Assembly (NCBI GenBank): GCA_963807635.1
Contig: CAWEDJ010000007.1
Location: 1 to 64,000 of the forward strand
Length of the DNA: 64,000 nt
Source: an uncultured cyanobacterium
GTDB taxonomy: Bacteria; Cyanobacteriota; Cyanobacteriia; Cyanobacteriales; Microcystaceae
Reading direction: 5' to 3'
Shown: in pieces, positions 1-64,000 of the stretch
Numbering within the stretch: the stretch's first letter is position 1
How the letters are laid out: the number at the start of each line of letters is the position of its first letter
Notes under the pieces: model-generated
What the model was told of the DNA's origin: nothing
The model's database searches: none
What the model saw: only the letters and a program-made list of their open reading frames with translations
Made by a program: the position numbers and the translations under genes

Positions 1-49
1 TATTTAGTTCTTCTATAATAAATTCATCAAAATTTCTCAAAGTCGTCAT
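1..49 (-). CDS. 5' end of putative addiction-module antidote (antitoxin), runs off window
   Basis: ATG at 49 overlapping the toxin 3' end; reads MTTLRNFDEFIIEELN, resembling antidote N-termini. Confidence 0.5.
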   Translation of the reverse strand, partial: MTTLRNFDEFIIEELN

Positions 50-230
50 TTTTGATCTCCTGCCAAATTTGTTGGGATAAATTAATATCTTTTGATTGAG
101 AACTTTTGTCTCCACCAATAAGAAGAATAACTAAAAGCTCTCCTTTTCTAGCAAAATAGATTCGATAACCTGGCCCAAAATGAATTCTCAGTTCATAAAT
201 TTCTTTACCAAGCGATCGCCTAACAACCAT
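27..230 (-). pseudogene. RelE/HigB-like addiction-module killer toxin, N-terminally truncated
   Basis: ELRIHFGPGYRIYF and LLIGGDKSSQ motifs; the usual N-terminal ~40 aa are missing and similarity begins at the HIP1 site 212-219. Confidence 0.7.
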
Positions 231-340
231 GACTCACAGTGATAGATCTCTCCCATAGCGAATCCTTTAGAAGATGTGATTGAAGCGACGCACCGAAATA
301 TTAACAGATTAAAATAATTTCGGCCTGGGTAATGGTTAAA

Positions 341-360
341 ATAGTTAACACTTTAAGTAT
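341..360. promoter_or_regulatory. Putative MarR operator (ATAGTTA-N6-TAAGTAT)
   Basis: Palindrome just upstream of marR ATG 377; similar site at 879-898. Confidence 0.55.
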
Positions 361-376
361 CTTTGCTTATATCCCA

Positions 377-844
377 ATGCCTAGTTCATCCTCAGACGCT
401 GATTTTCTTCAACAATGGCAGTATGCTCTTGCTCCTTATAATCTGGGACATAAGCTTAAACTTGCCTCTCAATTAATGTATCGAGATTTCTTGGAACGAC
501 TAGAGCCTTATGGATTAACTCCATTTCACTACTTGGTTTTATGTTGCCTGTGGGAAGAAGACGGGCTTTCTACGACTGGTATCGCAGATAAACTAAAGCA
601 ACTGGGAGCAACGTTAACTGGAGTAGTTGATCGGATGGAAGAGCGTCAACTCGTTGTCAGAGAGCGCAACCTAAGTGATCGCCGAGTTGTGCAAATTTGG
701 CTTACCGAAGAAGGAAAGCGGCTTATGAAAGTCTTACCACCTATTGGAGCTTCAGTAATTGAGAAAGCGACTAAAGATATTTCAAAAGATGAGCAGGATA
801 TGGCTATCAAGATATTGGATCGAATTGTTCAGAATCTAGCCTAA
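377..844 (+). CDS. MarR family transcriptional regulator
   Basis: Winged-HTH motifs LTGVVDRME and DRRVVQIWLTEEG; ATG 377 preferred. Confidence 0.9.
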   Translation: MPSSSSDADFLQQWQYALAPYNLGHKLKLASQLMYRDFLERLEPYGLTPFHYLVLCCLWEEDGLSTTGIADKLKQLGATLTGVVDRMEERQLVVRERNLSDRRVVQIWLTEEGKRLMKVLPPIGASVIEKATKDISKDEQDMAIKILDRIVQNLA

Positions 845-863
845 AAATTTGAAAACTTAATTG

Positions 864-915
864 TTGACATAACCACAAATACTTAATATGCTAATTATTA
901 ATGTATTAAGTATTT
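864..915 (+). promoter_or_regulatory. Sigma70-type promoter (TTGACA 864-869, TATGCT 887-892) overlapped by inverted-repeat operator
   Basis: 17-bp spacing; AAATACTTAATA (877-888) and TATTAAGTATTT (904-915) form a perfect inverted repeat. Confidence 0.6.
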
Positions 916-932
916 TTGCGACAGGAGAAACA

Positions 933-1460
933 ATGACCAAGTTAAGTGTCAAAGCCAGAAAGTGGTTATTGGCGGCGCACGTGAGTTTTGCTGCCCTTTG
1001 GACAGGAACCGTCCTTAGTATATTTCTTTTGTCTTGGAGGAATACACACTCAACTAACGCACAGGCCCTTTATGCTCTCAATTATGCAATTAATATCCTG
1101 GATGACTATGTTGTTATTCCTTCTGCGATCGGTTCAGTTCTGACAGCCACATTTCTTTGCTGGATGACCAATTATGGATTTACTAAATTTTACTGGGTGA
1201 TTACAAAATGGATTTTGACGACAGGATTAGTTGTCTTTGGGACTTTTTGGCTTTTCCCTTGGGCAAATACTGCTGAAAATATTTCGTCGGAAGAGGGATT
1301 GCAGGCTTTCCTCAACTCTATCTATTCTTTCGATGCTCAAGGCGTTTTGATAGGTTCTGTGATTCAAGTTGTTTTTCTCATCTGCGTTATAAGTATCTCA
1401 GTTTTAAAGCCTTGGGGAAGAAGACCGACTACAGAGCAAAAACAAGTCATTGCTGATTAG
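933..1460 (+). CDS. 4-TM membrane protein (DUF2269-like)
   Basis: AGGAG RBS before ATG 933; four hydrophobic helices; ends ISVLKPWG. Confidence 0.7.
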   Translation: MTKLSVKARKWLLAAHVSFAALWTGTVLSIFLLSWRNTHSTNAQALYALNYAINILDDYVVIPSAIGSVLTATFLCWMTNYGFTKFYWVITKWILTTGLVVFGTFWLFPWANTAENISSEEGLQAFLNSIYSFDAQGVLIGSVIQVVFLICVISISVLKPWGRRPTTEQKQVIAD

Positions 1461-1526
1461 CCGATTAGTGGTGATCGCCCTTTACCCTTGAATCAAAAGA
1501 TAAAACGCGATCGCCCTAAAAAAGCT

Positions 1527-1796
1527 TTAGGATAAACTTCCACAATGACTTAACCAGGTTTCCAAATCGCTTATCTCCACAAAATCAAGTAACGCTTCTC
1601 CCAAATCTCCTAACTCGGCGATCGTCAACGCTTTAATTTGTTGGTTAACTTCTGGAGTCAAAGTTCCATATTTTCGGGTTAACTGACGCAGAATCAGATC
1701 AGCCTCTCCAGCAAGAAGCCCTTCTTGTCGTCCTACTGCCACAACTTCTTGATAAAAACGAGATTGAGTAATGTCTGTTGTTTTCAGGTCTAACAT
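1527..1796 (-). CDS. Orphan C-terminal part of Rpn/DUF2887-DUF4351 family protein
   Basis: QSRFYQEV...GRQEG...LILRQLTRKYG...LGEALLDF...DLETWL; nuclease domain absent; ATG at 1796. Confidence 0.7.
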   Translation of the reverse strand: MLDLKTTDITQSRFYQEVVAVGRQEGLLAGEADLILRQLTRKYGTLTPEVNQQIKALTIAELGDLGEALLDFVEISDLETWLSHCGSLS

Positions 1797-1957
1797 TTTT
1801 AAAAAGCAATTATTCCTGGCATTGTTAAAAATAGTTGATAGAACCATTTATCAGTTTTCATTCTTTATGCCAGATTTCTTTAAACTAATCTATTGGTGAT
1901 AGCGATCGCACCTTAACCCTAGAGTCAAAACGCGATCGCCCTTTCAACTAACTTAAA

Positions 1958-4905
1958 TTAACCCTCTTTATAAGCATCCATACCCTCACAGGAACAAACT
2001 AGATTTCTGTCCCCATAGGCATTATCAATCCGTCCCACACTCGGCCAGAACTTATGAACCTTTGACCAAGGCGCAGGATAGGCCGCTTGTTCACGGGAAT
2101 AGGGACGATCCCATTCACCAATCAGTAAACTTTCCGCCGTATGGGGCGCATTTTTCAGGGGATTATTCAGGGGATCGATGGTTCCTTGAGCGATCGCCTT
2201 TGCCTCTTGATAAATGGCAATCATGGCATCACAGAAACGGTCTAACTCCTCTAGGGATTCACTTTCCGTCGGTTCAACCATCATTGTGCCAGGTACAGGC
2301 CAGGAAACTGTCGGGGCATGGAAACCAAAATCCATCAAACGTTTTGCCACATCATCCACTTCAATGGCCGCCGATTTTTTCAGAGGATGCAAATCAATCA
2401 CGCACTCATGGGCCACTAAACCATTACTGCCTTTAAAAAGAATGGGATAAAACGCCTCCAAACGACGCGCCATATAATTGGCATTAAGAATTGCAATCTT
2501 TGTTGCTTCGGTTAAGCCTTCTGACCCCATCATGGCGATATACATCCAGGAAATGACTAAAATGCTGGCACTACCATAGGGAGCCGCCGAAATTAAGCCA
2601 ATAGATTCACTCTGGTTCCCCTCTTTCAAAGGGGGGTTAGGGGGGATAACACTTGGTAAAAACGGCACTAAATGAGCTTTAACCCCAATTGGCCCCATGC
2701 CCTGCCCACCGCCACCGTGAGGAATACAGAAGGTTTTATGGAGATTCAAATGACAAACATCGGCCCCAAAATCGGCGGGACGACACAAGCCCACTTGAGC
2801 ATTCATGTTCGCGCCGTCCATATAAACTTGGCCGCCATGAGTATGAATAATTTCGCAAATTTCTGTAATGCCTTCTTCAAAAACACCATGCGTAGAAGGA
2901 TAGGTCACCATCAAAGCCGCTAAGGTTTCTTGATATTTCTCAGCTTTTTGAGTCAAATCAGCGACATCAATATTGCCATCTCCATCACATTTGACGGGAA
3001 CCACTTTCATGCCACACATCACTGCACTAGCGGGATTGGTTCCATGTGCTGACTCTGGAATAAGACAAATATTACGGTTAGAGTCTCCGCGACTGAGATG
3101 GTACTGACGAATTACCTGTAAACCCGCATACTCTCCCTGGGAACCCGCATTGGGTTGGAGAGAAACCCCATCAAACCCCGTAATTTCCCCTAACCAGTTT
3201 TCTAATTGTTCAAACAGGATTTGATAACCTTCCGTTTGACCTAACGGTGCGAAGGGATGAATTTTGCCGAATTCGGGCAGGTAACGGGCATCATTTCGGC
3301 GGAAGCGTTTAATTTCATCGTGCAAGATCCCAAGGGAATCATGGACGTATTTAAGGCTAAATCCTTGCTTTCCAGTTGATGTAAATAGCGCAATAACTCA
3401 TGTTCCGAGTGATATTTATTGAAAACAGGATCGGTTAAATAGGCACTTTGGCGGGTTAAATTAACAGGAAAATCAAATTTAGCGGTTTCCAGTAAGCTTT
3501 CTGCGGTAAAGGGTAATTCCTCTTTTGCTGCAAAAATTTGCCAGAGGTCAATCAAGTCTTGAAGGGTTGTCGTCTCATCTAAACTAATGCCCACCGAGCC
3601 TTCATCCAGTAACCGTAAGTTAATACGACGAGCTTCTGCGGCTTTAATCAACGCGATCGCACTACTACTGCCCACACCAACTCGCACGGTATCAAAAACA
3701 GGATCATTCCCCAAGGAATAATTAAGCCGTTTGAGTCCTTCTGCCAATAAAACTGTTAACTGATGGATGCGGAGCGCGATATTTTTCAATCCCTCAGCCC
3801 CGTGATAGGCTCCGTACATGGATGCAATCACCGCCAATAACACCTGCGCCGTACAAATATTGCTCGTTGCTTTTTCGCGACGAATATGTTGTTCACGGGT
3901 TTGCAGAGCTAGACGTAGGGCGGGTTTACCTTGACTATCCTTGGAAACACCGACAATCCGACCTGGAATTTGCCTTTTATAAACTTCTTTCGTTGCAAAA
4001 TAAGCCGCATGGGGGCCACCAAAACCCAGGGGAACACCAAACCTTTGGGTACTGCCGATCGCGATGTCTGCACCCAATTCTCCTGGAGGGGTTAATAATG
4101 CCAAACTGAGGGGATCAGCCGCTAAAGTAACCAGGGTTCCCGACTCATGGGCCTTATTAATAAAATATCGATAATCATGGATAACCCCATCGGTGGCAGG
4201 ATATTGTAATAATGCGCCAAAAATAGGAGTTTCAAAGGTAAACTGACCGTGATCTCCTACGATAATTTCAATGCCCAGGGGAATGGCACGGGTTTTCACT
4301 ACTTCAATGGTTTGGGGATGGCACTGGTTCGAGACAAAGAAGGCATTGGCCTTATTTTTACAAACCCCGTAACTCATAGCCATAGCTTCGGCGGCGGCGG
4401 TTCCTTCATCCAAAAGGGAAGAATTGGCGATTTCTAGACCCGTTAACTCAATAATCATGGTCTGGAAATTTAACAAAGCTTCCAATCTTCCCTGGGCGAT
4501 TTCTGCCTGATAGGGCGTGTAAGCGGTGTACCGACCTGGATTTTCGAGAATATTGCGCTGAATGACGGGGGGCGTAATGGTGTCGTAGTAGCCCATGCCG
4601 ATATAGGAACGGAAAATTTGATTTTTAGAGGCGATCGACTTTAATTGGGCAAGAGCGGCATATTCACTCTCTCGCGGGGGTAATTTTAAAGGGTTTTGTA
4701 ATCGGATTGCAGAGGGAACGGTTTTAGTAATAAAATCTTCTAGACTGTCGATCCCCAATAATTCCAGCATTTTTGTAATTTCTGCTTGATTGGGGGCAAT
4801 ATGGCGATTAATAAAGGTATCTCTGGGAGCTAAGTTTTTTTCTAAGGTAGTTACATTAGGGGACGTGACCGTATTCGAGCTGGTGGCAATTTCTAGGTTC
4901 GGCAT
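1958..4905 (-). CDS. gcvP: Glycine dehydrogenase (glycine cleavage P protein), one apparent frameshift near 3277
   Basis: [35 protein letters not shown] (PLP Lys); the two ORFs join if one G is restored in TWPEF. Confidence 0.95.
2618..2646. repeat. Cyanobacterial short dispersed G/C-rich repeat inserted in frame in gcvP
   Basis: CCCCTCTTTCAAAGGGGGGTTAGGGGGGA encodes [10 protein letters not shown]. Confidence 0.65.
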
Positions 4906-5019
4906 GGTTCAAGAGTATCGATAGGGATTGCTGTAAGCTTAAGTTTAACGAAACTGTATCATTTTGTAACATTTTTTGACAACCTGATAGGAGCGTTTTC
5001 TTGTTTTGCTGGCGATCGC
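4897..5019. repeat. 123-bp direct repeat copy 1 (gcvP start codon and upstream region)
   Basis: Close copy at 6579-6701; both end in GCGATCGC. Confidence 0.9.
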
Positions 5020-5289
5020 ACTGCCCTGCTTCGGCAGGTTTTACATTTTTGTGTCTTTTTCAGAAGAAGAGGTTCTTTCTCTGTCTTCTTATTTAGTTCA
5101 GCTTATGCTTTGTGTCGAAAAATCATCTAAAGCTTATATTTTACTCTCCTTAGATTCATGAATTAATCCCCTTTCCCTGTTTTTTGATTTTTTCAGCAGA
5201 CCCTAATTTAATCCTTGCCATTTTAAAAAAAAAGTGTACAATATCATCAAGGATCTTTTCGATCAACCATCTTATTGAGGATTTCACTG

Positions 5290-5943
5290 ATGAATCGCGT
5301 AAATACTCTCGCAGCACTATTAGGTAGTGCGACTGCAGCTATAGGGGTTCTGAGTCTTGCTTCCCCAGCAAATGCCGTTAACTGGAAACTAAATAATGTG
5401 GGAGTTTCTGGCGACTCGACAAAGACCTTCACCGACATCTCCTTTGTCCCTGTGATAACAGCAGGCAAATTTGGTGCAGGTTCAGTTGTCACAGGTTCGT
5501 TCGATTTTGACGGTACTACAGTGACTAACTCAACCATTAGTACAAAGATTAAGTTGGCTGCTAGCACTGGCTTTCCTGCTGATGTGATCGTCAATTACGA
5601 TATTTTCACTCCAGTAATCAGTAGTGGTACACTTTCCGCTATTAATTTTGGTGTGTCTGGTGCAACTGCTGGCTTCCAGAATTCTTTAACCCTTGACTTT
5701 GCTCCTGGTCTAACTGCAGCTGGGGGCAAAGCGACGGTCACTGGCGGTTTGTATCAGTATAGTTTTGTGAGCCAACCTGGTGCTAGCTTAACTACCTATA
5801 CTCTGTCTGGCAACATTGCTCCTAACGGGAGTGCTACTGCTGTACCTTGGGAAACTGATTCACTTCCTCTTATTGGTAGTACCATTTTATTTGGTGCTGC
5901 ACTACAGGTCAAGCGTAAATTGGCTAGCAATAAAAAAAAATAA
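5290..5943 (+). CDS. Secreted PEP-CTERM-like protein (VPWETD variant sorting signal)
   Basis: Signal peptide ending SPANA; S/T/G-rich body; C-terminal VPWETDSLP + TM + KRK. Confidence 0.8.
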   Translation: MNRVNTLAALLGSATAAIGVLSLASPANAVNWKLNNVGVSGDSTKTFTDISFVPVITAGKFGAGSVVTGSFDFDGTTVTNSTISTKIKLAASTGFPADVIVNYDIFTPVISSGTLSAINFGVSGATAGFQNSLTLDFAPGLTAAGGKATVTGGLYQYSFVSQPGASLTTYTLSGNIAPNGSATAVPWETDSLPLIGSTILFGAALQVKRKLASNKKK

Positions 5944-6179
5944 GCTAACCATCTCAGGGTCATAAATAACCTAACATAAAACAAGCAAAAGTACAGATTA
6001 AAAATCTATCAAATTGTAGTTTTTTTGTTGGGGACTATAGGTATTTATTCAGAATTCAAGAATAATATCTTTCATTAATTCAGGAAAGTATCGTGGCTAT
6101 AAATTATGCTGTGATACTTTTTTTTATGTGGGGGCTTAGTTTTTAGTTATTATTTTATATAGATTTTCTTGATTAATCA

Positions 6180-6578
6180 GTAAAAGATGATGTAACTCAG
6201 GATTTTTTACACCTATTTTATCTCAAATTTTGTTTAGTTTTTTGTTTATCATTTGTATCACATGAAAATAATCATACACTCTAATTGCATTCAGAAATAC
6301 TTTCTTGATTACTTTTTCAAAACCTCTCCACATATCCACAGAAGCTTCTTCTATTTTCTCTCTAATCTCCTTTGAATGCAGCATTAGGGACTTTATTAGT
6401 ACTTCTTGTGTTCGATCCTTTACTAATTCTATTGGCCTTTTTTTTCTCTAAATCGTTCACCATTCCGCTATACTTTTTTTGTCTGTCTCCAGTACTCATT
6501 TCATCTAATCCTACACGTTTTACTGATGACCACTTTTTCTCCCTTTCTTCTTCACTCACTACATCAAAAAAAATGTTA
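6180..6578 (-). mobile_element. Degenerate ISL3-family transposase remnant
   Basis: Fragments VKRVGLDEMS, IREKIEEASVDMWRGFEKVIKKVFLNA and YDYFHV with stops and frameshifts; ends approximate. Confidence 0.75.
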
Positions 6579-6701
6579 GTTCGGCATGGTTCAAGAGTAT
6601 CGATAGGGATTGCTGTAAGCTTAAGTTTAACTAAACTGTATCTATTTGTAACATTTTTTGACAACCTAGCAGGAGGGTTTTTTGCTTTTGCTGGCGATCG
6701 C
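6579..6701. repeat. 123-bp direct repeat copy 2 (duplicate of gcvP 5' region)
   Basis: Matches 4897-5019. Confidence 0.9.
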
Positions 6702-6721
6702 GTTTAACTCTCAAAAATCAG

Positions 6722-7391
6722 CTAAAAAGTTTTAACCTGCTGTGCTAACCAACGATGGAGAATGGTGGCTGTTCTTCGCCAAGAGCCTTCCGCCTCATTC
6801 AGGATTGTTAATAGAAATTGATCGGTAAATTTATGTTGAAGTTGCTGAAATGCTAAATTCTGTTCCCGCGATCGCTCTGGGAGTAATTCTGCAATCAGGT
6901 GTTGATTAATCCAGCACTTGAGTCTCGGTAACGTTAAATGATCGAGATGAAACGTTTGGGTTTGATAACCGACTAAACGGGCGAAAAGAGCTAAATTTTG
7001 ATGACTTCCCACCACAACGGTTAAGCGCAATCTATAGGATTGTTTTAAGGCCCAAATTAGAGTCGGTAAGGGAATACGATTAGCTTCATCCCAATAGGCG
7101 ATCGCCGTTCCCATGTTTATCGGGTTGACATGGAGGGAGAGTTTGCCATTGCCAAGGAGCCTGATAGAAATAATGACCCCCCGTTTGTTGTTGCCAATGT
7201 AAAAGATGGGACGTTTTGCCCGCGCCTTTTTCTCCTAGAAATTGCACAAACAGTCTTTGTCCAGGACTGACTGCCTGGGAATGACCAAAATCTAGCCAGC
7301 GATCGCGCTCAATGTGCAAATCCTGGGGCGCGAAAAAAGGATTTCGCCTTAAACCAAAAGAGTGATAGGGATCTAAATACCGATTAATCAT
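6722..7391 (-). CDS. Small P-loop NTPase, apparent frameshift near 7115
   Basis: Walker A GEKGAGKT, Walker B AYWDE; ATGA coupling to the upstream gene. Confidence 0.65.
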
Positions 7392-7738
7392 CTGCTTGCT
7401 GAACGGCTTACCCGAAAAACTTTTTCCCCTTTTTCTCGTCCAAACCAAAACTGATCCAGTTCAACTACTACTTCCCAAATTATCCGAATCAATTGACCGT
7501 CATAGGAAAGAGGTGCATTGAGGGGAATCTCATATTCAAAGGGAACAGAAACCAGGGAAACTAATTTTATTTTTTTGGAAAACTGATCTTTATCTACATT
7601 GCCCCGCCCCTCCGTTCGCCAACCAATTTTTAAGGTCGCGGGTTGGAAGTCTTTATCGGAATTGGTTTGCCAATAACAATCTCCCCGAAGTATCTGTCCT
7701 GGGGAAACTTGATTTTGTTTGAGTTGAATGGAAATCAT
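7388..7738 (-). CDS. Hypothetical beta-sandwich (arrestin/SpoOM-like) protein
   Basis: 116-aa ORF; WRTEGRG and PLSYDGQLIRIIW motifs. Confidence 0.6.
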   Translation of the reverse strand: MISIQLKQNQVSPGQILRGDCYWQTNSDKDFQPATLKIGWRTEGRGNVDKDQFSKKIKLVSLVSVPFEYEIPLNAPLSYDGQLIRIIWEVVVELDQFWFGREKGEKVFRVSRSASR

Positions 7739-7749
7739 AAATTCATCAC

Positions 7750-8514
7750 TTAGGAATCTACAACAAAGGTTAAATAGGTCATTTTTAGATCAATCAAGCC
7801 AGGATAATTTTCTTCAATCTCTAAAATCCAACGAATTTGATTATTTTTTCCTTCAAAAGAGGGGCTGAGATGGGAAAGAATTTCTAAATCAAAATATCCT
7901 TTTACTTCGCGATCGCCAGGGATTAACGTTTTAGAAAAAATCACATTTTCATAAGCTGTTGCGACATCAGTAACAGTATCGGTGCCTTTAGTATAAGTAA
8001 CCCGTTCCAGACAAATTAAACTAACCTTAAGGCGACTATTAGGAGGAAAATTATGAACTTTAAATAAATTTGTCCAGAAATTTTGCTTTAAGCGTCTTCG
8101 GAATGTTACCCGATCGTTTTCTCCTACTTTGAGAGGATAATGGGAAAATATTAGCTCTGCGGGTAAAAAGCCTTGTTTCGCGCCCATTTCATAGCGTGCG
8201 GATTCATCTAGGGAAAACTTCACCACCCAGTACACAATCCAAAAGACGATTAAAAAAAGAAAAAAAGCCACAAAAACGGGCCAAACAACCCCTGAAAAAG
8301 ATAATAGGATTGGGAACCCAAAAATGAGAATGAAAATAGCAATAAATGTGATCGATAGCCCAAAAAGCCAATTTGGGTTGGTAAAACGGGAGATTTGCCA
8401 TTGAACTTTAAGATCTTCCCTAAGCACATATCCTTCCGATCCCAGTTGAATTTCTGAAGGAGGAAAGCCAGCGATGAGTCGGTTCTTGAGTTCTATCTTT
8501 TCTAATTTAAACAT
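7750..8514 (-). CDS. 2-TM membrane protein with arrestin-like C-terminal domain
   Basis: Two TM helices; C-terminal PSFEGKNNQIRW resembles the neighbouring gene. Confidence 0.6.
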   Translation of the reverse strand: MFKLEKIELKNRLIAGFPPSEIQLGSEGYVLREDLKVQWQISRFTNPNWLFGLSITFIAIFILIFGFPILLSFSGVVWPVFVAFFLFLIVFWIVYWVVKFSLDESARYEMGAKQGFLPAELIFSHYPLKVGENDRVTFRRRLKQNFWTNLFKVHNFPPNSRLKVSLICLERVTYTKGTDTVTDVATAYENVIFSKTLIPGDREVKGYFDLEILSHLSPSFEGKNNQIRWILEIEENYPGLIDLKMTYLTFVVDS

Positions 8515-8767
8515 GACTCTTAGGCTGGTTTAAAAATCTAAATCGAAATTCTTGTATTATAAATTGCTTTACTTATTGCGATCGCTAGTTTTTGTCTTTG
8601 GGTGAGAACTTCTATTAATTTTGTTACTCTTTCAGCGCGATCGCGTTTTTAGATTTACGAGTCTATTTTAACTCGGATGATATTAAGGGACGTGGAAAAT
8701 ATTGATAAAAAGTAAAATTTAGAGTATATTGCTTTAAAATGGGCAATCAGTATTAGGGAGTTCAGGT

Positions 8768-10111
8768 ATGAATAAGGAAGAATTGTTACAGTTAATTGAA
8801 CAAGCGGCAGAAGATGGGCGAGAAGAATTAAATTTATCGCAGAAGGGACTGACAGAATTACCTGAAGAAATTGGTAAATTAACAAATCTGACAACGCTTG
8901 AGTTATGGGGAAATCAAATTAGTGAGATTCCTAATGAGATCGCAAAACTAAAAAATCTGACAACGCTTTACCTGTTCGATAACCAAATTAGTGAGATTTC
9001 AGAGGGGATCACTAACTTAACTAATCTGAAAATACTCAATCTTTGTCAAAATCAAATTAGTGAAATTCCAGAGACAATCACTAATTGAACTTGCCTAGAA
9101 GTGTTTGAACTCAATTCCAACCAAATTACCGAAATAACAGGCTCAATCATCTCATTAACCACTCTACGGAGTCTTAGTCTTCAGAATAATTATATTAGTG
9201 AAATTCCAGATGCAATTGACCAATTAATCAATCTCACACATCTCGACCTCCAGAATAACTGTATTAGTAAAATTCCAGCCACAATTAAAAAATTAACTAA
9301 TCTGACATACCTTGATCTTAGCCATAAAAATATTAGTGAGATTCCAAATCCAATCACTAAATTAATTAATTTGGAATCTCTTGACTTTACTGAAAACCAA
9401 ATTAGTGAAATCCCAGATACGATTGACCAATTAATCAATTTGAAAGGGATTGGACTCGACTGTAATCAAATTAGTGAAATTCCAGAAGCAATCATCAATC
9501 TTGAAAACTTGGAGAAGATGGAAATAAGTTTTAATCCACTTAAAGAACCCTTTCTTGAAATTGGAATTTATGGAATCCATGCTATTCGTGCCTATTTTTT
9601 AAATCAGCAATTATTGCATTATAAAGACAATAATACTATGATAAAAACAGCTTCAACTCGCGACAAAATATTTGTAAGTTACAGTCATAAGGATTCAAAA
9701 TGGCTTAAAGAATTCCAAACACATATAAAACCTCTTGTTCATGAATATGGATTTAAAATATGGGATGATACTAAAATTAAAGTTGGGAAAGAATGGCTTG
9801 AAGAAATCGAACACGCGTTAGCTACTGCAAAAGTTGCCATTCTATTAGTCACTCCTGATTTTCTCGCTTCAGATTTTATTAATGATCGTGAATTACCACC
9901 ACTATTTGATGCAGCAAAAAAAGAAGGACTGATTATTTTTTGGATTCCGATTACTTATAGTAATTATAAAACAAATAAAATAATTGAGAAGTATCAATCA
10001 GCCCATCCTCCCGATAAACCTTTAGATGATTTAGGAAGCAAGTCAAAAAGAAATAAGGCTTGGGTAAGCATTTGTGAAAAAATAAAACAAAGGATGGAAG
10101 AAACCGATTAA
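8768..10111 (+). CDS. LRR + TIR domain protein with in-frame TGA at 9086-9088
   Basis: Roco-type N-cap MNKEELLQLIEQAA, 23-aa LRRs, TIR_2 motifs IFVSYSHKD, IWDD and FINDRELP; both ORFs are in the same frame. Confidence 0.85.
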
Positions 10112-10115
10112 AACT

Positions 10116-10670
10116 ATGTCTCAATTTGATGATGAAATGTTACCTGAATACGATTTTAGTCAATTAGGGCAACCAGTACGCGGTAAACACGCGAAAGCCA
10201 TGCGCCAAGGTTACTCTGTTACTATTCATCACCCCGACGGAACAATTACCCATCGTGAAGTTTCCCCCCAGGATGCAAACTCGAATGCTCCCATTTATTA
10301 CGGCGATCGCGTTAATGGGGATAAAATAATGGGCGATAAAGTAATGGGTGATAAAATCGGCACTCAAATTAACAACGCCAACACCGCCGAACTATTACAA
10401 CTGATTGCGAATCTACGCCAGACTGCCGCCCAATTTCCTAGCGAGCTTCAAGCAGGCGTAATGGTCAATCTAGAAGACGTTGAAACAGAAATCCAAAAAC
10501 CCGAAAGTCAACGCAATCTTCCTAAACTCAAAATGCGATTAATTGCCCTATTTACCTCCGCTTCATTGATGGGAGGCGCGATCGCCAATATTACCGACTT
10601 CACCAATAACATTACCGACCTTGCCACCAAAGCAGGCATCGAACTCAAACTTCCTACTACTTTCCCCTAA
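10116..10670 (+). CDS. Apparently chimeric hypothetical protein (antitoxin-like N-terminus, GDK repeats, helical C-terminal domain)
   Basis: DEMLPEYDFS...VRGKH N-terminus; HIP1 at 10303-10310; GDRVNGDKIMGDKVMGDKIG. Confidence 0.55.
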   Translation: MSQFDDEMLPEYDFSQLGQPVRGKHAKAMRQGYSVTIHHPDGTITHREVSPQDANSNAPIYYGDRVNGDKIMGDKVMGDKIGTQINNANTAELLQLIANLRQTAAQFPSELQAGVMVNLEDVETEIQKPESQRNLPKLKMRLIALFTSASLMGGAIANITDFTNNITDLATKAGIELKLPTTFP

Positions 10671-10809
10671 AAATTCCCCAACAATTTATCTTACTGAAGT
10701 TTCTCGGATCTTTCTCGACTCCCTAAAATCGCGATCGCCACAAAGAAAGAGGGATAACGCAAGATTTGTGCGATCGCCCCCTTCATTTTCTTCAATCAAT
10801 AATTTAAAA

Positions 10810-11640
10810 TTAAGCCGCTTGACGAATTTGATAATGCTGTTCAGGCACAGGATAACCCGCTTCACCAAAGGATTCTCGGATAACCTTATTCGTATCAAAA
10901 TAGACTTGCCAATAGTCCTTTGTGTGACAATAGGGACGCACTGCCAACACAGGGCCAGAGAGATTAAATTCCAAAATCTCTACTTCAGGAGCAGGCTCGG
11001 CCATGACATTGGGAATACTCCTTAATCGTTCTTTTAATAGTTGAATTGCGGCGGCGGTATCAACAGAATGATTTAATTGGCCAACCAAATCAACTCTTCG
11101 ATAGGCATTAGCAGAAAAATTCTGAATATTGTCAGCAAAGATTTTATTATTGCCAATAATTGTCCGAACATTATCAGGAGTATTTAAGGTTGTGACAAAT
11201 AAGCCAATTTCTTCGACCGTTCCCGTCACCCCCCCTGCGGTAATAAAATCGCCGACATTAAAGGGACGGAACATCACGAGAAAAGCACCTGCGGCAAAAT
11301 TGGCCAAAAGACCACTCCAGGCAGCTCCGATCGCAATACCACCTGCGGCTAATAGGGCGGCAAAAGAGGTTGTTTCAATGCCAAAGAAACCCAGAATGGC
11401 GACAATGAGAATAATTTGTAAAGTGACAGAGACAACATTGGTGATGTAGGTGACAATGGTAATGTCCATGCTCTGACGTTTCAGACTTTTGGACAATAAT
11501 TTGACCGCAAAATTAATTAACCAACGCCCGACTAACCATAATAAAATTGCCCCAATAACCTTAGCACCCAGAGCCGTAATCGCTTGTAGGGCAAAAATTA
11601 CGAAGGGATTAATTTGGGCCGCTGCATCAGCAGGATTCAT
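10810..11640 (-). CDS. mscS: Small-conductance mechanosensitive channel
   Basis: 3 TM helices; RPFNVGDFI and GTVEEIGLFVT motifs. Confidence 0.9.
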   Translation of the reverse strand: MNPADAAAQINPFVIFALQAITALGAKVIGAILLWLVGRWLINFAVKLLSKSLKRQSMDITIVTYITNVVSVTLQIILIVAILGFFGIETTSFAALLAAGGIAIGAAWSGLLANFAAGAFLVMFRPFNVGDFITAGGVTGTVEEIGLFVTTLNTPDNVRTIIGNNKIFADNIQNFSANAYRRVDLVGQLNHSVDTAAAIQLLKERLRSIPNVMAEPAPEVEILEFNLSGPVLAVRPYCHTKDYWQVYFDTNKVIRESFGEAGYPVPEQHYQIRQAA

Positions 11641-11732
11641 AGAAATACTCCTTAAGTCATCTATTTAAACGCTTTAAGAGTATCATAGTTTGAGAATTAG
11701 ATTATTAAATTTTTGTCATCAAATATTCTTAT

Positions 11733-12841
11733 TTATTCCGATATTATTTCTGACTGAAAAAGACTGAGTTGATCCATTAAAAGAGATTTTGGTGGCACTA
11801 ATCCCAGATGTTCGTAGGCCGCCGCCGATGCCATTCTTCCCCTTGGAGTACGATTGAGATAACCAATTTGCAATAGATAGGGTTCATAAACTTCTTCAAT
11901 GGTTTTACTATCTTCTCCCGTGGCCGCGGCGATCGCTTCTAATCCCACTGGCCCGCCCTGAAATTGATGAATTAAGGTACTCAATACCAATCGATCCGTC
12001 CAATCCAAACCCCGTTGATCCACTTGATATAAATTCAGAGCTTCAGCCGCTAGTTCGGCGGTAATTTCAGGTTGTTTTTTGACCTGGGTATAATCCCTCA
12101 CCCGTTTGAGTAACCGATTGGCAATGCGCGGTGTTCCCCTGGCTCGACGGGCAATTTCTTCCGCTCCTCCTTGGTTAATGGGAGTCGTCAAAATTTGAGC
12201 CGTCCGCAACACAATCAGAGTCAATTCATCTATTTCATAAAATCGCAATCGCTGAATTAAGCCAAAGCGATCGCGGAGAGGAGAGGTTAAAGCTCCTACT
12301 TTCGTTGTTGCACCAATCAAGGTGAATTTATTTAACGATAAACTGCGAATCGTGGCACTTTTCCCCTTGCCCATCGTGATATCCAAGCGATAATCTTCCA
12401 TCGCAGGATAGAGTAATTCTTCCGTGAGGCGATTTAAACGGTGAATTTCGTCAATAAAGAGAATATCCCCTGGTTGTAAGCCAATTAATAGCCCCGTGAT
12501 ATCCCTAGGACGCTCTAGGGCAGGAGCCGCCGTAATTTTACATTTAACGCCCATTTCCGTCGCTAAAATCAGAGAAAGAGTCGTTTTCCCCAAACCAGGT
12601 CACCATAGAGCAATAAATGATCAATAGGCTCTTGACGATTTTGAGCCGCTTGAATGGCAATTTTCAGAACTTCCTTCAGATCTTTCTGCCCGATATATTC
12701 ATCTAGGGTTTGGGGACGAATGGTTTCTTCATTATTCCCAACTTCTTCAGGCGTGACGGCCGGTTTTAAAAGGGTTTCTTCTGTTGTAGGAGTTGCTTTA
12801 TCGGGTTCATTAGAGGACGGAGTTGAACGTTTAATCGCCAT
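11733..12841 (-). CDS. ruvB: Holliday junction branch migration helicase, apparent frameshift near 12600 in Walker A
   Basis: [32 protein letters not shown]. Confidence 0.95.
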
Positions 12842-13061
12842 AGTGTAGCTAGGCCAGAGATAATAACTTTATCGCCAATTTTTTTTAATTCTTAGTTTAT
12901 AAAAAAAGGTGACATCTTTGACCCAGTGTAACTGATTTTCCGGCGATAAATATTGAGTCCGTTATGAAAACTCAACTGAGTTCATCAATTAAAGCGATCG
13001 CTGTCTTTTGTACTTAATATTAAATTCGCTTTAAGGTTAGGAATCAAGCAAAAAATTCAGT

Positions 13062-13667
13062 TTATTTCTCCTTTCTTTCACTATAACGATCTGTTAAGTA
13101 ATCTACGTGATCTCGCAATAAAATCGTGAATTTGTAAAGTTCTTCCATCACATCTATGACGCGATCGCGGTAAGCAGATTCTTTCATCGTTCCGTCTTCA
13201 TGAAATTCTTGATAGGCTTTGGCAATAGAAGATTGATTCGGGATAGTAAACATCCGCATCCAACGACCTAAAATTCGCAGAGTATTCACCGCATTAAAAG
13301 ACTGAGAACCGCCGCTAACCTGCATAACCGCCAACGTTCTACCCTGGGTCGGTCGAACTGCTCCAATATTCAGAGGAATCCAATCAATTTGGTTTTTCAT
13401 AATACCGCTAATGTTGCCATGCAGTTCAGGCGATGACCAGACTTGTCCCTCTGACCATTGACTCAATTCCCGTAATTCCTGGACTTTTGGGTGAGTATCG
13501 GGAACACTGCCATAGATCGGCAACTCACGGGGATCAAAAAAGCGAGTTTCTGCCCCAAATCCTTCCATAATACGGGCGGCTTCTTCGGCGGCTAGGCGAC
13601 TGTAGGAACGCTCCCTCAAAGAGCCATACAAGAATAAAATACGCGGTGGATGGTCAAATTTAGTCAT
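13062..13667 (-). CDS. arsH: Arsenical resistance flavoprotein
   Basis: [33 protein letters not shown]. Confidence 0.95.
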
Positions 13668-13675
13668 AAATTTTC

Positions 13676-14067
13676 CTAAATACAAGAATTAATCAGTTGC
13701 GTAACCTTTTCTTTAATTTCGTCTCGTACCCTCGGAAAAATTTCGGGTTGTTCGGCGGGATCATCTAATTGCCAATCTTCAAATTTCTCCCTTAAAAGCC
13801 ATTCTTCGGGTAAATTTACCCCACAACCACAAAGGGAAATCACCACATCAAAATCCTCTGCCTGGAATTCACCCAACGCTTTAGAGGTTTGCTCGGTAAT
13901 ATCAATACCAATCTCTTTCATGGTGGCGATCGCTTCTGGACGAACTTGGCTGGCTTCTAATCCAGAACTGGTGACTTCGATCTGGCCTTTTCCAGGGTTT
14001 TCGCAAAGCCTTCCGCCATTTGGGAACGGGCAGAATTTTTTTTACAAACAAACATGACTTTTTTCAT
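13676..14067 (-). CDS. arsC: Arsenate reductase (LMW-PTP fold, cyanobacterial type), apparent frameshift near 13991
   Basis: [20 protein letters not shown] at 14067 joins ISLCGCG...DWQLDDP. Confidence 0.9.
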
Positions 14068-14168
14068 GATTTTTATGAAGATAAAGTGAATTAAATCCGC
14101 ACCATCAGCCATTAATTACTGATTTTTTTGTTCTCTGGAAATTGGAACAATAGATTTATTGCCTATAA

Positions 14169-14192
14169 TGGGCGAACGCAATTCGCCCCTAC
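14169..14192 (-). repeat. GTAG-type REP-like palindrome
   Basis: TGTAGGGGCGAATTGCGTTCGCCC hairpin. Confidence 0.6.
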
Positions 14193-14213
14193 AATCTTCC
14201 CCAAAATTTGCGT

Positions 14214-14936
14214 TTACAACCATTGTTCTTTTCCTTGAAAATCTCGAAAATCATTAGATAAAACTCGATAAACAATCACGGCTAATTGGGCTCCAACAAT
14301 GGGCGCGATCCAGTAAATCCAATGGGATTCCCAGACTCCACTCACCAAGGCTGGCCCCAAGGAACGGGCGGGATTCATGCTTGCGCCTGTAATTGGCCCC
14401 ATAAAAGCCGCTTCCAGGGCAACGGTTAAACCAATCGCTAGACCAGCAAAACCCAATGGTGCGCGTCGGTCTAAGCCTGAGCCTAAAATAACTAACATGA
14501 GAATAAAGGTTAAAATTACCTCTAAAACCAAGGATTGTAGCCAATTTCCCCCTAAAGGAATCGTTGCGCCCAAATTCCCTACTTTGCCCAAGGAAAGTAA
14601 CAGCGTCAGAGAAGCCGCGATCGCACCCAAGCATTGAGCCAAAATATAGGGAAAAACTCGATTTCTGGGAAAAAAGCCACTCGACCAAAAAGCGAGGGTG
14701 ACAGCAGGATTAAAATGAGCTTGACTAATATGGCCTAGTCCGTAAATCAAAGCAGTGACGACCGCCCCAAACACAAAACTAATCCCTAAATGGGTAATCG
14801 CTCCCCCACTAATTTCCTGGGTCATAATGGCTCCCGTTCCTGCAAAAACTAGGATAAAAGTTCCCAAAGCTTCTGCTAGGATTTCTCTAAATTGCTGTCT
14901 GAAAACCTCGAAGGTTCGTTGGGTTATGCTAGACAC
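14214..14936 (-). CDS. MIP/aquaglyceroporin in ars operon (AqpS-like)
   Basis: Two NPA boxes (HFNPAVT, SMNPARS); 6 TM. Confidence 0.9.
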   Translation of the reverse strand: MSSITQRTFEVFRQQFREILAEALGTFILVFAGTGAIMTQEISGGAITHLGISFVFGAVVTALIYGLGHISQAHFNPAVTLAFWSSGFFPRNRVFPYILAQCLGAIAASLTLLLSLGKVGNLGATIPLGGNWLQSLVLEVILTFILMLVILGSGLDRRAPLGFAGLAIGLTVALEAAFMGPITGASMNPARSLGPALVSGVWESHWIYWIAPIVGAQLAVIVYRVLSNDFRDFQGKEQWL

Positions 14937-14971
14937 AAACTAATAAAGCAAATTTTTTCTTTCCTTATTAT

Positions 14972-14994
14972 TTCAAAAAAAATTGATTTGTCAA
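14972..14994 (-). promoter_or_regulatory. ArsR operator (ATCAA-N6-TTGAA) next to TTGACA -35 box
   Basis: Minus strand TTGACAAATCAATTTTTTTTGAAA resembles the Synechocystis ars operator ATCAA-N6-TTGAT. Confidence 0.65.
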
Positions 14995-15042
14995 GAGGGT
15001 ATGGTGTGCAAAAAGAAAAACACTCCTTAAAAAATTGATGGG

Positions 15043-15375
15043 CTAATTTGGCTCTGGACAAGAGCGAGCAGGTAAAACGGGGCTAAATCGACGATATTCT
15101 GCAAGATATTCTTCTAGAGCCAAAAATTGAGCGAGATTAAGACTATAGTAAATCCAGCGACCTTGTTGGCGAGAACGAAGGAAACCCGCGTCTTTCAGGG
15201 TTTTTAGGTGAAAAGATAACTTAGATTGGGACGTTTCTAGCTGTTCACACAATTCACAAACGCATAATTCTTGCGATCGCAGTAGTTCTATCACCCGAAT
15301 CCGTAGGGGATCGGACAGAGCATGGAAACCAGCAATAATTTCGATAGATGGATTAGATAAAATTGTTTTCATCAA
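15043..15375 (-). CDS. arsR: ArsR/SmtB repressor
   Basis: ELCVCEL metal-binding box; SFHLKTL. Confidence 0.9.
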   Translation of the reverse strand: MMKTILSNPSIEIIAGFHALSDPLRIRVIELLRSQELCVCELCEQLETSQSKLSFHLKTLKDAGFLRSRQQGRWIYYSLNLAQFLALEEYLAEYRRFSPVLPARSCPEPN

Positions 15376-15420
15376 ATAAAGTTGAAGTATTGAAGTAAGA
15401 GATGATTCTCAAGGTAATCC

Positions 15421-16191
15421 TTATCTGAAGTTTTGGGAAGTTGGCTCCCAACGCCTATTGCTATAGGGCCATAAAAAAACATTGAAACGTCGTCCTTCTA
15501 ATTTTTCCCTATATTGGAAAGTATTTTTTTCTGACAAACTAACCACCGCATTCAGGCGATCGGCTAAACTTAAGCAACTCTGAAAGGTCTGGGGAGTGTA
15601 ACATTGAATATCAAGCTGATTACATCCATATTTTGGGACTAAAGAGGATTGGAAGGGCTGAATACTACAAAAAATCGACTTTTTATACTGGAGCATGAGA
15701 GCCTGAAAATCCCTGGGGGAATAATGGGCAAAAAAATGGTCATCCACTTGAATCCCATCCCCATAACGGGCCGCTTGAATAATTTCTGCCACGCTTAGGG
15801 AGCGATATTGGGGAGATTGAACCCAGATAACAGGGATGAGCTTTTGTTCTCTGGCTTTTGCTGTGACTATCTGTTGTAATTCCTCAGACACTCCCCTAAA
15901 ATCCAGAAACACAACTCGATACTGCTGCTCTTTGATCTCTCTCATCAATTGGCTTAGGGCGTTATTAGAGGAATAAAATCGAATTTGCGGTTTCGATAGC
16001 CAGGTTCCATTGGGGACTCCTGCGATCGCGGCTGTTGAATAGAATAAGAGAGCCAAAAGAGAGGTGGTCAGAATGGTGGAAATTTTTCTTTTTTGAGTAA
16101 AGCCAAAATGGTAGATACACTTGAGAAGAAAGCGATCACCTTTCAGTTTCCTAATTTCTATTGGGTTTCTCATTTTTATTTTGATGGGCAA
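15421..16191 (-). CDS. Hypothetical, probably exported protein
   Basis: Long ORF with signal-like segment LLALLFYSTAAIA; start uncertain. Confidence 0.6.
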   Translation of the reverse strand: MPIKIKMRNPIEIRKLKGDRFLLKCIYHFGFTQKRKISTILTTSLLALLFYSTAAIAGVPNGTWLSKPQIRFYSSNNALSQLMREIKEQQYRVVFLDFRGVSEELQQIVTAKAREQKLIPVIWVQSPQYRSLSVAEIIQAARYGDGIQVDDHFFAHYSPRDFQALMLQYKKSIFCSIQPFQSSLVPKYGCNQLDIQCYTPQTFQSCLSLADRLNAVVSLSEKNTFQYREKLEGRRFNVFLWPYSNRRWEPTSQNFR

Positions 16192-16281
16192 GGGTCTATT
16201 CCCAGTATATTGATTTGAGCTTAATTAGGGAATAAAATCAGAAAACTTAGAAGTTTTAGCGTTTTATCACTTAAGTTTTTA

Positions 16282-16348
16282 GCCCCCCCCCGCCCGCCAA
16301 CTTTGGGGGGAGCTTATAACCTTTCCGAGTTCAAAGTCCCCCAGAATT
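16282..16348. repeat. Cyanobacterial G/C-tract dispersed repeat pair
   Basis: CCCCCCCCGCCCGCCAACTTTGGGGGG ... CCCCCAGAATTGGGGGATTTAGGGGG. Confidence 0.6.
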
Positions 16349-16423
16349 GGGGGATTTAGGGGGCGATCTTCACTCACTACGGGTTTCAATTTAGACATGG
16401 TTTCCGTTGTGATCGCAGAATTT

Positions 16424-17592
16424 TCACATTACTTCTAAAATCCCTTGGGCAATGCCGACCGAACCCCCTGCCTGACCGACTCGTTCTATCCCGTTTTGTA
16501 AACAAGTTTCTAAATAATCGGGATTATCTAAAATTTCCCCGACAGTTTGGGCAATATCTTGGAATAAATTTAGATCATTCGGACTTTTTCCAATCGTTTT
16601 AACCGAGCTTCCCAATAATCGCATCTGAGCCTCTGCAAAGGCGTAGGTAAACTGTGGCCCTGCCCCTGGAATTTGCACAACGGGCTTGCCTAAACCAACT
16701 GCTTGCTCAACCGCCGTTCCTGCCATCCCGATCGCGAGATCGCATTGTTGTAAAATATCGGCAAAAGCATCCCAATAACAGATAACCCTGAGATTTTGGA
16801 CAGGATTAACTAGTTTTCCTGATCCGTGATAATGCCAACCCATTTTTTGCGCCAAAGCTTGTAAATTCTCCTCGGTAATACTAGGAACTAGGGCCGCTCG
16901 AAATTGCACTGGACGTTCTCAGGCGATCGCCTCACAGGCATTGAGTTGCAGTTGGAGATTGTGAATTGCTTCGGGTAAACGGCTACCTGGCAAGAGTGCG
17001 ATCATTGGGAGATTCGGTTCAAGTTTGAGATCATAATGGCTAGATTGCAAAACATCCATAATAGGATAACCCGCAAAAATCGCTTTTTTTATGCCCCTCT
17101 GTTGTAAATCTTCGGCAGTAAATTGATCTCTCGTGAAAACTCGTTGACAACGCGGCGATCGCAAACAAAACTCCGTAATCCAGGGTAATCGTAATTTTCC
17201 CTCGTAATAACTAGAAGTTGAAACAATGAACGCAACAAAGGGCCGACCCGTTAGATAGGCGATCGCAATCGGGACGATATCTCCAACGGCAATGAGTAGA
17301 TCACAACTTGTTTTTTCTTGCGAAACCGCTTTAATTTGCTGTAAAGTTAAGCCAATTAAACCAGACGTAATATCTTTGACCCAATTCCAAGGATTGAGAT
17401 AAATAATTCCCCCAGAAGGTAAATTTTGGGTAGGGCAATGATTTCAACTTGCAAACGACGGTAAGCATTCCCCATTCCCACCAAGGGCATGGCCCCAATT
17501 TGGAGAAACGGTTCTAGCGATCGCAAAGCTCCCAAAATCAAGCTGGCGTTTAAATCCTCTCCGTGACCATTACTCAAAAATAAAACTTTCAC
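16424..17592 (-). CDS. Lipid-A-disaccharide synthase-related protein, two apparent frameshifts
   Basis: LSNGHGED, ALLPGSRLPEA and MAGTAVEQ motifs spread across three ORFs. Confidence 0.85.
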
Positions 17593-17611
17593 ATTAATAA
17601 CGTATCAACCC

Positions 17612-18287
17612 TTAACGAGAAGTAGGCGGTAAATTGCGGCAATTGGCCTTGAGTTGTTCTAACTCAGATTGGATAACGCGATCGCCCTCAATGGCATTAA
17701 ATTGTTGTTCTAGGGGATCACGATACTGGGTTAATAGCTCATTTTCAGACTCTAATTCCAGAATTTTGGACTCCATACGTTCAAATACACTACTAGCACT
17801 GCCATCATTCCAATTACCCACAATTTCTTGTAATTTCTGAGTCGCAACCGCCGAACGCAGTCGGGCCAAATAGAGGCTTTTTTTCGCCCGAACTTCCCCG
17901 TATTTCCGCTCTAGGGTCTGTAATTCTTGCTTAACCTGTTGAATAATCTGGGAATGTTCCGTAAGATGGGTTTCAATTCCCTGGGCATTACCCAGATAGG
18001 ATTGTCGATTCACCAGGGCCTCTTTGGCTAAGGCTTCATTCCCCTTTATCGATCGCTAATTGGGCGCGTTCGTACCATTTTTGGGCATTAAGCTGGTGAG
18101 CCGATTTTTGTCTCTCCATACTTTTATGGGTTGCGATCGCTTCAGCCAAGGCGCGGCGCATCTCAATTAGTTCTAGTTCCATCTGCGCGGTCATCTCTTC
18201 CAGCAATTTCTCTGGATCTTGCGCTTCATTTCCTAGACTATTAATTTGAGCGCGAATCACTCGTCCGATTCGATCTAGCAAACCCAT
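17612..18287 (-). CDS. PspA/IM30 family protein, apparent frameshift near 18040
   Basis: MGLLDRIGRVIRAQIN...DPEKLLE; coiled coil; extra G in a GGGG run. Confidence 0.85.
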
Positions 18288-18302
18288 CGACGTTACCCAT
18301 TG

Positions 18303-19502
18303 TTATTCTGGTTGATTCAGTTGTTGGAGTTCTTGGATCAGGCTATTTGTCTTTGTAGAATCCAGATCCGACGTTGCCGCTCCCCCCTGACTTTGATTGT
18401 AAAGGTTCTGTAGTTTTTTGCGCGTTTTTTGATTAAATCCTTCCGCCGTAGTCGGAGACGTATTCATTTCCATTCTTACTTCCTGGCTGGTGATTTGACG
18501 GGATATTTGCTCTGATGCACTTAAATTAGGGGGAAGATTAGGAGCAGTGACAGGAGATGGATTATTAGAAAGCGGAGGAGCCGTCGGTGTTTGAATCAGC
18601 GCAGTGGGTGGGGGCGGTGGTGGTGGCAAAGGAATAGATGACAGAGAGCGGGGAGCGGTATAGGAAGGATTTACTGCAACGCTCGGGATGGAACGAGTGG
18701 GGGGATTAACAACGGTAAATTTGGGGGTAATCCTACGGGGGGGCGATTGAGTAGGAACAGAGGCGATCGCTTCTACCGAGCTAGGGGCATAGGGTATTTG
18801 CAGTTGTAAAGAGGGAGGCAACAGGGCATCGGTCAGGGTGTTATTCGAGAGGGGGGGAACAGACACTTGAGCGGGGATGGTTGCAGGAATCGCCGAGGAA
18901 GGAGCAGGAAGATTGGCGATCGCGGGTTGAGACTTGATGTTTTCGGGCGGTAAATGGCTTAAAGATTCTAAACCTAAGTTTTCGGAGCTAGATTTGGACA
19001 AATTGAGGAGGTGGGGATAATCTTTGCCCAGGGGATCAAGATTGGGTAAGGATTGAGAAGCGATCGCGGGAGTATTCGGCACAGCAGAAAATTGTGACCA
19101 GGTTAAAAGCCCATTAGCGACTAAAAAACAACCTAAAGCACCCACACCCCAGGGCGTCAGTAATCGCTCTAATCCGTTCTTTGTCTGGGGAGCGAGGCGA
19201 TTGGGCCTAGCTTTTTTGGTGAAAACGCGGTCAAAAATAATGGTGTCAGTCGCATGAAGCACGTTATCCTGAAACTTAAATTCTTCATGCCAAGGAACCT
19301 TGACTAACTCCCCTTCTTCCGTTTCTCGGTCAGCCGAGTCTTGCTCAGATTCTGATTCGATAAAATCCACTGATAGATAGTGATCATTGTCAGATTGGGG
19401 ATTGGAGGCGATTTTTTCCATATTCTCGATCATATTACGGTTATTGGTCAATATGAGTTTTATAAAGTAGATTAAAGAGTGTATTAATGCTTTTGGTAAC
19501 AA
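18303..19502 (-). CDS. Single-TM Pro/Ser-rich hypothetical protein
   Basis: LLTPWG + TM followed by poly-Pro; start uncertain. Confidence 0.65.
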   Translation of the reverse strand: MLPKALIHSLIYFIKLILTNNRNMIENMEKIASNPQSDNDHYLSVDFIESESEQDSADRETEEGELVKVPWHEEFKFQDNVLHATDTIIFDRVFTKKARPNRLAPQTKNGLERLLTPWGVGALGCFLVANGLLTWSQFSAVPNTPAIASQSLPNLDPLGKDYPHLLNLSKSSSENLGLESLSHLPPENIKSQPAIANLPAPSSAIPATIPAQVSVPPLSNNTLTDALLPPSLQLQIPYAPSSVEAIASVPTQSPPRRITPKFTVVNPPTRSIPSVAVNPSYTAPRSLSSIPLPPPPPPPTALIQTPTAPPLSNNPSPVTAPNLPPNLSASEQISRQITSQEVRMEMNTSPTTAEGFNQKTRKKLQNLYNQSQGGAATSDLDSTKTNSLIQELQQLNQPE

Positions 19503-19631
19503 ACAAGGGGAATAAGCTTCCTTTGACAGTTATAACCTAATTAAGCGATTTCTATAAGTAGATAGATGTTAAAAATTAAAAATTTTTCTAATGTTCTGCC
19601 TTGCCATACTTAGGTACCCATGAAAATAGAG

Positions 19632-19699
19632 GCGATCGCAAATCATTGGATCGACCACAAAGGTTCCCGCCCTGAAAAAATCATTCCAACCGCGATCGC
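19632..19699. repeat. Degenerate 68-bp copy of ileS 3' segment bounded by two HIP1 sites
   Basis: 55/68 identical (hand count, ungapped) to 21625-21692. Confidence 0.85.
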
Positions 19700-19763
19700 C
19701 CAGAATCTATTAAATGATAATAAACTTTTGTTGTGCTTATCTTTTTTTGATTTAGCTTATCCT

Positions 19764-20261
19764 TCATAAAGATTTAAGTTCACTCTCAATAACCTTTAAT
19801 AATTCATAAATTTGCGAAAAATTGTTTTTAGTTATAGATGGAGCATCATAGAGAACAGTGATCCCTTTAAGATGGGTATGTGCGGCTTTATTCCTTTTTT
19901 CTATCAGGTTATTCAGTAATCTTATGTAATAATCTAATACTATGCGTCGCTTTAATCTTCTTTCTAATTTCTCTACAGACACTATACCAATACTATCAAG
20001 CAACATTTTACGGAAATGACTTTCATAAGAAAAGCCACTATTTTTCTTGATAATTTGCTTTAGATATTTTTTGTTTTTTTCATCTTTTAGCTTATGATTA
20101 ACATGGTGAAGAATAATATTATCCATACTTTGCTCAATCCAACCACATAGTTCTAAAAGGGCAAGTTTAGAATAGTAGATTGCTTTTTTTTGACTAGTCG
20201 ATGAGTTATAAAGTTTGTCAAGTTCTTCAAGGGTTTCCGTAATATAAGATTTGCTAATCAT
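19764..20261 (-). CDS. HEPN domain protein (putative RNase)
   Basis: RNKAAH = Rx4H motif; helical; low GC. Confidence 0.8.
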   Translation of the reverse strand: MISKSYITETLEELDKLYNSSTSQKKAIYYSKLALLELCGWIEQSMDNIILHHVNHKLKDEKNKKYLKQIIKKNSGFSYESHFRKMLLDSIGIVSVEKLERRLKRRIVLDYYIRLLNNLIEKRNKAAHTHLKGITVLYDAPSITKNNFSQIYELLKVIESELKSL

Positions 20262-20375
20262 GTATTGTGTAAAAAATAATTTTCAAATATATGATTAGTT
20301 AATTTATTATAATAAAAATACTAGCGTCAGTCATAATAAGATAAGTTAGGTGCTTATAATAAGGTAATAAAACTG

Positions 20376-21530
20376 TTAAGTCCCAAAAATTTTAATAGCT
20401 TCATTCAATCGAGATTGAACCTTAGCTTTCTGTAATAGTCCTCCTGCTAGATTTTTAATGTCATAAGGAGGGGATTGACGTAATTGTACAAATTTTGCAC
20501 GAAAATCTTCTTGAGAAATAGTTTCTAGATAATCCAAATTTTTAGCAACACCAATCAGTAAACCTTCCATAATAACCTTACTAATATTGGATAATGATTT
20601 TCTATCAGGAAAATGCTTATGAATTAAGTCGATAGTTCTCTTAAATAAAGTATATTTTTCTACTTTAGTATTTTCACTAATATTTTTATATTTCTTCATG
20701 TAGTCATTAAGGAATTTAGATAATCGTCCATGATAATTGTTATATTCATCAAAAAAGGCGAAAAAGCGGAGTACAAATTCTTCATTTTCAAATCTATTTT
20801 TTAATTCATTTTCTTGAAAATCTTTTTTCTTTTTACTGACTGATCTTTTCACGGGAGTTATTTTTATCCAATTTTCATAATTGACACAGTCTTTTAATAA
20901 ATTATTGAAAACTCCTTGATAAATACCATTTCTAATTTCCTGATTATTTAAGCGAGTTCCCCCCGTATTTAAGCGATGGAAGATTGTAAATAAATAATCC
21001 ATGTGCTTTGGTTTACTGGAATCAAAACGAATAACAGTAATCGGTAAAGATAAGTTTTCGACTCGACTATATAATTCGGGGTAATCTTGTTTGATTTCCT
21101 GAACAGTCTTTCCCTTAATCCTTGGATCGATATCTTCAAGATTAGAAAGTCTCCAATCAGTATCTTCTTTTAAAAATTTAATAATAGTTGAAATTCTTTG
21201 TAGCCCATCAACAACTAAACGCTTATCAGTTTTATAATCCAAGCTAATAGACATACTTGGGATCGGAAGTTGTTTAATCAAACTATCGATAAAACGAGTT
21301 TGAGCGGCTTCTGTCCAAATCGATTGTCGTTGAAAGTCAGGATCAATTTTTAACTGTTGTTTTGTAACCATACGCAAAATATCGGCACAGGATCTCAATT
21401 CATTAAACGCAATAATATCACTTGGCGGTTGTTCAATCGAATCCTCATTTTCGTAAGATTCTTCATACTCTCTTTCTATCTGTTTTTCAAGATCACGTTC
21501 CTTTTGGGGAGGAATAGCTAAATTAACCAC
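20376..21530 (-). CDS. DUF262 (ParB-like/GmrS) domain protein
   Basis: PDFQR, FIDSL, VVDGLQR, IFHRLNTGG. Confidence 0.9.
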   Translation of the reverse strand: MVNLAIPPQKERDLEKQIEREYEESYENEDSIEQPPSDIIAFNELRSCADILRMVTKQQLKIDPDFQRQSIWTEAAQTRFIDSLIKQLPIPSMSISLDYKTDKRLVVDGLQRISTIIKFLKEDTDWRLSNLEDIDPRIKGKTVQEIKQDYPELYSRVENLSLPITVIRFDSSKPKHMDYLFTIFHRLNTGGTRLNNQEIRNGIYQGVFNNLLKDCVNYENWIKITPVKRSVSKKKKDFQENELKNRFENEEFVLRFFAFFDEYNNYHGRLSKFLNDYMKKYKNISENTKVEKYTLFKRTIDLIHKHFPDRKSLSNISKVIMEGLLIGVAKNLDYLETISQEDFRAKFVQLRQSPPYDIKNLAGGLLQKAKVQSRLNEAIKIFGT

Positions 21531-21594
21531 GATTTTTCTCCTTTTATAAAAATTAGGGAAATAAATTTTGCAATTATCTCCCTATCTTAATCAA

Positions 21595-24537
21595 TTAAAA
21601 TTCTTCCTTTAAAGCCGCATCACAGCGATCGCAGATTGTCGGATCGTCAGCAAAGGTTCCCACACTCAAAGAATAATTCCAACAGCGATCGCATTTATGA
21701 CCATCGGCTTTAACAATTGCGATCTCTACATAATCTTTAGAATCAGTAGGAAGAGGAGATAAAGGCCAGTTCACCAAGATTGGTGCTTTATAAACCGCTT
21801 GGTCAATATCGCTTTTGTTAGCTGCTAGTTCTACTTGAGAGACTAAAAACAAATAACGGAGTTCATCATAAAGAAAGTCTAATTTATCAATAATCAAGTA
21901 AAGTGGGCTATCTTTTACTACTTGTTTACTGTAAATCAACAATTTTGCTTCTGAAGATGCACCGAGAAATTTGTCTGTTCTAGCTTTTTCTAAAACTTTA
22001 TTAACTCCATCACGTAATTCCCGAATTCCTTGCCATTGAACAGCTAAGTCGGGTTTAGTCCATAATCGTTTTTCAGCACCATCAGAATTTTTAGTGACTG
22101 GCCCCAAATTGACCCAACCTGCTTGAAATACGGATTTATAAGGCGTTTCGTAGGGTAAAAATTGCCAAATATCTTCTGCTAGATGACACAGAACAGGCGC
22201 GATCGCCTTGGTTAAATTTTCCAGCGCAATCTGTAAAACCGTTTGGCAACTGCGACGACGGGGAGAATTAGCATTACTAATATAAAGCCGATCCTTGGCA
22301 ATATCTAAGTAAAAATTAGACAAATCTACCACACAGAAATTCTGTACCGTTTGGAAAAACTTAAAGAATTGGAAACTTTCATAGGCATCCGTGACTTCGT
22401 CAAAAACTTCGGTGATGCGATGCAACATATAACGATCTAATTCAGGTAAATCATCATAAGCAACTGCATCCGTTTCGGGGTTAAAATCATGTAAATTTCC
22501 CAATAAAAAGCGGGCTGTATTACGGATTTTATTTCGTGCATCCATTAATTGTTTAAGAATCGTTTGCCCAATCGGAACATCAGCATTATAGTCAACAGAA
22601 GACACCCATAAACGTAGAACATCTGCTCCATAAGCGGGTTCTTGTTGTTGATTTTTTCCGCCATTAATAATCTGATTCGGATCAACCACATTCCCCACAG
22701 ATTTACTCATTTTGTGTCCCTTTTCATCAAGGACAAATCCGTGAGTTAACACCGTTTTATAGGGAGAAATTTCATTCACCGCCACACTGGTTAATAAGCT
22801 CGATTGGAACCAACCGCGATGTTGATCCGAACCTTCCAAATACATATCGACGGGATATTTTAATTCAGGACGTAGCTGTGCCACTGCCGCCCAAGAAGAA
22901 CCCGAATCAAACCAGACATCCATCGTGTCTTGACCTTTGCGGTAGGTATGTCCATTATTGTGATAACTAGCAGGTAATAATTCATCGACCGACAATTCCC
23001 ACCAAGCATCGGAACCTTTTTCGGCAAAAATGGCTTGAATATGGGTAATCGTTTCTTCGGTTAATAAGGATTCATTGGTGACTTCATCATAAAAAACGGG
23101 AATGGGAACGCCCCAACTTCTTTGGCGAGAAATACACCAATCACTGCGATCGCTGACCATCGGTGTGATGCGATTTTTACCCTGTTCAGGAATCCATTTA
23201 ACGGTTTCAATGGCGGACAAAGCTTGCTCTCGAAAGCCTTCTACCGAGGCAAACCACTGTTCTGTGGCGCGGAAAATCGTCGGTTTTTTAGTGCGCCAAT
23301 CGTAGGGATATTTGTGTTGATAGGCTTCTTCTTTCAGTAAAGATCCCGCTTCTTGTAGTGCCGTAATAATTGCTTCGTTAGCATCTTTCAGTACATTTAA
23401 ACCCGCAAATTGCCCTGCTTCTGCCGTAAAGTTTCCCGCATCATCGACTGGCGAAAGAATCGGTAAATGATAACGCTGTCCGACAATATAATCCTCTTGA
23501 CCATGACCAGGTGCGGTATGCACTAAGCCTGTCCCTGATTCAGTCGTGACATAATCTCCGCCGATCACAATCTCACTTTCACGCTCAAAAAGGGGATGAC
23601 GATAGCGGGTATGTTCTAAATCCTTGCCTAGAATTGTGGTTTTAACGGTTAGTTTCGTTTCAAAAGTTGCTGATAATTTTTCCACTAGATCCAAGGCAAC
23701 AATCAGATAAGAATAACCGCAAATCTTGGAATCTGTTTCAGCGATCGCGTAGGTCAATTCAGGATTAAGCGCGACGGCTAAATTACCAGGTAATGTCCAG
23801 GGAGTCGTTGTCCAGATCGCTACCCCCAAATTGGGTAAAAATTCCTGTAATACTTGAGCATTTTCTCCTAATTTAACAATAGGAAAAGCGGCATAAACAC
23901 TCCGAGAAATATGGCCTTCGGGATATTCCAATTCCGCTTCAGCTAAGGCCGTGCGGGAACTCGGACTCCAATGAACAGGCTTTAATCCCCGATAAATATA
24001 GCCTTTAAAAAACATTTGCCCAAAAACCCCAATTTGAGCGGCTTCATACTCAGGAGTTAGGGTCATGTAGGGATGTTCCCAATCGCCCCAGACTCCAAAA
24101 CGTTTAAAGCCTTCCGCCTGTTCCTGTTGGGTTTTAATGGCAAAATCTCGTGCTTTTCGACGCAAGCTTAAAGGGGTTAATCCTTGGCGTTCTTCACTTT
24201 TTAGGCTTTGTAAAACTTTTAATTCAATGGGCAATCCGTGACAATCCCAGCCTGGGACATAGGACGCTTTGTAGCCCTGCAATAGTTTATATTTGTTAAT
24301 AATATCCTTGAGGGTTTTATTGAGGGCATGACCCATGTGCAACGCACCGTTAGCGTAGGGCGGGCCATCATGCAAAACAAAAATTTCCTTGGGATTTTGC
24401 TGTGACAGGGTTTCGTAAATTTGCTTATCTTGCCAAAATTTTTGAATTTCGGGTTCTCGTTTCGTGGCGTTTGCCCGCATATCAAATTTCGTTTGGGGCA
24501 AGTTGACGGTATCTTTATAACTTTTAGCTTCTGTCAC
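21595..24537 (-). CDS. ileS: Isoleucine--tRNA ligase
   Basis: HDGPPYANGALHMGH, KMSKS, C-terminal CDRC zinc finger. Confidence 0.98.
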   Translation of the reverse strand: MTEAKSYKDTVNLPQTKFDMRANATKREPEIQKFWQDKQIYETLSQQNPKEIFVLHDGPPYANGALHMGHALNKTLKDIINKYKLLQGYKASYVPGWDCHGLPIELKVLQSLKSEERQGLTPLSLRRKARDFAIKTQQEQAEGFKRFGVWGDWEHPYMTLTPEYEAAQIGVFGQMFFKGYIYRGLKPVHWSPSSRTALAEAELEYPEGHISRSVYAAFPIVKLGENAQVLQEFLPNLGVAIWTTTPWTLPGNLAVALNPELTYAIAETDSKICGYSYLIVALDLVEKLSATFETKLTVKTTILGKDLEHTRYRHPLFERESEIVIGGDYVTTESGTGLVHTAPGHGQEDYIVGQRYHLPILSPVDDAGNFTAEAGQFAGLNVLKDANEAIITALQEAGSLLKEEAYQHKYPYDWRTKKPTIFRATEQWFASVEGFREQALSAIETVKWIPEQGKNRITPMVSDRSDWCISRQRSWGVPIPVFYDEVTNESLLTEETITHIQAIFAEKGSDAWWELSVDELLPASYHNNGHTYRKGQDTMDVWFDSGSSWAAVAQLRPELKYPVDMYLEGSDQHRGWFQSSLLTSVAVNEISPYKTVLTHGFVLDEKGHKMSKSVGNVVDPNQIINGGKNQQQEPAYGADVLRLWVSSVDYNADVPIGQTILKQLMDARNKIRNTARFLLGNLHDFNPETDAVAYDDLPELDRYMLHRITEVFDEVTDAYESFQFFKFFQTVQNFCVVDLSNFYLDIAKDRLYISNANSPRRRSCQTVLQIALENLTKAIAPVLCHLAEDIWQFLPYETPYKSVFQAGWVNLGPVTKNSDGAEKRLWTKPDLAVQWQGIRELRDGVNKVLEKARTDKFLGASSEAKLLIYSKQVVKDSPLYLIIDKLDFLYDELRYLFLVSQVELAANKSDIDQAVYKAPILVNWPLSPLPTDSKDYVEIAIVKADGHKCDRCWNYSLSVGTFADDPTICDRCDAALKEEF

Positions 24538-24852
24538 AGGTCTAATCTGGGTTTTTCGATAAAGGGCTTCTTCTCCTAATTTTATCGTGTCTTTTGCTTC
24601 CCTGCTAATTTAAAGCTTTTTGAAGCGATCGCTTTCTTCTCAGGTTAAAGGGCGATCGCATTTTTTGTAAAGTGATAGTAATTCTCGATTAAACCGACTA
24701 GATAAAGACATCATCAAACCACCTGTAGGTAAAGCTTTGATAGTTTGCCTATACCGCATGATTGATGAGAATTTGCTGTAAGAAGGCGATCGCAGTTCGG
24801 ATCATAGTGATTGATGGTGATCGAGGATATTTGGAATTGATGCCCCTTTTTT

Positions 24853-25653
24853 TTAGGGTTTATTTTGTCCAGTAATAGGATTAATATTGATCAACGGAAT
24901 ATTATTACCACCTGCAACCGTAGGCAACTTACCATCCCATTTATCAATTAGTTGTTTTTGAAGAAGTTGGGAAGTTAGAGTTTGTTGGAGTAATTTTTGA
25001 GATTCAGCTTCGCCTTTTGCTTTGATAATTAATGCTTCAGCTTGTTTTTTAGCTGTAACTACTTCCTGTTCCGCAATCTGCCGAGCTTCTGTTGCTTTTG
25101 TAAATTCTTCAGACGCGATTAAGTTAACAACCGAAACATCTGCTACTAATACACCAAAAGGAGCAAGACGTTTTTGGATTTTAGTGGCAACTTCTTCCCT
25201 AAGTTGTTCACGTTGAGCAAGGGCATTGTCTAGCGATCTTGAGGGAATTGATCCTTTAATTATTTCATCAAAAGCAGGAGTAATGACTTTAATATCAATG
25301 TCCTGTTCACTTCCTATGGTTTGATAAATTTCTTTTACTTTGAGTGGATCAATTTTCCAATTTAAAGCCATTTCCGTTTGAAGACGTTGTAAATCTTTAG
25401 TTCGTGCATTGGATTTAACAACTGTTTTTTGAATTCTTACATTTATTGTTTTCCCAGAGGAAACATAGGGAACAATAAAATGAAAACCTTCATCAATAGG
25501 CTCATCTTGTAACTTCCCTAAATTGATAATTAGTCCTCTTTCTCCTGGATTAACAATAAATATGGAACCTTTCAATATACTTGAGATACCTATTAAAGCT
25601 ATTATTGACATAATTGCGTATTGAATGACATTGTTGGAATTTGGAGATCTCAT
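24853..25653 (-). CDS. Prohibitin/SPFH (band 7) protein
   Basis: N-terminal TM, VNPGERG, KAKGEAE, IDKWDGKLP. Confidence 0.9.
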   Translation of the reverse strand: MRSPNSNNVIQYAIMSIIALIGISSILKGSIFIVNPGERGLIINLGKLQDEPIDEGFHFIVPYVSSGKTINVRIQKTVVKSNARTKDLQRLQTEMALNWKIDPLKVKEIYQTIGSEQDIDIKVITPAFDEIIKGSIPSRSLDNALAQREQLREEVATKIQKRLAPFGVLVADVSVVNLIASEEFTKATEARQIAEQEVVTAKKQAEALIIKAKGEAESQKLLQQTLTSQLLQKQLIDKWDGKLPTVAGGNNIPLININPITGQNKP

Positions 25654-25685
25654 AGATAATCCTCTTCTATTTTTAGATGTATGCT

Positions 25686-25835
25686 TTATTGGTAATTCAT
25701 GATCGCCTGTTGAGCATAATCGAGTGACCAACCATTTTCTCTTGCTAATCTTTTAGTAAAAGGAAATGGGTCTTCGGGTCGCTCCAAAAAATAATCTTGA
25801 ATCTGTTGATAAAGTTTTTGATGTTGTTCATTCAT
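25686..25835 (-). pseudogene. 49-aa N-terminal fragment of glycine-rich-domain (GRDP-like) protein
   Basis: Hand translation MNEQHQKLYQQIQDY...FTKRLARENGWSLDYAQQAIMNYQ; not in ORF track. Confidence 0.6.
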
Positions 25836-25965
25836 TGGTCTAAATAAGGAAGAAAAATTAGGTTGTATAATCTCAATCCAACAACTAACTGGGATTTAGT
25901 TCAATTTTAGTGCTTAACTGATTACCATTTTGATAATTTGTAATAGAAGAAATACCAAAAAAATA

Positions 25966-27279
25966 TTAATTTTGTAATTTTGTAATTTGATTAATAACAT
26001 CTTGATATTCATTTATTTTGCCCTGTTGCCTAAAAAATTCAGCCGCTTTTTGAAAATCAGAAATTGCTCCTTGATTATCTCCTGATTTACGTTTGACAAT
26101 TCCGCGATTAATGTAGGCATCAGCATCGTCGGGTTTGATTTTGATGGCTTGATTGTAGTCAGCGATCGCACCTTGCTTGTCTCCTAAGTCATCCTTGGCA
26201 ATTCCGCGATTAATGTAGACTTTAGTATAGTCAGGTTCGAGTTTAATAGCTTGATTATAGTCCGCGATCGCCCCTTGGAAATCTCCTAAATAGAACTTAG
26301 CTATACCTCGATTATAATAGACTCCAGCAGAGTCAGGATCGAGTTTAATCACTTGATTGTAGTCTGTGATCGCTCCCTGATGATCTCCTAAATTACGCTT
26401 AGAAATTCCGCGATTATAGTAAGCTTCAGCATTATTAGGATTAAGTTTAATAGCTTGATTGTAGTCAGAGATCGCCCCTTGAAAATCTTCTAATTCAACC
26501 TTAGCCAAACCGCGATTGTTGTAAGCGTCAGCATAGTTAGGATTAAGTTTAAGGGCTTGATTATAGTCAGAGATCGCCCCTTGAAAATCTCCTAATCCAA
26601 CCTTAGCCAAACCGAGATTGTTGTAAGCGTCAGCATAGTTAGGATTAAGTTTAAGGGCTTGATTATAGTCAGTGATCGCCCCTTGAAAATCTCCTAATCC
26701 AACCTTAGCTACACCGCGATTGTTGTAAGCGTTAGCATCATTAGGGTTAAGTTTAAGGGCTTGATTGCAGTCAGTGATTGCCCCTTGAAAATCTTTTAAT
26801 CCAACCTTAGCTACACCGCGATTGTTGTAAGCACCAGCATAGTTAGGGTTAAGTTTAAGGGCTTGATTGTAGTCAGTGATTGCCCCTTGAAAATCTTTTA
26901 ATCCAACCTTAGCTACACCGCGATTGTTGTAAGCACCAGCATAGTTAGAATTAAGTGTAAGAGCTTGATTGTAGTCAGTGATCGCTCCTTGAAAATCTCC
27001 TAATTTAACCTTCGCCGCACCGCGATTGTTGTAAGTTCCAACATAGTTAGGATTAAGTTTAATAACTTGATCGTAGTCAGCAATCGCCCCTTGAAAATCT
27101 CCTGATTCATACTTAGCCACACCGCGATTATAGTAAGCTTCCGCGTTCTCTTGAGCCTGTACAGATTGAGACAGATTAGGAAAACTATCTAAGCGAGAAC
27201 ATCCTAATATAGTATTCATTGTGATTAACACAGTAGTAAAGCAAATTAAGTTTTTAAGGGAAAAATAATGCTGGTTCAT
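25966..27279 (-). CDS. TPR protein with possible lipoprotein signal
   Basis: About 11 34-aa TPRs (AYNNRG...GAITDYNQAL); ILGC lipobox-like. Confidence 0.9.
   Translation of the reverse strand: MNQHYFSLKNLICFTTVLITMNTILGCSRLDSFPNLSQSVQAQENAEAYYNRGVAKYESGDFQGAIADYDQVIKLNPNYVGTYNNRGAAKVKLGDFQGAITDYNQALTLNSNYAGAYNNRGVAKVGLKDFQGAITDYNQALKLNPNYAGAYNNRGVAKVGLKDFQGAITDCNQALKLNPNDANAYNNRGVAKVGLGDFQGAITDYNQALKLNPNYADAYNNLGLAKVGLGDFQGAISDYNQALKLNPNYADAYNNRGLAKVELEDFQGAISDYNQAIKLNPNNAEAYYNRGISKRNLGDHQGAITDYNQVIKLDPDSAGVYYNRGIAKFYLGDFQGAIADYNQAIKLEPDYTKVYINRGIAKDDLGDKQGAIADYNQAIKIKPDDADAYINRGIVKRKSGDNQGAISDFQKAAEFFRQQGKINEYQDVINQITKLQN
26460..27130. repeat. 102-bp tandem near-identical coding repeats
   Basis: AACCTTAGCTACACCGCGATTGTTGTAAGC recurs at 26701, 26803 and 26905. 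Confidence 0.85.
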
Positions 27280-27351
27280 GGTGCTAAAACTCCTAGATTT
27301 TTCTTGAGTGGCGATCGTTTTCTATTTAGCTATCTGTCTCAAAATCAAAGA

Positions 27352-27377
27352 TTTCGCAAAAATTAATATTTCTTTAC
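27352..27377 (-). promoter_or_regulatory. Bipartite motif GTAAAG-N14-GCGAAA upstream of TPR gene
   Basis: Exact match; same motif at 29775-29800 (-) and 29843-29868 (+). Confidence 0.6.
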
Positions 27378-27535
27378 AGTTTATCCGCGATCGCCGAAAT
27401 ACCGATGCTCTGACGCAAAACAATTTGTAAGGTTTTGCAACGAAATATGCGATTCTTTCAAGAAAAAAATTTTGGTTTCATCGTCTAAGTTGTTCTCATG
27501 GGAAATACAATTACTTAAATTTATGATGGCAAAAA

Positions 27536-29272
27536 TCAATATAAATTAAGAAAAATACCGACAATGATAGCTAAAGTTCCGAAAATAATTGATAAAAAAC
27601 GATGGTAACTTTTAATGATTGTGCCATTTTCAGTGCTTAAGTAACTTAGATCAAGCCAAGCCGTTTCCTTTCGACGGAACCAACCGACAGCATTTACTTC
27701 CATACCCATTAGTTTTTCCACTTTTGATATACCAAAGAAAAAATTTCCAATCAAACCAAAGCGTGAAGAATAGCGAAGAGGTAGCAATCCCGTTAAATCT
27801 TGAAACTGGATGTCAGAAGAAAAAATAAAACCTGACTCTCTACGACCAATTAACTTGCCTTTCAGTTTTACTGGCTTTCCCCATACAGGACTAGCATAGG
27901 GATTAGACATTAAACTCAAAATATCCATTTTAGGTGCAGAAAAAAATAGGGGAAATTGGGCGAAAGTTTTACAGAAAATTCCTATTCCTAATCCGATCAA
28001 AGAATAACCCAAAATTAAACTTAGGTGAAAATCATTTACGGAAAAAATCAGTCCTATTGATACGCCTAAAAGTAAACCGATCGCTTCAGCAAAATAGAGA
28101 ATAATATCTATTAATAAACCTCCATAAAGTTTGTCTTTAGATAAAATTTTTCCTACTCTGACAATTTTTGCCATATCAAATTCGGTGGTTAAATCTAACT
28201 GCTCTGCGTAGTTGCTTAAGGCTCGAATTCGTTTGCCTGTCAAAGGATGGGTTGAGCGTAATTCCATCCAGCCCCGCCAAGGGTTAAACAAATCCCAAAG
28301 TAAGACTTGATCTAATGGGTCAGAGGACTCACTATTTTGAGAAGTCGCCCCTATTGTTACGGCAGATTTATAATCATAGATTCCTAAAGCTCTGGTACTT
28401 TCCATTAAAATGTTTGATTTTGGATTTTTTTGCTTTTCTTCGACTAATCCATAACCAATTTTCACCAAGGCACGCGAAAGAGCATTAGGATTGCCTGTTA
28501 CTTCAGCAGAAAAATGATCAGCAAAATATTCACGGACACGCGACAAATAAAGTAACCAATAAGTGCCTATTTTATAAAAAATAAAAGCCGCTAATGCTAA
28601 AACTTGAAATAGTTCTTTTCAATTATTATTTTGCCACATCTTTCTATAGCAAAAAATGTAAAGTGAATAGCAAATCTGGATTAGAGTAGAGGCTAGGGTC
28701 ATTATGGCGAAATCCCAATGAACAATATGCCCTAATTCATGAGCATAAACTGCGGCGATTTCATCATCGTTGAGATAGGTAAATAAACCTTCACTGACAA
28801 TAATTCTGGCTTTGTTAGGAATAGTTCCGTAGGTAAAAGCCGTGGGGTTCTGATCATTAATAATTCCTAAACTAGGTTCTTTTAGATTTTTATTAATGCA
28901 AACTCTTCTAATAATTAGAGCCGCTTCTGGACTACGCCGAGCAAGTTCATTTAAATCAAGCCAACGAGTTTGATACAGAAAGTTTTGAGTGATGTCTAAA
29001 ATTGAAGGAGCAATTAAAAAACTGATTAAGTTAAAGATAAGCGTCGAACTAACAGCGATCGCTAATCCCTGAGCAGGATTAAAATTACCTTGAATAAAAA
29101 TGATTGCGAGGATCAGACTTAGAACAAGAGCCGCCATTAGCAAGAAGGTAAGACTGGAGGCAAGAACAAGACTTCCGTAGCCTTTAATCAATGGAAGTCG
29201 GACACTTCCCGATGAGACTCTAGAAGGTTTCGTATTAATCGGTTGATTCGACGCATTAAACCGTAAGTTCAT
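27536..29272 (-). CDS. M48/HtpX-like membrane zinc protease, apparent frameshift near 28620
   Basis: PTAFTYG, HELGH, SRVREYFAD, STHP. Confidence 0.85.
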
Positions 29273-29336
29273 TGTTATTTCTCAAGTTAGTAAATAAATT
29301 GGGTAAAATTGCTAATAACCTAAATAAAAAGCCTGA

Positions 29337-29714
29337 TTAAGACTTCTCTTTAATCCAAACAATATTGCGATACCAAGAAAGAAAAGGAACACGCCAGCCA
29401 TAGACTTCAGCTTCATAGGTTTTTCCTGGTTCTATTTGTCCGTAAACATCAGAGCTATTAAATTTAGCTTTCCAAAAACTATCCGTATTTTCAAAAACTT
29501 CTTGCTTAGTAAATATAAGGTATTTCCCTTGTGTAGCTTCTCCATTTCCCGTAATAATACGTTCTTTGTCCTTGACAGTAAACATCACTTTTTCTGCTGT
29601 GCTGTAAGTCACTATTGGAGGAAAAATAAAACTACCAATTATGGCAATTGGTATAATCATAGGCCCGATAAAAGTAATAGGAAAAAGTAAATCCATAAGT
29701 GTAATTTTCTTCAT
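29337..29714 (-). CDS. DUF1523-like membrane-anchored small protein
   Basis: N-terminal TM; VFENTDSFWKAKFNSSD...VYGWRVPFLSWYRNI. Confidence 0.65.
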   Translation of the reverse strand: MKKITLMDLLFPITFIGPMIIPIAIIGSFIFPPIVTYSTAEKVMFTVKDKERIITGNGEATQGKYLIFTKQEVFENTDSFWKAKFNSSDVYGQIEPGKTYEAEVYGWRVPFLSWYRNIVWIKEKS

Positions 29715-29774
29715 CTGCTTTTATTCCTCAAAATTAAGTTGCTTATATTCACCTATCTGCTTTAAAAATAAAGG

Positions 29775-29868
29775 TTTCGCAAAACTTAACATTTCTTTAC
29801 GTTGCAGTAGCGATCGCCAAAATCCGAGTCTAAAGGGTGATTGTAAAGTTTTGTAACAAAACGCGAAA
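29775..29868. promoter_or_regulatory. Divergent pair of GTAAAG-N14-GCGAAA motifs
   Basis: 29775-29800 on minus strand and 29843-29868 on plus strand, each facing its operon. Confidence 0.65.
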
Positions 29869-29922
29869 TTCTTTCAAAAGGCTCTGTTAACTCCCTGTAG
29901 TTATCAAATTTCAAACCTTGCG

Positions 29923-30639
29923 ATGCTAAACAAACGATTTGTAAAACGCTTTATCTATTGGTTTATCGGCAAACGGGCGGGAACAACGCTCTTTGGAATG
30001 TGGCATTGGCTTTGGGGAGTTCCTGTGGAAAAAGGCGGAAAAATTGCCGTTGAAGTGGCCAGGGAATCCTTGGAATCCATGCAACTGGCAGTGGCAAACT
30101 TAACCGATGCGGGGGCACGAGTAATCGCGGCTCAGGCAACAGCACGGGCAAAATATGAAGCCAAACGTCAGGAATTTACCCAATATCAACAACAAGCATT
30201 ACTCGCTAGTCAGCAAGGCAATCAGGAAGCAGCACGTTTGGCTATGACTAAGGCAATTATGACGGAAAAAGTATTGCCAACTTTAGCAAACCAACTGGAA
30301 CAAACCGAAAAAATGGTGATCGCCGTTAAGGAAAAATTAAGCCGAGAACGGGAAAAATTAGAGACCTATAAGTTTGAAATGCAAAACTTAAAAGTCCTAG
30401 CAGAAGTGAACGAAGCTTTGGGAGGAATTAGTGACATTGACAGTCAACTTAATCTCGAAATTCTCCAAGATCAATTTGCGATCGCCCAATCTGCGATTGA
30501 ACGCCAAGGCCATCATGTTACAGCAAAGGCAGAATTAAGCGAAAATCCAGCCGAAAAACTGGAATATACGATTAATCAAATGACCCTAGATGATGAAGTT
30601 GAGCGTCGTCTGAAAGCCTTAGTTAACGTTGATAATTAA
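29923..30639 (+). CDS. PspA/IM30 family protein (divergent N-terminus)
   Basis: Coiled coil; GNQEAARLAM; DDEVERRLKAL. Confidence 0.8.
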   Translation: MLNKRFVKRFIYWFIGKRAGTTLFGMWHWLWGVPVEKGGKIAVEVARESLESMQLAVANLTDAGARVIAAQATARAKYEAKRQEFTQYQQQALLASQQGNQEAARLAMTKAIMTEKVLPTLANQLEQTEKMVIAVKEKLSREREKLETYKFEMQNLKVLAEVNEALGGISDIDSQLNLEILQDQFAIAQSAIERQGHHVTAKAELSENPAEKLEYTINQMTLDDEVERRLKALVNVDN

Positions 30640-31997
30640 TGAGGAATTTTACTATGAAAGTTTTCGCTAAAATCCCACCTATACTCTGGTTCAGCATAGC
30701 GACATTTTTAGGATTGACCAGTTTTAATATTATTCGTTCTTACGGAAATCCGAACCAGACTTATTTTAGTGGTGGTAATAATCAACTAATTTTAGATGTT
30801 TCTAATGCAGATAAAAAACAGGGAATTGAATCCTTTAAACAAGGTGATTATGATGGAGCAATTAAGCATTTTAAAGCTAGTTTAAGTCAAGAAAAAAATG
30901 ATCCTGAAACATTAATTTATCTCAATAATGCTAAAATCAACCAAGATTTTTTTAAAATTGCGGTGGTGGTTCCTATTAGTAGCAATCCAAATATTTCTCA
31001 GGAAATTTTGCGCGGTGTGGCCCAAGCTCAAGATGAAATTAATCAGCAAGGAGGCATTCAAGGTAAACCCTTAAAAGTTTTAATTGCAGATGACGGCAAT
31101 TTACCTGAAAATGCTCAAGAAATTGCCACTCAATTAGTCGCAGATGAGTCAATCATTGCGGTAGTTGGTCACAATGCCTCGAATGCGTCTCTTGCGGCGG
31201 CTCCTATCTATCAAAAAGGTGGAGTAGTGATGATTACACCGACTAGTTTTGCCAATAATTTATCAGGCTTGGGGGATTATATTTTTCGAGTTGTACCTTC
31301 CACTAAGGCGATGGTTCAACCCTTAGTCAATTATTTTACGCGCCTACCCCAAAATCCTAATTTAGCGATTTGTTATGACTCTCAAGCTCCTGACAATGTT
31401 TCTTTTAAGGATGAATTTTTAGCAACTTTTTTAGCAAAAGGGGGTAAGTTAGTTCCTCTCGTCTGTGATCTCTCTAGTCCTAATTTTGAACCTCAAAAGA
31501 TGATCAATCAGGCAATAAGTCAGGGAGCAAAAGGCTTATTGATGACTCCCCACATTGACCGCTTAGACCAGGCGATCGCCCTTGCCCAAGCAAACCAAAA
31601 TCAATTAACCTTATTAAGTAGTCCAACACTTTATACGATTAAAACCTTAGAACAGGGTCAAAATCAGGTCAAGGATTTAGTTGTTTCGATTCCCTGGCAC
31701 CCTCAAAGTAATCAAAATAATGCCTTTATTACCGATAGTTATCGTTATTGGGGAGCGCGGGTGAATTGGCGGACAGCCATGGCCTACGATGCAACTTGGG
31801 CGATCGCCAAGGGATTACGGCAAAATTCAACGAGGGAAGGCTTAAAAAATACATTGCACAATCCTAGTTTTTTCGTGTCGGGAGCCACAGGAACTTTTAA
31901 ATTTTTACCAAGTGGCGATCGTCTCGGTTCAGCCTATCTTGCTCAAATCCAATCTACAGGTCAGGGTAATGATTTTGTTTTACTTAAATCTCCTTAA
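30639..31997 (+). CDS. Membrane-anchored LivJ-like (Peripla_BP_6) binding protein with TPR-like segment
   Basis: NDPETLIYLNNA, LRGVAQAQ, VGHNAS, TAMAYDA. Confidence 0.85.
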   Translation: MRNFTMKVFAKIPPILWFSIATFLGLTSFNIIRSYGNPNQTYFSGGNNQLILDVSNADKKQGIESFKQGDYDGAIKHFKASLSQEKNDPETLIYLNNAKINQDFFKIAVVVPISSNPNISQEILRGVAQAQDEINQQGGIQGKPLKVLIADDGNLPENAQEIATQLVADESIIAVVGHNASNASLAAAPIYQKGGVVMITPTSFANNLSGLGDYIFRVVPSTKAMVQPLVNYFTRLPQNPNLAICYDSQAPDNVSFKDEFLATFLAKGGKLVPLVCDLSSPNFEPQKMINQAISQGAKGLLMTPHIDRLDQAIALAQANQNQLTLLSSPTLYTIKTLEQGQNQVKDLVVSIPWHPQSNQNNAFITDSYRYWGARVNWRTAMAYDATWAIAKGLRQNSTREGLKNTLHNPSFFVSGATGTFKFLPSGDRLGSAYLAQIQSTGQGNDFVLLKSP

Positions 31998-32078
31998 TTT
32001 TTCGCTCAAAATTTTTTAAAAAGGGGGATGATACAAATATTAATTTCTCCAAAAACTTCCGATATCAAGGAACTTACT

Positions 32079-32747
32079 ATGCTAAAAGATGAGAATTTAA
32101 ATACTCACCTGTTGCGATTAATCCAAGAAACCTGTGGACAATCGCCGAATACCTTAGAGCGTCAACGGGGCTTAAATCAGTTAGTTTTGCTAATTCAAAA
32201 ATCAGGAAAACTCTATCAAGATCATCACTTATTATCAATAGATTATGAAGATGCACTACAAAAAACCTGGCTCTATTTTTGTCGCAATCTCTGTGAAGCT
32301 GTAACGGCTAAAAATGGCCCCTATGATGCCGAAAAAGGAAATATTTTTACTTGGTTAAATGCTTATCTCAAAAAACGCATCTTAGATGCTCATCTTGCTA
32401 GTCAGCAAGCCAAAGAAATGATTGTCTCACCTCGCCTCGATGACCAAGGCAATATCATTGATCCTGTGGAAAATATTCCTAATCCTAAACTCTCGGAAAA
32501 TAGGGCTGATAAAATGTTGACAAAAATTCAGCAATGGCTACAGTCCCAAGAAAAACGATTGCGTCGGATTCATCTCCGCGATCGCCCCGAAATTAATGCC
32601 TATGTGTTAATTTTGCGTCGTTTACCGCCAGAGGAAACCACCTGGGAAACCTTAGCCCAGGAATGGAATATTTCTCGGTCAACCCTAGCGAACTTTTATC
32701 AACGTCGCTGTTTACTGTTATTACAAGAATTACGAGATCAATTCTAA
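32079..32747 (+). CDS. ECF/HetZ-like sigma-70 family factor
   Basis: Region-2-like YEDALQKTW...FTWLNAYLKKRILD; C-terminal HTH WETLAQEWNISRSTLANFYQRRC. Confidence 0.7.
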   Translation: MLKDENLNTHLLRLIQETCGQSPNTLERQRGLNQLVLLIQKSGKLYQDHHLLSIDYEDALQKTWLYFCRNLCEAVTAKNGPYDAEKGNIFTWLNAYLKKRILDAHLASQQAKEMIVSPRLDDQGNIIDPVENIPNPKLSENRADKMLTKIQQWLQSQEKRLRRIHLRDRPEINAYVLILRRLPPEETTWETLAQEWNISRSTLANFYQRRCLLLLQELRDQF

Positions 32748-32786
32748 TCAAACTGTTTACCAATAATTCTAGCTTTTAAATTTCCC

Positions 32787-33863
32787 ATGATTACCAACAA
32801 TCTTACTAATGCGACTATTACCATTCCCCTGTCAGAAGGCGATCGCGCTTTAGCTCAAAGTTTTGCTCAACAACAATTAACCGAAACTAAAACCAATCAA
32901 GTTTATCTTAATACTTTAGCGGTTCTAGCGATGAATCATTATCTGGAATTATTAGAAATTCCTACTAATTTAAAACAGAGTCAATGCTGGTCTGTGATTA
33001 ACCAATTTTGTGCCGATCTTGCCGATCTAAACTTACCAAAACTGGGCTTTTTAGAATGCCGCCCCATTTCCATCCATCAAGACTTTTGCCAGATTCCCCT
33101 CGAAGTAATGAGCGATCGCATTGCTTATTTCATTGTCCAAATTAGTGAGGATAGAAAGGCAGGAAAATTATTGGGATTTGTCGTCGATCCCCAAAGTCCT
33201 CGCATTACAGTAGAGCAGTTAGATTCTCTCGATAATTTTTTAATTTTTCTGGCAAATTATCAACCGAAAATTAAACTCTACCAGTGGCTAGAAAATCAAA
33301 TTGATGAACAGTGGCAAGCTCTAGAAACCTTACTTTTAAATAAAAAATTAGCGTTTCGCCATTCATCAGTAACCTCTCAAAGTTTGCCCGATTTAGTGAA
33401 TACGCTATACTTACAAGATGAATTATCTCCCCCCTCGCAATTAACAGCAACCCAATCCCTTGAGCAATTACTAAACTTAACAAACAATGAAGAATTACGC
33501 TGGCAAGTAGCCGAAATTCTCTGGAATATAGACCCCCATAACCCGATTTTAAATCTAAGACGGATTCTTGATCTGGGGGCTTATTTTGGGGGAACCAGTA
33601 TTGGTTTGATGGTCGGACTTTTGCCAAAATCAGATGATCAAATTTCCTTGCTCTTTCGTCTCTATTGTCTCAGCGATCGCGGCTATTTACCTCCAGGGAT
33701 TATCCTAACAGGTCTTGATGAACAATTAAATCCTTTTTTTGAAATTAAAGCGAGGGAAAACGATGATTACATCCAGTTTAAATGTGTGGCGGGTTTTGAT
33801 GAAGAATTTAGCATTAAAATTTCCTTAGGAGATACCCGTATTATCAAGCATTTTATGACTTAA
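32787..33863 (+). CDS. DUF1822 family protein
   Basis: QVYLNTLAVLA, LECRP, LLGFV, LYQWL, LAFR; C-terminal beta-rich domain YLPPG...DDYIQ. Confidence 0.85.
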   Translation: MITNNLTNATITIPLSEGDRALAQSFAQQQLTETKTNQVYLNTLAVLAMNHYLELLEIPTNLKQSQCWSVINQFCADLADLNLPKLGFLECRPISIHQDFCQIPLEVMSDRIAYFIVQISEDRKAGKLLGFVVDPQSPRITVEQLDSLDNFLIFLANYQPKIKLYQWLENQIDEQWQALETLLLNKKLAFRHSSVTSQSLPDLVNTLYLQDELSPPSQLTATQSLEQLLNLTNNEELRWQVAEILWNIDPHNPILNLRRILDLGAYFGGTSIGLMVGLLPKSDDQISLLFRLYCLSDRGYLPPGIILTGLDEQLNPFFEIKARENDDYIQFKCVAGFDEEFSIKISLGDTRIIKHFMT

Positions 33864-33888
33864 TAAGCAAGCTAAATTTGAATAACTT

Positions 33889-36390
33889 ATGACTAAAGAT
33901 ATTATTTTTATTGTGGCTGAAGATGGGAGTTTTGAGAGGGGCTTTTCTTTAACTTTACAAATTCGTGAACAGAGTCGTCCAATTATCAACGAAATGACTG
34001 TTCAATTATCTCCCAATCCTGATTTATTTAATCTTCAAAATCAGCTACGTCAGAACTATCAAAATTGGGGAATCGGCCATCGTTGGTGGCGCGGTCAACG
34101 CATTATGGCAGTGGAAGGTCAAATTACCCATGTGGCATCCTACCAAGATTGTTTAAATGTTGCTGATGATCTCCGTAAACAATTTAATCAATGGTTAAAT
34201 CAACCCTCTTTACGTCAACTAGAAAGGTTGATTTTAAGTCATGTCAATGGTCAGGAATCTGTCCGTTTTATCCTGAAAACTTCCCATCTAGGTTTGCAAC
34301 GTTTACCTTGGCATCTTTGGGATTTTATTGAAGAAAGTTATCCCGACGCAGAAGTCATTATTGGAACAAATGTTGCTCCGTCTTCTAATCCTCTTCCCTA
34401 TCCCGTTAAAATCTTGGTGATTTTGGGGAATGATGAACAAATTGATATTGAAATAGACAAAGATATTATCACTCAATTGCCCCATACCCAAGTCGAAACT
34501 TTGCGTCAACCTGAACGTCATCAATTAACCGCAACATTATTAGGAAAATCTTGGGATATTCTCTTTTTTGCGGGTCATTCTTCTACTGATGATCTTAACG
34601 AACTTGGTTTTATCTATCTCAATAATCACGATAAACTAACTCCCCAGGAATTAGATCCAATTCTGCGTAAAGCGGTTAGAAATGGCTTACAGTTAGCAAT
34701 TTTTAATAGTTGTGATGGTTTAGGATTGGCGAAGGGGCTAACCCGTTTAAAAACCCCCGTTCCCCATATTATTGTGATGCGAGAACCCATCCATGATCAG
34801 GTGGCTCAACTGTTTTTAAGACATTTTTTAAACCTTTTTAGTCAAGGGTCTATTCTCGAAGACGCTCTGGCCAATACTCGTCATTATTTAACCAGCATGG
34901 AACGCAATTCTCCCTGTGTTTCCTGGTTGCCCATTTTATTGCAAAATCCTGAAACACGGCCTTTAAAATTTCCCCCAATTCTTCCCCCACTTGTTGACCC
35001 GACGATTTGGGACAAAATTAAACAGCAGCGATCGCCTATTTTAATGCTTTTATTGGCAATCATCGGTTTAGGAAGTGGTTTGTTATGGAAATCCCTGAAT
35101 CCCCCTAACGCTTTAGAACATCGTTTAAGCATCGGAGAAGAGGTGTTATTTACTCGTCAAAATAATACAGCTAAAATTCAGGGAACAAAAGCTTTTAAAA
35201 AGCAAGATTATCAAAGTGCGATCGCCTATTTTAGCCAATCATTACAACAGAACAAAAATGATCCTGAAACGGTTATCTATTTGAATAACGCTCGTGCTTT
35301 GATGCAGGGAAATTATGATCGCATTGCAGTTAGTGTCCCTATCGGTATTAGTCCAGAAATTGCTGAAGAAATACTGAGAGGGGTCGCAACCTTTCAAGAT
35401 AAATTAAACACTCAACAAATGGGAAAAAATAGGCGATCATTCGTGATTGAAATTGCTAATGATGATAATAATTCAGAAATAGCAAAAGAAATTGCCCAGT
35501 ATTTTGTTAAAGAGACTGCCATCCAAGCAGTGATTGGTCATAATGCCTCCGATGCTAGTGTGGCGGCGGCTCCGATTTATCAAAAAGGGGGTCTCGTGAT
35601 GTTAAGTCCTACCTCTTTTTCTGATCGCCTAATTACTTTGGGAGATCATATTTTTCGGATGGTTCCCCTCAGTTCCTTAACCGATAAATTGGCAAATTAT
35701 ATTGTTAAAACGACTCCAAAAGCGAGGGTTGCAAGCTGTTTTGATGGACAAGCGATTGATAATGCTTCCTTTGCGACGAGAGTTGCTTCTAAATTAATTG
35801 ATGAAAAGGTTTCTTATATTAATATTCCCTGTAACTTTTCCGATCGCAAATTTAAAGCGGATCAAAAAATTAATGAAATCATTAATCAGGGGATAGATAC
35901 TCTCATTTTAGCTCCCCACGTTGATCGCATTGAAAAAGCATTAGAAATGGCCAAAGCGAATCAAGGTCGCTTAACACTTTTTGGAAGCAGTACCCTACTC
36001 ACGGGTTTAACTTTAACGGAAGGACAAGCCGTTAATGGCTTAGTCTTAGTAGTACCTTGGTATAAAGATCAGTCTGATGCTTTTAGTCAAGAACTGGCGA
36101 AAAAATGGGGTATTACCCGCAATTGGCGTACTGCTTTATCCTATGATGCAACCGTCGCGATCGCCACCGCTTTATCCATCAATCCGACCCGTAACGGAAT
36201 TGCTCAGGTTTTGCGCCGTCAGGATTTTAAAGGTAAGGGCGTGACTGGAGATATTCAGTTTTTACCAAGCGGTGATCGTATTCCCACCCCAACAACAGGC
36301 GATTTTGTACAGGTACAACCGCAGGAAGGTCAATATCAATTTGTACTGATGGCTCCTCTTAGCAGGCGTAATCTTAACGAATCAAATTAA
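33889..36390 (+). CDS. CHAT (caspase-like) protease - TM - TPR-like - periplasmic binding domain receptor
   Basis: RLPWHLW, LFFAGHS (His), FNSCDG (Cys); TM ILMLLLAIIGLGSGLLW; IGHNAS binding domain. Confidence 0.9.
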   Translation: MTKDIIFIVAEDGSFERGFSLTLQIREQSRPIINEMTVQLSPNPDLFNLQNQLRQNYQNWGIGHRWWRGQRIMAVEGQITHVASYQDCLNVADDLRKQFNQWLNQPSLRQLERLILSHVNGQESVRFILKTSHLGLQRLPWHLWDFIEESYPDAEVIIGTNVAPSSNPLPYPVKILVILGNDEQIDIEIDKDIITQLPHTQVETLRQPERHQLTATLLGKSWDILFFAGHSSTDDLNELGFIYLNNHDKLTPQELDPILRKAVRNGLQLAIFNSCDGLGLAKGLTRLKTPVPHIIVMREPIHDQVAQLFLRHFLNLFSQGSILEDALANTRHYLTSMERNSPCVSWLPILLQNPETRPLKFPPILPPLVDPTIWDKIKQQRSPILMLLLAIIGLGSGLLWKSLNPPNALEHRLSIGEEVLFTRQNNTAKIQGTKAFKKQDYQSAIAYFSQSLQQNKNDPETVIYLNNARALMQGNYDRIAVSVPIGISPEIAEEILRGVATFQDKLNTQQMGKNRRSFVIEIANDDNNSEIAKEIAQYFVKETAIQAVIGHNASDASVAAAPIYQKGGLVMLSPTSFSDRLITLGDHIFRMVPLSSLTDKLANYIVKTTPKARVASCFDGQAIDNASFATRVASKLIDEKVSYINIPCNFSDRKFKADQKINEIINQGIDTLILAPHVDRIEKALEMAKANQGRLTLFGSSTLLTGLTLTEGQAVNGLVLVVPWYKDQSDAFSQELAKKWGITRNWRTALSYDATVAIATALSINPTRNGIAQVLRRQDFKGKGVTGDIQFLPSGDRIPTPTTGDFVQVQPQEGQYQFVLMAPLSRRNLNESN

Positions 36391-36510
36391 AACAATTTAT
36401 GTCAATGATTTTTATTAATAACTAACACAACGGAATCTATTTTAATCGCCAATTTAATCATTCATTTAAAAATAAAAACGAGATCGCATCATAACGCCAA
36501 AAATTTCAGT

Positions 36511-37002
36511 TTACTCCGCTAAATTCGATTCAATATCTGATTCAATTAAATAACTCGACCATTGCGTTTCCCCCGCTTGCCCATCTTTCACCTCTCGTTG
36601 CAACAATCGCCAGGTTTTGCCCTCACTCTGACGCTGTAAATAAATCTCAAACCCGTTCTTTTTCTGAGTCACCGTTTGGCGGGGCAGAGTCAACGTCACA
36701 TTATAGGTTCCCTGAAGATGATAGGCAGGTAACTCACTAATCACAATCGGCTCTAGGGTTTTCACCTGAATTTGCTTAATTTCTAGCTTGGGTAACGTCG
36801 CCTTTAACTGTTCACTCAGTCGAGCCTGGGTACGCCCTAATTGGAGCGCGATCGCACTTTCGACAATTTTTCCATCGGGGGCAAACTCCAAAGGAGCCTC
36901 CGTCGCCTGACAAGCCGCCAAAAAGACCACCAACACCAGCAGTAAACAAACACGCCAAAAACGAGAAATCATAATCCAAACCGAAATTAATGCAAACCCC
37001 AT
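36511..37002 (-). CDS. Conserved cyanobacterial lipoprotein
   Basis: LAAC lipobox; YLQRQSEGKTWRL. Confidence 0.7.
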   Translation of the reverse strand: MGFALISVWIMISRFWRVCLLLVLVVFLAACQATEAPLEFAPDGKIVESAIALQLGRTQARLSEQLKATLPKLEIKQIQVKTLEPIVISELPAYHLQGTYNVTLTLPRQTVTQKKNGFEIYLQRQSEGKTWRLLQREVKDGQAGETQWSSYLIESDIESNLAE

Positions 37003-37146
37003 TTCTATTTAACAAGCAAATCGTCAACTACAATGGGTGATACTAAAAACTTCTCTCAGATCTTGAACATCGGCAGGGGAGTCGCCATTACCCAGCAAAA
37101 CACCGCTAACCGTAATGGTCATTGATTTTTTGTGGAATTGAAATTC

Positions 37147-40100
37147 ATGGCAACATTACACGGTAGTTGGATTATTCAAGGCGAATCCGTCGGTTATTTA
37201 TGGATTTGGGCAGAAGCTTGGCGTGATATGAGTGAAACTATCGAACCCGAAGCCGAGTCAGAAATTCGTCCCCATCCCTTCAATTTGGACAAAGAGAGCT
37301 TGAAAGCTTGCTTACAGGAATTGACAGGAAAAATCCCACCCGATTTCGATTCCCTTTGGCAAACAGAAATTATCAGCTTACCGAGCCAAACCGTCAAAAA
37401 AGTGACCTATCCCCTACTGTCGGGGCAAGATAGCCGCGAATTGAAACCTACGAGTCTGAGTCTCCATCCTTGGCAAGTTCAGGGAATTCGCCTCGATGCT
37501 TTGGCGACAGGTGAATTTTTTAAAAACGTTTCTTTGGGTTTAGACAAAAAAAGTCTTTTCGGTAATGATTTACAATTTTTCAGCCATCTCTATCGTTGGA
37601 GTTTGGATTTAATTGTTCGCCGTAAGTTTTTACCTGTTATTCAAGTCACCCCATCGAGGAATCAAGCCTGTTGGTATCCCCTTATTGATAGCACCTTAGA
37701 TCAAACTCGTCTAGCCAAATTTAGTCAATTAATGCCGCCCGTTTGTTGGAGTTATGGAGAGCTTTCTGAACAAACTAATAATCCAGATTTTCTATTATTA
37801 GCCCAGAAAATTATTTTGTCTTTTCTGCAAGCAATGGTGAATGCCCAAATTATCACAAAAAGTCCTGCTTTAAATCTAAGCAAAGAAACGCCCCTACAAA
37901 CTTGGCTAGAAAGTTTAACCAATCCTAAAACCTTAATCACTGGAGAAAATAATCAAATTCAAAAAATAGTTGCGGCTCTCAATAATTGGCAATTACCCAT
38001 TCAAGATTATCTGGTGAGTCCCGACAATCAACAATTAGGGAAACATCAATTTCGAGTTTGTTTTGTCCTAGAACCACCCAATCAGGAAGAGATTTTTTCA
38101 GGAAATACTCATTGGCGATTAAATTATGTTTTACAAGCGTTAGATAATGCCAGCTTTTGGGTAAATGCCGATACCATTTGGCAACAACAGAGTGAACAAT
38201 TAGTCTGGGAAAATCGGGTTATTGAACAACCCCAGGAAACCCTATTAAAAGGATTAGGATTAGCGTCTCGACTGTATGCTCCCATTGCATCTAGTTTAGA
38301 AGAATCTCAGCCTAGTTATTGCGCCCTGGATTCGATTCAAGTCTATGAATTTATCAAAGCCTCTGCTTGGCAATTAGAGGATAATGGACTAGGAGTGATC
38401 GTACCGCCCAGTTTGACGAGTGGCGGAGAAACAAAACGCTTAGGCTTACAAATTCAAGGAAAAGTTACTCCTAAAAAAGGGGAAAGATTGAGCCTCAATT
38501 CCCTTGTTCAATACAATTTACAATTAATCATCGGCGATCGCGTTATTTCAGAAAAAGACTTTAAACAATTACTCGAATCAAAAATCTCCGTTGGTTGAAA
38601 TTAATGGAGAATGGATTACCCTCCAACCTGCCGATGTTCATGCGGCCCAACGTATTTTAAATAAATCCAATGAACCCCTGAGTTTATCCGTTGAAGATGC
38701 CCTGAGAATTAGTATTGGGGAAAATCAAACCTTAGCAAAATTGCCCGTTGTTAACTTTGAAGCATCGGGAGTATTGCAAGAATTTATTCATAATATTACG
38801 GATAATCAGGCAATTCAACCATCGAAAATCCATCAGGTTTTAAAGGAACATTACGACCCTATCAAGCGCGGGGTGTGGGTTGGTTAGCCTTTCTAGAAAA
38901 ATGGGGATTGGGTTCCTGTTTAGCGGATGATATGGGGTTAGGAAAAACGCCACAATTGTTGGCTTTTATGCTCCATTTAAAATCAGAATCGATGTTAACC
39001 AAACCCGTATTAATTGCTTGCCCAACATCGGTTATTAATAATTGGGAACATGAAATCAAAAAATTTGCACCCGAGTTTATCGATTCATATTCATCATGGA
39101 GATAAACGAAGTAAGGGAACAGATTTTGCTAAAACGATTCACCATAAAAATTTGATTTTAACCAGTTATGCTCTCCTGTATCGAGATAGTAAAACGCTCG
39201 AAAAAATTGATTGGCAGGGTATTGTTTTAGATGAGGCTCAAAATATTAAAAATCCCCAATCAAAGCAAGCCCAAGCGGTTCGTCAACTTAAAGCAGGTTT
39301 TCGGATCGCGCTAACAGGAACACCTGTGGAAAATCGATTATCGGAACTCTGGGCAATTTTAGATTTTCTCAATCCCAATTTTCTGGGAACTCAAGCTTTT
39401 TTCCAAAAACGTTTTGCCACTCCGAATCGAAAAATTCGGCGATCGCCAATCATTACAAGTGTTGCGATCGTTGGTGCGACCTTTTATTCTGCGCCGTTTA
39501 AAAACGGATACGAGTATTATTCAAGATTTACCCGAAAAACAAGAAATGACCGTCTTCTGTGGACTTTCCTTAGAACAGGCAAATCTGTATGAAGCGTTAG
39601 TGGAACAATCCCTAGCAAAAATTGAAGATGCAACGGGAATTCAACGTCAGGGTTTAGTTTTAGGATTATTGGTAAAACTAAAACAAATTTGTAATCATCC
39701 CTCCCAATATTTAAAAGAAAAGTTGTTAGAAAATGCGGCTCTTTCAGGAAAGTTATTGCGATTACAGGAAATGTTAGAAGAGGTTGTTGATCAAGGTGAT
39801 CGCGCCTTAATTTTTACCCAATTTGCCGAGTGGGGACATTTATTAAAACCCTATCTAAATAAACACTTTAATCAAGAAGTTTTATTTTTACACGGAGGAA
39901 CTTCCCGACAAGCCCGACAGGTAATGATTGATCGTTTTCAAAATGATCCTGATGCACCCAAGATTTTCATTCTTTCTCTCAAAGCAGGGGGAACGGGGTT
40001 AAATTTAACCAGAGCAAATCATGTTTTTCATATTGACCGTTGGTGGAATCCTGCGGTGGAAAATCAAGCAACGGATCGGGCTTTTCGGATTGGTCAAAAA

Positions 40101-40289
40101 CGCAATGTCCAAGTCCACAAATTTGTCTGTACTGGTACGTTAGAGGAAAAAATTAATGACATGATTGAGAGTAAAAAACAACTCGCAGAGCAAACCGTTG
40201 ATGCAGGAGAAAACTGGTTAACGGAACTCGATACAGATCAATTGCGGAATTTATTGTTATTAGATAGAAACGCGATTATTGATGAATAG
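37147..40289 (+). CDS. SNF2/SWI2 family helicase, four apparent frameshifts
   Basis: [23 protein letters not shown] and [11 protein letters not shown] distributed over five ORFs. Confidence 0.9.
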
Positions 40290-40553
40290 CGATCGCCAAA
40301 CTATTACAGCACTTTGTGGTTAAATTTCTTACAGGATAAGGAAATAATATATTATGTCCCTACAAATATTTTGTCTGTCGTCACAACGGAAACTTCTGTA
40401 TAGTTATGCCAATAAAGGCTTTAAATAAACACAATAAAATTTGGTTTTCTTAAAATAAGGGATTGCTTTAAGGAACTAAGTTAAGAATTATTTCTTTCTA
40501 TGCTTAGAACTTCGACAATCCCTCTGATTAAATTGACATTTTAGGTCATAAAT

Positions 40554-40889
40554 CTAGGTATTTGGCTCTGCTTCAACGCCCGTTGCCCCTTCAACATTTC
40601 CTGCAACGGTTTTAGCTTGTTCTAAAATGCTTTCTGCATCTTCGTTATAGCGTAGAACAACGGTACTCTCAGTTTCAGCAACCCAAAGACCAACATGATC
40701 AGAAATATCTGCATCATCTAACGCTTTGGCAACTCGTTTAGCAAGACCACTTTCATCAAAATTTCCATCTAAACCGACTTTGTGAGCGGGGATAGATTGA
40801 GCTTGAGCAACTTCTTGAACGGCAACTGGTCCTGCTTCTGCTGCTTTTGTTTCTTCTTCTTTTCCGAACAGTTTACTGAGAAAACTCAT
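40554..40889 (-). CDS. BON-like phospholipid-binding protein
   Basis: VGLDGNFDESGLAKRVAKAL cyanobacterial family motif. Confidence 0.65.
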   Translation of the reverse strand: MSFLSKLFGKEEETKAAEAGPVAVQEVAQAQSIPAHKVGLDGNFDESGLAKRVAKALDDADISDHVGLWVAETESTVVLRYNEDAESILEQAKTVAGNVEGATGVEAEPNT

Positions 40890-41065
40890 GATTTTATCTC
40901 TTGTATTAAAAAAACTGGTTAATTAAATATAAATATTCTTAACATTTTGAAATTGTTGTTAAGAACAATTCATTTAGTTGGAATATTTTATCTAAATTCT
41001 AACTGATATTTTAGCAAAAAAAGCTACATTTTTATCATTGATTAAGTTTAATGACTATTCCTAGA

Positions 41066-42315
41066 TTAAAGCCTAATTTTATGCCATGTAGAGATCGCGC
41101 TTTGTTGAATTGTTTGTAAAGAATGGCCTGTTTTTGGGCCAACTCAACACAATCTTCATATTCAGGTTGGATATTGAGAATATTTTGAGGATCGAGATTT
41201 TCGGTATAGGCGATTTTGACTCGAACTTCTCCGTAGGGCGTTTTCACGGTCTGAATTTCTCGCTTGAGAATCGCTCTATCCTGAATGGAATAACGAATCC
41301 CCAAAGTGCTGGTTTCCCGAAAAATGACTTCTTGACAAGCCGCGATCGCGTCGGGATGACACAAAACCGTTAATAAAATGCCTGGACGAGATTTTTTCAT
41401 ACCGACAGGCTGAGTAAACACATCGATCGCCCCTGCTTTAAATAAAATATCAAAGAGATAACCCATAATTTGGGGATTGAGATCATCTACCTGGGTTTCC
41501 AATACCGCGATCTTTTCCAATTGGGCAAAGGCAGGAATTTTAGCCTCATGACTGACCAATTCTCCCAACCAAAGCCGTAAAATATTAGCCCTAGGCAACT
41601 CTTGACTTCCTGCCCCTAATCCCATCTTTTGTAATTGCAACTGGGGCGGCAAGCCAAAGGATTCGGCGAGGGTGACTAAAATAGCGGCTCCCGTTGGGGT
41701 AACCAATTCCTTATCGATGCCATTGTGATACACAGGAACTTGGCGCGATTCCCATAATTTCAACACGGCAGGAACTGGCACGGATAAACGCCCATGAGCC
41801 GCCCACACTGTTCCGCCCCCTGTAGGCAACGGCGAGCTATAAATTTTTTCAATGCCTAAATAATCTAATCCCAAACAGGTTCCCACAATATCCACGATCG
41901 CATCCGTCGCCCCGACTTCATGAAAATGGACTTGTTCGGGCGCAATGCCATGTACCAGTCCTTCGGCGATCGCGAGTTTGTGAAAAATCTGTAAACTCCA
42001 ATCCTTGACGCGATCGGGTAGTCTAGCCGTTTGAATAATTTGCTCAATTTCGGGCAAATGTCGAGCATGACGATGACTGAGCGTAGTCGAAGAGTGATGA
42101 TCGGACTTTTCTTGCAACAAATCCACATGAATTTTCGTGGCCGCCTGACCTCGGCGATGAACCGTTTCTTGCCAAAGCCGATATTCTGACCCCAGACCTA
42201 ACCCTTGCAGTTGCTCAATCAGGTATTCTGTCTTAACCCCCGCATCAACCAAGGCCCCCAAACACATATCACCTGAAATTCCTGTTGGACAATCAAAATA
42301 CGCTATCTTTGTCAT
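41066..42315 (-). CDS. larC: Nickel pincer cofactor biosynthesis protein, apparent frameshift near 41130
   Basis: FDCPTGISGDM, HFHEVGATD, ELVTPTGAA, PEYED; stop inferred after frame correction. Confidence 0.9.
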
Positions 42316-42316
42316 T

Positions 42317-42960
42317 ATGGCTACTTTATATACTCTCAATCCTTACAACCCCCAACAACGCAGTGTCAACACTATTTGTGATGCACTTAAACGCGGGGCT
42401 GTTATGCTTTATCCCACCGATACCGTTTATGCGATCGGTTGCGACTTGAACGATAAATCTGCGGTACAACGGGTCAGACAATTAAAGCAATTATCCAATG
42501 ATAAACCGTTGACGTTCCTTTGTTCTTCTCTGTCCAATATTTCTGAATACGCGACGGTCAGTGATCAAGCCTATCGCATTATGAAACGTCTGATCCTGCC
42601 GCTATACTTTTTTTATTACCAACGACGAAATTAGTCCCCAAATTGGTAATGAGTCCCAAGCGTAAAACCACAGGAATTAGGGTTCCCGATCATCCCGTTT
42701 CCCAAGCATTATTAAAAACCTTAGAAAACCCTATTATTTCCACATCCGCCCACCTAGCCGATCAGGATGATTTTGCCAGTCTTGATAAGGCAAAATTATT
42801 TGACATTTTCGACAAATTAGTTGACATTATTGTAGATGATGAAAATGATCCTGGTTTTGAAACTTCTACTATTCTTGATCTGACAAGTCAAGAACCGAGT
42901 GTCGTTCGACGGGGTTTAGGTTGGGAAGCGTTAGAAGAGTTGGTTTCTTTAACGATTTAA
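42317..42960 (+). CDS. Sua5/YrdC/YciO family protein, apparent frameshift near 42597
   Basis: YPTDTVYAIGC, GIRVPD, IISTSA. Confidence 0.9.
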
Positions 42961-43016
42961 AATTCTCTATCCATTATCAACAATTCTCTTAAAAAGACCC
43001 TAATTTCCTCGAAAAA

Positions 43017-43560
43017 ATGAACGTTATTCCCACCCACATTCCTGAGCTTTTCATCCTAGAACCCCGCATTTTTGGGGACGATTGCGGCTTTTTTTTTGAA
43101 AGCTATAATGAAAAATCCTTTGCTGAAAAAACAGGAATTTCCCCCAAGTTTGTTCAGGATAATCATTCTTTATCTCTCAGAAATGTGCTACGGGGTTTAC
43201 ATTACCAAATCCAAGAACCCCAGGAAAATTAGTTCGAGCGGTTTCAGGAGAAGTTTTAGATATAGCGGTTGATATTCGTCGCAGTTCTCCGACCTTTGGA
43301 CAATGGGCAAGTTGTCTTCTGAGTGCAGAAAATAAGCGTCAGTTTTGGATTCCCGAAGGCTTTGCTCACGGATTTGTCGTTTTATCGGATTCTGCTGAAT
43401 TTTTGTATAAAACAACCAATTATTACGCGCCCCAATATGACCGAGTGATTTTGTGGAATGATCCCGACCTGGTGTGGATCGGCAATTAAAAGGGGAACCC
43501 ATTTTATCGGCAAAAGATCAAGCAGGAAAACGCGTTAAAGAAGCCGATCTTTTTGACTAA
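43017..43560 (+). CDS. rfbC: dTDP-4-dehydrorhamnose 3,5-epimerase, two apparent frameshifts
   Basis: FVQDNHS, VLRGLHYQ, FWIPEGFAHGF, ILSAKD. Confidence 0.9.
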
Positions 43561-43563
43561 TTC

Positions 43564-43977
43564 TTATTCTACCCCAAAGAATTCTCTAGCCGTAACAATA
43601 GAAATTCCAAGAAACGGATTCAAAATTAATAAATCTTGGTTTCCGCTCACGATTAACTCGGCATCACCATTAACCGCCAATTCCAAAAATTTATCATCCC
43701 TCGCATCTCGACAAACATTAACTGTTTTACTAATTTCAACAAAACGAACTAACTCACCTAACCAAGTAATAAATAAATCTCTTTCAATTAAAGAGACATA
43801 ACGCTCGAACTTTGGTCTTGTTAAAACCTCTATTATTTCCTGCCAGATAGACTCTGACATCAAAACAGTTCCTTGATGCCTTGCCTTGTCCAATGCCCGC
43901 CGAGGTTGACTATTTTTAAACAATAAAGCACTAACGATAATATTGTTATCCAACACATAGTTAGGGGGCTTTTTCAT
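43564..43977 (-). CDS. PIN-domain toxin
   Basis: VLDNNIIVSALL, CRDARDDKFLELA, IVSGNQDLL. Confidence 0.9.
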   Translation of the reverse strand: MKKPPNYVLDNNIIVSALLFKNSQPRRALDKARHQGTVLMSESIWQEIIEVLTRPKFERYVSLIERDLFITWLGELVRFVEISKTVNVCRDARDDKFLELAVNGDAELIVSGNQDLLILNPFLGISIVTAREFFGVE

Positions 43978-44206
43978 TCAGAATTGTCTCCAAAATCTCT
44001 GGTGTTAAACCCCTAGCAACCGCCCTATCACTAATTTCATCCATTAATTTACCAAGAAAATCAACTTCCTCGTTAACATCCTCTCTCAAAAAAATGCTAA
44101 CTAGAGTTGATAAAGATGATTTTTGGCGATCCGTCGCTTTTTGATAGGCTTGAGCAACGTTAAGACTAACTTTAATTTTAATTTCTTCACTAATCTGCAT
44201 AGTCAA
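43961..44206 (-). CDS. Putative antitoxin
   Basis: Overlaps the toxin start; ARGLTPEILETIL motif. Confidence 0.75.
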   Translation of the reverse strand: MTMQISEEIKIKVSLNVAQAYQKATDRQKSSLSTLVSIFLREDVNEEVDFLGKLMDEISDRAVARGLTPEILETILNEKAP

Positions 44207-44479
44207 GACTCGTTGATAGTATTTTCATCATTATATCGGATCAAGGCGATCGCGGTTTTATTGTGGGTAATTGACAAGAGCGATCACTCCTCTAGAATAA
44301 TGAATAGAGGATAACTAAACAGAGGACAAAATAATGCCAATCCGACAACCCAAACATAGCAAAGAAGAGTTTGCTCAATGTGGCGATCGCAATCAATAAA
44401 GTGTGATTGAAGAAAAAGACTCAGCGTATAATAGAAACTGAAATCTCGAACCTCATCAAAAAAACAGGAGACAAACCCC

Positions 44480-45202
44480 TTGCTGACCCTTGGAGTCAAC
44501 ATTGATCATGTTGCAACCCTTCGCCAGGCGCGACAAACCGTAGAACCCGATCCCATCGCGGCGGCAGTTTTAGCAGAATTAGGGGGCGCAGACGGCATTA
44601 CAGTCCATTTACGGGAAGATCGTCGTCATATCCAAGAAAGAGATGTTCGTCTCCTTCGGCAAACCGTTCGGACTCATCTCAACCTCGAAATGGCCGCCAC
44701 CCAGGAAATGGTCGCGATCGCCTTAGACATTAAACCCGACTATGTGACTCTAGTTCCCGAAAAACGACAGGAAGTCACCACAGAAGGAGGCTTGGATATT
44801 GTGGGAAACCTGGATTATCTTTGTCGGGTAGTCGATCAACTGCAATGGGCCGAGATTCCTGTTAGTTTGTTTATTGATGCCGAAAACTCCCAATTAGAAG
44901 CTTCTGCTAAAACCCAAGCAAAATTTATCGAACTCCACACGGGCAAATATGCCGACGCGCCCAATGGGACTTTACAAGCAAAAGAATTAGAAGTGCTTAA
45001 ACTCGGCTGTGAACAGGCCCTGAGCTTAGGATTGCGGGTTAATGCAGGACATGGTTTAACCTACTGGAATGTTTATCCCGTCGCGGGGTTGCCTGGCATG
45101 GAAGAACTCAATATTGGCCATACCATCATTAGTCGAGCAGTTTTAGTCGGCATGGAGCGGGCTGTACGTGAAATGAAATTAGCCATCAGGGGACAGGTTT
45201 AA
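44480..45202 (+). CDS. pdxJ: Pyridoxine 5'-phosphate synthase
   Basis: [27 protein letters not shown]. Confidence 0.97.
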
Positions 45203-45262
45203 CCCCAAATCATGGTAGTTTAAAACTAAGAGAGTTATTAAATTTAATCCCCACATTTACAG

Positions 45263-45592
45263 ATGACGACCTATTATTACCTTTTAGCCAGCGAAAAATT
45301 CTTGTTAGAAGAAGCTCTAGAAAAAGAAGTTCTCAAAGAACGGATCAGAAATTACGCTGAACAGAAGAAAGAAATTGATTTTTGGCAAGTCAAACAGCCC
45401 GCTTTCCTAGAAGCACCTGAAATGAAAGACCTTAAAGCAAAAAGCCCTGAGAAACCTGTGGCAATCATTTCTACCAGTAAACAGTTTATTGTCTGGTTAA
45501 AACTCCGCCTTGAGTACGTTTTAACAGGAGAATTTGAAGCTCCTTCTGCATCAATTCCCGATCCATTGGCTTCTTTAGAAACTGTTGCTTAA
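45263..45592 (+). CDS. ycf54: MgPME cyclase accessory protein
   Basis: YYYLLASEKFL, WLKLRLEYV. Confidence 0.9.
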   Translation: MTTYYYLLASEKFLLEEALEKEVLKERIRNYAEQKKEIDFWQVKQPAFLEAPEMKDLKAKSPEKPVAIISTSKQFIVWLKLRLEYVLTGEFEAPSASIPDPLASLETVA

Positions 45593-45733
45593 TTTTTTCG
45601 CGATCGCGTCAACAATTGCTGACTATTTTAAGAAAAGCTAACAGCCAGTTCTAGATCTGTGGAGAAACTCTTTTTCAGTGCTACCTTTGAATAGGGAATA
45701 CCCACAAAGAAAGTGCCAACAGGTGAGGAATCT

Positions 45734-46033
45734 ATGAGTAATCAACACCGTTCCTTTGATTGTACTAGCGCGGAATTGGAGAAAGCGGTTATTAGTCGGT
45801 ATCGCCATCTGGTGACCTGGTTACCGTCTGATTGTCGGGTGTTTCGGGAGCCTTGGGATTGTTCGACTGTCCTCTGTCTGGATTTTGCCAAATGTCCTTA
45901 CATGGTCTCAGTGGTACAAATGGAAGCCCAGTCTTTAGCGGATGTTGCTCAGGAATTAGGGTTGGCTAATGCGATCATCTTTCGGATTGGAAATAGGTTT
46001 ATGGGGTGGAATAGTAGCGCAGAAAATTGCTAG
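45734..46033 (+). CDS. Conserved cyanobacterial hypothetical protein
   Basis: CRVFREPWDCSTVLCLDF; GAGG RBS before ATG 45734. Confidence 0.65.
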   Translation: MSNQHRSFDCTSAELEKAVISRYRHLVTWLPSDCRVFREPWDCSTVLCLDFAKCPYMVSVVQMEAQSLADVAQELGLANAIIFRIGNRFMGWNSSAENC

Positions 46034-46100
46034 AGAAATATCAATTATTAGGTTTTTTCATTTTATAAACTAGCTATTAAATCAAAATTGTAACGATTAA

Positions 46101-47032
46101 CTATTGCGCCAATTTTGAATCTAAATTGAGACAGGCTCCAATTGTTTCTAGTACGGATTTTCCCAGACTCTCCAGATCATAACCGCCTTCTAAACCAAAA
46201 ACGATTCGACGAGTAAGGGTTAATAAATCCTTAGTAAAAATACCATAATCCGAAGGTTGTAAATTCATATCAGCTAAAGGATCATCCCTATTCGCATCAT
46301 AACCCGCACTTACAATTAATAAATCGGGTTTAAAACGGTCTAAAAATGGCATCACTTTTTCAACAAATGCAGGCTGATATTGTTCCAAAGAACTGCCTGC
46401 TTTCATCGGAATATTTAATACATTATTATAGTGACCCCGATCGCTTTCTTGACCCGTGCCTGGATAACAAGGGAATTGATGGAGGGAACAATAGGCGATA
46501 TGGGGGTTATTTTCGACCAATAGCTCCGTTCCATTGCCATGATGCACATCCCAATCGACAATGGCGACTCGTTTAATCTCAGGTTGCTCCAGGGCATAAT
46601 GGGCAGCGATCGCGGCATTAGAAAACAAACAAAATCCCATCCCCGTATTGCTAACGGCATGATGGCCAGGGGGCGAGCGAGGACAAAGGCGGGATCATTG
46701 GTCGCTAAAACTCGATCAATGCCGTCTAACCACCCATTAACCGCTAATAGGGCGATTTTATAACTCTCGGCGGAAATTGGCGTGTCCATATCCAAGGCTC
46801 CTCCCCCTTTTTCGGCGATCGCTTTGACTCGATCAATATAGGTTTGAGTGTGGAGTTTTTGGATAAAAGGTAAGGGATTGCGATCGCTGTTTGGTAATTG
46901 CCAATGGAGTTGATTCTGCCAGGGAGCTTGATGCAAAGCGTTAACGATTGCTGTTAGGCGGGCAGGAGATTCAGGATGAAATGAACCTGTTTTATGGTTT
47001 AAAAATTGCTCAGAATAAATAATAGTAACCAT
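46101..47032 (-). CDS. Histone deacetylase family protein, apparent frameshift near 46670
   Basis: HPESPARL, GFCLFSN, DWDVHHGNGT, LEGGY. Confidence 0.9.
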
Positions 47033-47101
47033 TTTGTCAAGAATAAAATTTTAATATTAACTTGGCATAAAAAACTTTTTAATTCTATCTAAAAATAAAG
47101 A

Positions 47102-47760
47102 CTAAATTATAATATTTAAAGAAGCTCGAATATCGCTTAAAGGATTTTCCCATAAGCTATTCCATTGAATTCCAAAAACGGGTTTCGCTTGTTTCGCCAT
47201 TAACCATCCTTCGCTTAAAGCATCTAAATACTCTACTCCATTCTCGATATTAAATACAGCAGACTTGAGCAAATTTTTGGCTAGTAATGCTAACCAGAAA
47301 CGAGACGCATAGAGTTGAGCAAAAGAAAAGGCTTCTAATTTAATTTCCCCATAAATACTGGTATCACTTCCTGTTATAACGTGCCAAATATCATGGCTTT
47401 CTGTAATATGAGCTAATAAAAACTGATGGTTATTATTAATTTCTCCTGCTAACAAGGGTTTGAGATTATTTGTGATCATGTGTTCAGCGTAGGCATGTCC
47501 AAAAGTATTTTTTGGTAGCTGATATAGTTTTTCTACATCCACATTCCCCAAGCAAATACGTTCTTCAAAGGCTCTTTGACATTGGCGATCGCGACAAAGA
47601 AACTCAATCATTAAGTCCAGACTAACGGGATCATTGCTGGATTGGGAAAGGGGGCCAAAACTCCAAAATCGCCATCGGGAGCTTTGACCATTTCCCAAAA
47701 ACTTTCTAGTAAAGAGGCTTCCCAATCTTCTTTACATCTTTTCAAATCTTCCATTTGCAT
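47102..47760 (-). CDS. Coq4 family protein, apparent frameshift near 47652
   Basis: LPKNTFG and ESHDIWHVITG...GE motifs. Confidence 0.8.
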
Positions 47761-47869
47761 CTCCAAAAGTTAGTGTTCACTGTAACATAAATCTCTTCTT
47801 GTTTAGTAAAATTTTATGAGTTTCAAGAGTTTTCTTAATATCTTACATTTAATCGTTAGTGTGAAATAC

Positions 47870-49210
47870 TTAAATAGACTGAATACAATAATTGATTAAT
47901 TCTTCCACATCTTTGATAGGAAAGATAGGGGTTCGAAGGGCTTGGGCAACATCTTCTAGCGTTAAATCATCCAAAAATTTAGTGTCATCATGCTTCAGCA
48001 TCAAGGAAGGTAATAAAATTCCTTCTCCTAAATCTTTATTTTGTAAACCATCGATTAAATCTTGTCCCGTTAATAAACCTGTTACAGTAATTTCCTGTCC
48101 CCAATAATCACTTCGTAGAGGAGCAAGAGTAATTGTTAAATTTTCGACTTTATTTAATTGCTTAACTAACGGTTCAAAGGCTTTTTCTACCGCATTACCC
48201 ACAACCCAAGTAAAATGTTTCGGCTGGTCAATTTTTTGGGGGAGTAACTGCTGGGCTAAATTTAAAAAATGCTTAATAAATTGACGAATTGATCCGACAC
48301 CATTGCCGATTTGGGGATAATCTTCGTAATGGGATTCGGGGGGCAATTCAGTTTGGGCAATCAGAAACCATTCATCGGCTAACCAGGCAAAATGACTCTT
48401 AAATTTTTTCTGGAATTTAAGTTGTAATCTTTGTACTTGCTCAATCACTTCTAAGGCTTTCTCTCGGCTAACAGGAATTAATTCATCTTCTGCGGGTCGA
48501 AAACGGGTTAAACCAACGGGAACAACGGCGGCAGAAATAACGGTAGGAATTTGTCCTTGATGAAATTTTGCCAATTCTAAAAGGGTTCTTTCTAAATGAA
48601 TATCATCGTTAATCCCTGGACAAACAACGACCTGGGCATGGATTTGTAAGCGTCTTTCTTTGAACCAGTTTAATTGGTCTAAGAGTTGACCTGCACGCTG
48701 ATTTTTGAGCAGTCGAATGCGAATATCGGGTTCTGTAGCGTGGACGGAAACATAGAGGGGAGATAGCCGCATTTGTTCGATGCGTTGCCATTCCTTTTGG
48801 TTTAAATTTGTGAGGGTTAAATAACTCCCATAGAGAAAACTGAGGCGATAATCATCATCCTTAAAATATAAACTCTCTCGTTTTCCTGGAGGTTGTTGGT
48901 CAATAAAACAAAAGGGACAATGATTATTACATTGAATGAGACCATCAAATAAGGCATTTTCAAAACTTAATCCCAAATCTTCATCATAATCTTTTTCGAT
49001 TTCAACTTTATGGAGTTTTCCCTGGGTGTCAATGACTTCTAATTCTAAATATTCATCGGCACATAAAAATTGATAGTCGATTAAATCCCTCGGTTTCATG
49101 CCGTTAATAGAGGCGATCGCGTCCCCAGGTTCAAACCCTAATTCCTCAGCAATAGATTTGGGAATAACAGCGTTAATTTTAGCAGGACGAATAGATAATT
49201 CACTCATCAT
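47870..49210 (-). CDS. PDZ + radical-SAM-like DUF512 protein (TIGR03279 type)
   Basis: CNNHCPFCFIDQ, KDDDYRLSFLYG. Confidence 0.9.
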   Translation of the reverse strand: MMSELSIRPAKINAVIPKSIAEELGFEPGDAIASINGMKPRDLIDYQFLCADEYLELEVIDTQGKLHKVEIEKDYDEDLGLSFENALFDGLIQCNNHCPFCFIDQQPPGKRESLYFKDDDYRLSFLYGSYLTLTNLNQKEWQRIEQMRLSPLYVSVHATEPDIRIRLLKNQRAGQLLDQLNWFKERRLQIHAQVVVCPGINDDIHLERTLLELAKFHQGQIPTVISAAVVPVGLTRFRPAEDELIPVSREKALEVIEQVQRLQLKFQKKFKSHFAWLADEWFLIAQTELPPESHYEDYPQIGNGVGSIRQFIKHFLNLAQQLLPQKIDQPKHFTWVVGNAVEKAFEPLVKQLNKVENLTITLAPLRSDYWGQEITVTGLLTGQDLIDGLQNKDLGEGILLPSLMLKHDDTKFLDDLTLEDVAQALRTPIFPIKDVEELINYCIQSI

Positions 49211-49337
49211 TCTAGGATAATAATATTTTGAACAAAATTCAATAGGCACTGTTGCGATCGCCTCTTGCGTGATTTATCAAAATGTAACCCTGGGGGGGAT
49301 AATGGCTTAAAGTAGTTTTCATTTATCATTCTTAGCC

Positions 49338-50324
49338 ATGATTGAAGTTGAACATCTCAGCAAAATTTACGGTTCAACAGCAGCGATTCAGGATGTGGAT
49401 TTTTCGGTTGCAACGGGAGAAATTCTCGGTTTTTTGGTCAAATGGGGCGGGCAAAACCACGACGATGCGAATTTTAGCGGGTTATATTCCAGCGACAACG
49501 GGAACGGCACGCATTGCAGGCTTTGATGTCCATGAAAAATCTTTGGAAGTCCGCCAAAATATTGGTTATTTGCCCGAAAATCCGCCCCTTTATCCCGATA
49601 TGACCGTAGAAGGATTTTTGACTTTTGTGGCGAGTATTAAAGGGATTCCCGCAGGCGATCGCTCCTCCAAGGTGAATTCCGCTATTGAACGCTGTCAGCT
49701 TACGGAAAAGCGCAAAGTCTTAATCCATAAACTATCCAAGGGTTATAAGCAACGGGTTGGCATTGCCCAGGCGATCGTCCATGATCCTCCTGTCATTATT
49801 TTGGATGAACCGACCGTCGGGCTTGATCCCAAACAAATTATCGAAGTCCGTCATCTGATCAAAAGCTTGGCCAATCAGCACACGATTATTTTATCGACCC
49901 ATATTTTGCCCGAAGTTAGCATGACCTGCGATCGCGTTACGATTATTAATCGCGGTAAAATCATTGCAACCAATACGCCTGAAAATTTGCTGTCTGAATT
50001 AACGGGTAATACGGGCTATAAATTAGAAATCGAGGGAAATACCGACAATTTAGAATCCTTATTTAAACAAATTAACGGCATTACTCAAGTAATTATTAAA
50101 CCCTTAGAAAATCAATCTCGTGCAATTATTGAAATCAGAACAGATTCGACCCAAGAATTAGGCGAGAAATTGCTAATTTATTAATTCACAATAATCTAGG
50201 GCTATATGAAATGCGTCGCACCTGCGCCACCCTAGAAGATGTTTTTCTGAATTTAATTACAACCGAAGAAGCTGTTCCCCATAATGAACAGTTGAACGTT
50301 GATAATATCGTAGAAACTGAATAA
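49338..50324 (+). CDS. ABC ATP-binding protein (GldA-like), two apparent frameshifts
   Basis: NGAGKTT, LSKGYKQR, ILDEPT; C-terminal TLEDVF in a shifted frame. Confidence 0.9.
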
Positions 50325-50389
50325 ATTATGAATAAATCAAGTTCTAAAAATCTGTATATTTAATCTAACAATAATGCAATCAAAAACAA

Positions 50390-51193
50390 ATGATAAAAAA
50401 AATTAAAATCTTTATTTCTAACCTGCTGGCAATTTTTCGGAAAGAACTACTCGGTTACTTTGCCGCCCCTTTTGCCTACGTGATTTCAGGAGTTTTTTGG
50501 TTAATTGCAGGCCTATTTTTCGGGATTATTTTAGATGGTATTATTCAAAATGCTGCTTTTGTCGATCAAGGCGGTATAGAATCGGCGGGAATGGATGTGG
50601 CAAGTCAATTTTTAAGTTCCTATTTAGGCGTTATTATTTCCCTAATTTTAGTATTATTGCCTGCTCTGTCGATGGGTCTTTATGCCGAAGAACGGAAACG
50701 GGGAACCTTAGAATTATTAGCCACTTCTCCACTTACCAATTGGGTCGTTGCATTAGGAAAATTACTAGGAGTTCTGACGTTTTTTACGGTGATGATGGTT
50801 CCTCTCTGGATCTATCAAGCGATCGTTTTTAGTGCGTCCGATCCTGCTTTACCGATTAGCATTATTTTCCTAGCAAATCTCGCCGTTATACTCGTTGCCG
50901 CTTCTATTTTATCCTTGGGAATGTTTATTTCTTCCCTAACAGAAAGCTCGATTGTGGCTTATATTTTGAGCTTTATTTTAATTTTACTTCTGTGGATTGT
51001 GGATGTCGTTGCTCAACGAGTGAGTGGATTTATGGGAGATTTTTTATCCTATTTATCTTTGTTTAATCATTTCAATACCTTGACAAGCGGTGTATTAGAA
51101 ACGAAAAGTATTGTTTTGTTTATCAGTTATATTTTTCTGGGTATTTTTCTCACTGCCCAATCCATCGAAGCTCTGCGTTTTCAACGTTCTTAA
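50390..51193 (+). CDS. ABC-2 permease (GldF-like)
   Basis: AEERKRGTLELLATSP; 6 TM. Confidence 0.9.
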   Translation: MIKKIKIFISNLLAIFRKELLGYFAAPFAYVISGVFWLIAGLFFGIILDGIIQNAAFVDQGGIESAGMDVASQFLSSYLGVIISLILVLLPALSMGLYAEERKRGTLELLATSPLTNWVVALGKLLGVLTFFTVMMVPLWIYQAIVFSASDPALPISIIFLANLAVILVAASILSLGMFISSLTESSIVAYILSFILILLLWIVDVVAQRVSGFMGDFLSYLSLFNHFNTLTSGVLETKSIVLFISYIFLGIFLTAQSIEALRFQRS

Positions 51194-51239
51194 TTTATCT
51201 AATTTTTATTAATCAGCAACCCTAGCAATTAATTTCTTT

Positions 51240-53261
51240 ATGCAAAACTTTTTACAAAAAATTCAACCCTATTTAAAGTATTTAAAATATTTTTATCTGC
51301 CAGGCGTTTTTTTAACCGTTGCGGGCGCGATCGCGGGAATCACATCGGGAGTTTGGTCATCGCTGTACCTCGGATTAATGATTGCGGGTGCGGTCTTTTT
51401 ATTGATTTGGCTGACATGGCTTGTGAGCAACACCCCCAACTTTTTGACCAGACGCTCCACCCAGGCGGGAACGAATGTTTTAGTGGGGACGATCGCGATT
51501 TTAGTGATTGTAGGAATTATCAACTTTTTAGGCTTTCGATTTTCCAGCCGTATTGATTTCACCGACAATCAACTGTTTACCCTTTCCCCCCAAACCCAAG
51601 AGATTATTACTAATCTGAAAAAGCCCGTCAAACTCTGGATTTTTGATAGTCCCCCTGACCCTGGCGATCAGGATTTATTAAATAATTTTCGGCGTTATAA
51701 TGCTAATTTTTCCTTTGAATTTGTTAATCCCGATCAAAAGCCTGGTTTAGTTAAAGCCTTTAATGTCAAATCCCAGGGCGATGTTTATCTCGAATTTGGT
51801 GACAAAAAACAACTCGTTCAAACCCTGATTAACTTTAATCGACGCGAACCTTTATCAGAAATTAAACTGACCAATGCCATTGAAAAAATTCAGCGCGATC
51901 GCATTTTAAATGTTTATTTCTTACAGGGTCACGGTGAACATCCTCTCAATACGGCCAAAGAAGGCCTGTCGGAAGCAGTCAATAATCTAGAAAATAAAGG
52001 CTTTAAGGTCAATCCCCTCAATTTAGTCGAAAGTTCCGCTATTCCCGACAATACCAACGCCATTATTATCGCAGGCCCCAAACGCAAATTATTTGAGCAA
52101 GAAGTCGCTACCCTCCAGAAATACACCGAGCAAGGGGGCAGTTTGTTCGTGATGATTGACCCTGAAACTGACCCAGGACTCGATCCTCTGCTCAAACAAT
52201 GGGGCGTTACCCTTGACCCTAGAATTATCATGGATCTTTCTGGTGCGGGTAGTTTAATTGGACTCGGCCCTGCCGCTCCTGTGATCACCACCTATGGAGA
52301 ACATCCCATCACCAAAGAATTTGGGAACGGTATGTCAATTTTTCCCCTCTCTCGCCCCATTGCCACCGTCAAAACACCGAATATTCTCGCCGTTACTCTG
52401 TTAGAAGCCTCTGATAAAATGTGGGCCAAAAAAGAGTTAACGGGAGAAGAACTGGTCTTTGATCCCAAGCAGGATTTAGTTGGCCCTTTTGATTTAGGAG
52501 TTGCTCTCACTCGCACAGAAGATCCCAACCAGAAAGTTGCTCCTTCTCCTTCCCCTGCAATATCCCCTTCTCCTGCAACCCGTTCTCAGGAATCTCCTAC
52601 GGTTCAACCATCAGCAAGTCCAAGTGTACCCCCTAGTCTTGCTCCTTCTCCCACTGTTTCGCCGACAGTTTCCCCAACAATTTCTCCCACTCCAACCTCA
52701 TCAATTTCTCCCAGTCCTCTTGGCTCCCCATCTCCACTTGTTTCTCCATCTCCTCAACCTTCTAGTTCTCCCCAAAAGACTGGTTTTAATCGATCACCTT
52801 TTTCAGCCAAATTAGTTTCCTACGCGATCGCGCAAGCCAGTCCTGAAATTTCTCCTAGCCCAACGCCTTCTATTTCACCGACTACATCCCCTAGTCCCCT
52901 AGTATCCCCTTCTCCTACCTCCGCCTCTCCTAGTCCCCTAGTCTCCCCCTCTCCTGCTGTCAGTCCAACGGAAACTAAGAAAACTGAAAAAATGACTTCA
53001 AAAATGGTTGTCATCGGTAATTCTACCTTTGCCACAAATCAATGGTTTGGGGAACAACTCAATGGGGATGTTTTTCTCAATAGTGTGCAGTGGTTAGCCG
53101 CGACGGATGAACAACCCCTTTCTATTCGCCCGAAAGAACCCAAAAAACGCCGTATTATTCTTACTGGCCTACAAGCGAGTCTGCTTTCTTGGTTATCTTT
53201 AGTGATATTTCCTTTACTCGGAATTAGTTTGGCGATCTCGACTTGGTGGCGTAGAAGATAG
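51240..53261 (+). CDS. GldG-family ABC auxiliary protein with Ser/Pro-rich insertions
   Basis: DFTDNQLFTLSPQT, YFLQGHGE, C-terminal TM + WWRRR. Confidence 0.85.
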   Translation: MQNFLQKIQPYLKYLKYFYLPGVFLTVAGAIAGITSGVWSSLYLGLMIAGAVFLLIWLTWLVSNTPNFLTRRSTQAGTNVLVGTIAILVIVGIINFLGFRFSSRIDFTDNQLFTLSPQTQEIITNLKKPVKLWIFDSPPDPGDQDLLNNFRRYNANFSFEFVNPDQKPGLVKAFNVKSQGDVYLEFGDKKQLVQTLINFNRREPLSEIKLTNAIEKIQRDRILNVYFLQGHGEHPLNTAKEGLSEAVNNLENKGFKVNPLNLVESSAIPDNTNAIIIAGPKRKLFEQEVATLQKYTEQGGSLFVMIDPETDPGLDPLLKQWGVTLDPRIIMDLSGAGSLIGLGPAAPVITTYGEHPITKEFGNGMSIFPLSRPIATVKTPNILAVTLLEASDKMWAKKELTGEELVFDPKQDLVGPFDLGVALTRTEDPNQKVAPSPSPAISPSPATRSQESPTVQPSASPSVPPSLAPSPTVSPTVSPTISPTPTSSISPSPLGSPSPLVSPSPQPSSSPQKTGFNRSPFSAKLVSYAIAQASPEISPSPTPSISPTTSPSPLVSPSPTSASPSPLVSPSPAVSPTETKKTEKMTSKMVVIGNSTFATNQWFGEQLNGDVFLNSVQWLAATDEQPLSIRPKEPKKRRIILTGLQASLLSWLSLVIFPLLGISLAISTWWRRR

Positions 53262-53267
53262 CAGGGA

Positions 53268-55853
53268 TTAGGGCTTGATAAATTGTTCCTGTAGTAACTG
53301 AGTCATCTCTTTCACCTTGAGAGGACGACCGAGCAGATAGCCTTGTCCTTCTTCGCACTGGAGATGACGCACAATATTGAGTTGATAGTCGTTTTCAATG
53401 CCTTCAGCTACAATTCGCAGGTTAAATCCCCTACCCATCGCTAAAATAGCAGAAATCACAGCCAAATCGTGGGAATCATTGCGTAAATCCCGAATGAAGT
53501 TTTGGTCTATTTTTAAGGTATTGAGGGGAAAATATTTGAGGGAACCGAGGGCAGAAGAACCTGTCCCAAAATCATCTAACGCGATCCTAACGCCCAAAGA
53601 TTTGATATCTTCTAAAGTTTTCTTCGCTTTGGCGGGAGCGACTCTCAGGGTGGCTTCGGTCACTTCAATTTCTAACCAGTGGGGATCAAGACCTGTTTCG
53701 GTCAAAACCTGAGCGATGGTTTCCACTAAACGAGGATGGTGAAATTCTTTACTGGAAAAATTAACGGTAATGGGGAAAGGGGGGAGTCCCTCTTTTTGCC
53801 AAGCTAAATTTTGTTCACAGGCAGTTTGTAAAACCCATTTTCCAATTTGAAAAATAAGATCGGTTTTAGCGGCTAGGGGAATAAATTTGGTGGGGGGAAT
53901 GAAACCGACTTCAGGATTTTCCCAGCGTAGGAGAGCTTCCATGCCCGTGATGGTTTGGGTTTTGAAATTTATCTGGGGCTGGTAGTGCAAGGAAAGTTGT
54001 TTTCGTGCGATCGCCTGATCGAGTAAATTTTCTAGACGAAGCAGTAGAGTGGCTTCTGCCCCCAGCTTGGGATCATAGAATTGATAATGATTGCGTCCTC
54101 CGATTTTCGTGCGATGGAGAGCGGTATCTGCATTTTTGAGGAGGGTTTCTGGATTTTCTCCATCCTGGGGATAGACGGCAATCCCGATACTACTTTTGAG
54201 ATGAAACTCATAGGCATCGATCGCAATAGGATGGCTTAGTTTTTCAAACAAACGTTGGGTTAATTTGACGGCATCATCGGTATTTCTGATTTGGGGAAGC
54301 AGGACACAAAATTGGTCTCCACCCCAACGGCATAAAACATCTTCGGAACGAATACAACCCTGGATTTGTTGCCCAAAGGCTTTTAATGCGCGATCGCCCA
54401 CGCGATGACCCAGACTATTATTGATATTTTTAAAGGAATCCAGATTAAAAAACAGGACAGCGAATAAATGTTGATGGTGTCTGGCATGATCCAACGCGAT
54501 CGCTAACTTTTGCTCAAAGAATTGACGATTGGGCAGCCCCGTAATGGGATCATGTAACACTTGAAACTGTAACGCTTCCTCAACTTCTTTTTGAGACCCT
54601 AAATCCTGAACCACCAGACCATAGATTGCCCCATCTTGTAAAACATGACGAGTCAACTTCACTGAAACCTTAACAGAGGAGCCATCGGCCTTGCGTTGTA
54701 GGCATTCTTTGATGATGAAGACTGGTGTTTCGGCGATCGCTTCCAGATATTCATCAACCGCCCTGGGGGTTTCCGTAAACACCTGATAGACGGTGAGTTT
54801 TAAAAGTTCATCCTGTTCGTAGCCCAATAATTGGCAATAGCTGAGATTCGTTTCTAGGATTTTTTTTGTGTCTCCCTCCACCCAGAGAATGCCCTCCGTC
54901 GTGAGTTGCTGATAGAGATGGTAATTTTGTTGGGCAACTTGAGCCGTTAAACTGGCTTTTTTGTGTTCAGTGATATCAAAAATATAGGAATAAATTCTTT
55001 TTTTGTTTGAAAAATAATAAATATTCTGCTCATAAATCTTGTTATTAATCACAACTTCTCGCACAAAAGATGAACCTTCTTCTGGGGGAGAAAGGGTCAC
55101 TAATCCATCGACTAGGGGATGACCGACCTTCGCCGTTTCCAGTTCAGGAAATTGAGTCGTTGTAGCCGCGTTCAGATAGGAAATTTTGCCATCAAAGGTT
55201 AACTCAAAAATTGCCTGAGGACTATGTTCAACCAGCGTCGAGTCAGGAACCAAGGTACTGCGATCAATACTACGAGGACGAGAAGTCTTACTGGGGCTGT
55301 CATTGTGATAGAGGATCGCAGTCGAAAAGGACGAATCTTCCGACGAAATCTCTTCCTTATCAAAGGCATCAGGAAAAGTTTCTGCACTTTTCGTTGCATA
55401 ATCCCTGGAAGTAAATTCATGACGAGAATCATTAACCGTCGCAAAATCCAACTGTTCCTGAACGGGAGAAAGATCGGTATAGGAAGACTCTGTTCCCGAT
55501 TCCGTCGATTGAGCAATTACCTGATAACTAACCTGGGATTTACTCCCAAAGCGAACAACATCTCCATTCTTCAATTCATGGGTTAGACACGGATTCCCAT
55601 TGACCGTAATACCGTTCGTACTGCGCTTGCCCTGCAAGTTACCATCTATAACGCGATAAAAATAATCCTGACTTTGATAATCATTCACTCTTACCAAGGT
55701 GGCATGGTGACGAGACACCTGGCGATCGTAGAGAATAACCGTACTATTAGGGTCTCGGCCAATCGTGTAGGTGTTTTCATTGAGCGAAACTATGCGACGA
55801 GACTTTTGATCTTCAATTACCAAGACATGGCGAAATTCAGCAGGATTTTTCAT
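53268..55853 (-). CDS. FHA-PAS-PAS-GGDEF-EAL c-di-GMP signalling protein
   Basis: IGRDP/VSRHHA/STNG (FHA), GGDQF, EALLRW, DDFGTG. Confidence 0.92.
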   Translation of the reverse strand: MKNPAEFRHVLVIEDQKSRRIVSLNENTYTIGRDPNSTVILYDRQVSRHHATLVRVNDYQSQDYFYRVIDGNLQGKRSTNGITVNGNPCLTHELKNGDVVRFGSKSQVSYQVIAQSTESGTESSYTDLSPVQEQLDFATVNDSRHEFTSRDYATKSAETFPDAFDKEEISSEDSSFSTAILYHNDSPSKTSRPRSIDRSTLVPDSTLVEHSPQAIFELTFDGKISYLNAATTTQFPELETAKVGHPLVDGLVTLSPPEEGSSFVREVVINNKIYEQNIYYFSNKKRIYSYIFDITEHKKASLTAQVAQQNYHLYQQLTTEGILWVEGDTKKILETNLSYCQLLGYEQDELLKLTVYQVFTETPRAVDEYLEAIAETPVFIIKECLQRKADGSSVKVSVKLTRHVLQDGAIYGLVVQDLGSQKEVEEALQFQVLHDPITGLPNRQFFEQKLAIALDHARHHQHLFAVLFFNLDSFKNINNSLGHRVGDRALKAFGQQIQGCIRSEDVLCRWGGDQFCVLLPQIRNTDDAVKLTQRLFEKLSHPIAIDAYEFHLKSSIGIAVYPQDGENPETLLKNADTALHRTKIGGRNHYQFYDPKLGAEATLLLRLENLLDQAIARKQLSLHYQPQINFKTQTITGMEALLRWENPEVGFIPPTKFIPLAAKTDLIFQIGKWVLQTACEQNLAWQKEGLPPFPITVNFSSKEFHHPRLVETIAQVLTETGLDPHWLEIEVTEATLRVAPAKAKKTLEDIKSLGVRIALDDFGTGSSALGSLKYFPLNTLKIDQNFIRDLRNDSHDLAVISAILAMGRGFNLRIVAEGIENDYQLNIVRHLQCEEGQGYLLGRPLKVKEMTQLLQEQFIKP

Positions 55854-56686
55854 CTTGGATGCTCAGTCAGAGTGGAAGGCAGAATTTAATATTTAATCAT
55901 AGTTTTCCCAGATTGTCCCAAAAACTTAACAATCCTTAGAAGAAATCAAGAATCTAGAAAAGCTGATGATGGTGCGATCATCCCATAGCAGGTAAGAGAA
56001 AAACAAAAAAAATCCTTTGACGAGAGAACAATTTAAAGATCGAGGATTCGTGAGTATGGACAATGCAGTAAGTTTGTAAATTTTTATACTGTTTGTCAAT
56101 GCTCCAATGTTTAAATGGCCAAGAGCGTCAATATCACTTTAAAATAAATAATATTCTATAGGCGATGATCTGTATAGAGGATTGGACAAAGAAAATTGAA
56201 GAAGAAATTTTTCCTTCCAGTTATCTTGCTGATGGACTAAGATTTCATCCTTAGAAGCGAATCTTATCTCTATTGGCAGATCCCTTATGGTTACAATGAG
56301 CGCAGTCTATGTTAAGTCCGTCTAATCGGGATAATTTTATTGTTAGAAAAATTCAATTTTATCTATCCTATGAAGTTTTAAAAAATGAGTAATGTTTTTG
56401 TATTTCTTGATTATTTTTAAAATAATGAAAATAAAATTTTAAATAAAGTTTTTTGAAAGATTTTATTTCTATTTTAGTGATTTTAGTTTTATCTTGAGAA
56501 CAAGCTGCGTTGTGAGGAAGAACAAATATTAAAAAAAACATGATATATTATATCCTTATCCTACAAAAATTTTAACCACGAATGACCGTGTCATTCAGTA
56601 AGCTTTTTGTTTTTTTCTTTATGTCATGATCTAAGCAAAGCTTGTGATTTTTAAAACTAAAATTTTCTTCTCGAAGGATATTAATA

Positions 56687-57799
56687 ATGCTAGATTTTTT
56701 CAAAAAACTTCCTCCCTGGTTACGATTAGGATTAATTTTTCCCCTCGCCTTTCTCAATGGATGGTTGATTTTCACTTTACTCAGTTATTTTCAACCCCTG
56801 AGCAGTATTTTTGTGGCATCGGCACTTTTGGCATTTCTATTAGATTTACCCGTGAGAATTTTAGTAAACCGAGGTGTAAAAAGAGGTTGGGCTATTTCAT
56901 CTGTGTTTTTGTTGGCAATATTGGTGACAGCGATCGCCTTATTCATTTTAATTCCCTTAGTGATTGGGCAATTAACAGAATTAATTACAAGTTTACCCCA
57001 ATGGCTCAAATCAGGAAATGAACAATTAACCAGCCTCCATGAATGGACAACTTCCCATAAACTGCTCGTCGATATTGATTTTAGTCAATTTATTAATCAG
57101 GCAGTCGAAAAATTAACCAGTCTTCTCAACTCCGTTGGCAATCAATTATTTAATGTGGTCGGTGTTACCATTAGTACGATTTTTAATGGACTTATTATCT
57201 TAGTGTTAACTGTATTTTTAGTATTGTCAGGAGAACAGGTTTGGGAGGGAATCTTAAGCTGGATTCCCCACCCTTGGAATAATCAATTAAGAGAATCTAT
57301 TCGGATAACTTTTGAGCGATATTTTGCTACCCAAGCGATGTTAGCAGGGATTTTAAGTCTGGCTCAGATCATTGTTTTTAGTGTTTTACAAGTTCCCTAC
57401 GCTATTCTGTTCGCCGTTACGATTGGACTCACTACCTTGATTCCCTATGCCAGTGGAGTCAGTATTATTACCATTAGTTTTTTACTAATGTTACAGAATT
57501 TTTGGCTGGGAACTAAGGTTTTGATTGCGGCTATTATTGTCGGTCAAATTAATGACAATATTATCTCGCCTCGTTTGATGGGAAACATGACAGGACTCAA
57601 TCCTGTTTGGATTATTGTCGCTTTGTTTGTGGGCGGAAAATTAGGAGGCATTCTGGGTTTATTGTTAGCCGTTCCCCTCGCTAGTGTCATCAAATCTACG
57701 GTCAACAGTTTACGCAATAGCGCCCGAGAAATATCCCAACCCCTAGTAATTGAAGAAATTAACCAAGAAACCGAAAATCCCTTGGTGAATCAAGACTAG
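56687..57799 (+). CDS. AI-2E family transporter
   Basis: Multi-TM; IPY, PRLMG, GLLLAVP. Confidence 0.9.
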   Translation: MLDFFKKLPPWLRLGLIFPLAFLNGWLIFTLLSYFQPLSSIFVASALLAFLLDLPVRILVNRGVKRGWAISSVFLLAILVTAIALFILIPLVIGQLTELITSLPQWLKSGNEQLTSLHEWTTSHKLLVDIDFSQFINQAVEKLTSLLNSVGNQLFNVVGVTISTIFNGLIILVLTVFLVLSGEQVWEGILSWIPHPWNNQLRESIRITFERYFATQAMLAGILSLAQIIVFSVLQVPYAILFAVTIGLTTLIPYASGVSIITISFLLMLQNFWLGTKVLIAAIIVGQINDNIISPRLMGNMTGLNPVWIIVALFVGGKLGGILGLLLAVPLASVIKSTVNSLRNSAREISQPLVIEEINQETENPLVNQD

Positions 57800-57810
57800 A
57801 ATAAAACGGA

Positions 57811-58428
57811 TTAACTAGAACGACGCATCTGTTTCCGCACAATCCAGAGAATAAAGAAAATGACGATAATCGCCAAAACAATTTTGGAAACTGGCCCTAA
57901 ATATTCATCCACTAATTCATAGTTGTCACCTAATTTATAACCCAAAAAAGTTAAAAAAGTGACCCAAATAGTGGTTCCCAAGGTACTGTAAAGCGTAAAG
58001 GGGATCAGAGGCATATTATTAATTCCTGCGGGTAAGGAAATGAGGGTTCTGACGCCTGGAACTAAACGACAAAAGAAAACTGCTTTACCACCATGTTCAT
58101 TGAACCAATTGTTGGCTTTTTTAATATCTTTTGAAGTTACACTAATCCATTTTCCATATTTATCCGCCAAATGTTCCAAACGTTCTTCACTAATAAATTT
58201 ACCAATGTAATACCAGGGAAACGCCCCTACAATGGTTCCCACAACCCCAGCGATAATGACCAGAATAAAATCCATCTGTCCCTTGGCAACGGTGAAGCCC
58301 GCTAGAGGCATGATTAATTCGGAGGGAATGGGCGGAAAAAGATTTTCTAAAAACATTAATAAGCCAATTCCCCAATATCCAAGTTGATTCATGACATTGG
58401 GAATCCATTCTGCTAGCCATTGAGACAT
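57811..58428 (-). CDS. DedA family protein
   Basis: ENLFPPIPSE, RLVPGVRTLISLPAG. Confidence 0.92.
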   Translation of the reverse strand: MSQWLAEWIPNVMNQLGYWGIGLLMFLENLFPPIPSELIMPLAGFTVAKGQMDFILVIIAGVVGTIVGAFPWYYIGKFISEERLEHLADKYGKWISVTSKDIKKANNWFNEHGGKAVFFCRLVPGVRTLISLPAGINNMPLIPFTLYSTLGTTIWVTFLTFLGYKLGDNYELVDEYLGPVSKIVLAIIVIFFILWIVRKQMRRSS

Positions 58429-58647
58429 TGTTATACTCTTTTTTAAGATTGGTCAGGAAGATTATAACAGCAATGGTGATTTCTGGATGAATTAGTTAAA
58501 ATTCTTGTTTAAAGTTGGAGATGATTTGATAAAATAAAACTTGTTCTAACGTTAAAATCCCTTAAAGTAATTTCTGCAATAAATGATTAGGGACTATTGG
58601 AAAAAGATTAATCTGAAAATCATAATTTTTTTAAGGATAGAGCAGAC

Positions 58648-60122
58648 GTGACAATCAAAAATATGAATTTTGTCAAGAGTAAGATGGTTTCAATAACAGA
58701 TTTTATTAAACATTACTGTCTCATTTGTTTAATTAGTTTTAGTATCTTAATTTTATTAATATCCAGTAGTTTAAAACATATATTATATCAATCTACTGCT
58801 TGGGATTTGGGAATTTTTGATCAAGCTATTTTTTTGATTAGCCAAAATACACCTCCCCTTTCTTCCTTTTTAGGTATCCATATTTTAGGGGATCATGCCG
58901 CTTTAATTTTCTATCCCCTAGCTATTTTATATAAACTTTATCCCAGTGTTTATTGGTTATTTGGGGTTCAGGCGATCGCCCTTTCCCTGGAGCTTTTTTC
59001 CTCTATCAATTAGCTAAACAGTCTGAGTTAAAGGAAGCTTTAGCATTAACCCTTAGTGGTGTTTATTTATTGTATCCTTTAATTTTTAATGTTAATTTAT
59101 TTGATTTTCATACTGATGTAATTGCTTTGTCTGGCATTCTTTACGCGGTTGTTGCCGTTCGTCGTCACAATCTGTTCGGATTTATCGTTGCATTAATTTT
59201 AATTAGTAGTTCTAAAGGAATTTTAGGCATCACGATCGCGGCGATGGGATTGTGGTTAATCCTAGAAAAAGAAAGACTGTATGGGGCGATCGCGTTAATC
59301 TTCGGCAGTAGTTGGTTTTTGATTGCCAGCAAAATGATTATCCCCTATTTTACCCATAATACTAATTCCATTGATCGCCATCTTTCCCGTTATAGTTACC
59401 TGGGAGATTCCTATTTAGCGATTTTAAAAAATTTATTTCTCAATCCCCTATTAATTTTAGGAGGACTCTTTAATGGAACAAATTTTGGCTACTTACTCTT
59501 ACTTTTAATTCCTCTGCTCTGGGGACTCATACTCCGTCGAAAGGCTCTTTTTCAAATCAAGACCTGGTATTGTTTTTTACCCTTAATTGCCGCCCTACCC
59601 ACATTACTGATGAATTTGTTAGCCAATGATCCAAGTCAAAAGGATTTATTACATCAATATTCCCTACCTATTTTACCTTTTTTATTATTGATCATTATTA
59701 ATTTACTGAAGGAAGAAAAAACGTTGCTACGTCGCCCCCGTTGGATCATTCTTTGGTCACTGGTGACTTTTTTCGCCCTGGCCAAAGTGGGTTATTTTAC
59801 CTCTCGTTATTTAAGCTCTCTCGATACCTGGCAAGCCACCAATAACGCGATCGCCCAAATCAAAACCCAGGGAGGGGTATTCACTTCCGCAGAAATTGCG
59901 CCCCATCTGACCCATCGTCCTCTAGTGAAACTGACAACGAATGGATCGGAATCCTTAGAGTTAAATCAATTTGACTATATTCTATTAAATCTACGCCATC
60001 CTGGTTGGGAGAGTTCGCCAGAATTGCTTAATCAATTTCGAGAAAAAGTTGAAAAAAATTCTGATTTTCAATTGTCTTATCAAAAAGATGATGTCATGTT
60101 ATTTTCAAAAAAGACAATCTAA
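58648..60122 (+). CDS. DUF2079 membrane protein (GT-C-like), apparent frameshift near 58990
   Basis: WDLGIFDQ, HILGDH, NLFDFH, HQYS. Confidence 0.85.
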
Positions 60123-60236
60123 GGAATGAAAAATAAATAACCTGTGCTTTTATCTGTGATGAAAACATTTTACAAAGAACTCTTGTTCTTGATTATTGAG
60201 ATTATAGGTTCTTATCCCCCCGATTAATCCCTGTTT

Positions 60237-60336
60237 TGTAGGGGCTTAACACTGTTAAGCCCTTTTATTCGTCTACCAAGCAATACATTGTCTGTTGACC
60301 CTTAAGATTAAGGACATAATGGTATTATGTCCCTAC
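60237..60336. repeat. Inverted pair of GTAG-type REP-like palindromes
   Basis: TGTAGGGGCTTAACACTGTTAAGCCC ... GGACATAATGGTATTATGTCCCTACA. Confidence 0.6.
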
Positions 60337-60464
60337 AGAAATCGAGATCTTGAATGCACAACGTATTAAATCCTTGTTCCTTAAAAAAAGCGATCGCCTC
60401 TAATCGCCTCTAGGTGATTTTTTACCAACTGAAGACCATCAAGCCTCACAGAAAAAAATACACA

Positions 60465-60498
60465 ATAAAACTCGGTCTCCCATCAAAAGAAACCGAGT
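60465..60498 (-). terminator. Rho-independent terminator after rplT
   Basis: ACTCGGTTTC-loop-GAGACCGAGT followed by TTTATT. Confidence 0.6.
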
Positions 60499-60525
60499 CC
60501 TATGTCTAACCAACATTATCAGTCA

Positions 60526-60879
60526 TTATTCAGCGTTAACTGCTACCTTGACCACTTCGGAAAAAGCCTGGGGATCTAAAATCGCCAATTGAGCTAACAT
60601 TTTTCGGTTTAGTTCAATATTTGCTTTTTTCAGTTGTCCCGTTAACTTGCTATAGCTTAAACCTTCTGTTCTCGCGGCGGCATTAACACGGGTAATCCAC
60701 AGACGACGAAAATCGCGTTTCCGTTTGCGGCGATCGCGGTAGGAATTGCGGAGTGCCTTCATCACCTGCTGATTAGCAGTACGGAAAAGCTTAGAGTGGG
60801 AACCTCTAAAGCCTTTGGCTAATTTAAGAACTTTTTTGCGGCGTTTACGAGCAACATTACCGCGCTTTACTCTGGTCAT
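60526..60879 (-). CDS. rplT: 50S ribosomal protein L20
   Basis: [22 protein letters not shown]. Confidence 0.99.
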
Positions 60880-60914
60880 AATGAATCTCTAGGGTTTAAT
60901 GAATCTGTCACACT

Positions 60915-61118
60915 TTACATATAAGGCATCATCAAACGAACCGCTTTTTCGTCCGTTTCATGAACCAAAGCAGAATTGGATAAACGTCTCCGTCTCTGTT
61001 CAGCACTCTTATGTTCTAATAAGTGATTTTTAAAAGCTTTACGACGGACAATCTTGGTTCCGCTCCCCGTAGGACGAAAACGCTTTGCCGCGGCCTTACG
61101 AGTTTTTAATTTAGGCAT
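60915..61118 (-). CDS. rpmI: 50S ribosomal protein L35
   Basis: [14 protein letters not shown]. Confidence 0.99.
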
Positions 61119-61196
61119 AAAGGTTTAAGAAGTTTAATTAGACACAATTTCTTATTCTATCATCAGAGTTTTCGATCTTGCAAATATTTAATCCAT

Positions 61197-61234
61197 AAAA
61201 AAAAGGAGAGACCGTGACTTGACGGTTTCACTCC
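61197..61234 (-). terminator. Rho-independent terminator after pirA
   Basis: GGAGTGAAACCGTC-loop-ACGGTCTCTCC followed by a T tract. Confidence 0.7.
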
Positions 61235-61273
61235 TATCTATTCTCACCTTACAGACGATATATTTTGCGGAAA

Positions 61274-61435
61274 TTATTGTAAATGCAAGTAAGCGGCTTC
61301 TGCTTCTAATTGATGAATCAAGGACTCGTTACCTGATGCTCTGGCCCGTTCTAGACGATTTTGCAGATTTTTCCGCAACGACTCTTGATGCGCGATCGCT
61401 GCGTTTGTTAGGACTTGTTGACGATTTTTGTTCAC
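61274..61435 (-). CDS. pirA: PII-interacting regulator of arginine synthesis (Ssr0692 homologue), 53 aa
   Basis: GGAGG RBS, GTG start; MNKNRQQVLTNAAIAHQESLRKNLQNRLERARASGNESLIHQLEAEAAYLHLQ; not in ORF track. Confidence 0.8.
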   Translation of the reverse strand: MNKNRQQVLTNAAIAHQESLRKNLQNRLERARASGNESLIHQLEAEAAYLHLQ

Positions 61436-61512
61436 AGTGAACACCTCCGATGAATAATCTATGATTGCTATATTCTCAAGTTAACACAGAATCCTCATCA
61501 TTACCGACAACG

Positions 61513-61526
61513 GTATATTTTGTTAC
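61513..61526. promoter_or_regulatory. NtcA-binding site upstream of pirA
   Basis: GTA-TATTTTGT-TAC matches GTA-N8-TAC exactly. Confidence 0.7.
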
Positions 61527-61678
61527 TGAAATTAATATTATGTGTTTAATGCGCCTAGTGCGGGATCACTGGAGATAGGAAAGGGATAAACAAATAGGAA
61601 CAGGATAAAAAACAAAAACACGCCGTACCATGCTCCTGAGAGACAAAAATAGGGTCGTGTTCTATTTGGGTAAAAAGA

Positions 61679-61759
61679 TGCGGATGACGAGACTCGAACT
61701 CGTAAGGCAAAGCCACACGCCCCTCAAACGTGCGCGTATACCAATTCCGCCACATCCGC
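61679..61759 (-). tRNA. trnL: tRNA-Leu(GAG)
   Basis: GCGGATG acceptor stem, D loop GGAATTGGTA, anticodon loop TTGAGGG, long variable arm, GTTCGAG T loop. Confidence 0.95.
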
Positions 61760-61927
61760 TTTAAAGCAGAATCTAGCTTAACATGGTCTGAAGCCAAAAT
61801 ACAAGGGGGGTTTCTGATAACTTGTCGGCGATCGCGTCTTTTCCCCATGAGCGGGCCAACATCGAATCAAAAAAACGGTGTAATGGAGTTGGAGCGATTG
61901 TGTGATAATTATATTTTTTAGGTTATT

Positions 61928-64000
61928 ATGCCCAGAAAAAACTGGTTTTACTTATCTATCATCGTTATTTTTCTTTCCACGCTGATTTTCTGTATTTTTG
62001 TTTTTCCTTTATTTTGGCGATCGCCGAATTCCCAATCCGCCGTCCAAAACAAGGCCCTTTTAGTGAATCATTTTTCTGAAAAAGATAGTTGGCCCTTTGA
62101 ACCCGCCCCAGATAAGTATGATCCGAAGGCTTTATTGGATTTACGCTATCTCAATGAAAAAGTTGCAGGGGAGTCGGGTTTTATTCAACTTTCCTCTGAC
62201 AAAGAAGATTTTGTTTTAGGCAATGGTCAATCTATCCGTTTTTGGGCAGTAAATTCGGAAATTTGGCAAAAAGATCGGACTAAAATGAAAGATCAAGCCC
62301 GTTTTCTCGCCAAAAGAGGGGTTAATCTCGTTCGTTGGCATGGTCAAATTGCCCCCAAAAGTCCGACTTCTCAATTAACGGAGATTGATTCCCAAGCCCG
62401 TGAACAACTCTGGCAATATGTGGCGGCAATGAAGCAAGAAGGTATTTATGTCACTCTTTCTCCCTATTTTGCGAATGCGTTAAAAATTCAGCCGAGTTGG
62501 GGATTTGACAGCGATCGCACCTCGATGAATGGATTACTATTTTTTGATCCCGAATTACAAAAAGCCTATAAAGGTTGGTTAAAAGCGTTATTGGAACCCG
62601 TTAATCCCTATACGGGCATTGCTTTAAAAGATGAAACCGCGATCGCCCTCATTCAATTACAAAACGAAGATTCGCTCCTCTTTTGGACAGTTGACCAGAT
62701 TAAGGGTAAGGATTTAGAGTTACTGAAGCAAAAATTTGGAAATTGGTTAAACCCAAAATATGGCAGTTTTTCTCAAGTCCAACAAGCTTGGCAAAATACC
62801 CCGCTCGAAGGGGATGATTTCCAGACGGGAAAAATCGCGTTTTATCCCATGTGGCAAATTGTCCAGCAGAAAAACCTGAATCAGGGCCAAACCCAACGCA
62901 TGGCGGATCAGATTCAATTTTGGACAGAAACGATGAGCCAGTTTAATCAGGAAATCGTGCATTTTTTACGGGAAGAAATTGGCGCAAAACAGCTTATTAA
63001 TTCGGGCAACTGGAAAACGGCGAATACTCCCCAACTTAATGATGCAGAACGTTATTCCTACACGGTGGCCGACGTTATTGGGCTAAATCGTTACTACGGC
63101 GGCACTCACCAAGGAGAGCAGGCAGGATGGGCTATTATCAATGGGGATAAATTTACCGATCCTTCGATTTTATTGAATCCCGTCGAGTTGCCCATTAATA
63201 TTAAGCAGGTGACGGGGCATCCCACGATTGTTTCTGAAAGTTCCTGGGTTCCTCCCCTGGGCTATCAATCCGAAGGAACTTTTTTGATCAGTGCGTTCCA
63301 ATCGCTCAATGGGGTGGATGGGCTTTACTGGTTTACGGATGATGTCCCCCAATGGCAACAACCTGCTTCTGCTAATGGCTTTTTACCGTCCTTGGGAAAA
63401 TGGACAATTGCCACCCCTGAAATTTTAGGAAATTTTCCCGCTAGTGCTTTGATTTATCGTCAGGGTTATCTGAAACAAGCTCCTGTTATGGTTCAGGAAC
63501 ATCGACCCCTCACGGATCTCTGGCATCAAGTGTTGCCCCTGATTTCTGAAGACTCGGGTTTGGATCCTAATCGCGATCGCTTGCAAAACAATAAAACTTC
63601 CCAACTCACGACCGTAAATCCTCTCGCTTTTTTGGTCGGGAAAATCAAAGTCACTTATGATAGCGATCGCAGTCAAAATCGAGTAATGGATCTAACGCCC
63701 TATCTTGACGAAAAAAACCGCACCGTTCATTCCATTACAGGAGAAATTAGCTGGAATTATGGTCAGGGGATTTGTGTTTTAAATAGTCCTAAAGCCCAGG
63801 GCGTGACGGGTTTTCTGAAATCGGTCGGCACAATTGCGCTGAAAGATGGGTCAATTACTGCGGACAATGACTATGCCACCGTCGCGATCGCCTCAATGGA
63901 TAACCAAAACATTACCCAATCTCAAAAAATTCTGGTTCAAGTGGGAACCATCACCCGATCAACGGGTTGGAAACAAAAAATGGCTCAATGGGTCGATCCA
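61928..64000 (+). CDS. Membrane-anchored GH5-like (clan GH-A) glycoside hydrolase, runs off window
   Basis: Open from ATG 61928 (MPRKNWFYL); N-terminal TM; IRFWAVN, GVNLVRWH, NPYTG, IQLQNED; absent from ORF track because no stop falls in the window. Confidence 0.75.
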   Translation, partial: MPRKNWFYLSIIVIFLSTLIFCIFVFPLFWRSPNSQSAVQNKALLVNHFSEKDSWPFEPAPDKYDPKALLDLRYLNEKVAGESGFIQLSSDKEDFVLGNGQSIRFWAVNSEIWQKDRTKMKDQARFLAKRGVNLVRWHGQIAPKSPTSQLTEIDSQAREQLWQYVAAMKQEGIYVTLSPYFANALKIQPSWGFDSDRTSMNGLLFFDPELQKAYKGWLKALLEPVNPYTGIALKDETAIALIQLQNEDSLLFWTVDQIKGKDLELLKQKFGNWLNPKYGSFSQVQQAWQNTPLEGDDFQTGKIAFYPMWQIVQQKNLNQGQTQRMADQIQFWTETMSQFNQEIVHFLREEIGAKQLINSGNWKTANTPQLNDAERYSYTVADVIGLNRYYGGTHQGEQAGWAIINGDKFTDPSILLNPVELPINIKQVTGHPTIVSESSWVPPLGYQSEGTFLISAFQSLNGVDGLYWFTDDVPQWQQPASANGFLPSLGKWTIATPEILGNFPASALIYRQGYLKQAPVMVQEHRPLTDLWHQVLPLISEDSGLDPNRDRLQNNKTSQLTTVNPLAFLVGKIKVTYDSDRSQNRVMDLTPYLDEKNRTVHSITGEISWNYGQGICVLNSPKAQGVTGFLKSVGTIALKDGSITADNDYATVAIASMDNQNITQSQKILVQVGTITRSTGWKQKMAQWVDP

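Follow-up and report, generated by a model that had tools for sequence, protein, structure and literature searches.

The locus considered in the present work raises the question of whether a receptor in the membrane with a caspase-like protease domain, an ECF-like sigma factor, and a protein of the DUF1822 family might together form a pathway in which an external signal is passed to transcription by proteolysis. The locus lies in a window of 64,000 nucleotides from an uncultured cyanobacterium, where an initial annotation had proposed three closely packed, co-oriented genes. The ORF list places them exactly so: the + strand harbors, between 32079 and 36390, three co-oriented ORFs coding for the sigma-like protein (32079, or 32028, to 32747), the DUF1822 protein (32787-33863), and a receptor of 833 aa (33889-36390), separated by 39 and 25 nt. 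Two further co-oriented genes lie 5' of the trio (29923-31997). The four genes preceding the receptor gene are the following:

29923..30639, + strand, PspA/IM30-like protein, 238 aa, encoded at the 5' end of the cluster (PF04012, TIGR02977)
30639..31997, + strand, membrane-anchored TPR-like and Peripla_BP_6 protein, 452 aa (Peripla_BP_6 E 1.7e-38)
32079..32747, + strand, divergent ECF-like sigma factor, 222 aa (sigma2/sigma4 fold match, names of relatives)
32787..33863, + strand, DUF1822 protein, 358 aa, soluble (PF08852 E 4.6e-71)

The stop codon of the PspA-like gene overlaps the start of the next gene by 1 nt, the spacing along the five-gene cluster being -1, 81, 39, and 25 nt, and no terminator-like sites were found on the + strand between the five genes. 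The upstream pair probably belongs to the same unit as the trio, and the region 29923-36390 is likely to represent one operon embedding the PspA-like, free TM-PBP, sigma, DUF1822, and CHAT receptor genes. Contigs from RNA libraries (three studies, related strains) span the PspA-like/PBP, PBP/sigma, and sigma/DUF1822 junctions; their support for the operon is weak, because DNA carry-over is possible.

The PspA-like protein scores 33.2 bits with PF04012 (cut-off 33.9), the match extending over positions 30-213 of the 220 in the profile, and it matches TIGR02977 with an E-value of 1.4e-4. A search with this query revealed a single copy of the gene in the genome, and 10 of 80 loci have a homologue close to the module. 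The 452-aa protein has one hydrophobic stretch (residues 8-26, hydropathy scan) and shares 42% identity over 451 aa with residues 376-821 of the receptor, TM helix included; this alignment marks it as a paralogue of the TM and outer part of the receptor that lacks CHAT. Its homologues adjoin the module in eight of 80 loci.

The association of these genes is not new. According to Kaur, Iyer, Burroughs, and Aravind (eLife 2021, PMC8195603), whose work is a computational prediction, EACC2-caspases have adjacent ECF sigma and DUF1822 genes; the scheme proposed there leads from a stimulus to the protease and then to the sigma factor, with autoproteolysis of the receptor rather than trans-cleavage. 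The previous statement that no mechanistic description exists is therefore correct for experiments, but not for the gene association and the protease-to-sigma scheme, both predicted in 2021 (PMC8195603). The present locus has in common with the module of Kaur et al. the constant N-terminus followed by a caspase/CHAT domain, the variable C-terminal sensor behind a TM helix, and the sigma and DUF1822 neighbors. We are thus dealing with another copy of a module type already predicted by computer, and the assignment of the locus to the EACC2-caspase, ECF-like sigma, and DUF1822 module is very probable.

The receptor can be divided into the following regions:

33889..34410, + strand, constant N-terminal region, residues 1-174 (conserved in 58 homologues with differing C-termini)
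34411..34938, + strand, CHAT (caspase-like) protease domain (PF12770 E 5.4e-12)
35029..35097, + strand, single transmembrane helix, residues 381-403 (hydropathy scan)
35155..36279, + strand, outer sensor, a TPR-like pair and a type I periplasmic binding domain (Peripla_BP_6, ANF_receptor)

Residues 1-174 match in position the EACC2 domain as described by Kaur et al. (PMC8195603). The CHAT domain spans residues 198-346 (46 bits, cut-off 24), and the intact His/Cys dyad reported in the initial annotation was recovered: the FAGHS motif contains His230 (codon 34576-34578) and the FNSCDG motif contains Cys275 (codon 34711-34713), both invariant in 58/58 aligned homologues and in the order of the clan CD caspase-like proteases. 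From the Lys/Arg residues preceding the TM helix, the protease domain is predicted to be cytoplasmic. C-terminal to the TM stretch, Peripla_BP_6 covers residues 506-797 (58.3 bits, cut-off 31.7) and ANF_receptor matches with 33 bits; the LivJ subfamily model reaches 39 against a cut-off of 477. The earlier domain calls (CHAT, one TM stretch, binding domain) are consistent with these results, the TPR matches at residues 423-474 all being below the cut-off.

Conservation across the 58 homologues extends over the N-terminal 380 residues, and the C-termini of these homologues represent six module types or none: Peripla_BP_6 (31), CHASE2 (16), TPR (four), PsbP_2 (two), NACHT (one, locus L056), PBP_like_2 (one), and none (three). 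CHASE2 and other sensors are named by Kaur et al. (PMC8195603); Peripla_BP_6 does not appear among those named in the passages considered here, and the supplements of the paper may list it. The nature of the sensors bears on a different reading of the module as a conflict or cell-suicide system, in which the receptor would recognize an attack or a kin signal, the caspase would start a programme of defence or death, and DUF1822 would be a nuclease-type effector. The NACHT domain standing in the sensor's place in one locus points in this direction, and Kaur et al. (PMC8195603) class these genes with apoptosis-like immunity. However, the commonest sensors, Peripla_BP_6 and CHASE2, bind small molecules outside the cell, and none of the five proteins matched the PADLOC defence models, so that we regard this reading as improbable. 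The same PADLOC result, together with the lack of any cas family among the 16 neighboring ORFs of at least 140 aa between 17 and 52 kb, agrees with the independence from CRISPR suggested previously.

The assignment of the first gene of the trio deserves some attention, since it misses the curated sequence cut-offs (Sigma70_r2/r4, TIGR02937). No Pfam families were found in the protein, which scores 17 bits with TIGR02937 (cut-off 42.9); nine of 35 family members match this model at E <= 0.05, every one below the cut-off, and two of 35 match Pfam Sigma70_r2. Probing PDB sequences with the family profile did not retrieve any sigma factor. Fold comparison, in turn, revealed a two-domain sigma2 and sigma4 fold without sigma3, as had been proposed, with sigma2 at about residues 8-115, a variable linker that is acidic and Pro-rich in a conserved manner, and sigma4 at about residues 138-222. 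Moreover, the hhalign comparison with the genome's own ECF sigmas is colinear (E 0.0019 and 0.017), and relatives carry the NCBI name "sigma-70 family RNA polymerase sigma factor". Four Cys residues of the protein hardly vary: Cys68 and Cys72 occur in 81/81 sequences, Cys19 and Cys211 in 80/81. The label "HetZ-like" given to this gene finds no support, the sole het-named match being HetF, on the CHAT protein. Homologues span 87-93% of the 239-aa ORF starting at 32028; thus, the start at 32079 is likelier. A fusion with a SAV_2336 N-terminal domain (381.7 bits, cut-off 200) is seen in one relative of the sigma domain, P0121.

The conservation of the gene order was then checked across cyanobacteria. 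The survey anchored on the sigma gene drew on one genome per species; a relative is encoded in 496 of 514 matched stretches, and the best 80 were analyzed. Among these best 80 of 496, DUF1822 lies downstream of the sigma gene on the same strand in 76/76 evaluable loci, in 71 of them within 300 nt; according to Pfam, it is the first ORF in 72 of the 76 and lies one gene further in the remaining four. The N-terminal module of the receptor is found downstream in 63/72 evaluable loci (57 adjacent, six further off), and 58 of the loci harbor a Pfam CHAT domain. A chance association can be excluded, because the synteny holds in all 76 evaluable loci, and the conserved linkage of the three genes claimed at the outset is borne out. 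A second survey, anchored on DUF1822, considered 40 loci from the best-scoring ~150 of ~490 matches (343 lower-scoring matches were left out); the sigma gene is adjacent in 30/40 and CHAT in 30/40. Sigma-DUF1822 pairs without an adjacent CHAT gene account for 24/30 top-scoring DUF1822-anchored loci and 10/40 sampled ones. The sigma factor and DUF1822 are hence the conserved core, from which CHAT is often missing. A role of CHAT as general controller of DUF1822 can therefore be ruled out. Furthermore, the DUF1822 subfamily tracks the sigma type, and the near-obligate adjacency of the two genes fits a cognate regulator.

What kind of regulator DUF1822 might be was approached through its structure. 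The protein is a full-length DUF1822 (PF08852, 240 bits, cut-off 25), in which a hydropathy scan detected no hydrophobic stretches; matches of its profile among PDB sequences were likewise not found. In the AlphaFold2 model (pLDDT 88.5), the N-domain (about residues 30-159) has a restriction-endonuclease-like fold according to VIA-align, and is followed by a linker (about residues 165-195) that is modeled with low confidence and called flexible, and in which Phe190-Arg191 is invariant, by a short HEAT-like helical insert (197-248), and by an Ig-like beta-sandwich (255-358). DUF1822 is described as a TPR protein by Kaur et al. (PMC8195603), whereas our model contains nuclease-like and Ig-like domains with a short helical insert only. 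Pfam and fold searches gave no known anti-sigma domain, the best folds being nucleases and Ig-like domains.

The nuclease-like fold, like the SAV_2336 fusion of a sigma-domain relative, would suit the conflict system mentioned above. However, the residues D80...E90-C91-R92 on the nuclease-like strands, a putative nuclease motif to be set against the D...(D/E)xK signature of the PD-(D/E)xK fold, are present in 40/40 partners of short sigma factors and missing in the other 30 aligned DUF1822 sequences. This confinement makes a family-wide catalytic or DNA site unlikely, and speaks against a nuclease effector. It also weighs against a positive role for DUF1822, as a partner or adaptor that would tether the sigma factor to the receptor or aid the binding of DNA or RNA polymerase. 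In this case, the protease would act on itself, as in the idea of Kaur et al., or on the sigma factor, for instance on its linker. We consider such a positive role rather unlikely, also in view of the gene order. In sigma/anti-sigma pairs, the sigma gene is usually followed by a tightly coupled partner, as it is here. That DUF1822 is instead an inhibitor inactivated by cleavage is a tentative proposal, to which we give somewhat less than an even chance.

A candidate promoter was found upstream of the first gene:

29841..29872, + strand, promoter-like site TTGTAAAGTTTTGTAACAAAACGCGAAATTCT, 51 nt 5' of the ATG of the PspA-like gene

The sequence TTGTAAAGTTTTGTAACAAAACGCGAAATTCT may be read as an ECF-type promoter, with a -35 element TGTAAA, a spacer of 16 nt, and a -10 element CGAAAT. 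The same motif lies 5' of PspA-like genes in 9/10 evaluable loci, and its regular expression gives 42 matches in 1.098 Mb (80 related loci), compared to 0-11 in 20 shuffles. With a matrix derived from 21 sites in other taxa, the site at 29841-29872 scores 34.7 bits; the runner-up in the 4.03-Mb genome reaches 19.3 bits, and the top scores in three shuffled genomes fall in the 20-24-bit bins. At a score of at least 22 bits, the motif occurs in 18/31 PBP-type loci (8/20 among those unused for the matrix), 2/16 CHASE2-type loci, 1/10 independent short-sigma loci, and none of 51 long-sigma loci. Across several cyanobacterial families it precedes the lead gene of the unit, be it PspA-like, sigma, or CHAT.

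The site contains a direct repeat, TGTAA-N5-TGTAA, whose copies start 10 nt apart, i.e., one helical turn. It might then be bound by a different regulator, for example a response regulator recognizing the repeat; the conservation reaching past a simple -35/-10 pair and the lack of the motif in about half of the related loci would be in line with this. On the other hand, the site travels with the module before whichever gene leads, is missing from all 51 long-sigma loci, and, as TGTAAA-N16-CGTAA, resembles ECF promoters, for instance that of Bacillus subtilis sigma-X (TGTAAC-N17-CGAC). Another regulator thus seems to us possible but not probable, and the site would rather be a promoter read by the sigma factor of the module. 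Moreover, the only strong motif site of the genome fronts the module together with a PspA-like gene, which looks like envelope signalling and not like a conflict system.

On the whole, the pathway might be depicted as follows. The outer binding domain of the receptor would sense an extracellular small molecule, possibly together with the CHAT-less paralogue, and this would turn on the cytoplasmic caspase-like protease. Proteolysis would then alter the soluble sigma-DUF1822 pair, in the simplest case by cutting DUF1822 in its flexible linker and freeing the sigma factor, which would read the single promoter-like site ahead of its own operon. The resulting transcription would raise the PspA-like membrane protein and all the parts of the pathway, i.e., a positive feedback. 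A protease-controlled transcription pathway in the broad sense is fairly probable; the complete chain from the receptor through the protease and the sigma-DUF1822 pair to the own promoter is the best overall explanation, with a chance slightly short of even. A more elaborate version, resembling a death-receptor pathway from receptor pairing to feedback, would require that the outer domains of the receptor and of the CHAT-less paralogue pair on the ligand and join the caspases, that the caspase cut the nuclease-fold/Ig-fold adaptor DUF1822 after the invariant linker Arg, that sigma2 and sigma4 of the freed sigma factor have a four-Cys metal or redox site in common, and that a single private promoter drive the one-operon positive feedback, with the PspA-like membrane-repair protein first; taken jointly, these steps are a long shot.

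In systems of the sigmaE-RseA type, an envelope signal leads through proteolysis to the release of the sigma factor, and the operon controls its own expression through an ECF-type promoter. The pathway proposed here would be similar in both respects; in those systems, however, a membrane anti-sigma is cut by site-1 and site-2 proteases, whereas the present locus has a soluble candidate regulator and a protease that is itself the membrane protein. Two CRISPR-associated systems are also comparable and set a precedent for ECF sigmas freed by a protease. In type III-E Craspase (Cas7-11/gRAMP-Csx29), the TPR-CHAT protein Csx29 cleaves Csx30, which binds RpoE (PMC9825189), so that a CHAT-family protease is likewise tied to an ECF-type sigma via a dedicated soluble partner. 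Here, by contrast, there is no CRISPR effector, the trigger would be a membrane receptor and not a target RNA, and CHAT follows an EACC2-like region with no TPR before it; DUF1822 showed no detectable likeness to the PADLOC models. In type III CRISPR, CalpL cleaves the anti-sigma CalpT within its dimer with the sigma factor CalpS, releasing CalpS to RNA polymerase (bioRxiv 10.1101/2024.05.08.593097). A signal-activated protease, an anti-sigma, and an ECF-like sigma would be shared, DUF1822 being only a candidate anti-sigma; CalpL is a SAVED-Lon protease responding to cyclic tetra-adenylate, with cytosolic parts, while the protease of the present locus belongs to the caspase-like kind and forms part of a trans-membrane sensor.

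With respect to the module of Kaur et al. (PMC8195603), the PspA-like gene, the free PBP paralogue, and the DNA motif are not mentioned in the passages considered here, and the supplements of the paper may list some of these features. The present copy adds the PspA-like and CHAT-less paralogue genes and one unique promoter-like site, and the analysis adds the sigma factor and DUF1822 as the core and a domain model of DUF1822 with an invariant linker Arg.

The initial annotation had placed three tightly spaced genes at positions 32079–36390; these were confirmed and represent the last three of five close-packed ORFs on the + strand, organized as follows:

29923–30639, + strand, PspA-like protein, 238 aa
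30639–31997, + strand, free TM-PBP protein (a transmembrane helix followed by a Peripla_BP_6 domain), 452 aa
32028 or 32079–32747, + strand, sigma-like protein, 239 or 222 aa
32787–33863, + strand, DUF1822 protein, 358 aa
33889–36390, + strand, CHAT receptor, 833 aa

The intergenic gaps are −1, 81 (counted from 32079), 39, and 25 nt, and no terminator-like sites were found on the + strand between the five genes. Moreover, metatranscriptome contigs from four libraries (three studies), 90–97% identical and belonging to related strains, overlap parts of all five genes and extend across three junctions (PspA-like/PBP, PBP/sigma, and sigma/DUF1822); these contigs come with neither strand nor start, might include DNA carry-over, and permit no reading of expression in the regions that they leave uncovered. 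They represent a weak hint of co-transcription. Around the unit lie, among others, the genes for IleRS, a Band_7 protein, a TPR protein, a LarC-type nickel insertion protein, and PdxJ; the neighbourhood includes no cas genes, and PADLOC models matched 0/5 proteins, in agreement with the CRISPR independence initially proposed.

Concerning the sigma-like protein, the Pfam search retrieved no family, and TIGR02937 scored 17 bits versus a cut-off of 42.9; among 35 family members, TIGR02937 matched nine and Sigma70_r2 two, all under the cut-off. Probing PDB sequences with the family profile did not retrieve any sigma factor (top match IWS1, E 0.1), and the hhalign comparison with two ECF sigmas encoded in this genome gave colinear, weak alignments (E 0.0019 and 0.017). 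The AlphaFold2 model has a pLDDT of 88.4, and the top rows of the Foldseek search with it are mostly sigma factors, none of which reaches E ≤ 0.001. The product of the first gene of the trio would thus be a sigma factor according to its predicted structure, and only faintly so according to its sequence. The sigma part of the original sigma-70/HetZ-like assignment is therefore retained on the basis of the predicted structure, while the HetZ part is not, no HetZ match having been obtained.

The family includes 297 relatives at E ≤ 0.001, about 215 aa long; the start at 32079 is favoured because the relatives span just 87–93% of the 239-aa ORF. The family conserves four cysteines almost without exception (Cys68 and Cys72 in 81/81 sequences, Cys19 and Cys211 in 80/81). 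Sigma2 contains three of them, including those of the CRNLC motif, and the last sigma4 helix the fourth; they could form a metal or redox site bridging sigma2 and sigma4. The search for longer proteins with the sigma domain retrieved only P0121 (824 aa), in which a full sigma-like domain (residues 640–824) with all four cysteines follows a SAV_2336 N-terminal domain (SAV_2336_NTERM, 381.7 bits versus a cut-off of 200), and no fusion to DUF1822 or CHAT. The P0121 fusion implies that a different kind of system, too, uses the sigma module as its output.

The second gene of the trio codes for a full-length Pfam DUF1822 protein (E 4.6e-71), whose structure model (pLDDT 88.5) consists of four parts: a nuclease-like N-domain, a linker, a short HEAT-like helical insert, and an Ig-like C-domain. 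The linker (about residues 165–195) is modelled with low confidence and carries an invariant Phe-Arg (Arg191), present in all 46 sequences having that column. The motif D80...E90-C91-R92 lies on the expected strands of the N-domain in 40/40 partners of short sigmas (the type found in the window) and in 0/30 of the others. Since this acidic/basic motif is confined to the short-sigma subfamily and is not family-wide, the reading of DUF1822 as an active nuclease was put aside, and the fold is read as a binding scaffold. No anti-sigma domain was recognisable in DUF1822 by domain, fold, and PDB-profile searches; the DUF1822 profile gave no matches among PDB sequences up to E 10, and residues 1–165 gave no usable match in the ESM Atlas. 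No longer protein with DUF1822 was found in the range of 628–2000 aa, which is weak evidence concerning fusions.

The receptor harbors, according to Pfam, a CHAT domain (198–346) and a Peripla_BP_6 domain (506–797), with weak TPR matches at 423–474. The hydropathy scan revealed a single hydrophobic stretch (381–403) in the receptor and none in the sigma-like or DUF1822 proteins, in accordance with the one TM helix originally described; likewise, the catalytic residues reported as retained, His230 (FAGHS) and Cys275 (FNSCDG), are invariant in 58/58 aligned homologues. Nostocales receptors (1240 aa) have two binding domains in tandem. In a quick tree, the second is split from the first with support of 100 and clades with the free paralogues (support 84) without being their specific sister; according to this tree, the second domain is no recent duplicate of the first, and the argument for gene fusion, suggestive at most, was discarded.

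The conservation of the trio was checked by a sigma-anchored survey with one genome per species, which yielded 514 pattern-matching stretches, 496 of them encoding a sigma relative; the best 80 of these 496 loci were analyzed with 8-kb flanks, the nearest to that of the window being from a Snowella MAG (97% identity). Leaving aside four loci in which the contig edge was reached, a DUF1822 gene lies downstream on the same strand in 76/76 loci, within 300 nt in 71, past a small ORF in three, and past a TPR-CHAT gene in two; Pfam DUF1822 is the first downstream ORF in 72/76 and the next gene along in the remaining four. The N-terminal module of the receptor is found downstream of DUF1822 in 63/72 evaluable loci (adjoining it in 57, at 1.2–5.7 kb in six), and none is present in the flank of the other nine. 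The linkage of the three genes is thus conserved. Pfam CHAT was found in 58 loci, with different C-terminal modules: Peripla_BP_6 (31), CHASE2 (16), TPR (4), PsbP_2 (2), NACHT (1), PBP_like_2 (1), and none in three. In some Pseudanabaena-type loci an M48 or C39 peptidase gene sits between DUF1822 and CHAT.

Single loci exhibit peculiar arrangements: L034 has a tandem pair of CHAT-PBP receptor genes; L139 two modules, back to back; and L070 a DUF1822 protein with a HisKA domain and, next in order, a 1706-aa C39 peptidase-TPR protein. L036, labelled as an Actinomycetota MAG, nonetheless harbors a typical cyanobacterial module and the upstream motif described below; its contig may be mis-binned.

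The conserved core is represented by sigma plus DUF1822. DUF1822 exceeds the cut-off in 258/401 sampled genomes of the phylum, and the genome of the window has only one DUF1822 locus. In a DUF1822-anchored sample (40 loci from the best-scoring ~150 of ~490 matches, 343 lower-scoring ones being left out), the sigma gene is located upstream, adjacent in 30 loci and with one gene between in two, and is absent from the 4.5-kb flank of 8/40; a CHAT module lies immediately downstream in 30/40 (L136 assigned by hand). Most sigmas beside DUF1822 are of a longer form (~395 aa; L002–L031, L124–L163) in which an insert separates sigma2 from sigma4; TIGR02937 scores 60–113 bits in 10/10 of those tested, so that the long sigma is, on sequence grounds, an unambiguous member of the sigma-70 family. 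Among the 30 best-scoring DUF1822 loci, a long sigma is adjacent in 27, with one more at 304 nt, and CHAT is present in six. Many long-sigma/DUF1822 pairs are without CHAT, and are followed by GFO_IDH_MocA oxidoreductase (three tested), DUF4870, or TPR genes. Furthermore, the short-type DUF1822 model scores 299–451 bits on DUF1822 proteins beside short sigmas (n = 10) versus 0–178 bits (median 0, n = 52) on those beside long sigmas. These subfamily-specific scores suggest that the partner diversifies along with its sigma, even if much of the pattern could derive from shared ancestry alone.

As regards the two upstream genes of the unit, the 452-aa protein shares 42% identity with residues 376–821 of the receptor, TM helix included, and is a receptor minus its protease. 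The pair of PspA-like and free-PBP genes is located beside the module in 8/80 loci, belonging to five named cyanobacterial families and one unclassified MAG, and the PspA-like gene alone in two more. Two Pseudanabaena loci have a CHAT protein devoid of a binding domain, and in these the free PBP pair lies between DUF1822 and CHAT. The PspA-like gene, searched for with the copy from the window as query, was retrieved from just 2/5 module-holding genomes, once far from the module; hence, it was rejected as an obligatory part of the module.

The alignment of the regions upstream of the PspA-like genes revealed a block, TGTAAAG-N3-TTGTAA(C/A)-N4-5-(G)CGTAA, in 9/10 evaluable loci. When gapped word pairs were sought blindly ahead of the 80 sigma genes, only A/T-rich words emerged, in up to 21 loci versus 9–13 in shuffles. 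The regular expression of the motif core has 42 matches in the 80 loci (1.098 Mb) versus 0–11 in 20 shuffles, the motif being positioned 56–380 nt ahead of PspA-like, sigma (e.g., L048, L049, L066, L081), CHAT (L043, L075, L078), or other neighbour genes. With a matrix built from 21 sites of other taxa, the window site (29841–29872) scores 34.7 bits; no other site of the 4.03-Mb genome scores above 19.3 bits, and three shuffled genomes reach the 20–24-bit bins. The motif is absent from 51 long-sigma loci and was found in 1/10 independent short-sigma loci, 2/16 CHASE2-type loci, and 18/31 PBP-type loci (8/20 outside the training set); therefore, it is specific to the sigma subfamily nearest that of the window, and patchy. 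It can be read as a −35 element TGTAAA, 16 nt, and a −10 element CGTAA (CGAAAT in the window), an arrangement like that of ECF promoters. The repeated TGTAA might otherwise be what a regulator reads, the motif being its target, an alternative that we consider rather unlikely. Being unique in the genome, the candidate promoter should allow clear read-outs in genetic tests.

Weaker copies of the motif are located at 29771–29802 (− strand, 16.0 bits) and 27425–27456 (+ strand, 15.6 bits); the former, at 29802, faces the divergently oriented genes for a small membrane protein and M48, and L032 (the Snowella relative) and L035 largely retain it. The scores of both copies fall inside the shuffle range, and only their clustering, at no more than 2.5 kb from the strong site, is notable. 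In Nostocales, the motif precedes a gene for a membrane protein of about 270 aa upstream of sigma (L037, 5172–6017), with similar genes in L047, L061, L065, L069, L072, and L079; in the Atlas it resembles TIGR04222/UCP032817-like clusters (score 0.92), a likeness to be regarded as a lead only.

The module itself is no new idea. EACC2-caspase proteins that have variable sensors and are encoded beside ECF sigma and DUF1822 genes were described by Kaur et al. 2021 (PMC8195603), who proposed that a stimulus leads to autoproteolysis and then to sigma-dependent transcription; the available part of the ECF reclassification paper (PMC7826278) makes no mention of CHAT or caspase. The statement that no mechanistic description exists hence stands for experimental studies, none of which was found outside subscription journals, but not for computational prediction, published in 2021. 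The protease-to-sigma interpretation is a reasonable hypothesis of this already published type. Useful local additions are the five-gene unit, the genome-unique candidate promoter, and the DUF1822 fold model, which make the module of the window directly testable. If true, the interpretation would depict a widespread cyanobacterial route linking a chemical outside the cell to transcription, driven by a caspase-like protease, with neither kinase nor CRISPR. Such a putative route would share its logic with the Csx29 and CalpL cascades, which are linked to CRISPR, and, at a greater distance, with animal death receptors. The window copy, with its intact protease dyad and as the sole DUF1822 locus of its genome, is a convenient test case.

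Other genes of the window deserve a brief mention. An M48 peptidase (HtpX-like, HELGH) is divided between two ORFs on the − strand (27536–29272), matching Pfam profile positions 9–102 (28619–29272) and 135–185 (27536–28546); a frameshift, a pseudogene, or an assembly error may account for the split, and L032 likewise has two ORFs at this position. A specific link with the M48 genes inside the Pseudanabaena modules was rejected, the identity being only 28% over 189 aa. On the − strand at 19764–21530, GmrSD_N (384 aa) adjoins HEPN_RiboL-PSP (165 aa), a candidate defence pair unrelated to the module. Lastly, an SNF2-family helicase (DUF3670, SNF2-rel_dom, Helicase_C) is fragmented on the + strand (37132–40289), with at least four ORFs where L032 has a single one of 1049 aa.
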